A stretch of DNA of 50,132 nt, the filler included, from Bipalium vagum (taxonomy: Eukaryota), in NCBI GenBank assembly GCA_037834085.1. It is 2 parts of 2 records of this genome, joined end to end, with 100 filler letters (N's around TTAATTAATTAA, not from the genome) between each part and the next. Parts side by side here need not be neighbours in the genome. Positions count along the whole stretch, not along the records: positions 29,620 to 50,132 come from JBBMKC010251342.1; 1 more part is not named here. One strand, given 5' to 3'. The notes under the pieces are model-generated. The model was given only the letters and a program-made list of their open reading frames with translations, searched no databases and was not told where the DNA came from. Below, one piece after another: positions 1 through 50,132 of the stretch. The translations under genes were made by a program, and so were the position numbers. Numbering within the stretch: position 1 is the first letter of the stretch; every line of letters begins with the position of its first letter.

Positions 1-960
1 TCAATACATAATAAATTTTACTATTTTATTTAAATTATCACCAGATTATTAATCAAACTGATTAAGTAAAACAAACAGCGAGAATTAATGCAACTACCCA
101 AGAATAGTAATTTACCAAGATTTATCAAATCAGTCAACTAAATTTTGTATATCTATGATAAGTTTACGAATAACAAAGAATCCAGCGTAAAAAAAGAAAA
201 AAGTGAATATAAGAAAATTAATAAAATTCATTATCAAGATGGATTCGAAAGTTTTAAAAGTAAAAATTGTAAACCATGAATGAAAAAGGCTTAAAGGTAA
301 CCTCTGTAACTGCGAAGACGAGAACATTTTTAAAAAATCAAAACAGTCACTCAAAAAGTAATGCAAGATAATATCATGTATAGATTTCAATGTAATGGCT
401 GTGGTCATCTAGAGGAGACACACAGGGTCACCTGAAAACTCGAACTAGTGAGAATTCCCAAAAAATAGAACAAGTAAAGTCTTGGATCACACTGTTGGTT
501 GCAAAGAAAGACAAAAAAATGAAAAATATAGGAATGAAAATGAATTTTGTGTGGTAATGAGCAATTTGATAATGACGAAGAACGAAAAATGTGCAAATCG
601 ATTAATTCACAAAGTGGAGAAAGCAGAAATCAATGGATGATTAATGTTTTCTTTAATTAATATTTTTGAAAACAATTTTTTTAAAAAAACATTATAGATT
701 TTTAAAATATAATTTTAAAAATTTGGAAATATTTATATTTCATTATATATATTATTTTTTGAATTTAAACAAAAGGTTCATTTTAAATTTTTTAAAATTT
801 TGTCCAATAATAATGAATATATTAATTTTTATTAATAATTTATAAAAATCATGATAGTGATATCATTTGAAGATAAGAGTATTAAAATTGACTGAAGAAG
901 ATATGAATGAAAATATCAAAACATGTATCAAGATAATATTATAAGTAATATTTTATTTTT
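1..960 (+). mobile_element. Penelope-like retroelement 3' remnant (RT thumb/linker + GIY-YIG endonuclease) with pseudo-LTR region
   Basis: Hand translation gives CNYPR (~89-103), then NIMYRFQCNGCGH..ETHR/LKTRTSE (~370-452, with frameshifts), SLGSHC and RKMC.SI. This matches the PLE GIY-YIG pattern VY.I.C..C...Y.GeT.R.L..R..EH. A hammerhead core follows downstream. Confidence 0.7.
888..931 (+). ncRNA. Minimal type I hammerhead ribozyme, degenerate (G12->A)
   Basis: Helix I TTGA (888-891)/TCAA (928-931); CTGAAGA (892-898) plus an extra A; helix II GATAT (900-904)/ATATC (913-917); AAAA (918-921) in place of GAAA; palindromic helix III ACATGT; GUA cleavage triplet 925-927. Confidence 0.75.
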
Positions 961-2369
961 TCGAAAATGTTTGTTAGAAGCGTGTATTTTAAATAATATT
1001 ACATCAATAGTAAATTGAAGATAGTAACTACTCACAATTTTTATTAATTATTAATCTTAGGTTATTCAGTGAGTTCAATTAAGTTCATCTTTAGTTGAAT
1101 CATTCTACTCAAGCTTTAAAAACGAAACGTTCGAAACGTTTTTCTTAAACAGAGTTTTCAGGAAAATCTACCTGACACGAAGAATAAACTCTGGTTTAAA
1201 AGTAAAGTGCTTTGGTAAAATTTCTCCTAAACGAGTCAGAAAATAATTTTGATTGATATTCAACATTTTTTAATGATTTATTTTATATTGTATTATATAT
1301 TTTCATTTATTTTTAACTTTTTCTTGAAAAAATTATAAAAAAATAAGGTTAAACAGCAAAATATGAACTTTTAGGCCATAACACTATTTTTGTTATTTTC
1401 TATTTCCTAATTTACATAGTCAAATTTTCTTAAACTTTGTGAAATGATTAAAAAATTACCAAGGAAAAAATAAATATTAATTAGATAAATTAAATGTATG
1501 GTATTATAAATTCACTGAACAACTTGGGATCTTAATGAAATAAGTTTTCATGCATAGAAAAAATAACATGATTATTATTCTAAACATAGTTTGGCGAATT
1601 TTGCCTAACTTCGAACTCTTATAAAAGCATAATTCATTTTAGCTCAAAACATGAAATCTCAGATCACTAAATCATATTTTCTACACAACGAACTCTAATA
1701 AAACGAAATATAATCATCAACTTAAAGGTTTCAGAGAATACAAGGGTTGACAAGTTTGAAGACCTAATAATAATGCTTTAAATTTGTCGAAAATACAGTT
1801 GAGAATAAATAAAATATTTAAATGTTTAAACTAAATTATATATTAGTGAAAATTCTTCAGAAAAGATAAAAAGATAAGCTTCAAGCTATATTTATTATAT
1901 TATATAATTAAATGAAAACACAATTAAAAGGTAATTAATTCTTAGTATGACACAAGAAATTCACAATTGTAACATATTTATTTTCAAATCATACGAATTA
2001 GGACAAATCATTTTATATTTTATATTTTGTGTTTTCTTTCATTTTATTAAAAACCAATTAACTTTTTCAATGGGGCATTATCATTTTGATATTTAATTTA
2101 TACAGGCTGAATGTACACAGATAATCCCTATTAAATTTTTTAAATTCCATAATTATATAAAATTTCAATTAAAATCGGAGATTAAAACAAAACTTTTATA
2201 AATAAGCTCAATATCTACAAAACAAATAAATAAACGAATATGCTTACTAATTTTATTTAATGCAATCAAAATCTAAATAATTTAAAAAAATTAAATATAT
2301 ATAGTTTTTCGATCTATTAAATGATTTTGTCAACCTATTAAAAATATCTGTCAATCAATTAAATAAGTT

Positions 2370-3235
2370 GAGGAAAAAGGACACTCAAGGCAGAAAATAA
2401 TGGTGATCATAGGGAGAGGATTGTAGCTAAAACATTGGAAGGTTATTTCATAAATCTATGCTTGAAATGAAGTACCAAACTGTGAAAACCATTATAAAAT
2501 TTTTTTTAAAGACAAGTAAGGCACAACCCAATAATCGAGGTAGTGACAGAAGTTCCAAGTTAAGCTTGAAAATAAAAATGATTTGTTGTCTCATATGGAT
2601 AAGGAATGAATCTTGACGTTAAAACAACTTTTAGTTTTCGAAAATGATATTATACGCTTAAGAAAATGTCATTGGTTCCAGATAGCAGAAATTCTGAAAA
2701 TATAATAAACATAAGAGAATTATATGCTTCAACATTTAGGAACTTTAAAGTCAACATTGAAGATAAGATTTTTGTCTTTTTGCTTGATGTAGTATAGAAA
2801 GAAGCGAAAGTGGACAATCACAATTTGTGAATGTATCAGTAGCTTGTAGGTGCAATGAATACATTTTGTATGATCTATCATAAGACTCATGAAAGATCAG
2901 TCAATGGAGAAAATTTAAAAGCTTTCTTTGATTGAAATAAGGCAGCATGTTATTAATAATTCCATCATTATTGACTGACATCCAGTGATTTATCTCCTAA
3001 GAAGTGTGTCTCCCTCCATAGTCGACATTTTAAATCCTATCGATAATGTATTTTCAGTATGAAAGAATGTAATTATTCAAGAAGTAGAAGATCTGCAAGA
3101 AATAAGATTGGATATCTTACGAGCTCAAACCAAAAGACCTCGAAAGACATAAAACACTTAAAATTTTGCTTGTTTGAGAAAATAATGAATGCGAAAGTAG
3201 AATTTCCACGGAAAAAAGGTAATGTTATGCATTTG
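2370..3235 (+). mobile_element. IS630/Tc1-superfamily transposase remnant
   Basis: Broken frames RERIVAKTLEGY, YQTVKTIIKFFLKT, RGSDRSSKLS, LTLKQL, LVPDSRNSE and NPIDNVFS (cf. LPPYSPFLNPIENVFS). Confidence 0.6.
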
Positions 3236-3700
3236 ATGGAACCATAAGGGTATGATTCATCATGAGGTGATACAACAGGATCAAATTGTTACAGAAGACC
3301 TGTATAGAGAATAAATAATGCGTGTAAGCGAGAAATTGCGCTAAACATGACCAGAGGTTGACACAACACAGCATAAACTCATTTTGCTGCATGCAAATGC
3401 TCAGCAACATATTACAATAAATGTTAGCAATCCTTTGATGGAAATTCTACACCATGAGACTTCCTCACTTGACTGTGCCCTACAGGTTATCATTTGTTTG
3501 AAGAGATTAAAATATGGGTCACTCACTGGGCAATCACCAACGATAAAGATTTTATTCGCCATGGAATTCACCAGCTTCCTGAAAGATGATCAAAGATCAT
3601 TTCTAATGAGTCATTACTTTGATTAATATATATATTTTTTGTTTGTGTATAAATAATGACATTGTCCTGTTAAGAAAGACTTATCTTCAAGGCACTCATC
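3236..3700 (+). mobile_element. mariner transposase C-terminal remnant
   Basis: LLHANAQQH...EILHHETSSLDCA..YHLF...HYFD*, a decayed LLHDNARPH / EVLPHPPYSPDLAPSDYHLF. Confidence 0.65.
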
Positions 3701-4689
3701 TAATAATTATCAAATGATGATAATAAATATGAAATTTTAAATGGTATTCGTTTTTTCAAATATTAAGAATTTCTTTTATTAATTAAAAAGTAGACTTGAA
3801 TCTATAAAAATTAGTTATATATTCTATTTTCAATTACACCAATGTTTGTTTGAAAAATTTAATCATCAATTAATTTTTAGGAATAAATGTTCAATAAGTG
3901 AGATAGTAGAACGCGACCACTAGACCTAAAACTAGCAACTTAACTATTTTAATAAAGTTAATTATATTAATTATTATCGTCAATTATTACTAACAAATAT
4001 TAAATATTTTTAACTTTTTAACAAATTTTAGCTAAATATCCATCAGACTTAATCAATAAAGAGTATTGTTCGTGCATTGGTTGGTTAAAAAGTTAGAAAT
4101 TATGCAATAAATGATATTTTCGAATTTGAGCAAAATTAATTAAACTTTTTTATACATTGTAAACAACAAAAATTATCATGGAAACCATAAATAATGTAAA
4201 ATTTCTAATAATTTTCCATAATAAATGAGCAATAATTCTGCGAATTTAAACCAATAGAATTTCATTACAGGTTACATTATGGTTATAGATATTATCAGAT
4301 TATCTTATTTATTTTTATTCAGCCCAAGACGTGTGAGTTGCAATTAAAATTAAAATGTGATTACATTGAGAAAATCTAATTAAAAATATTAATTTAATCT
4401 CAATTTTCAGTTCTTATTTTTGTATTTAATAGAAATATTATTAAAATGTAAGATAATTATATACGTTTCAAAGTGTTGTTCTGGAATGTAAATTACTCCA
4501 AGCTTGATTAATATGAAGATATTTTTGAATTATATGAACAAGTTTATTACTGATAATGCACGGAACATGGTTTCATATATTCCATGTATAGGACTAAATA
4601 TGCGGTTGACCATACCGCACGGATTTAAAGTCGCTGATACCGAAATTCTGTTGTAAAATTTTGAAAAGCATATTTCTAGGTTTATTGAT

Positions 4690-4931
4690 TAAAAAAACCA
4701 TTAAAAAAACACACTTTTGCCAAAGAATTGATAGATTTTCCTTTGTTATACTATAGAATTCGGTGGACCTGGAGGCGATGAAGTGTTCAAATTCCTTTTT
4801 AGCACATATTCGTTCTGAAATCTTTTTCCATTCAAATAATTTTGTAAATTTTTGAATAAATGGAAATGTATTTTAATATCAAATATTAATGATTGGGGAA
4901 TTACTGATGAAAAGTTCGAAATATGTTTCAT
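4690..4931 (-). mobile_element. mariner transposase C-terminal remnant
   Basis: FHLFKNLQNYLNGKRFQNE followed by EFY...LWQKCV. Confidence 0.65.
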
Positions 4932-6359
4932 AATATTAAAGTTTTCAACGAGTTTAGTTCTCTATTTACAAAAAATGTGTTTTTCAAAAATAAATTGAAT
5001 TGTTCACAAAACTAAAATTAATTTAAGCCAGTTTATTTTATTATTCGCGAGTTTTAATATTATTTACATTTTTAAATTGACCAATATTAAAAAAGTACTT
5101 AGAAATTAAAAAAATATAATATATTGTAATCTCAAAATAATTTAAAAATTAAAAGAAATAAAATCAGTTCATTTTCTTATAAATTAATTATTTTTAAAAA
5201 AATTATAATCATAATATATATAAATCTTCGCAATCTTTGAATAATCTTATCATTTATTTTTATTAATAATTTTTAAATATAAATAAATATATATATAATT
5301 TTTAAAAACTTTCTTAAGAATATTCATAATTTTTTGGTTGAGAAATAAATAAATAATTAAATCTTAAACGCATTCGATAAATTACAAGATTTGATTGTCA
5401 TTCAAAAGTATTATTCACATTGATTTTTGATTTCTTCTTGGATTGAGATGTTTGGGATAATGACAGATTGTAAACACCATATGTTTTCCAGTCTGTCTAT
5501 CATCCCGATTTTGACCAAACCTTTTATTTAATATACCAATAATAATTCCGAGTACATACCAAAAACTCGAACGATTATATTATTTCAGCGTCATGGTTTT
5601 GAGGATTTTTTCAAATTCAAAGTGTTAATCAACATTTATGCTGCAAAATTTTGCTGAAGGAAGGATAAAAATTTCTTTTTTAAATGTCATTAAAATCTTG
5701 CTCAGAATTTTACAATAGTCAATCATTGAGAACAAAAATGACACAAGCAAATTGAAAAATAATAATACAAATAATTGATTTTATTTAATGTTTAAATTTT
5801 GGTAAAATTCGGTTTGAGATATTTTGTGGACAGTTCTTTTTCCAAAATTATAATTGATTTTAAAATAATAATAATTCCGATTAATTTTTGTTAATAAAAT
5901 AAAATTTATCTTATATTTATTATTTTAATTAATTATTTTAATTTTCTAATCATTTTTGCTGTAATAGTTTGTATAAATGAGCTGTTCATCAGTAAAATTA
6001 AAAGAAAATTTGAACTGCAAAACTGTAATAGTTTAAATTTTTCTTAATTATCATAACCAATAATAAAAAATTTAATATTTTTAAAATCATTAATTCTAAG
6101 ATTAGCAATTATCGAATTTATAAGTCTATTTTAGTTGAAGAAAAATTAAATTTTTAATATCAAATTTAAATATTTGTTTTATTATGGATCAGTAATAAAA
6201 AAATACAAGAGTATTAAATATTTAGTAAAATGTTATAACGTCTTTGGAAAAATTTTAATTTTTAATTAAAATCAATCTTTGGAATGAAATAATGAAGATC
6301 GTAAAAATATTTCAAATAGTTCAGAATTTATTTTAACAAATAGTTAATTAGCCAACAGA

Positions 6360-6870
6360 AATGAGGGTGATCGTCAAATTCTTAACAACAATAAAATAAT
6401 ATGAACTGAACAACATTCGCGAAATGCACACAAGAACAAACATTAGTTTATAATTGGACTAAACGATTTAAAGATGGATCAAAGCTAATAAAGATGCTAA
6501 TCCATTTTAAAAACTTTCAACTTTTATTATTGATCAAAAAGGATAAAATTCACCATTAGGTCGATAACTGAGAAAAATAGCTGTCCCACGGTATATGAGA
6601 AATCTGAATAAACTGGCACATTATTTGGGTTCATAAATTCAATAATTGTGAATTATTTAAAATATTTCCTCTGAGAAAAATTCCTAAGGCGTGACAGGAA
6701 TCTATGACAGCTGAAAATAATAATCAGATTTCTAAACTGCCTGTGTTGTACCTCGTAAAAGACATGTATATTAAACATCATTATGTAAGCAAGGATTTCC
6801 ATTTGAGAACTATCATAATATCTTCTTTTTAGATTTTGGAATAAAAAATTGAAGGTAGCCAGAAGAATTT
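6360..6870 (+). mobile_element. mariner transposase N-terminal remnant
   Basis: MRVIVKFL...LVYNWTKRFKDGS..KD..P (HTH), TIRSITEKIAV and a VTG(D)-like catalytic start; many frameshifts. Confidence 0.5.
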
Positions 6871-9051
6871 ATTCTGTTAAATTCATAAATATCTAATTAA
6901 CCTTAACAAAAGACCTGCATTGATATTGAAGTTCAAACAGCTTTTAAAATGGGTAATTTGTCAAAAGCCTAACTGTATCTTTCTTTTTGGTTATTTCAAT
7001 GGAAATTGTTTTCTTTTGAGTCTATTTTGATTATTTTTAAAATAAACATTTATCTCTAACAAAAAATGATTAGTCCTTTCTTAATTTGTGATTGATTTTT
7101 AATAAAACTTAATTAAAATGACAAAATTTCTTCTAACGGACTTAAAATTCTAATTATTGTTAAAAAGAATAAATTTTTGCTGCTGCAAATTACAAGAATT
7201 TGTAGACTGATAACAAAATTTACTATTTTTGTTTAAATTACCATTCCAAATGCACCTAATTTAGAATTTTTAGAAAAAGTAAAATGATTTCTGAAATATT
7301 TTTACTTTGGCATTCGCAAATAATAAAAAATTGCCCAAGGATAATATTTCATTGACCTTATCCAATATTCGCAATTGTTCGAAGGAGACTTAATAGGTAG
7401 ATATTAAAAGATTCATTACAAAATAATTTTTTGAGATATTTTCAGGAAATTTATATATTTACGGATATTTTTTCATTTATAACCGTCATAATTATATCTT
7501 ACTTAATAAAAATCTTAATAATTTATAAAATTTTAATAGTATATTATTTATTATTTTATTTAAAAATTTAAATCTTCATGTTAATTTACGGGAAATATAG
7601 ATTATTGAAGCAACTTTACGTAATTTATTTTTAAATACTTTCTGATTTATTTTATATTAATATTAAATAATCACAAAATAAAGGTTTAAAGTATTATTAA
7701 TTAATATTAATATTATTAATTCAAATAAAAATTAAAAAATTAATTAAAATTTAAATTAATTTTAATACGTTTTAATTAACTACTAATATTTTTAAAATAA
7801 TTAAAAATAATATATATTATTTTATAAAATGACACCATTAATATTAATCATTAATATCAATCCTAAGGAGATATTCGATATATTTTACGATGGTTTTCAG
7901 GTTTAAATAAAATATTAGAAAAAACAATAAAATATTTTATTAAACAATGTTTATATTGGAAATTTATAATTTCACTCTATTTTCAGCTTTGGGATTTTGA
8001 TTAAATTCATCCCAGCTCATATTTTTATTAAAGAAAAAAATGGATAATGGACAAAGCAGTAAAAATATTAAAATTAATAGCTTTTAACTTTAACTTTTCT
8101 TTATTAATTAAAACAAACATAATAAATTATTGACTTGATAATTTCAATTGTTTATTTTCTCGAAGATATGAGCATATATTGATTGAAGCATTAAGTAAAT
8201 ATTTCGTGATGTTTATTTAAAATGTTGAACATTTCCATGGATTTTTTTCAAACTTTTAATTTTTAGATTAAAAATTAAAATTTTAAAAATTCCTAAATAT
8301 TTATTTATTAGTAAAAGAGTAATAATGATAATAATATATTATTAAAAAATTGTTAAAATAACTAAAATATTTTGGATAGCTGAATTATTTTTTGTTGATA
8401 TCTAACCAATACAAATTCCGCACTTAAGATATAAATAAAGTGAAACAAATATCAGATAACACTTGCAATCAAACTAAGGGGACGATTTATTGTCATTAAA
8501 TTTAATAATCTCATCGTTGGCAGTCTAACATAAGGAAATGAAGAAACAATTCTAAATAATTTTGTAGTACCTATATTTTTGGATAAGTATACTTATGCAA
8601 GTAATAATTTTCGGGACCATGTTAGTTAATATCAATGTTAAAAATAACTATAATAATAATTATATAATTACTAGAAGGATAATGATATTTTAGGATAATT
8701 TATTATTTTTTACTAAATCAAGATTGAGGTTTGTGACACACTGTCAAAGAAAGATAAACAAATTACTAAGAACCTTTTTTGAATAATAAAGTTTTTAAAT
8801 AAATTCAGTTTTGTTTTAATTTAAAAACTAAAATTTATCGAATAATCCCTTATTTCAAATACACCAGGATAATAATAATAAGTATAATAAAATAATAGCT
8901 AAGAATCTCTTTCAAAAAATATTTTTTCATGAAATGCTAAGAATTTTTCAACTATTATTGAATAATGATAAAAAATGTCTCTAATATTTGGACATGTTAT
9001 TAGATTATTTATCTATAATAATATTTTTGTTTTCAATTCTATCACTCTCAG

Positions 9052-9234
9052 GCAACGTTGATAATGAAGGTCAATGCAATAGACATAGACGAAGCCGGAA
9101 AAAATCAGGTCATGTACTCCATTGAAAGCGGAGATCCCAATAATTTATTTCAAATTGATGCAAATGTTGGGGGTATAAGTTTTGCAAAGAAGCCAAAGCT
9201 CTCTGAAGCCAGGTCGTATTTTTTGACAATAAAA
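9052..9234 (+). CDS. Protocadherin-like gene, internal exon (membrane-proximal cadherin repeat, part 1)
   Basis: Acceptor ctctcAG (9050-51), donor GT at 9235, phase 0/0. Encodes ATLIMKVNAIDIDEAGKNQVMYSIESGDPNNLFQIDANVGGISF...YFLTIK, with cadherin AxDxD, YSI..G and F.Id..G.I motifs. Confidence 0.9.
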
Positions 9235-9290
9235 GTAAAACTTACAGATAGAATTTGATATTTTCATTTTCAGATATTTTATTTTTCTAG

Positions 9291-9785
9291 GTAACAGATA
9301 ATGATTATCCGATCCGATCGGCTCAAATTACGATCCATCTTAAGCTAGATGAATCCAGAATGCAGTTTACAAATGAATATATCAATTCTAAAGAGAACGG
9401 ACAGTCTGAGGACAATGCTTGGATGGACAGTTCGAGCAACAATAAAATGGCTTTAAATCGAAACATAATGCTAATCATTTGCTTAATTATTATATCAGCT
9501 GCGTTGGCTGGAGTTCTCTTAATGCTTATCATGTGTTTGAAAAGACGACCTCTGCCAGCTTCCAGGAAAAGTGATAATTCAGGAACTATTTCCAGAAAAT
9601 CTATAGTTACAAATCCAAATGGTTGCTCCATTTATTTTGACTCTAACAAGAAACCATTATTCGGAACCATAAAAGCAAACTCAAATGATGGGAGTAATAT
9701 GTCCCTCAATTACAGAATGATCAATGCGGACAAATATCAGGATTTGATAGGGGAAAATAACCAAGGTTCCTATTCCGGATTAGAG
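9291..9785 (+). CDS. Protocadherin-like gene, exon with end of cadherin repeat, transmembrane helix and start of cytoplasmic tail
   Basis: Follows a 56-nt intron (9235-9290, tttctAG). Reads VTDNDYPIRSAQITIHL (cadherin A.D.G.P motif), then TM IMLIICLIIISAALAGVLLMLIMCL-KRR. Donor GAG|GTAAGT at 9786, phase 0. Confidence 0.9.
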
Positions 9786-10009
9786 GTAAGTCTTTTTGGT
9801 TTTCTTTAATTCGAAATTATTTATAATTTTATTTATAATTATATTTATAATTATATTTATAATTATAATTTATAATTAAACATCCAAATCTAAAAAAAAA
9901 TAAAATAATAAAAGAAATCACACGTTTCTTTAAATTTCGTGCATTAAATATTTATTTATATAATGAATGAAATCTTAAAATTCTTTAATTCTTATCATAT
10001 TAATAAATC

Positions 10010-10370
10010 ATGACATACTTAGACCCAATATGTCAGTCAAGATGCTTTGGCCAAATCCATACGGTATTATAATATCTACAGCAATTTCTTTGACAGTCAA
10101 TCAAGGATTTTTTGTGATGTTCTTTGAGTTGGTCGATATTTACAACAATGCTAGATGTTCATGGACGTCCTGAGCGGTCTTCGTAATTCTCTAATTTGCG
10201 TTCTTCTTTAAAATCCTTAAACAACTTGTAGATTTTTTTGGAGAAGCATTGATTTTCATTAATCGTTATAACTTCTCAATGCTTTAACAAATAAAGTCGA
10301 AATTGGAATCATATATCTACGAAACATATGTCAACACAACCAGATTCATTTTTTAAATAAATGTCTAAGT
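10010..10370 (-). mobile_element. mariner N-terminal remnant (intronic)
   Basis: IYKLFKDFKEER...EDRSGRP.TS...NIDQLKE...QSILTDILGL. Confidence 0.6.
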
Positions 10371-10439
10371 GAGTTAATTTATTTCCATAATTCACTTTAC
10401 TTTTTGATCGCAGTAGTATTTTCAATTTTTTTTGACTTT

Positions 10440-10690
10440 AATCATATTGATAAGACGTCCATCTTCTTTCTTGTAAATCTTGACCGCAAATAAGATTTGT
10501 ACTTAATGTAGTCTCTTGTTTATTTGGGAAGATTAGGAAGGAGGGCCTGAACAATCATTGTCTTTTACACTGAAATCGCATTTTTGAAGCACTTAATCCA
10601 AAGTTAGCTTGTATTCTGAAATACTAAATATCTTCCATAAATCTCAAAGTATCTGATTGATTTCTGCAGAAATTTTGTTCACATAAAATG
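10440..10690 (-). mobile_element. mariner N-terminal remnant (intronic)
   Basis: LQKCDFSVKDNDCSGPP, a decayed form of F.SGDFSLEDEPRSGRP. Confidence 0.4.
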
Positions 10691-11199
10691 ATAAATAAAA
10701 AACCTCAAGAAATAATTTTTGCATTGAATAAATGTTAGAATTAAATTTTATTAAAATTTAATAAATATTCTAATAAATATAGATTAATTAATAAATTAAT
10801 AAAATCGATTATTCTTAATTTTAATACAAAATTATATTACCATATTACTACCGACAAAATGTTTGAGGTAGGGTATAAATTTATGCATTACAGATTTAAA
10901 AATATTTAAGTTATTTATTTTCTTGACATTAATTAGTGTACTTATGTTTTAATTTAAATTTCTAATTTTTCCTTCTTATTTTAATCAGGAAATGAACACC
11001 TGACCTATTGTAACTAAATTATCTTATTTTTTAAAAATTCAAATATTTACTTGTTTATTCAATTAGAAGATCGCAGTTAGTTTAAATTACTATTTCTTTA
11101 ATAAAATATTATTGTACGAATTCTTCCCTTTAGTTATAATTAATAAAATATTTAAAGTTGTGTTTTGGTTAAAAAATGTTTTAAAATGTTTTTTCGTAA

Positions 11200-11685
11200 C
11201 CTAGAAGTGCCAAAAATGGGTCAAAGACAATAATTAAGAATTGCTGAAAGAGAAAGAATTCTTGTTTATCACGAAGAAGGCTATTCGCAAGTCCAGATCT
11301 CTAAAAAATGAAAATTTCAAGACGTTTTGTGCAAAGGACATTACAACGATACAATAAAAGTGGTGTCCACACAAGCAAAATTCGATCTGGACGACCTGAA
11401 AAATTAATAAATTACAAAATAGAAAAATAAACATTATTTCTTTTTCAAATAGAGGGTACACTGCCAAAAAAATTAGATCTGTGTACAATCAATTGGACGA
11501 AATTAAAATTAGCACTTCAACTATCAAAAGTAGACTGAATCAAGTTAGCTTAGATGGACGTGTAGCTGCTCGTAAACCGTTATTAAGACCAATTAACAAG
11601 ATATAAAGACTAAACTGGGCTAAAATACATGAACAATGGTCAAGTGAACAATGTGCTTTGGACGGATGAATACATTCAAAATGAC
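11200..11685 (+). mobile_element. Tc1-like transposase 5' remnant
   Basis: MGQRQ.LRIAERERILVYHEEGYSQ..., RSGRP, ISTSTIKSRL...GRVAARKPLLRP...RLNWAK.H..W...VLWTDE. Confidence 0.8.
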
Positions 11686-12500
11686 GTTCAAAGGACGGTG
11701 GATATGGCAGAATTTCATAATTTAGGCTTTTCAGCTTATCTATGATTTGCTTTGCCATGTGTGGTCGGGTATTGTCATGCAATAGAATTGGGTCTTTTCT
11801 ATTGATCAATGCTGAGTACATTCTTTTAAACGTTTTTTGAATAATATTTTTTGCATCTTATAATTTCTTAAGTAGTATTTCTCTGCTGTTATTATTTTTC
11901 AATTTTCCAAGTAATCATAATGAATCACTGATTGTGAACACCCACATACCATAATAATTTTCTTTTTATCGTGTTGACTCAGTTGATAAGGAATTTGAAC
12001 ATTCACAGATGTTTAACCACCGTGCTGAATATTCAATATTGTTATATAGCAACCAATTTTTATTAAAAGTAATCAGAAGATGAAGAAATGTCTAGTTTTT
12101 CATCCTCAAAATTCGTTCTGAGCATATCTCATAGCTCTTCATTTTGTTTTTTTATGGTTGGCTCACGTTGTACCCACGTGTCCAATTTCTTTTTCTTACA
12201 TATTTGCTTCATATGGCTGAAAAAGGCTCCAATACAGGAAAGTTTTTTTTATTATTGTTCATGTATCTTCTTCCACTAGAGCCTTTAAATCCCTGTCATC
12301 ATGTTTAGAAGGATGGCCAATTAATTCCGCATCTTCAATGGATTAATCTCCATTAAAGAACTTCAGGTACCAACGGCGTTCTGTTGACTGATTTACAGTA
12401 CCATGGTCCCAAAATTCATTAACTTTTCGAGTAGCTTCAGTTGCCTTTGTAAAATCACTCATAAAAATAAAGATAATTTAATTTTTTTCATTATACATAT
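11686..12500 (-). mobile_element. mariner element remnant
   Basis: LINRKDPILLHDNTRPH...YEILPYPPS in ORF 11540-11821, with decayed N-terminal HTH motifs toward 12450. Confidence 0.8.
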
Positions 12501-13775
12501 ATCTAATTGATACTTTAGTATTATTTCTAAACAAGAATAAAAGATTAAAAATAGTTTTATTATTTTTTATTATTTAAATTTTATTTTAATAATTTAAATT
12601 TGCTATTTAATATTTTTTTAATGTATAATAAAAATCTTTTTATGAGTGGAGTATTATCAAATTTCATAATAAAAATGATGACTATTTACGGACTACTTTT
12701 CTATTTTACTATCATTTAACATCTGAACCACATTCACTGAATAATTAAATTGTAAAAAAAGTATTTTGTTAATAACCACTTTAAAATATTAAGTAGAATT
12801 TTAATGAAAAAATTCGATTAAACTTTCTGTCTCAGCTAATATATTCATCATAAGAGAAATTAATATTTCATGTTTCACCCATGAACAATAAGTAGAACTT
12901 TTATGGGATAATAATTCCTTTGGGATTCAATCAAAATGTCATTGCATAAATCGACCAATTCTTCAGATAATTCTCTGAAAAAAAGGATCATTTAATATCC
13001 TAAGAAGTAATCAAAAAACTTACGAACCAGAGGGTTTTAATTTCATTTAGGGACTCACATTTTCCCAGATTACTTTATTTATAGATTTTGCTAAACATAT
13101 TTTCTTTCGGTATTTAAGAATTAATATTCTTACTAATAATAATAATACTTCAAAATTTCTATAATTTTATTTTTCATTAAAATATCATGTAACCAAAAAA
13201 TTTCGAGCGCATTTTCGATATATGTGAATCAAGATTGTATAAATAACTGCCTTTTTTTAAAAAAAATAATATGGTTTTATAATGAAATTTTATATTTCTA
13301 TTTTATTCATTTTCTTTGAATTAATCAATTTTTATAAAAATTTAAAAATATTATTTTATTATCATTATCATTATTTATTTATTATTCTCATTATTTTATG
13401 TTCAAGTTTGGAGGCTCACATAAAGTTAGAAATTGAAAACTCCAATAAAAATATAAAATATATTATTTTATTAAGTAATATATACAATGACAGAGAAAAT
13501 AAAGAAAAATAAATAACAATTTTGTTTGGAATCATGAATTTTTTTTTGTTTTTTTACCTTTTGACTCCTGAATATTTTGTTAGTTTTATAAATGAGACTT
13601 TATATAGGGTCTTTACCCATTGGCGACAGACTCCACATATAATTCTTTTTAAAGAAAGATTCACAATTGAAAGTTTACAGTCAATCATATTTAAGCTTAA
13701 AACTTAAAGGAATATTTTTTGTAAATTGATTACATAAAGATGTTGAGTTGTAGCAATAATAATGATAATAGAGTT

Positions 13776-13776
<1 letters not shown>

Positions 13777-13813
<37 letters not shown>
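13777..13813 (+). repeat. (TAA)n microsatellite
   Basis: About 12 perfect units, with degenerate units on both sides. Confidence 0.95.
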
Positions 13814-13870
13814 TTTTAATAATTAATAATGAATTTTGGAAAAAAAATTCCTAAGTGGAGATTTTTGACA

Positions 13871-14153
13871 GATTAGGCTAATGGATTCCCTAGCAGTTGT
13901 TCTCGGGTGGACTGCAAGATTCCATAAGCCTTCATGTGAGTCTATCTCGGCATGGAGATAGAGTTAATGGCTATTAGGGAACATAGCCGTCTCTGAGCGT
14001 AGAGATTGGTGATCGTAGACCAATCTCTATGACTATAATAGCACACAGCTAATCCCAGAAATTGGCCAGAAACTACGCCAAGAAGGGGACCCAGCGAGCT
14101 TGAGAACCCCTAGGCGACCTGAGAAGGGCCTAAGGGCAACTCGGGGACCCCTT
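13871..14153 (+). other. GC-rich multi-hairpin structured element of unknown class (putative structured RNA or retroelement UTR)
   Basis: Six consecutive stem-loops: 13875-13931, 13941-13962, 13967-13990, 13998-14031, 14062-14081 and 14083-14153 (GAGA tetraloop 14121-24). G-U pairs favour the + strand. Confidence 0.55.
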
Positions 14154-15670
14154 GTTACTCCTGGTGTGATCGTTTTAATTTATTTATTCCTCTTCTATTT
14201 TCTGAAAACTCTTTCGTGATCATTTCTTTTATCTCTTTCATTATAGCAGTAGTTGTGTGTATTTTTATCATTATTTTTTTTGTGACATTTTTCAGTTATT
14301 GGACTTATTAGAGATTTATAGCGGTGATCAGTATATTAGGCATTGTGTTTTTTATTAATAAAGTTTTATTGTGGACGCCTTGATTCAGTTCTTATGGTGC
14401 GGATACAGTGTATTGTGTGGGTTTTGATTCAGATAAGGTTGACAGGGACGGACAAAACATTTTATAAAAGTGAGGAGTTACGAGTATACGAGCACACATA
14501 ACTACGCCTAAGTATAATAGTAACAAAGATATTCTTATCAATCACTTTAGAATCGTTCTATTTTGTGATGAAAAACATTTTATTTGATTAATGTCATATA
14601 GTGATTTAATTCCCGATTTGATATCGTACACTTTTTACAATCACGTTACCTAATGAAAATACACAAATCTCAATAATTAAGTAAGAATAATTAAGAAATT
14701 AACAACAATTTTATAATATAATTAAAATATAATATTGCCTATATATTGGAATTACATCACACAATTCTGATTCTCATTTTGGCAACCCAGATTAAAAAGA
14801 TTTATCAGAATTAATACAAATTATTTTATTATTTGACTACGAAAAATATTTCTGAATTATGACATAAATTAAATTCTTGAAATCGTGCCCATTTTCCAGA
14901 AAATTAAAATTAAATTTGAACAATATTTAATAAAATAATAAATGAATTAAGTAAATATTTCCAATAGACGCGTTTTAACAAACATTTCTGAACGTATAAA
15001 ATTTTATTTATTATAATAAAATTTTGAAATATTTTATGTATTTATGTCCGGTTTTGATGTAACGTATGAAATGTCCACCTTTCTAAAAATAACCTTTCCA
15101 AAAATTATGGCGCGAATTATAATTAACAAAAATTAATGTCTTATATTTCAGTTTAATGCTTTGGAATTGTTTTATAATGTGATATCAGTAACTTAACCGT
15201 TCGGATAAAGTAAAAGATTTTTTGGGGTTAATGTCGAACATGACATGTAGATATCATACATATTTTACTTTTTATTATCATAATATTGTCATTTTATTAC
15301 GCCATAAATTATTTCCATAAATGAAATTTGGGCATCAACACATTAGCGGGAAAAATTATTAATGTGTTTGACTTGAAATCGATTAAAAAAAGAACCATTT
15401 GATCTTGGGGTAAGAAGTTTGACTTGAAGGTCATAAAGTGCAAAAAAAAGATAAATGATTCTAATTTTTTGATCTTACAAATTGTTTTCTTTTCATTTCA
15501 GTATTCTTTATCTTACAATTGGTAAAAACCCATTTAATTTCGAATATGGACCCAGTTAATTCATTTTTAATGTCTCATAAATTTTATTATTTTTTCATTG
15601 TAAAAATTGTTTTAATCATCATTAACAGATTTCATTTTATTATTTATTACGGATTGATAATGTTTTACAG

Positions 15671-15800
15671 TTTTATAGAAAAACCAACAATCTCTGTGGC
15701 TACAATAATGAACAATCCATGAAGTTAATCAACAACAAAAGCGGTGACGGACACAACGTTAATTCTGAGCAGAACAGGCTGACCAAATCCAGGGAAAACA
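15671..15800 (+). CDS. Protocadherin-like gene, cytoplasmic-tail exon (not in ORF track)
   Basis: tgttttacAG|TTT...AACA|GTAAAG; 130 nt, open frame FYRKTNNLCGYNNEQSMKLINNKSGDGHNVNSEQNRLTKSREN. Phase 0 in and phase 1 out, exactly bridging exon 9291-9785 to exon 18892. Locally raised GC. Confidence 0.8.
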
Positions 15801-16239
15801 GTAAAGTTTCATTAGTGTTATTCCATACCATCAAACTATTAGACTAAATAAAAGCTAAATTAAAAATCCCCTTTTCAGACAACCACCTTCCCTCACCCTT
15901 TGCACCATTGTGATCAACAGAATATATAAAGTTCTCTTATAAAAAATATAATTTCGGAACAGATTCAAACTTGTCATTAGCATCAATTTCCCTATTCCAG
16001 CGTCTCAGAGTCCCTATTTCCAATATTGCTATTATCCATGCTTATCTATATCAATTATTCCTACAATTAAATTAACTGTCTGCTACGTCAGAATTAAAAT
16101 AATTATTTATTTTCTTTTCTTAAATTATCTTCTTTGTCTGCTTAATTTTTCGCATAATTTATTTGATAAATTTATAAAAAATTGATTTATCTGTGATTAT
16201 GTAATTGTGATTATTAACTGTTACGTGAGAACTCTACGA

Positions 16240-16640
16240 TACACCGAGTGTCAAATGAGTTTTAAGACTGTCTGCAAAATCAAAAGAAATAAGTATATAA
16301 AATTCTTGTTATTTTACTTATTTAAAATAGTGCCCCTGGTTTTAATATTTCTTTTGCAGCTTTTCCCAGTTTGGCATTAAATTTTATAATATTTCTTTGT
16401 TCCATCTGTAATTTTTGACATGAGAAAAAAGTTACTATGTTATTAATAAAAATGGTGATATCTTTGGTGACGGAAATCCTTTTGATTTGAATTTTTATAA
16501 GATAATAACTAAAGATTCAAGCTTTGGTGCAGTGGTTACTATGTTGTGTAATCAGTCGCATTACTTAATTGACACAATGTGTATAAAGCTACAGTGCAGT
16601 CGAAAGAGTATTTTTTTATTATTTTGTGCTTTGAGTTGGA
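16240..16640 (-). mobile_element. mariner C-terminal remnant
   Basis: Decayed C-terminal segment near 16330-16500 and a TIR-like end near 16244-16270. Confidence 0.4.
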
Positions 16641-16659
16641 CAGATCCAATTGATTCTTT

Positions 16660-17830
16660 TCGGTATCCCTTGTGAGAAAGTATTCACAATTTTGATGAAT
16701 CATCTTCTGCCATCTCTGTGGTAGCTTCATCGCTATTGTGTGCAAATAGAAATCTCGATTTTTTTTCTGCAAAAACCTCTCAAAATGCTGTTTAATAAGG
16801 TTCTATTATTAAACGCTTTACTAATCAATAAGTTTTGAAAAGAGCTAAAAAAATGAAAATCGGAGGGTAGAGTGTTGGTGGCAAAATATCCCATTGAACT
16901 CAAGCAATTTCTGGTGAGTGATCAAGCTGATATGTAGCTTTGCGTAATCGTGGTGAAACACCAGTCCTTTTCGATTGACCAGCTCAAGATTTTCTGTTGG
17001 ATGTAATCGCTCAATCTCCGTAGTTGCTCACAATATATTTTAGAATATATTGTTTTATTATAAGGGAGTAGATCGTAGTAGTTACCTACCAATTCAACCA
17101 GATTGAAAAAATAAACTTCTTCTGGTGAAAATGTATTTTTGTATGTATTATAATATCTCCTATTGTAATATCTCCCGAGCTTTCTCTTTTCTAGACCAGC
17201 TTTTTCTTTTGACATTATCGTAGACGATCCATTTTTCATTCTCCTGATTAGTGCCTCAGAAATGGGTCACCTTCTTCGCGTTTCATGTGTTGATCGCTAA
17301 TATCAAATCGATTGACTTTGTGAATTTCTTTAAATTTTTTCGGGACTCAGACATTCATTTTTTGGATGAAAACAGCGGACTTTAAATGACCGCGAACGCG
17401 TCCAACGGACAAATTTCGAGCTTCTGAAATTTCTTTGACAGACGAATACTTAATTACTTTCACGAAAGCTCTAATTCTGTCGATGAAAACCGTAACAGGT
17501 TTGTCAGACCGATGAGAATTTCTGAATGAAAAATTATCATCACGCTATTGGGCAAACCACTTCTGAATTGTCTTTCTGTAATCAGACACAATCTTTCACA
17601 AACTTTTTTCTGTCCTCAGTGGACTTTTTCTTTTTTGAAGTAAAAGAACAATATATTCCGCATATCCTCGTCACAGTTCTCCATTTAAAAAAAGTTAAAA
17701 AATTGAGAGTCACACTGCACTTCCATTTTTATTTTTTTATGTAAATAAACAATCAATTGTACATAATAATACATAATCATATTAATTGACACTATAAAAA
17801 AATAAAACTAACGTACTGACTTGTTGAACA
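16660..17830 (-). mobile_element. Near full-length degenerate mariner element
   Basis: DEKWIVYDNVKRK, TIYSKIYCEQLRRL, VNRKGLVFHHDYAKLH, DFY..IAMKLPQRWQKMIHQNCEYF. Confidence 0.85.
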
Positions 17831-18891
17831 ACTAAATACTTTCAGAAGATGAAGTCTTTAAACCATTTTATCTAACAAATCGATCAGAGATTATTTGTGG
17901 AAGTTAAACAATTACAATTTTACTTTTTATTACTTTATAATTTTAATATAATTTTTAAATTTTTTTTTAAAAATATAAGAAAATTAAACCAGTAAAAGTG
18001 TTGTTAAGCTGATATGGTACCGTGAATAATTGGAAATTAATTAATTCAATATTTTCTTAGATTTATGTAAATTATTATTTATTTATCTTTTCTAACAATG
18101 ATATATATAAAAAAATTTAATTTATTATCGAAGTTTATATTAAAATGATTAATTTAATTAAAAAAGTAAGGTAAAATTATATTGCGATACTTATTAAATA
18201 AATTACACACTTATTATATTATTAATTTTATAATTTTATTATTATTAAATATAAAATAAAAAAAATAAAACTATATTAATAAATTGAACTTATTAACTTA
18301 TTAAAAGAATGTTAATTCGATAATATAAAAATAATCAAAATATTATTGATAATATTTTTCTTAAACATAAACATCATCAAATATTAAAACATGTTTAGTA
18401 AAATAAATGTCATCAATTTACTAATTATTTTTATTATTAAAAATTCTGAACTTATTAGGGCACAGTCATTTTAAACTAACATAGATAAAATTACACAATT
18501 GGAAGCCTAAATTAAAAATTAAAATAACACATGACTTTTTATTAATTGTAAAGTATGTAAATAAAATGTTTTAATTTCACATTAAAAATGCATTATTTTT
18601 GTTATTCTATTAGTTAAAATTTATCAAATATTTTATAAAACAAAATGATACAAAACATTCCAAAATTTTTAAAAATTTAAATTATTCTTATTGTTATAAG
18701 TGGAAAATATCATTTTATTAAAACAAAATAATTGAAAAAGGAAAATCGTAAAGATTCAATATTTGAAAGAAAGTCATTATTATAACAACGAAAGAAATTT
18801 CGTATAATTGATAATTATCTCTTAAATAAAAAAATTATTTAAAAGTTTTTTAATAAAAATGAAACTAATTTATTTTTTTCTTAAATTCCAG

Positions 18892-19208
18892 TTTATCAAA
18901 AGATTAGCGCTAATATCGAATTGCCAACAGCTAAAGGGAGAAAAACAATAATTGATGATCAAATTTTATCAAGCCCTGATGATGCCCCAAGCTTTTTGTC
19001 AACTTATGGTTTCGCCGAACATCAGCTGGAATCCCAGCCAAGGGCAATCAACGTCAGATATCAAACCCTGAACAGTAATGGAAAGTCAACCATATTGAAT
19101 TCTTTACCTCTCGACAATGCTGATAATATTTACTCGAATTCCAACATGGCCACCGTGGACAATTGTTCTAGTCCAAAAAAATCATTTATTGCTTCATCTT
19201 TTGTGTAA
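18892..19208 (+). CDS. Protocadherin-like gene, terminal exon ending in class I PDZ-binding motif (SSFV*)
   Basis: Acceptor ttccAG (18890-91), phase 1; (I)YQKISANIELPTAKGRK...FIASSFV, stop 19206-19208; AATAAA at 19287-19292. Confidence 0.8.
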
Positions 19209-19699
19209 ATAATTTTCGTCGAAATTCTAATTTTAGATTAGTTCAATCGATTAATTTCAAAAATTTCGATATCTGTACATATTTTTAATAAATTTGATCC
19301 AACATTTTATTAAATATTGAATTTCTCAATCTTCTCAATACGTTTCTCATTTAAAAATATAAATAATAAATTTTTCAATCAAAAATTTTATTTTTATATT
19401 TTTATGTCATTTTTATAAAATACTGATTTTTATTCATTGGGATTTTGTCTATTATTTTAATAATGCATTAATTAATTAATTTTATTTATATTATATTTAT
19501 TGGATATTAAATAATATATTTGTTTGAATATTAAAAGAAAATTAATGATGTAATTTTATTCTCAATTCACATTTACCAGCTTCAATCGGTTTTATTAATC
19601 ATTATTCCAATTTCACTAAAAGAATGTATTGATATTTTATAAAAATAATTCTAATAAAATAAGTGTTAAACGTGCCGACTCGATCACTGAGCAACATGA

Positions 19700-20260
19700 G
19701 CACTCGGCAATAGTTATTATTAATATTTAATTGAACAATGATCGTTTTTTATCTTTTGCTGATGTATTTAGAACAATGGTTGTCAATATGTCAGACTTAT
19801 TTTCCTGGTGTGGCATTATGCATTAGACAAATATCTTCTGATCTTAAGTCATTTCTTTTATGATCCTCATATTTTCTATTTTTCAGCTTTTGGCATTGTA
19901 ATGTTTTAATTATTAACTAAAGTATAGTAATAATATTCTAAAGAGAATTTTCTTATTGGTATTATTTTTGTCCACAAAAATATGTTATCGTTGTTTCTGT
20001 TTTGTTATCGTTAGTTTTTTTCTCAGTTGTAGAACTGGCTTTTTGCCAAAATTGATTTTTATACTGATCTTTTTTAATTTTCGACATTTATATGATCTCA
20101 AACGAGGTTTTTCAAATAAGAAACACATGATCTGTATTTGTTCCAGGTGAGTTTATCGTAATTTGTTGCAATAATCTTTTCATTTCAATTTCTGGTTTGT
20201 TTTTTAAATACAAATACCACAAGATGATGGTGCAACTTTATATATTCTGACATTCTAAAT
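19700..20260 (-). mobile_element. Possible pogo/Tigger-like transposase remnant
   Basis: PGNKSDIL/QPL resembles the DDE_1 motif P..T..LQPLD; otherwise heavily decayed. Confidence 0.3.
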
Positions 20261-21049
20261 AATGTTAATAATTTTAGTACAGATTATTAATAAACTCGTT
20301 TATATGACTCATCAGTGGTTTGTTGTGTTCTTATCCATAAACAATAATTCAAAGTACACTTAGTTAAAAATGTTTACTAATTGTACATGATCTTTAACAC
20401 AGCTGTAATGGTACTATTAGTGCACTAAAAATTAGGTGGTAAAGAATAAGAAATGTAATGATAAAAATTCCTATCATTCTATTAAACAATGAAAAATACA
20501 ATCACTGTCAACTACAGCTTAAGTTAATCTAACAATCTTTATGGTACATCTTGATAATATTTGAAAAATTAAATAGACTTTCCCCCTCAGTACAATCTTT
20601 GAAGCAAGTTACATTCATTATATTATTATTATTATTATAATCATAATAATTATTATTCACACGTCCTAACGAGGGGTTATACAATATTGCATTTTAGCTT
20701 TTAGTTACAATATTTAATCATTCTACGCAATTGTTTGACATTGGTGACTTGCTAATTATTCTTACATATAAATCCTTTTAAAGAACCCTATGGATATTGA
20801 AGACAATTTGTCTGACAATTGTTTATTTTCTACATAAAATAGTGCAATTCTGCTGGTTTTTTAAATAAATCAAATGGAATTTCAGAAAACCTCAACATTC
20901 CCAAAATTAAAAACTCTTTAAATTTAATAATATTCAATAATAAATTAACCAAGCAATATGGTAATTTCAAAAAATTTTTTAATAAAAATTAATGATTTTC
21001 TTTTTATAGACTAGTATACCGGCACTTTTTGATATGAAAGATTATATTT

Positions 21050-21490
21050 TGATGAAGAGAAATGTCTGAATTATTTATTCAATAAAAATTGTTTACTACA
21101 TTTTCTTCTTTGCTCAGATTGTAGCCGACCAATGATACTCAGATTAGGGAAAAAAGATTTCAATGTGGAAGCAAAAGATGTCGAAAACTCTAATTTTCAA
21201 AATATTTATTTGCTGGTTATCTGTGGCTATTAAAGGCGAATGTACCAACCGCGATTCATCAAATAGGTCACAGTTCCATTACCATCAACATAAATAAACC
21301 ATGCCGAGATTACGTTTCACAATCCTTGAAAGATATTATTGAAGGAACTTGGTCCGAACTTAAGCACCAAATACCAAAAAGAAATCGAGAAAAACTTCAA
21401 ATAGAAAACCACCTATTGGAAGCCATATATATTGTAGAAAAAATGAAAATGATTTATGGGATACTTTTTTGGTTTGGCTAAATGAATAAA
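21050..21490 (+). mobile_element. Merlin/IS1595 (ISXO2-like) transposase C-terminal remnant
   Basis: IIEGTWSELKHQIPKRNREKLQIENHLLE...RKNENDLWDTFL. Confidence 0.65.
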
Positions 21491-23600
21491 AATATGTATT
21501 GTATAAATAAATTATTTTTCAACATTTTCTTAAATATAATATGTTCTAATCAAAATAAAAAAAATAAATAAAAAGCACTAAAATTTATTTAACCATTAAA
21601 TTTTATTATTTTTTTTATTATTATTTGAAAGATTGATTAGCGGTGGAACATAAAATCAATGTTGATTGAATACCGTGCAGATGATTTGAGTTTATTGATT
21701 AAATTGAAGAACTGGTTCATGCATTTGTGCAAACCCGTTCCACGAGCAACAACTGAATCAGGGAAGACGGTGAGAGATGGGTTTGGCAAAATATATGCAC
21801 AAACGACTCGAGTACCCAAACAGTGCTAAGAAAAATTTACCAATTGAACCAATATATTATTGACCGCTTTACACGATAAATTAATTAATTTCACAGAATT
21901 TGCAACCTTCACACGATTTTTCGTTATCACATTTGGATCAAACTCTACGCAAAAAAGGTTTTATTATCGAAAATTGTCGCCTAACAATTCAACACACTTA
22001 GTCCAGTTGTCTAATAATTCTGTGCATGTTTGAAGTACGATTCTAAAGGTTTGCAAATTGCTAGTCTACGGCTGCCATGTATTCTTAAATATTTATAATA
22101 ACACTATTGTAATATTTTCTAAGGTGTACAATATACTATTATAGTAAATAAAACCTTATCTTATATTTATATTATAAAAGATACTAGAGAAATAAATAAT
22201 TTTATTGGAAAGAGAAATATAAAAAAAATAAATTAAATATTAACTTTTGCTTTCTTATCTTTTTTCAATAACAGAGAGCAAACTAAAATCATACATTACA
22301 ATATTGAAATAAAAAGAAGAGAAAAAATAAAAGAATTTTTCTAATAATTAGTGATTATCAAATAATTATTGAATAATTACATTCACCTAGACACCAAATT
22401 AAGTATGTTACATGTAATGCATGAATTTCGAGACTTAAAGAAATAAAAAATAATTAGTTCTATAAATTAAAATATAATAAGCGATAAATCGAAAAAAGAA
22501 AACGTACTTAAAAATATAATTTTTGATAATGATTTTATCGTAATTAGAAAAAAAGAAGATTCAACATTTTCTTTTACCCTTTTCAAAAAATGACAGTCAT
22601 TTCTTACACGATTAAATAAAATAATAAAAAATATTATTTTATCTTAATCATTTTTTTTACATAATATTTATTTCTTTGAACATAGAACAATCAATAAAAA
22701 TAATATTTTTTTAAACAAATATTTTTTATATTTCATTATTTAAAAAGAATATTGACAAAAACACTTAAAACTAAATATAATTGAATTATAATAATATTCA
22801 AGTATTGATTTTTATTATTTTTATTTATTTACGAACAATCCGCATTGATGAACTATTGAGGAGGTTTCATGAAAAATGATGTCTTTGGCATAATGTTTAA
22901 TATAAAAGAAGTAAATTGTTCTCTCCGACTACTTCTAGAATTATTTATTATGTCACTTTCAACCATAAATCATTATTATGATCTTATTATCATAATTGTT
23001 TGTTTGAAATTGTATATAAATATTTAATATCAGTGGTCGTCTTATCATGAATGGTATACGAGATATGCAAAGCAGCTCATTCTAAATTAAATAATAAATC
23101 ATTAATAAATAATAAATGATAAATTACCAGTAATATTGTTTTGTCTCTGATGATTTTTTAAATATTGCATTGCTCCCAATCTTTAAGAAAATAATTGATA
23201 TTTTCAATATTTTTAACTGAATATTTGTGAGAACGAACATCTGATTATAACTGTAAATTGAAAATCTATTATTTTTTCTTGAATTTTAGTTAATGACAAT
23301 TTTTCATTCAATAAAACAATTATATTTTAAACTTTAACTTAGTAAAACAATAATTATTTAAGTGTTTTAAAAATAATCATGCTTCATTTTTAATGATTAC
23401 AAATCATTTTCATTGCAAAAAAAAAAATTCTTTTTTTTAAAAAAAATATTTCGCACAGATAATTCAATTTTTTTAAAATATTTAATGTATTTAACAAAAT
23501 AATTTATTTAAAAAAAACAAAAAAATAAGGATATTTTTAATAAAATAAAATTATGTATTTAAAAATTTATTATTTTTAAAAAATAAAAATATTTGCTTTA

Positions 23601-23801
23601 TATTCTGATCAAATAATTAGAAAATTTTATTATCAAATATGGAAAAAAATTTTTTTAAATTGAACATGTTTAAAGAAAATTATAAGATAATATTCATGTA
23701 AAAATAGTTAATAAAAAGTGGAAAAGATGAACGAGACAAGAAAGAAAAATGTTTCTAATAATACAGAAGGTCATAAAAAGATGTTCATTCTTCATTTTTC
23801 A
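23601..23801 (+). repeat. Direct repeat copy 1 (~200 bp)
   Basis: Collinear with 26488-26686; shares ATGAACGAGACAAGAAAGAAAAATGTTTCTAATAATACAG exactly. Confidence 0.9.
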
Positions 23802-23832
23802 ATGATTTGCTCCTTTAATTATTATGTGTATA

Positions 23833-24878
23833 CAGGGTGCGTCTGCTATTTGAGGACAAAAATTGTTAAAATATATCATGATAATTCTTTTAGTGGCGCT
23901 AAAATTTATTTGCAATATTTTTAATTAAATAATTATTAATTATTTATAATTATAATTCATTAAATAATTATTTTTTAATTTAGAAATGGAAGAATAACTT
24001 TTGAATTAACACAAGAAATGAAAAGGTATGTAGTCTTAGTTATATTAGCCGCTGGACACAGTGACTTAAAAAATTTCAAATTTTTTAATGTGGCCTGATC
24101 GTTTGTCAATAAAATTAGAAAGGAATGTTTGGCATCTGATCGAAAGTTTTCCTCTATATCTAAAAGAAAAACACATTCATCTCGTTCAGACATCGTCAGA
24201 AATGTTAATTTTGTTCAAAAAGTCCAGGATGTTCTTAATGAAAGTCCCGGAACATCAATGAGAGAAATTTCTCATCGACTATCGGTTTCTGAGTCAACAG
24301 TAAGTCAAAAGGTACACAATGATTTAAAATGCAGGTCCTAAGTCATGAGAACAAGAAATTTTGTATTGGTAAAAAGCAAAGAAAATCGTTTAATCCGCTC
24401 AAAGTGTATTTTTAACAAAATCAAGCATCCTGATCATCCAAACATGTTATGGCTCTTTTCTGATGAAAAACTTTTTACTGAAGATGAAAATGTTAATAAG
24501 AGGAACGATCGATGGGTGTGTTTTAGTGCTTCTAAAGTCTCTAATGTTATGCACATCAAGTTTCCATCATCTTTAATTATATTGGGTGTTGTGAGCAACG
24601 AAGGTCATGTTATGCCTCCGTATTTCTTTTCACAGGTACTTAGAATAAATGCATCTTTTTATATCCTGTGTCTAGTTACAGATGAGAAGCCCTGGATTGC
24701 ATACGTTACCCACGAAAAACATTGTTTTCTAACATGACTCAGCTCCCGGTCATACATCATTAAAAACACAAAAATGGCTATCGCTAAATTTTAACGACCA
24801 TGTCACTCCAAATATTACATTAAAAATATTACTTACTTTTAATATCAATTTTTATTCTCAAATAGCTGACGCATCCTG
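23833..24878 (+). mobile_element. maT/DD37D-type Tc1/mariner element with TIRs, internally deleted
   Basis: TA TSDs at 23831-32 and 24879-80; TIRs CAGGGTGCGTCTGCTATTTGAG / CTCAAATAGCTGACGCATCCTG; FSDEKLF..NKRNDRW, GVVSNEGHVMPPYFF, HDSAPGH. The third-D region is missing. Confidence 0.9.
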
Positions 24879-24959
24879 TAAATAAGTATTTGTCTATTCT
24901 TAGCAGAATAAAATTTTTATAAAAAAACTTTGAAATTTTTTTTTACATAACAGAGTTAT

Positions 24960-25160
24960 CATGCATTGAATTTTTTGTACAAAAAATCAATCACCAAAAT
25001 AAGATCCTTTGTTGTGCATAAATTTTTTCCATCTTTCAGGTAACTGACGAAATCCCGAACGAGAGAATAATCTTGGTTTTTTGAAGCAAGGTGATTATCC
25101 AGAAATTCTCAAATCTGAGAAACATTTTTGGAACAATGTCCCACTAAAAAGAATTTCATA
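24960..25160 (-). mobile_element. mariner C-terminal fragment
   Basis: LASKNQDY..GFRQLPERWKK. Confidence 0.5.
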
Positions 25161-25289
25161 TCTGATACAATGTCCATAGTATACATGGTGTATTAGCAAA
25201 ATCCAGATAAAAAAACAACTTTAAACAAACAAAGATATACTAAATAATATCATAATTATTTAAGCAATAGTTATATTCTTGGATTAAAA

Positions 25290-26200
25290 ATATGTTCCGT
25301 GCTTCAATTGCTCGATATAATCACATTCTGCTTCTATAACCTTAAAGATTCTCTGCCTGAAGCGCATTTATGTCTTCTTTACGTGGACTTGGTTCAATTG
25401 GGCAAACGTTTCTGTAATGGAATTCTGTCGACATGTCAGATTATGGTGTCTCGACTTGTTAGAACTTGTTAATAACTTTAGTACTGTACTCAGAATCTGT
25501 ACGTAGACTTCCTTGGTGATAATGTCATCCTTTTTCAAGAAGTGTGTGGCCATGACATCACCTTCACTAGAAATGACGCCTATTACCAGGACTTTGGCTG
25601 GAAACCTTATCCTTGGCACTAGTGGGACATTTTCAATATCATGGGCAAGCCAACGATCATTCCGCCGGTTAATTTTGGCATCAACTGTAAAAGTTTTCTC
25701 ATCAGAGAAAAACTTAAGACAACTATTTGCTTCATTCTTCAATGATTTGAGTGAAAACAAACTTTTTTAATTTTCGTAGCCTCACACAACATTTTCTTAT
25801 TTTTAGAACTTATGAAGTATATCTTAGGTCTTCTTCAGCTATCCGACGCATTGTTGTTATACTTATCTTCAGAGTTGTTGCCAATTTTCGAAGCGATGTT
25901 CCAGGATCTTCCATTATTAGCTGCTGAGATCTTTGAAAAACTTCCGCGGTCCTTTTTTTCCTTCGTTTATCACGTATTTTTCTTTTAGGTGTACTAGAGG
26001 TTCCTTCAGACATCTCCGATCTCCGATATCTTCGTGCGACATCGTACACCATCGATTGTGTGTACCCAAAGAAATTAAATATTTCAGCCGGCGTTCTTTC
26101 AGCGCTAAGACTTTAGAGAATTGCGACTCTTCGATAATATTCCATGCTTGATTTTTGTAAACTTGCCATTTTGTAAATTGTGCTCAATTTACAACCAAAT
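25290..26200 (-). mobile_element. Second maT/DD37D-type element, opposite orientation
   Basis: FFSDEKTFTVDAKINRRNDRWLA, GVISSEGDVM; HTH EDPGTSLRKLATTLKISITTMRRIAEEDLRY. Confidence 0.85.
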
Positions 26201-26487
26201 ATAGCATGTTTAAAAAAATGTAAACTTGATTTAAATCAAGTATAATTATAAATTTCAATTAAACTTTGTTGAAATTGTAATTTTTTTGCTACTTATTTCT
26301 AAATTCAAAATTTTTGATATTCTATAACAAATAAAGTAAAATATTTTTTCAATAAGTATACAAATATAAATTACCGAAATTTAAATTTGATTGGTTTTTG
26401 ATTTATTTAAACAATCATTAAAAACGGTTTATTAATTATAAATATAATATATTAATTTTATTTTGAAAATAATTATATTTTTCTTCA

Positions 26488-26686
26488 TATTCTGTTAAAA
26501 AATAGGAAATTTTATTATCAAATATGAAAAAATATTTTTAAAATTGAACATGTTTTAAAGAAAATTATAAAATAATATTCATGTAAAAAATATTTAATGA
26601 ATATTGAAAAAATGAACGAGACAAGAAAGAAAAATGTTTCTAATAATACAGGGGGTCATATAAAGGTTTTAATTGTTCATTTTTCA
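26488..26686 (+). repeat. Direct repeat copy 2 (~200 bp)
   Basis: Collinear with 23601-23801. Confidence 0.9.
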
Positions 26687-26959
26687 TTTGATCAAATTTA
26701 GTAACGATAATAATTATTAAGATCATAAATATCTCTGAGTTCTTTAATGATGGTTTTGACTTTATTCTTTAAGATAAATGAGATATATAATTATATATAT
26801 TCGGTTATAATGACATAAGAATACATAATTATATGGGAAGATATAATAATGAGAACTGCTTCGGATACCAAGAAAATCCTATGTTTATTTATATTCTCGT
26901 TATATTTTCACGAAAACTATAATTATAATTTTACTTTATGTAATTAAAATTTTAGACTG

Positions 26960-27385
26960 TTATTGATTACAAGCAATCTTGCCTATGTTTCTGTCATAAA
27001 TAGCTTCTTGCTTCTTTTTAGAAAACCAGGTCGTGAAAAGGCAAGATGGTATTCAATAGCCAAGCTCTTTAAGAATAAGACGTTAATAAGCTTTCCACTT
27101 GTGTAATGTCTTAATTTTTCACAGCTTAACATTGATTAAGACTACTGATGTTAAGTTGAGCTTAAAATTGGGAAACATTCTTAGCAGACTGGAAAATTAT
27201 CTGAAACTGTAAAGATGGATGGGATCCATTATGACTGTCTTGTCTAGGTGATTACTAAATCCACTTAGCTCCATTTCGCTGACTGTTTTATTCATGGGTC
27301 ACTTCTGTCCTTCATACATCAACTCCACGATGCTTAATTGGCTTGGGCTGCCATTTAAGTGGCATTGATCAAGAACACTGAGAGC
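26960..27385 (-). mobile_element. Non-LTR (RTE-like) reverse transcriptase remnant
   Basis: NGSPSQLSIVELMYEG, VIT.TRQ..IPSIFTVSD (cf. F.V.TGVRQG..SP.LF) and EAI..RNIGK. Confidence 0.4.
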
Positions 27386-28039
27386 TAAAATGTGACAAAA
27401 ATATATATATTTAACAAGTAATGGTCATTATTTTTATATTTTCATAATTAAGAGAAATATTAGATTTATTTATTTATTTATTTTTTTGTAATTTTATGTT
27501 AAAAATTGTAAATTTCCTAAACTTTTGAAAATTAATAAAATTATCGAAAAAATATTTGAAAAATATTTATTTTAAAGAAAATTTTTAATTTTTTGTCTTC
27601 GTAAATTTTTTTAAAATTATAAATTAAAAAATGTTTACATATTCTGCAGACAGGGGCAGAAATAAATCATTTCATTTTCCAGGATTCAATACAATAAATC
27701 AATGTAACGTTTATAGGTACACGTTTCTTGAGAAAAAATCTAAATTTTTGTTTTATTTAAATAAAATGTAGATAATTTAAAATAAATTAAAGTTATTAAA
27801 ACTAAATAGCTGTTATTGAAACATTTTTTGTGAAATTTTCCCACACAAGGTTAAACTAAAAGACAAATCATAATCAGAAAAATGAATATATTTTAAAATT
27901 CATAAAATATTATTTATATATTTGAAGATTTCATACATAAAATAATAATATATTATATAATATATTATTATTATTAGGTGTAAAATTTAGTTCAGTCAGT
28001 TTTTTAAAAGTGAGAAATGTATTAAAAAAGTATATTTAT

Positions 28040-28690
28040 TTCACAACATGAATGAACAAATTAATTAAGCTAATGTCCATCGTTCGTTACTATTTCTCTC
28101 ATCTCTTAGCTAATTTTTGAATTCCATCTTGAAAAAGTTTCTCGTCTTCTGAGGCAATCCAAGTTAGGAGCCATTGGTCAATTTTTTTGGAAAGAACTAA
28201 GCCGGTGATCTAACGAATTGTGCTGCAATAATAATCAGTAGTCGGAAGGAGTAATGTTCGTCGCAAACGGAGAGTGAGTTATAACATTTCACTTGACTGT
28301 CTTTTTATCGATCGCTCGTAATAGAGTCACATGGTTGTAGCACTTCAAAGTACACACCATCCTGTTGGTTTTACCAGATACAAAGCATCACCTTCGAATC
28401 ATGAATATTTCGCTTTGATGTTGATATTGAAACCTATGAGATCTATTGACGTAAAACTTTTTCCTCTTGGGTCTTTTTATCGCCTTTCAACGTATCTCGG
28501 TGTATAATTTCCACTATTGCTTTCAATCTCATGGAAACTACTTGTTGAGTAACACCCAAAGCTTCTCCGAGGACCACTTGTTTTTGACTGGGATCTTTCA
28601 TCAAGTAATGCTAACAGATCTTTGTTCTCAAAATTTTTGGCTGACAGTAGAGGATAAAACCAGAAATATAGAAATGAAAACATTCCCGAC
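28040..28690 (-). mobile_element. Mos1-like mariner remnant
   Basis: PRYVERR, decayed KPNIHGSKVMLCIW, and WIASEDEKLFQDGIQKLAKR.EK. Confidence 0.7.
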
Positions 28691-29441
28691 ATATTATATA
28701 ATAATTATAAAATATAAAATATAAAATGTTATATGTTATATATTTTATATTATATATTATATATTATATATTACATATTATTGATTATATGTTTTATTTT
28801 ACATATTAATCCCATATATGTTAAAATTCAAATCATTCTTATCCTTTGATGTTTGAGAAAAATATTTAATTAAATAATTTTTCTCTAAAAAATATTAAAA
28901 GCTCTCAGAAATAAATTTGAATGATGAGAATTGTTACACTTCACCGAAATTTATTTTCTGTCAAGTAATATTTAGAGGGTGTAAAATTATTACATGAAAC
29001 ATAACAGCATTATCAAAATGATGTGAAATATGTAGAACGATCTCACCCTGAATGGAATTTAATTATAAAACCCTTTGAAGAATGGAGAAAAACTTACAGA
29101 TTAAAATATTTTATGATTCCAAATTATTTTCTTGACTGAGCAAAAATTGATTTTTTTTCTTCCTAAAATGACGAGTTAAAATTTCTGAAAGAATTTAAAA
29201 TTTATTATTAAAATATTATTATTTTTATTACTATGAAATAAATAGGAGTTTTAGTTTAATTAATGTAAATCAGTTTTAAATTCGTTTAAATGCATAATTA
29301 AATACATTTTTGAATAATTGTAAATATTCTGTCATGCTCTCAAATGAAGATAGAAAACGAATAATCGATTCGTATCTTAACGACCATGGATTTATAAAAA
29401 ACATTTTTTCATTATATGTGAGGTCAATTAAAAGTGAAATG

Positions 29442-29443
<2 letters not shown>

Positions 29444-29492
<49 letters not shown>

Positions 29493-29519
29493 CATAATAA
29501 TAATAATAATCATAATAAT
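29444..29519 (+). repeat. (AAT)n microsatellite at contig end
   Basis: About 25 units with two CAT interruptions, running into the N gap. Confidence 0.95.
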
Positions 29520-29619
29520 NNNNNNNNNNNNNNNNNNNNNNNNNNNNNNNNNNNNNNNNNNNNTTAATTAATTAANNNNNNNNNNNNNNNNNNNNNNNNN
29601 NNNNNNNNNNNNNNNNNNN
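29520..29619. other. Artificial contig-joining spacer
   Basis: 44 N + TTAATTAATTAA (29564-29575; stops in all six frames) + 44 N = 100 nt. Confidence 0.95.
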
Positions 29620-30439
29620 CTATGTTTTATTTGAGTATCGGTTCACCTGCAAACAGTGTGAAACCAGGAATTATTTTATATTTATTTATTTAATAAAAAA
29701 AGTTTATTTAGACTTGTAATCAAATCTAATAAACTTATCAAATAAAAATTATTTACTAATTATTGAAGAATTCACTTGGAAGCTGGTTACCGAGACGAAT
29801 GGTTTAATAGTCCGTTGATTGTTCTGGATTAGAGTCGGCTACTTTCCTCTGGTTATCTGCGTTTTCGGGTTTATTTGCGTCTATTGCGCCTTTCTGATTA
29901 ATTCGAATATTTATAGTTGGTTTTAGTCCGTTTGCTCTTCCTGACTGAGTTACCCTTTAGAACTCTTGTTCGCTTTTCTTTTGTATCTTTTTTGTGTTTT
30001 TGTTGTGAGTTTAATACTGAAATGCTTCAGTATTTATATTATTTTATTTTTCTGTATTTTTAAATATAGTAACTTAATGTTACTATTTTTAGATTTCATA
30101 TTAAAATTTTTCACTATAAATTTATTTATAGTAACATTGATTAAAATTTTTTCCAAATATTTTATAAATTAATCATCAAAATGATTAATTTTTCAATTAA
30201 TTATAATTATAATAATATTTTTTTATATTTTATATATTATTTTATTATTTTTACTATAATTTTATGTTTCATATTTTATTTTATATTTTATATTAAACAG
30301 GCGAGAAAGAAAATTATTAAAATCAAACTCCGAGTTTTAACTTTTACAAATAAATAAATAAATAAAATTACACAAATTATATAAGGTTTTTATACATCAA
30401 ATGAATTACTAAATAACCACTAAATAATCACTAAAATGT

Positions 30440-30993
30440 TTAAAATCAATAATTTTTTTGAAGGGTTTGGTTGAATTGGTTGGTCAGAAGGTGGGAGTCT
30501 CCACAGATTAATATTCCAGGAGGTATGACAAAATTGCTCCAACCGTTGGATATTTCGGTTAATAAAAGTTTCAAATTGAAAATTAGACAGAAATGGGAAA
30601 ATTGGATGATAAAAGGCTATCATACTTATACAAAGAGTGGAAAAATGAGAAAGGCTTCTTATACGACGATTTGCGAATGGATTGTGGATTCATTTATAAC
30701 TATATCAACTCAATGTGTTACTAATGAATTTAAAAAGGCTTTTGTATTAGAAGTGGAGGTTAATGAACATGTAACTGATGATGACACTGGAAGTTTAACG
30801 AGTGAAAACAATGTACCAGAATCATTTTTACATTTACTAGATTGTGGTAGTATAGATTTTGATTTCGATGAGAATATTGTTGAATTTTTAAATTTTTATT
30901 TTAAACTTATTCCGTGTATAACCCGCAATAATTATTTATTAAAAAACATCTTTTTTCTTATATAACCCGCGGGTTATTTACGGAAATTTATGG
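30440..30993 (+). mobile_element. pogo-family DDE transposase 3' remnant
   Basis: IPGGMTKLLQPLDISVNKSFKLKIRQKWENWM...TKSGKMRKASY..ICEWI; terminal ...GGAAATTTATGG|TA; subterminal palindrome ATAACCCGCGGGTTAT. Confidence 0.85.
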
Positions 30994-32599
30994 TAGTGTT
31001 TTTTTAAATAAAACTTTTTAAGTGTTAAAACTTATATCTCCTTCATTAAAATTTATTAATTCCTTGTTATTATCAAATATCTTTTATTTTATTTCATTAA
31101 TATTTTTGTAATTAAAGGATAATAAATGGGACATTTTGGTCTTTCAATGATTCATTTTCCTTTTGGAGCACTATTCGAAGGAAAGTCAGAATTAATATTT
31201 GTTCTTCTATCAGTATGAAACCAATCATGATTTTATTTATCTTTGAAATTTTAACTGGTTTTGATTCATAATAACTTTCTTGTTTTAGTTCCTTTTTAAC
31301 TTCTTTATTTACATTTTCAATAATATTCCCTGATTTTATTTTTTAAATATTCTCTTTACATTCAGTGATTATTATTTTTGCTTGTTCAATTTCTTAATTA
31401 GATAATATGTCATTTTCAAGAGCTTTTAATTGAAATAGATAAAGTTCCTAAAAAGTAGCTGATTTTAAGGTAAAAATATCGAAACTGGGCTTTTAGGTTA
31501 CTTAACAAAGTACTTATTATCAGAAGGATTTACGGATGAAAGTTCAGGCACAAAAACTAAAAATCACTGTCACAATAAACGATCAAATAAAAATTCAAAT
31601 GAACTAAGAGAACACAAATGATTTTAAAATATTTATTGGAAAATCTGATTTTTACAAGCACACTCTTTATGGGATTATCAAGTTCAGATATCTTTTGGCA
31701 CAAACTTAGTCCTCAGCAATTTACCAGATAGCGGCTGTGTAAATTTTAAAAATAAAAAAGAAGAAAAAGGAAAAAATAAAACTTTATTTGATTCTCGAAA
31801 AGCTTCGAGCACTTATTTAAAAGAGTTTTGTTAATAATAATAATATCAAGTCAATCGGTAAAGATTGCTTGATAGTAAATAATATATTTTAATAATAAAA
31901 TAAACTGCGGTTACGAAAATTCGTCAAAGTTTATAAAATGAGAATAAAGACTTACTAAATTTTGTAACTAATAATTGTTCACCACGTCTTGAAATGTTCT
32001 AGGGTAATTTGTCTTTACTGTGTTGCTTGAAAGCGTTCTCTGATGAATATTTGCGTATCTCTTTTGAAGTCCTCTGCGTGATTTACTGAGCCCTTGGTGA
32101 GAATTATTGTGCGTATTTACTATTTTTTCTTGGGCTTATATATGAAAATTTTGTTATAATTTCTATTTTTAGAAACATATGAATTCTATTTGTAGAAATT
32201 CATATTATTTTATGTCTAAATTCTATTTTTAGAACCATATATTATTTTATTTACATTATTTTCTAATCTTAGTAATTTCTATTTTCTATATTTGCTTTTT
32301 ATAAAAATCCTTGGTTTATTTGTTTTTTGGTAATAATTTATAATTAATATTTAATAAATAAAGTAACAATAATAATTATTATTATTATATTTATCCTTAA
32401 CTTTATGATTCCATATTACAAAGATAAAAATAAAAAAATCACACAAAGAATTGTTCATCAAAAATGTAAAATATGTCGTTATTTTGGGATGCTCCACAAT
32501 TCTATTGTTTCATAAATTTCTCTATGTATTTTTTCTTTTCGAAGTAATTCATATCCTAATTGTTTCTCCAATAAAGAAATTAACAGCTCCAAAAATTGA

Positions 32600-34320
32600 T
32601 GTTGCAAGACGAACATAAATTAATTAACTAGTTCCAAATGTTGGTATTCCTGTCATTACTGCAGTTCCAATAATTGAACCACTATTACTGTCCAGCTTTT
32701 CCCAGGTAGGACATATCTTAGCTCGTATTCTTCTTCATAAAATAATATTCCTATGATGAGTTTAAATTCATACTCATATTTTGACTATTTTGTCCATTAC
32801 TTTATCACTATCTCTTTTGTTAATGCATCAGTAATCATATGAATCCCCTCATCTTCCTCTTGGTCACTTTTTCGTGTATTGATATTGCAAAGTATACGTA
32901 TAACTGAAATATTAAAACCCATCTGATTAATCTACCCAGTGTCTTTGTTTTTCAATAACCATTGTAAACAATTTAATTTGACCCCATAGATTATGACTGA
33001 ACTTCTTTATTGCAAATACTATTACTAAGGCTTCCTTTTCAATTGTTGTATAAGTTTTCTCGTACTTCCTTAAACCTCTACTTGCGAATGTAATGAAGTG
33101 TTTGGCTAAAATAGGTCCCAGTGCATATGCACTAATATCTGTCATTAAAATGAATGGTTTAATAGTATTCTGGTATCTCATTATTGGATCTTTCACTAAT
33201 TCTTCCTTTAACATTTCAAAACTTTTCTGTTGGTCTGACTCCATTTTACGATGTCTGCTGATTTGTCTGTAGATTGACTCCTTGAGCTATTTTATTATCT
33301 TCATAGATTTTTTCTCCTTCCTTAATTGTTTATTTAGGGATTCGGCAATTTTTGCATAAATTTTAACCAGTTATTTCTAAGAATTTTCTGGCTTCCCTTA
33401 CAATTTTTGGCACTGGAAAGTTTATAACTTTCTTAACATTATCTGGATCGGATCTTATTCCTTGTTCAGAGATGATATGACCAACAAATCTTTCTTCATT
33501 TTTAGCTCACTCATATATAAGATGTTTCACTTTCAAACCAGCTCCTTTAAATTTTTGTAACACTACTGCCACATCTTTTATGTGTTCATTCAAATTCAGC
33601 TGGTACACTTGTTAGTTCGAAAGGAATGAGAAAGTACTTGTCAGTTATAAATGTTGTAATTTCTTTATTATCCTCTTCCTCTGTTACTTCATTGTAGCCG
33701 TCCTGTATATCCATCAACTGTAAAAATTGAATTTGTGAATTTGATTAGTGAAAATTGCATGTCTTTTCGTGTTACCTCATTCACTTTCGATACACATTCT
33801 GATAGACCATCCTTTTTCTTTACGATCAAGACTGGTAAAGTCCGAACATATCCCTTATTTGTTAATTTTACACTTTCTAGTTCAACCACTTCATAAACTA
33901 GTTTTATTTATATAGTTGATCTAAAAAAAATATTTGATGATTATAAAACATGAAAATTAAAAATTACTCAACTTGTAATTATTATAAAAATACGACATTA
34001 CTCCTTTGTCAACCAAATAGTTTAAAGTTTTTAATTAAAATTTTACCATGGTCTAGTAAATATTTTGAACAATTGCGTTTAATCTTTATTTAAAGTTCAG
34101 TTACTAAATTGGTATTCTTCCTTCGTTGCCTTGTAGTACTTCCTTTTGTGCACCACACATCCACAACAATTTAACTGATGACTCGAACCCAATGTTCCTT
34201 CACCTATTGGTGCGTTTTCAAAATAAACTGTTTATGTTCTCCCTGGAATCGAAGAAATTTTCTAAAAGAACAAACCATATCTGCAAGCCTTTTTCTGCCT
34301 TTTCATCTTACAAGTTTTAA
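32600..34320 (-). mobile_element. Ty3/Gypsy LTR retrotransposon remnant (gag knuckle, RT, RNase H)
   Basis: A CxMCG zinc-knuckle-like motif near 34160; IVKKKDG; VGHIISEQGIRSDPDNVKKVINFPVP; PFILMTDISAYALG..FASRGL..EKTYTTIEKEALVIVFAIKKF. Confidence 0.85.
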
Positions 34321-35759
34321 TTTAATTGTCAATTTAATTTAATAATCAAATCAAACGCGATTCATAATTGAAACAAAATATCAATATACTCTAAACAAAA
34401 TATTGCAATTAATGGAATATATTGGAACAATAAAGTGCATGTGGGAAAGCTCCAAAATAAGTTTCATCAATTTTTATCTGGTTTGTCAATATTATATTAC
34501 AGAATTTCTTATTAACTGTTACTGGACTTAATAATTGTTGACTTAATCGGGAAAATTGAGAGCAGTAGGAATCAGCCTATTTAAGATTGATGAATAACTC
34601 AATGAAATAGATCTGAAGTATATTAATATTGAACTTTGTAACCGACTGAAAAAAAGCTCGTTTACGTACCAAATAACTCAATTCTCATCAGCAGTTATCA
34701 GCTGGTCGAAAAAAGATTCATATTTTGCTAAAAGAATGGTCGATACGATTACATTAAACACACTGACAGATTTACTTGATGCAATTTTAAATTGATACAT
34801 GACATTTTTAAATTATTTCCTTTGGTTGTCCTAAGCAAATTTTGTCAGTCTGCAAAAATTCCATAATTCCATAATTATTAAAATGTAAAACACCTTTTAA
34901 TGTCAAATTGTCTTCTTGAAAGCAAGTATAAAACTATAGGACTTAAAGAATCTGGTCCACTGACAGAACCCATAGCCAATTTGAAAATCAAAAAGCATAT
35001 AGCACCAAATTTACGACAGATTTTAGTTTTAATTTTTTATATTTTAAAATTTAATTGGTTTAAATATTAATCTAGGAATCGAAATTCAAGCTTAATTTTT
35101 TTTAATTAGCTTCATAATAAACGTTCTAGAAAACCGAAAAAAATTCAATAAGATTTATAACTATTGTACGTACAAATTACAGATTTGTACTTAAATGAAA
35201 ATATTAATAAAAATGATAAAAATAAACTAAATATTCTATATATTTTCAAATATATAATTTTTAGATAACCCGTTGTTGTTTCAAGAATTGCAATCCTTTC
35301 TAAACGTTTCTTTAACGTATTCTAAAAATTAATGAAAATTCACCTCATATTCAAAATTAACATCTGAATCTGATTTAATATTTTCATCTCTATATTTACT
35401 AATAATTCGCTGCTTCAGATAAACTTTATCAGAATATTTTAAATTTCTTACATATTTAAGTAGATCTTTATACAACGAGAGCTTTTGAATTTTCATCAAT
35501 GACATTTTTATACAGTTAAAACAACTGCTTCAATAAACTAAGGAAAATATTTAAATTATTAGGTAAATTTTTAAAAAGAACTTCATTTTTAAAATGTAAG
35601 GATAAAATGGAAATAAAGACAGATTTTTATAAAAAAAATTTTAAAGAAAATTTATTCTCCTTTAATTATTAAATATTTCAATTTATAATAAATAAAGATT
35701 TTCGAATTTCGTAAAATTAACCTTGGAGTTGTTACAAAAATATTTTGTAGAAATCGAAT

Positions 35760-36420
35760 GTCTGTTAATGGAGTACAAAATAATGATGGCTCGATTATTA
35801 ATTGAAAATTTTCAAAATTATTGGAAACACTGCTTTTAGCACTCTTGAAGTCGATAAGGGCTCAAATAGTTTACACCGATCGTTTACAAATAACGCATTC
35901 ATTTGTATCTCATAAATTCAGTTACACTCTGGAAACCTTTCCAAATTTCTACAATAATTAATTTATAACTTGAAGAAAAAATCAACTCAGTACTTTTAGT
36001 GTCCAAACTATTTTTAATTTTACTTCTTATAGTTATATTCGACTTAATTTCTACTTTAACTTTCTAATGTAATTCTCAATAATTCTAGTTCTGACTTAAC
36101 TTTTTTTTATTTATTTCTCTACTTTTGCTCTCATTTAGGTCTCTACTTCAGATCTCACTTAGTTCTAATTCTAACTTTATCTCGCTTTAGTTCTGATTTA
36201 GTCAGATGTCTATTAAATAGGAGTTTCAAAAGTTCCTGTGATTCATCAATTCTTTTGTCCAGAGCAGCCACTTCTGCACTAAAAGCTCTTTGAAGAAACT
36301 ATTAATGTTTTCTTCTTTGCTGGATATCAGGGATTTTCCTCTTTTTCTCCTCTTTTCCATTAACGTAATGGAAAATCGGAACTTTATCATGATCCAAAAT
36401 TGAGCTTAACTTTGAAATCC
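35760..36420 (-). pseudogene. Decayed coiled-coil ORF followed by a possible retropepsin motif (retroelement gag-pro?)
   Basis: SAEVAALDKRIDESQELLKLL and repeated KSEL/KVEI heptads; ALID.(G)AKSSV near 35850. Confidence 0.25.
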
Positions 36421-37299
36421 CCTTGAAGACAAAAAAATAAAAATTAATTCATCTTCCTGCATCTCATACAGAAGGGAAAGTGAATAAAAAATTCCTTATT
36501 TCTGGCTTAATTTAGGAAAAAAAGCATTTTCTAAAAAATTAATTTTTATTTTTTTATTAAAAAATCGCTATTCAAAATTGTGATTATTTAAAGTTTAATA
36601 AATAAATAGTACAAATATTTCAATTAATAATATATTTTTTAATATCACTACTTATTATCATTTTAATAAGGTATATCGTTCAATTGACGAGCTTCATCTT
36701 AGTCAAATTTATCAATACCACGGTCACCATAATCGACTTCTAAAAACCGATCTGTCGCTTTTGAAGTCCGATGATTAAAAATTAGAGTTTTCATAAAAAC
36801 TGTCTCTCTCCATAAAATTGACGACATCGAATTTGTTAAAATATTTCTTGATTTTAACTCCTTAAATTTTTACTGTTACTTTTTTATACTATAAACGATA
36901 TAACATTAACCTCGTGACTTTTACTGACCCCTTCACTTATGCTAATAGAGTGCTCGCTACATAATTGAATCGAAATAACAACAATAAGCTTTATTATTTT
37001 ATAAGAATGTAGTGATAGGTTAATTGCCAAAATCAGTCGATTACTTCACAGATGATCGATAAAACAACGACACAAGCACTGTAGCTGAAATTCACAGAAA
37101 TTCAATTATAAAAATAATAATAATAATGGATCACTATGAAATAGCAAATAATGAAAGAATGAAATAAGGAATATTAAAGAAAAATCAACTAAAGAATCAG
37201 TTTTAGAAATCCATTAATCAATAAATGTTAAATTAGGTGTAGAAATATTTAAAGAAAAAGAGAAACAAAAACAAATAACAAACCCCTTTCATTGATTAG

Positions 37300-38030
37300 T
37301 AAGAAGAGGCCAACCGGTTCTCTTAAAAGTGACGGAATAACACATGACTAATAATACATTCTGTTGCATAGAATTCATATACAAAATTTTGACAACCTGG
37401 GACAAATTGATCTTCTGACTAAAAATTAGTTTTGACCGAATAATAAGTCATTCTCTTCTCCAAAAATAATACACAAGAAAAGAAAAACCGATTTGTAATT
37501 TTTAATATTAAATAAAATATCGTCTCGTAATTTGATAATTGATTTCCCTTTTATATTGGTCAGCCGACATCTACGTCTTTGGTCAATGTTCTAATCAGGA
37601 ACGTCAATTCCCTTTCTATTCTTTTGATTCTCAAATCAGTTCCTAATTGCAGACTTTATCTAATTTTGAAAATTTTGTCATTTCGAGATTAGAAAAATTA
37701 GATTTTTGTTATTTTTATTATTACTACTATTATGCACTTCTTTAATTATTATTTGAAATTATATTATAATATTAATTAATTTTGTTAGAATTATCATCAT
37801 CATTACTAACCGTAATTATTATAATAGTTATTATTAGTGAGATCCTATTTTAGTCTTTATACTTTACATATCAAACTATATCAAGGCTTTGACAAGCCCA
37901 ACAATATTAATTTTCGATCATTTACTGTGATTCGAATCATTCATCATTTTATGCCAGCTGGCCTTTTTCAAGTAACTCATAATAAAACCTAAAGCGGGTA
38001 TGTTTGGAATGGTAAAAATTAAAAAATCGG
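37300..38030 (-). mobile_element. Possible Gypsy gag-protease remnant
   Basis: CWACQSL zinc-knuckle-like motif (~37890-37905) followed by an N/S-rich linker and an ELTFLI protease-like start. Confidence 0.3.
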
Positions 38031-38429
38031 ACTTTCGGCATTAAACAAAAATTCGAATTTTAATATTATTTTTATTAATAATAAAATAAATTAGAAATAT
38101 ATAATAAAAGAACCAATTTCTTACTTTGATACTAACTAAAATTTAGCAAAAACGAAATGTGCATGAGCAATTTTAGCGATAAATCGCTAAACAGGAATAC
38201 ATGAAATCAATGACGTTCAACATAAATTCACGCATACAAACAAAATATCTTTTTTTGAAAATTGATATAGGAAATTCTTGGTAAATTGAATGGGAAATAA
38301 TGATATTTTTATTTATTGTTTTCAGTAGTTATTATGGTTATCGATTTCAGTTTTGTGTTATAAGAAACTGACTTGTTTTGTTTGCGAAGGGCATTTACGA
38401 AGACATTTGTTGGACAGCATTTGGATCTT

Positions 38430-38910
38430 ATTTGCTATATGAATATCAAAAGCAGATCTGCATAGAAAAATCACAAGAAGGTGCAATTCTTCCTGGAACA
38501 CAACCACTCATTTGTGTTTGGAAAAAAGAGAAAAAAGATATTCGACTCTGCTTAGATTTCAGAAACCTGAACACCATGACGGATGGACAAGCTTTTCCAA
38601 TGCTCAACATAGAAGAAATGATGGATAACCTTGGTGGAACTCGGTATTTTAGCTCTGTTGACTTAGAAAATGTCTACTACCAAATTGAATTGGAAGAAGA
38701 AAAGTAGAAGACAGCGTTCTTTACAAAATCAGGTCAATACTGTTTTAACAGAATGCCTTTTGGGATTGCAGCAGCACAGAGAATTTTTTTAAGAATTAAT
38801 GATCAAGGTATTCAACGGAATTGAAGGTACGTGTGTATATCTAAATGACACACTAGTATTCACCGACAAAATTGAGAATCATCATAAAATTTTGATTTGG
38901 AAAGATTAAG
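38430..38910 (+). mobile_element. Ty3/Gypsy reverse transcriptase remnant
   Basis: KKEKKDIRLCLDFRNLN..AFPML.IEE...YFSSVDL..YYQI..KTAF...GQYCFNRMPFG...VYLNDTLVF. Confidence 0.9.
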
Positions 38911-39399
38911 CATACGGTAGCAGAAAATATAAGACAATGCAAAACGTGTCAACGAGTCAAGACGGTTACAACAAATATGATGGAAGAACCAATGAAGATC
39001 GCCTTGATGGGTTGTGCGTTGGTTTTGATATTTTTGTATTGCCTCACTTTCATTTGTTATTAATTCTCCATTAACTTTCTAATATTTGCCTTTTTTTTCC
39101 TAAGATTGAATTATTCATTAATTTATAATTATCTTTTTAAATATTTAGTTTTTGCTTGTTTTTTGAAATTAGTATTAATATAATTCATTAACTAAGGTTT
39201 TTGTTTAAAAGAAATTACAGGGTTAACTTTTGTTAATTTCATGAATCTTAAATTTTATAATGAATAATATAATTTTTTTTGTTTCATATCTAAAATTTAT
39301 TTTGAAATTTTTGTGACTTTGTTTATTTGTTATTAATAAACTATTTTGATAATTAGACAATTCATAATAAATAATAATTATTATCATATCTTTATTTTT

Positions 39400-39981
39400 A
39401 ATTACATCTTGGATCCTCATACATTAGCAGCAATTCTTTCTTCAATACTTCCTGGTAGGCATCAGACTTCATCCGATCCAGACACTTTATGAGAACTCTT
39501 GTGCCATCTTCTTGGATTGCGCTTCAAACCATCAAACTTTTCCCTCCAAATTTAACATTTTTATTGGTATATTTTTTATTACACCTGGATCCTTGCGGTC
39601 TGCGGACGTATTCTCTTCTTCTAGAGAACAGTTAAATTCGGCTTTCATCAGAAAAATCACCTCATTCCATAAAGAAGGAAGCAGCTTGCTATAATCTCTG
39701 CACCACTTTAAGCGATCCTTCATATGTCGCTCACTTAAATATGGTTTCTTCGCTGCAATTCGTCCGAACATGCCATATTTTCTCAGAATGCGCTTCAGTG
39801 TACTAAAATGCATTTTAATAATTATGAAACAGTTATTTGTAATAATTTTTAATGAAATATAAAGCTAACATTAGCATGTATCTAAATTAAAGTAGTTCAA
39901 ATCATAAAATTTCTAATTTAAACCATAATCTATTATTATGTCATTTCTTAAATGGTGGTTCAAAAAATATGGACGACACTG
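39400..39981 (-). mobile_element. Tc1-like element remnant with left TIR
   Basis: STLKRILRKYGMFGRIAAKKPYLS..HMKDRLKWC...WNEVIF(SDE); terminus TA|CAGTGTCGTCC on the minus strand at 39981. Confidence 0.85.
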
Positions 39982-39994
39982 TATATTTTTCTGT

Positions 39995-40900
39995 ATATTT
40001 ATTATGGGCTTTAACATATCGTTGAAATAATATATTGTAGAAATCCCACCTCTAATTCCTTTTTTAAATGTTCAAACATATTTTGATCAGAAATTAAATC
40101 TAATTCTATTTTTGTTTTTAATAATCCTAATGCCATGTTAAGGCAGTAGTTGAAACAAAATTACTAGGATCTAAAAAAATAGATTTTAAAATTTTTTAAA
40201 AATGTCTGTTAATAATAGTACATCTTGCTTAAAATAGAAAATTGTATAATCCAAAGGATTTGTAAAATAATTTGAATAAACTGTTTTATATCTTTCAAAT
40301 TCTTCATTTGAAATATTTGATTTATTTAATATAGAATAAAATGATTCTTCTGGTAATAGTTCTGTTCTATTAAATTTATCAAAATCTGTGAAATATTCAT
40401 ATGGATAAATTTCTTTTCCTTGTAATAAGGTTGAAGTTTGAAATGTTATTAGATTCAAATATCCGTCGATCAATTAAAAAAACTACAAAATTCTTCTAAG
40501 TTACATTTATCTTTTCTATCTAATGCCGTTGATGCTCATTCTAAGGAACATAAAGGAAATCTATAAGAATCTACAAATTTAATACTTTTCTTAAAAGAGA
40601 AAATTATATAATTTTCACCAGCTTGCTGACTTAATTCAATAAAATCCTTTAAATTTTTATTATCTTCATCTAAATTAACTTCGTTTGCTAAATCTATTAT
40701 TGTTAGATGAAAATCATATTCAGATCCATTGTGAAAAAATATCGTAACAAAATTGGAATAAAAAATTGAATATTACATGTTTTATTGCAACTCCTCTATA
40801 ATTTCCATTGTAATAATCATGATTAATTACTTTTTCTTCATTAGTAATTATTTTTTGACAGAAGTAACAAATATTGTTTTCATTGTGTATCATTATTTGA
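39995..40900 (-). mobile_element. Polinton/Maverick-type protein-primed DNA polymerase B remnant
   Basis: CYFCQK...KVINHDYYNGNYRGVA (EndoVII-like), FHNGS.YDFHL, KFVDSYRF, KEIYPYEYFTDFDKF.RTELLP.E.FYS.L, Y.KQDVLLL.DIF..F, KIELDLISD, GIRGGIS. Confidence 0.85.
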
Positions 40901-43144
40901 ATAAAAGGGCTACAATAAAACTTTATTCTTTCAATCACAAATACAAAAATAATCACACAGTAGCACCAAGTGAAATGTCTCAAATAATCAGAATCAACAG
41001 TACTGAAAACAAAACAATCAAATCGAATAATCAAAATATTTAAATCAGTAAAATTTCAATACTTAACAAAATAATTAATACTTAATAAGATCAATGTTAC
41101 TTATTAAAAAGGTAGAATAAAACAATTCAATATAGATCTCATCGATCCAGTAGATGATGGATCCAATAGTAGTTTACAGAACCCAATAGTAGTAAGATAT
41201 GACGTTAAAAAAGCGTTGGAGACGATCAGAGTAGACCGCATTTGAATCAGAGGCTAGTGGTGACACTACCCCTAGTCAAGACGGATAGACTCATAGATCC
41301 TAGAATGGATGGAGCAGTGTCGTTGAATATGTTGGTCCAGTATTATGCCAACTAGAAGATGGTAGATAAAAGAGGGTTCTTTGCACTACAGCGAGACATA
41401 TCATTTATGCTGAAAGTGTGGATAGTAGTCAATGATTTAAAGAAAGGATTAGTAGGTATAGGAAAAGAAGTTCAGAAACAGAAGAACTAACCACCTGAGC
41501 AAGTGAACAGTAAACTTATGAAACTAAGGTTGGGACCTGAGGAGAAGGCAACCACAAGCAAGGTAGTTTCCGAACCAATAATAGAGAGAATACAGGAAGA
41601 AGTAAAAATCCAAGAAGAATTGGTCCAATGAAATGGATGTAGAAAAAGAAGAATTCGATGATGAAGAGTCGAAGAGATTAGCAGGTCAGTTTAAGAAGTA
41701 TGGAGAAATATACAAGTCTCCGCTTCTCAATTTGGACTACAACGATAATGAGTTCGAACCAATGATGCAGAGAGAGGAACACGAGAGAAGACGGTAGAAC
41801 AAACATAAGAAATAAGAGGAGATGAAGGCCGTGGCAACTGATATTCCAAAAAAGATTAGCCTTCAAAGTCCAGCCAACAATCAGACAAAAAGAAGAAAAG
41901 TTAGAACTCAAACTCCAACGATGACGAGGATGTAATAAAATTTTCAGAAAGCGTAGATCTGAATGGAGACTCGTCAGATGAAGAGAATGTAGTAGAAGAA
42001 ACAAAGAAGGTGATTTTGACTATATCTCATAAATCGTTTTAATTACTTATCCGTTTGATATCAAGAAAATTTACTATTATATATATTTTGACATTGATTA
42101 GTGGGTTGTGGTTTTTAGAAGGATTATTTGGTAGATTTGAATTCAAGTGGGATTCAATTAGGGTGCGGATAAATTTTCATTGTGGGGGTTTTGATTCAAA
42201 CTGTACTTTAATTTGTGCAGCTACAACAGTAAGACGAACACAACATCGAATAGTAAGGAGCTATTTATGTATAATTGTTAATGTATAATAGTAACACAAT
42301 ACAATAACCAGACTATTCCATGAATCAGTGGAAGTACTAGGAAATGATTTCGACAAAGATTATTAATTAATAATAGTGAAGAAGTAATCATCACTTATAA
42401 ATAGTAAGTTTCAATCGTAATCTTCAACGAAGGAGACATTAAAGATAATATATTTTTAATTTTTTTTGAACTAGAATTCGTTTTATTAATGAAAATGAAG
42501 ATCGAACTTATCTATTTCCTTTGATTAATGTATTAATGTTCAGTTTCCTTTATAATGTCAAACCTTTGAAAATTTTTCTAAGGATCTCATAGTTGAATAG
42601 ACATGATTTTAAGTATTGTTTATTCATATTGATTTGTTTGTTAAAAACATTTGATAAAATTTTATTTTATACTTATTGATTACAATTTTTAAAATCAATT
42701 TATTTTTAAAATTATAATTTTTATGCTGAATTGTCTCAAAACTGAGTCGTCATTAAATTATTCATTCTCACAAAAATGATAATTGCTTCATATTTTTTTG
42801 TTCTTTATTCTTTAGGGCATGATCTCCGTTGCAATACCTTTTCTTTTCTGATCTGAGTTTTCTGTAATCTCCAGCATTGGTTAATAAAGAATAATTACAA
42901 GTTTTAATTTTCTAATTTTCCCGGATATGTCTAAAAATAGAATTTATTTATTGTAATTGATGAGAGACAGCACACTTTCATTAATAAATTCAACTAATTA
43001 AACTGGTCAAAAAGTAGGTCATAAATAGTGCATTTTAGTCACCATCTTTTTCCATTGTCATTTTTGATTGTTTATATTGAATATATAATCAACAGTGTTT
43101 TGTAAATTTAATTTTTAACATTTTGAAATTGTTCACTGTTGAAA

Positions 43145-43223
43145 ATGTGTGATGAAAAAAAATGGAAGATTCAAGAAAATATTTTAACATCTAACCAAAA
43201 CAACATTATAAGTTGCTTTGAAA
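43145..43223 (+). CDS. Candidate first exon of a putative micro-exon gene
   Basis: aaaATG with an in-frame stop upstream (43124); MCDEKKWKIQENILTSNQNNIISCFE; donor A|GTAAGT at 43224, phase 1. Confidence 0.35.
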
Positions 43224-43389
43224 GTAAGTTATTGATTTCTTCTAATAAAACAAATTATCAGCAATGTTTTAAGAATATAGGACATTCGTCAGTCGTAATC
43301 AAAATTTTCGAGAACAGTTTTTCAATATTTTGAAGAATGAAATCAGTATCAAAATTCGTAATTAATCACTTAAATAAAAATATTTTTAG

Positions 43390-43443
43390 TGAAATCTACT
43401 GATTATTTTGAAAAAATTTCTCTGGTTAATGATATTCAAGAAG
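43390..43443 (+). CDS. Candidate 54-nt symmetric exon
   Basis: tttttAG|...AAG|GTAACT; open in phase 1 (KSTDYFEKISLVNDIQE). Confidence 0.35.
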
Positions 43444-44105
43444 GTAACTTATTAAGATTTTTTTTTTGTTACCTATAACTAAAATATTTTACTACTTAAT
43501 TTAATTTACATGAAAGCCTGATTATCTGACTTAGAAAGAACTGGTGGGTTTTTCCGATGGACTTTCTGAAATGATTTAAATTCAGCATCTATTATTTTTC
43601 TTTTGTTTCCACATTAAGGTGTTTTAAGACGATTCATATTTATTGTAAATAGGAATTTCCAAGCATGGCTTGAAAATTTTAGAAAATAAAAAGTATAGTA
43701 TGTATTTCCCCCAAGCTATCAAATTTTCCACTATAACGTTTTTTAGGGAATCATCTGGGGAATCTAAATATCAGACTATTTTAAAAATTAATTTATTTAA
43801 TAAAAAGTTATGTCAAATACAAAATTATAAAAAATTTTCAAAAAATTAAAGTTTCTAAGGAAACCTAATAAAATGAATTATTTAAACATGAATTATTTAA
43901 ACAAACCTTTAATATTTTTTACCTTAACAAACCTTAATACAACCTAATTTTCAATACGTTAAATTAATATTTCAAATAAATTTTAATTAAATAAAATACT
44001 TAATATATTAATGTACTTAATACTTAAATATAATACTTAAATACATCATCTTTACACAGAACATCCAAACAAATGTATTTAAGCAGTAAATTATAAGACA
44101 TTTTA

Positions 44106-45529
44106 CATTCAAACCTGTATATTTTGTCACCTTTATAATTTGCCACCCTCTCTAATTTATAACGAGAAGATTATGAAAGAAAAGGCTTTATATATAGCTA
44201 AGACATGTGGTTTAACTACCTTCAAGGCGTCAAAGCTTCAAATCTATGTATGGAATTAATTTTAAGACTTTATCAGGCGAGGCATCGAACAAATCTTTTA
44301 AAGATTATGAAGACTATTACAATTTGATCCTTAAAAAGATTAATATGTATGATCCTGATTCCATATTTAATTGTGACGAAAGTGCTCTTTTTTTTAAACT
44401 ATCTCCTTCCAAAAGTCTTATGTCGAAAACTAGAAAAGGAATCAAGACATTCAAGAATAGAGTAACAGTATTGTTATGCACAAACATGACAGGATCTATC
44501 AAAATGAAGCCATTAGTTATCGGAAAATTCAAAATTCCAAGGTCATTAAAACACTAACCAGTCTGAAATCTGTGATTATTATTTTAATAAATCAACATGG
44601 TGAAAACAATTATTTTTAATGAATGGTTGATAAAATTTGATGGCAGACAGAGAAATAAAAATCAAAAAATACTTCTTATATTAAACAATTGACCGGCTCA
44701 TCGTGTCTGTGTTCAAACTAATTTTATTGAAATACATTTTCTACCAATAAATTCGATTACTATTACTCAGCCTCCTGATGGCGGTATTATCAGGTTTTAA
44801 AACCAAATATTTTCATTTTTTGGTTTCTAATGCTTTTTATAAAATAGATAAAGGCATATATGCAGAACTTGCATTCAAAGAGTTTACAATCAAAGATGCT
44901 GTTCTTTATTATTTGGTCTTGGAATACAGTGAAATCAGAAACAATTTCAAATTGTTGGAAACATGCAGGATATTATTTGGATAGTCCACTTCAAGAAGAA
45001 AATTTCTCAATTCAGGTAGATTTTTGAAAATACAAGAAGCTATTAATATATTGAATATTCTTGATGCAGTGGGACCTAATCAATTTATTGATGAATTCAT
45101 TAAGGAAAATGAAATTTTATTAGCTTTAACTGACACAAATAATAAAGATTTTTTAGAGGTTGATGATGAAATTCTTGAAATTAAAGATCAAAGTTAAGAA
45201 GATACTGAGCAGCAAGTATATACAATTAACTTTGAACTTGAACATTTTAATAATTTGAAAATTTCATAACTAATGATGAAACAGCTAACATGAGTGCTTT
45301 AAACGCTCTTTCAGAATTCGAAATCTGGCTCCGAAAGAAAATATTAAAAATACTAAATGTAAAAAAAGAATCAATGAAAATAAAATTTTGTTTAGTATTT
45401 TTTTAAAAATTTCCACGATTTATTTTTAATGATTTCGATTTTTTTATTTACCTCTATAATTGGCCACCCTTTATAAATTGCCAATCTTTGAAATTTGTGT
45501 CCCATAGTTTAATAATAGAGGGTTGACTG
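44106..45529 (+). mobile_element. Tigger/pogo element, internally deleted, with TIRs
   Basis: FKAS, LSGEA, IFNCDESALFFKLSP, NRVTVLLCTNMTGSIKMKPLVIGK..PRSLK, FLP.NS..TQP.D; ends TA|CATTCAAACC... and ...GAGGGTTGACTG|TA; subterminal TATAATT(T/G)GCCACCCT repeats. Confidence 0.9.
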
Positions 45530-46959
45530 TATAAAAAATTATTATTCATATCTGCTCCACTAAAGTTTCAAATAGCGATATTTGAATTCTTATTTCCAAT
45601 ATATTCTGAAATATATAAATAAAGATGTAGTGGATGAGTACCATATCTTCGTTGATGTTAATTTTTTAGGATTTCATTTTAATTTTACAAAAAAGTTTTA
45701 TTCAAAATAATATCCTAATTTCATTTGCTTTTGCAAATCATTTTTGGATTATATATAAGTATGAAGGATTTCATTATTATTATTAATCTTTGTACTTTTA
45801 ATTATAATTATATTATTATAGACCTTTAGTGGTCTTATAATTTGAAGGGTTGAAATGATGTGCCTTTGGCCAACCCAGCACTTCTTAAAATAATTTTAAA
45901 ATCAAATTTGATGTAATTTTTAAAATATTTTTATCGTTTTAAAAATTTTTTTACAAAGAAAGTTTATTGTCCACATATACATTCATTATCTCTAAAATAT
46001 TTTAATTATGAAAAGATATTACATAACTCATTTTCCTAAATTCAAAAGTACAAATTCGATTTTTGATTGAGGCAACAAAAAATTTACTTGAACTTTAAAA
46101 TAACAAAAAAAATGCTAATCAAAGTTTAAAAAATCTTCATATCACTAAATATAAAATTATCAAGTATTTCTTGATTTTATTTTAATCTTGTAAGAAAATA
46201 TAACGATTTAGTTTATTTAAACAAAATTTGGTCGCTAGGTACAAACAGACTGCAATAGTTCCAAAGTAATAAGGGTTTTTTAAAAAATAAAAAATTTTAA
46301 TAAATAAATATATTTGTACCATAAAAATCTAAAAAATTAAATATATTAAAAATATATTCATATTTAAAACCACAATTCTCTAAGAATCTCTATGTTTCTA
46401 TATAACTTACTTTTATATAAATGTTTATTGACTTAAAATTTAGTTTTAATAAAAGGTACCCAAATAAATACAGTTAACATTTCTTTAACATACCTATATT
46501 CTTGAAATAAAAACCTAACAAGTTATTTCTCAGGTCTGTGCCATCAAAGTAACTGTTGGTACCAATGTGATAATGGTAACATTATTTTTTTTTAATATAA
46601 TTCACTTAATTTGATTAATGCGATTGGAAATCAGTTTTTTTATTAAAATTGTAATTCATTTTATTTTTGTTACTCTAAAATATAAAAAATTAAATAATAT
46701 TAATTATCAAATTTAATGAAATGAATTAAATAAAATAATTATTTCGTCCTCTTTAATTTATTTTTATTTTCATTTTTAATTTTATTTCTTTCACCATCTT
46801 AGTTTATGTTTTCGATAATAATACAAAATTTTTTATGTTTCCTAATTACACAATATAATGATTTTTGTTATTCAGTACCTCAGAACTCGAACAATACTGA
46901 TCTAGATGGTTATTTCTATTATTATTATAATTATTATATAAAATAAAGTTTTAAAATGA

Positions 46960-47432
46960 TCGCTGATGAGTATCCTGGGCTTTTAAAATTTTGGACCATT
47001 TGAATTTTTTAATGGAACACTTTTAAATCCAATTGCAAAATTTTCTGAACTGATGTTCTCAATATGCCTATCTGAGAAGAGCGACGACAAGTAGATCCTG
47101 AAGCACATTCTACTGTACATTGCACGGTTGCGTCATTATGCACAGTCCGACAAGGACCTCTTCCGGGATAATCTGTGACTGATCCAGTATTTTCAAAAAG
47201 AGTAATTAGGTTCCGAATTATGTTTGTGGTATTGGATTTTTTACATATATCCGAATCTTTGTGCTAAAATAGTAGACTTATCATTCAAATAGAATAACTG
47301 TATTAGTTTTACTCGACGTTGAATATCATTTCTTATACTCATTTAAATCTGCAAAGGATGTCTAATATTATCTAAAAAAAATTTAAAACATCATTATGAT
47401 TTAAATAGATCAGTCTTTTAATGGCCACCCCG
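46960..47432 (-). mobile_element. Tc1/mariner (rosa/DD41D-like) 5' remnant
   Basis: RVKLIQLFYLN, FENTGSVTD, RRSSQIGI..SVQKILQLDLK; terminus TA|CGGGGTGGCCA on the minus strand. Confidence 0.6.
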
Positions 47433-47479
47433 TATATCTTATCTCAATATTTTCATTTTACCACATCGTTTTCTATCTA

Positions 47480-47710
47480 TAATCATGAATACATCTTTTT
47501 CATACCTTTTTATGATGGACAATGCTGTAGTTTTATTACTTTAACGCCTGACTTGATCTCTTATTTCCTGTATATCAAAGCTAAACTGTGATTTGTCGCT
47601 AAAAAACACCTGCCAACTTTCATTAAACCAATGACGTCTTTCATTGCACCAAATTAACCGGTTAGAACGATTTAGTTCAGTCAATTGAATTTTGATATTT
47701 ATTTTATGAA
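47480..47710 (-). mobile_element. Tc1-like fragment
   Basis: NRSNRLIWCNERRHWFNESWQVFFSDKSQF...QVRR. Confidence 0.65.
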
Positions 47711-47804
47711 AGATAAGAATTGGGGAACAGATTAATACTTTACTTTATATTGAACTTTTATTTAAAAATGAAAATTACATTTAAAATATACTTAAAATTT
47801 TTAG

Positions 47805-47837
47805 ATGATATTTTTTTCGGTGAAAACCTTGTCCCTA
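47805..47837 (+). CDS. Candidate 33-nt symmetric micro-exon
   Basis: tttttAG|...|GTAAGT; open in phase 1 (DDIFFGENLVP). Confidence 0.35.
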
Positions 47838-48049
47838 GTAAGTTTAATTGATCAATTTATTATTTTTCTAGATATATTTTCTTCATTTTATTTGATCATA
47901 TTCATGTTATATCTTGAATTTTTATTTAAATGGACGAATTTTTAATTTACAATATAAAGTTATTTCTGATATTATAAACCATATAAAGATATTTGTTTAA
48001 TATATGATTAAGGTAAGTACATGACATCGAAAAAATATGACCTCGTATA

Positions 48050-48870
48050 ATAAAGAAGGCTCCAGAGATTGTAAATTCATTAGTCGTAATGATCGGAGGT
48101 AACTGTCAAATGACAATTAAGGAATCCGCAGCGAAAATAAAGAAAAATTTAATAAATTTGCCACAATACCATGAAAAATTGGTTAGATGGCGAACTGATA
48201 TCATTAAAATTAGTTCGTCCTACCGTTCAAAATATGAATATTCACGAAAATAAAGTCAAAAGATTTAAATATTTAAATAATCTCTTAAGAGCCAAATCTA
48301 ACGAAAGGACAATAATTTGGAGACTAATCAAATTTTAATATTTTGTAATCGAAAATAGGGCAGATCAAAATAGGATACCGATCAAGCCTAATTATTGTTT
48401 ATAGCAAACGATGTCTTCATTGTCTTCAACAAAAATTTACAATTTTCAATGTAAACGGGGCTCTTTTAAAGGAGATGATTGCAAATTATGGCTACGACAG
48501 TTAATCAATGAGTGCAACGAAGAAGGAATCAAGACTCAAACAATTGTGATTGACTTTATTTCAATGCACAGTCAATTAGAGACAATTATTGAGATGTTGA
48601 AATTATTCGTTTAGCTCCGTATTCGTACTTAATAAATCCTATTGAGTTAGAATGGAGTTTTTTCAAATTTGTCGTATAGAAAAACTTTTTGACGAAATGC
48701 CTCTTTTTAAGGCATCTAAATAATGATGGATACAACTAAATTTCTAACGAGAGGACAAGAAAGAATCACAAATGTTACCAAAAAAACCTTGACAACTAAA
48801 AAAATTTTTGGTTTTCAAACCATGTGGACATGTTTATTCTACCGTTATCCAAATGAAAGATCTATTTGAA
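48050..48870 (+). mobile_element. IS630/Tc1-superfamily transposase remnant
   Basis: ISLKLVRP..NMNIHENKVKRFKY, GSFKGDDCKLWL, IVIDFISMHS, RLAPYSYLINPIELEWSFFK. Confidence 0.75.
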
Positions 48871-48945
48871 GATCTCGAATACTCTTTGATATTACTGTTT
48901 CTCAATTGTATATATCAAATGTAACTCGTTCTATATTTTTTTCAG

Positions 48946-48963
48946 GATCCTCCACGAGAAAAG
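48946..48963 (+). CDS. Candidate 18-nt symmetric micro-exon
   Basis: ttctatatttttttcAG|GATCCTCCACGAGAAAAG|GTAAGT; consensus-perfect splice sites. Confidence 0.5.
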
Positions 48964-49269
48964 GTAAGTTGTATTTTCTAACAAACATTTAATGCAAAAG
49001 GTAGTATTTATTTATTTTGATATGTTAACAATTTTTGTTTGAGAATGTTCCAAATTATGAAAATTTTATAAATTACCTTAATTGGTTTCGTGCCTAAGTT
49101 TTTTAAAAATGTAATTAAAACTTAAGAATTTTCTCTTGTTTTTTGCTATAAGCTGCGGCCTATTAGAACAAATTTAATTCATTCGTATAAAAAATAATAA
49201 TATTAATATTTCCTTTTAAACGATAATTTATTAACAATCATCACACAATTTTATAAAATGCTCATTCTC

Positions 49270-49950
49270 TCATCAGCAAAAAATCTTCATCTACTAAACG
49301 AATATCTATATCAGGAGAATATTCAGAATCATTTGAAAAAATCTCACTCTTCATCATCGATGTGTATTGTTCTAAATCCACTTTTTACAATATGTATTGC
49401 AATGCTATTCCATACTTCCAATACACACTTGATTATCTTTCCATATGATAATCTTTTCATTACCCAAATATTGATGTAACCTTTTTAACAGGTAAGCAAT
49501 CCACATTTCCCTCAATTTCCTTAAATTATTAAGAAATTTAAAAGACTTATTAACTGGTTTGTCAGGTGGCTGTAATTAAGAAGTTAACCCTCCATGCACT
49601 TTTTGCAAGAACTGTTAAATAGGCTTTTGGTTAAATCAGTTATATGGCTCGGAGCTGTATGTAATATGAGAAAAGAGCTTTTTAATTTTAAAAAAATTGG
49701 TCTTCGATTACATATTTTGGAAATTAGTCTCATCTCAGCTGCTGACATTCAACCTTTATCATTTGCAGATATTTTCCATTTTGAAAGTTTCCTTTTGGAA
49801 TAACTTTTCCTTTAAAAGTTATTGGTAATGCAACAGTACAATTATATTTTTCATGATCTGTGGTAGTGATCTTAATTTAACGTTCAAATAGTAAATTTTC
49901 TGGGAAGGCCAAAGATAACTGAAAATTAATCTCTATTTCCTATGTGATTA
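49270..49950 (-). mobile_element. pogo-family DDE transposase remnant
   Basis: GGLTS.LQPPDKPVNKSFK...LREMWIAYL, then CVLEVWNSI...VKSGF. Confidence 0.65.
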
Positions 49951-50054
49951 GCGTCTAATCAAATTTTCTGTTCCTCAACATAATTTTTGAAATTATCTAC
50001 TAAATGTTGACTCACTGAGGTTATTGCACGACTTTGTTTTCATAAGTTTATCTA

Positions 50055-50132
50055 TAGTCAAACCCGCTTAATATCACATTGCTTTTTGAACACAATTCCA
50101 ATGATATAAACCGTTGTTGATATTAGACGGAG
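50055..50132 (+). mobile_element. Probable 5' TIR of a pogo/Tigger-type element running off the window
   Basis: TA|TAGTCAAACCCGCTTAAT resembles the CAGTC(A)AAC.C terminus seen at 45529. Confidence 0.35.

Follow-up and report, generated by a model that had tools for sequence, protein, structure and literature searches.

The window, a stretch of 50,132 nt of Bipalium vagum DNA (filler included), carries towards its 3' end a chain of short plus-strand segments whose spacers are filled with transposons. Ten segments had been proposed in an earlier note, nine of them in a main chain and one as an alternative last exon, and direct checking bears out where all ten lie, how long they are, their AG/GT borders and their open phase-1 frames. 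Introns of the main chain measure 50, 44, 209, 2836, 300, 896, 1108, and 189 nt, and the first two, which the note had assigned to a mini-intron class, do fall within the modal class of the genome (40–63 nt in 49 of 79 kinase introns). Phase 1 is the sole frame open across all exons of the chain, and none of the 36 pairwise joins between segments creates a stop or loses the frame. The chain segments are single-copy in this genome.

The likely first coding exon (43145–43223, 79 nt) opens with an ATG, ends in phase 1 and has an exon score of 9.6; its donor (8.3 bits) lies in the top 1.2% of background GT. The weakest link is the proposed exon 2 (43274–43345, 72 nt; acceptor 3.6, donor 0.6, score -5.3 bits), whose codon use resembles non-coding DNA, and for which a gene parser prefers a 36-nt form (43281–43316) or no exon at all. 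The third segment, a likely exon (43390–43443, 54 nt, acceptor 5.5, donor 8.0), is open in phase 1 only and has a codon score matched by 1.1% of comparable open segments. The fourth, a possible exon (43653–43697, 45 nt), is likewise open only in phase 1 and has its donor at the edge of a dispersed repeat (43698–44103; 46 non-self matches in this genome). This repeat contains the whole of the alternative last exon (43747–43784); the statement that all segments lie outside transposons holds for the nine main-chain segments, which are clear of mappable repeats, but not for this one. It is followed by a decayed plus-strand DDE_1 (pogo/Tigger-type) transposon remnant (44104–45530, right end placed by eye; PF03184, E 3.4e-7, at 44216–44554) that shows raised contig depth. 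Exons 1–4 have a GC content of 24–28%, below every kinase CDS of the genome (30% or more). A minus-strand ATG exon picked by eye near 42877 was dropped, its putative intron being purine-rich.

The distal exons are GC islands relative to their flanks, three of them singly only at p 0.06–0.11 (n = 36). A likely exon of 42 nt (46534–46575, acceptor 7.5, donors 5.3–5.6, GC 0.40 vs. 0.17–0.22) is open in phases 0 and 1, and its alternative donors give forms of 15 or 21 nt, every form being a multiple of three. These two forms and a few weak or closed segments are the only other shorter segments with good sites (3–130 nt) in the non-repeat zones. The next likely exon (46876–46908, 33 nt, acceptor 7.1, donor 5.7, GC 0.39 vs. 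0.16) is open in phase 1 only. It precedes a high-copy repeat (46959–47453; 37 of the 39 non-self matches of one similarity search), which we take to be of the Tc1/mariner type and which has a weak DUF4817 match (PF16087, E 0.03) below the cut-off. A second likely 33-nt exon (47805–47837, acceptor 5.7, donor 6.5, GC 0.33 vs. 0.09/0.14) is open in phases 0 and 1, and a low-copy repeat remnant follows (47955–48939; two other copies, 76–78%), the homology of which ends 6 nt short of the next segment. This is a micro-exon of 18 nt (48946–48963), open in all three phases and with the strongest sites of the chain, an acceptor of 9.7 bits (top 0.1% of background) and a donor of 10.8 bits (top 0.2%); no segment in 80 control windows equals its strength. 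The possible last coding exon (49153–49166, GC 0.57 vs. 0.19/0.12) has a weak acceptor of 2.8 bits, no better than 46% of background AGs. Further exons may follow, since the contig ends at 50132, 1 kb past the last segment, in a very high-copy repeat, and no extension of the gene beyond this end was obtained.

Homologue queries were single contiguous frames of 23–61 residues. Searching at E 10 among four candidates gave no match, and 1.84 billion representative sequences gave five, all repetitive or short and low-scoring and none running along the chain. Exons 1 and 2, searched singly, have no Pfam match, the searchable pieces have no usable match in the Atlas and none in the PDB, and positions 41900–50132 have none in Rfam. 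The protocadherin fragment of the window found no relative in the searched library either, so relatives of this organism must be thin there. Within the genome, no paralogue was found by DNA, peptide or pattern, with queries that were short or crowded by repeats; frame-degenerate patterns of the 18-nt exon recover the exon itself and one GC-rich contig of 249 bases without intron-like context. Sequencing contigs match the window without differences, are probably its source data and contain no junctions; no allele differences were found among them in its single-copy parts.

Two candidate domains were rejected. The FCH/F-BAR profile PF00611 has no match at the locus (13 elsewhere), and a profile built on 10 FCH pieces of the same genome scores 0.5 bits, about 200 of 500 shuffles scoring higher. 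The PAH profile PF02671 likewise has no match here (11 elsewhere), and a profile of 21 Sin3 PAH domains scores 0.3 bits, ranking 236th of 903 among the matches listed. The predicted product may bear some resemblance to KxDL proteins. The absence of a signal peptide, as the earlier note had it, is supported by a hydropathy maximum of 0.14 (9-residue windows, first 30 residues). An upstream signal exon was also sought, and none of the seven candidates running from an ATG to a phase-1 donor (contig up to 43250) is convincing. Among them a hydrophobic 12-residue candidate, at 38300 and adjoining a retroelement frame, might still be a signal exon.

The chain was compared with chance using a splice model trained on the 79 kinase introns of the same genome, independently of the locus; only one of 40 internal kinase exons of the genome is phase 1-1. 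With masking, a parser combining genome-trained splice and codon models recovers unaided seven of eight exons of the earlier note, and its best symmetric eight-exon chain scores -14.4 bits (-17.2 for the chain as originally proposed). Local shuffles score -48.6 on average (SD 7.4, maximum -20.0), and 0 of 1500 reach -14.4; without the best exon, the chain score is attained by one in 1500. The full chain score is attained by none of 40 real AT-rich windows, those of 48 windows of 8.5–10 kb that have at least as much AT-rich sequence. Each of the six good segments that are open and outside repeats has a length divisible by three, compared with 74 of 233 in controls (thresholds set post hoc). The five best symmetric segments have a joint site score of 72.3 bits, attained by one of 92 partly overlapping real windows, and the top five phase-1 segments chosen automatically begin at five of the acceptors chosen by eye. 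Of the two control windows that score highest by this measure, one resembles a real gene. Codon use, modeled in a second attempt at a coding signal after a kinase-trained Markov model, gives p = 0.018 summed over the chain, p = 0.025 for exons 1–4 and p = 0.21 for exons 5–8 alone. These p-values are too kind because the region was picked by eye out of 50 kb. Since the chain beats the genome-trained null tests, the balance now favors a real gene whose symmetric exons are in phase 1, and we consider it probable that the segments form one such gene, predicted to be lineage-specific. That this gene is transcribed and spliced, how many exons it has and in what order, and which exon is last are inferred.

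Some segments may instead be real exons that do not belong to one all-phase-1 chain, with distal exons in phase 0, in another or longer gene reaching off the contig, or in a non-coding transcript. Phase 0 is open as well in the segments at 46534, 47805, and 48946, and in 46534 and 48946 it has the better codon scores; when the symmetry rule is lifted, the parser takes a route that scores slightly better (-11.1 as against -14.4) and passes into phase 0 by way of a weak segment near 45631; and the contig stops shortly beyond the last segment. However, that switch requires a weak segment within a stretch of raised contig depth, and 46876 has good sites yet is open in phase 1 only, and this alternative, which keeps the most weight among the rivals, is judged unlikely.

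The chain might also have been put together by eye from weak sites that resemble splice sites by chance in AT-rich DNA. The splice sites of this genome carry little information, as the kinase introns show, and when thresholds are relaxed far enough to let exon 2 in, there are 14 phase-1 segments to choose from here, 25 on the minus strand and as many as here in 20 of 22 other windows. No homologue of the searched pieces was found, none of the segments shows a coding signal under the Markov model, ordinary-gene priors give the chain a negative absolute score, and equally good scores occur in 32 of 53 real windows that were left unmasked and so still contain transposon frames and real genes. Against this, shuffles and AT-rich real windows fall short of the chain with or without its best exon, and neither the excess of lengths divisible by three nor the unequalled 18-nt segment is readily expected. 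The null that the earlier note had suggested, with opposite strand and shuffles, gives a divided result: long chains are common at loose thresholds and rare under genome-trained scores. A chance origin appears improbable. Still less probable is a formerly real short-exon gene now decaying, clipped by transposon insertions or deletions and no longer making protein, to which the weak exon 2 and last exon and the repeat edges at the exon 4 donor and 6 nt from the exon 8 acceptor lend some support, but the neighboring repeats are old, being only 76–82% like their other copies, and yet no frame is closed and the sites of 48946 are near consensus, and erosion that halts at exon borders would be consistent with selection.

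If the segments do form one gene, splicing of its short phase-1 exons would yield a small protein, not secreted, of about 105–129 residues. The mini-intron cluster would encode a Lys/Glu/Asn-rich and probably helical N-terminal part (helical periodicity of residues 1–83, p = 0.06 only), and the distal exons of 18–42 nt a polar Asn/Asp/Ser-rich tail in pieces of 6–14 residues. These distal exons may act as frame-preserving cassettes, usually included and occasionally skipped, as are the regulated microexons of planarians, and their use could tune short binding motifs of an intracellular protein. The 36 stop-free joins permit skipping without demonstrating it; given a real gene, skipping is possible but not the expected outcome. 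That the locus is a non-secreted micro-exon gene (MEG) of a flatworm outside flukes and tapeworms, with phase-1 cassettes skipped combinatorially into a ladder of intracellular isoforms, is a bold prediction that presupposes the gene model, combinatorial skipping and a host lineage that is free-living, and to which we give only a slim chance.

MEGs have been described in flukes and tapeworms (PMC7653826, in the portion available). The schistosome definition is taken here from the accessible parts of papers citing the original description. With schistosome MEGs, as portrayed there, the locus shares the phylum, a run of short exons divisible by three and the lack of a known domain (10.1101/2023.06.21.545858; PMC4350168; PMC3435950; PMC10526429), as well as nearby transposons and an arrangement of short introns at either end with long ones in mid-gene. 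The symmetry rule, with exons divisible by three and of one phase, is true of the predicted model above chance, three exons being also open in phase 0. In the same accounts, schistosome MEGs carry a signal peptide, consist in their coding part mostly of micro-exons below 36 nt, 10–20 in number, form multi-copy families with sequence motifs and vary in isoforms by exon skipping, whereas the chain has no signal peptide, only three of its seven internal exons are below 36 nt and, with the preferred donors, none measures 15 nt, the short or repeat-crowded queries found no paralogue, and its exons are predicted from sequence. The chain therefore falls outside the schistosome definition, lacking the signal peptide and having too few exons below 36 nt. 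Of the earlier suggestion of a MEG-like architecture in another lineage, the symmetric phase-1 gene is favored, but the host is itself a flatworm and the features that define schistosome MEGs are wanting.

The operational rule for tapeworms, as given in the available text of PMC7653826, counts exons below 70 nt whose length is a multiple of three as micro-exons and asks for at least seven exons, at least half of them micro-exons, and a run of at least four. With nine exons and six consecutive micro-exons (54, 45, 42, 33, 33, and 18 nt), the predicted model would satisfy this rule; tapeworm exons come from RNA-supported annotation in that source whereas those here are predictions, and the exon count drops below the minimum of seven should three weak exons prove wrong. 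Schistosome VAL-6 is likewise described, in the part of PMC3435950 available, as a presumably intracellular protein without signal peptide whose C-terminal region is made of micro-exons; unlike the present locus, it has an SCP/TAPS domain, 34 exons in this region and alternative splicing that has been shown.

According to the accessible text of PMC4978528, Schmidtea mediterranea has 262 regulated microexons of 27 nt or less. The 18-nt segment fits this size class, preserves the frame and has strong sites, but the planarian microexons are cassettes from RNA data, whereas here nearly a whole predicted gene consists of short symmetric exons. Aphid bicycle genes, as presented in the available part of PMC9168663, likewise have many small internal exons starting at codon position 2 (phase 1) and little sequence similarity to anything; with about 17 exons each, they form a large family of putative effectors, and a single flatworm locus lacking a signal peptide compares with them by analogy only. 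The locus is one predicted orphan gene, with comparable layouts on record from flukes, tapeworms, and aphids.

The usual explanation of MEGs is that they serve parasitic flatworms in immune evasion, and according to PMC4350168, in the part available, every schistosome product has a signal peptide; their curation across flatworm lineages has been called a high priority (PMC7653826, likewise). Literature searches, at the level of listings and the papers cited here, found no report of a MEG in free-living flatworms. If the gene is verified and its host is free-living, it would provide an outgroup for asking whether this layout preceded parasitism. The reading as a combinatorial, non-secreted MEG would, if true, point to an MEG layout that predates secretion and immune evasion and is distinct from them.

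All ten segments that the earlier note assigned to a chain of short symmetric exons lie at the claimed coordinates, are bordered by AG and GT and have open phase-1 frames. The nine main segments (43145-43223, 43274-43345, 43390-43443, 43653-43697, 46534-46575, 46876-46908, 47805-47837, 48946-48963 and 49153-49166, plus strand) are clear of the repeats and transposon remnants at 43698-44103, ~44100-45530, 46959-47453 and 47955-48939, and 42300-43690 is single-copy. The alternative last exon at 43747-43784, which the earlier note also placed outside transposons, falls within a repeat that has 46 non-self matches; it is to be dropped. Two repeat remnants (edges 43698 and 48939) stop within 6 nt of proposed splice sites; the first edge coincides with the donor of 43653-43697, and at the second the repeat contributes the likely branch point along with some of the pyrimidine tract. 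The candidate is probably a real gene, and this is the better reading despite post-hoc thresholds, overlapping controls and by-eye choice.

Splice norms were taken from a kinase profile aligned to 46 genomic loci by a spliced aligner restricted to GT/AG, introns being kept only with well-aligned exons on both sides (n=79). Lengths of 40-63 nt (49/79) and AAG acceptors (7/79) are frequent enough that the 50- and 44-nt first introns, and the AAG acceptors counted among the weak sites in the earlier note, are normal in this genome. Kinase splice sites are weak, with intron phases 0/1/2 at 39/11/29 (n=79), and chance splice-like sites are likewise common. The protocadherin-like gene in the window (exons in 9053-9786; Cadherin PF00028, E 1e-7) has a 56-nt intron at 9235-9290. 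A 107-residue open frame about 9 kb downstream (18885-19208) may, by eye, be its last exon; a search for a relative of its membrane and cytoplasmic part found none.

The five best symmetric segments total 72.3 bits, attained by 1 of 92 real windows, and one of the two best control windows by this score resembles a real gene. A control window on the minus strand of L113 (contig C65432) holds a real-looking multi-exon gene, whose peptide resembles the Bax-inhibitor/Lifeguard family. The candidate's score was equalled by a cluster of four short symmetric segments of 39, 18, 48 and 18 nt (L116:351-958, plus strand, contig C4183; phase 2 open, good sites), which may be another short-exon gene. The sites of the 18-nt segment (48946-48963) rank in the top 0.1% and top 0.2%, unmatched in 80 windows; for the segments ranked 2-5, 3 of the 80 had an equal. 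Every good open non-repeat segment is a multiple of three in length (6/6 against 74/233 in controls, with thresholds chosen after data inspection); the six include 43586-43618, whose phase 1 is closed and which probably belongs to the background. For the eight exons a codon model built on long frames, itself a second attempt, gave p=0.018, with exons 1, 3 and 4 contributing most; control windows overlapped in part and the region was chosen by eye.

That the exons are real but differently arranged is unlikely. A repeat-masked parser recovered seven of the eight exons of the earlier note and departed from it only at exon 2 (43274-43345), which scores -5.3 bits. Three distal segments (46534, 47805 and 48946) are open in phase 0 too, and an unconstrained parse exploiting this scores slightly higher than the all-phase-1 chain. 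Chance assembly of the chain is less likely still. Under thresholds loose enough to admit the weakest proposed exon, also set after inspection, 14 phase-1 symmetric segments are on offer and 25 on the minus strand, the candidate's number is equalled in 20 of 22 other windows, and an equally good 8-exon symmetric chain occurs in 32 of 53 real windows when transposon frames and real genes are left in. A kinase-trained Markov model gave no segment a significant coding score, and the whole chain scores negative under ordinary-gene priors. None of 1500 block shuffles attained the parser's chain score (4.6 SD), and 1 of 1500 did once the best exon was removed. Nor was it attained by any of 40 real windows, out of 48, whose AT-rich content is no lower than the candidate's. 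The opposite-strand and shuffle null proposed in the earlier note thus divides: chains are common at loose thresholds, but shuffles fall short on genome-trained scores. A decaying gene is improbable, the phase-1 frames being open throughout.

Queried one by one, those gene pieces that were searchable returned no relative; the searches are weak, and the protocadherin fragment too went without a match. Resemblances to FCH and PAH failed direct tests. The N-terminus lacks a hydrophobic stretch, in agreement with the reported absence of a signal peptide, and no convincing upstream signal exon was found. The likeness to micro-exon genes (MEGs) proposed in the earlier note is one of layout alone. 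The predicted model would qualify under the tapeworm MEG rule as outlined in PMC7653826, but the candidate is not a schistosome-type MEG as outlined in bioRxiv 10.1101/2023.06.21.545858, PMC4350168, PMC3435950 and PMC10526429, because it has no signal peptide and its micro-exons are too few and too large. A flatworm precedent for a micro-exon tail without signal peptide is described for VAL-6 (in PMC3435950), and the all-phase-1 layout is common to the candidate and aphid bicycle genes, as outlined in PMC9168663.

The candidate lies on contig G000:C251342, which in its entirety forms window positions 29620-50132. The window ends in a very high-copy repeat (50035-50132; summed contig depth up to ~19,000 vs 25) at which many contigs end, and attempted extension past it yielded nothing. 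Of three COX1 copies in the assembly (L106, L107 and L108; contigs C253947, C246471 and C253320), two distinct ones need table 9 (AAA=Asn, ATA=Ile) for correct reading and the third reads better under invertebrate table 5, judged at positions taken to be conserved; broken copies are also present. From these copies the sample looks mixed and probably holds more than one animal. Its main organism is, on sequence evidence, a flatworm, since COX1 follows table 9 and 10 of 11 matches of a Sin3 domain are flukes (identity 64-67%); from depth and shared repeats we infer that the contig belongs to it. FCH-domain genes (L010-L019) form four diverged pairs, whereas the search for Sin3 gave a single locus; this points either to duplications or to a second flatworm within the sample.

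A strong acceptor before 42816 and a strong donor (7.5 bits) after 43013 delimit an upstream segment. Together with a 2.6-bit acceptor before 43096 they make 42816-43095 a possible untranslated 5' exon and its 82-nt intron, which may precede the coding exons. The first of these would be 79 nt with the ATG, and later ones would diminish from 72 to 18 nt. Past the last complete codon each exon has a single A or G, and so none of the 36 possible joins yields a stop. Exons 1-4 would encode about 83 residues rich in Lys, Ile, Asn and Glu and possibly helical (p=0.06), and the remaining exons a polar tail. The product would be an intracellular protein with a tail built from cassette exons, whose inclusion is the default guess; by analogy with planarian microexons, for which regulated skipping is reported in PMC4978528, they may also be skipped in a regulated way.
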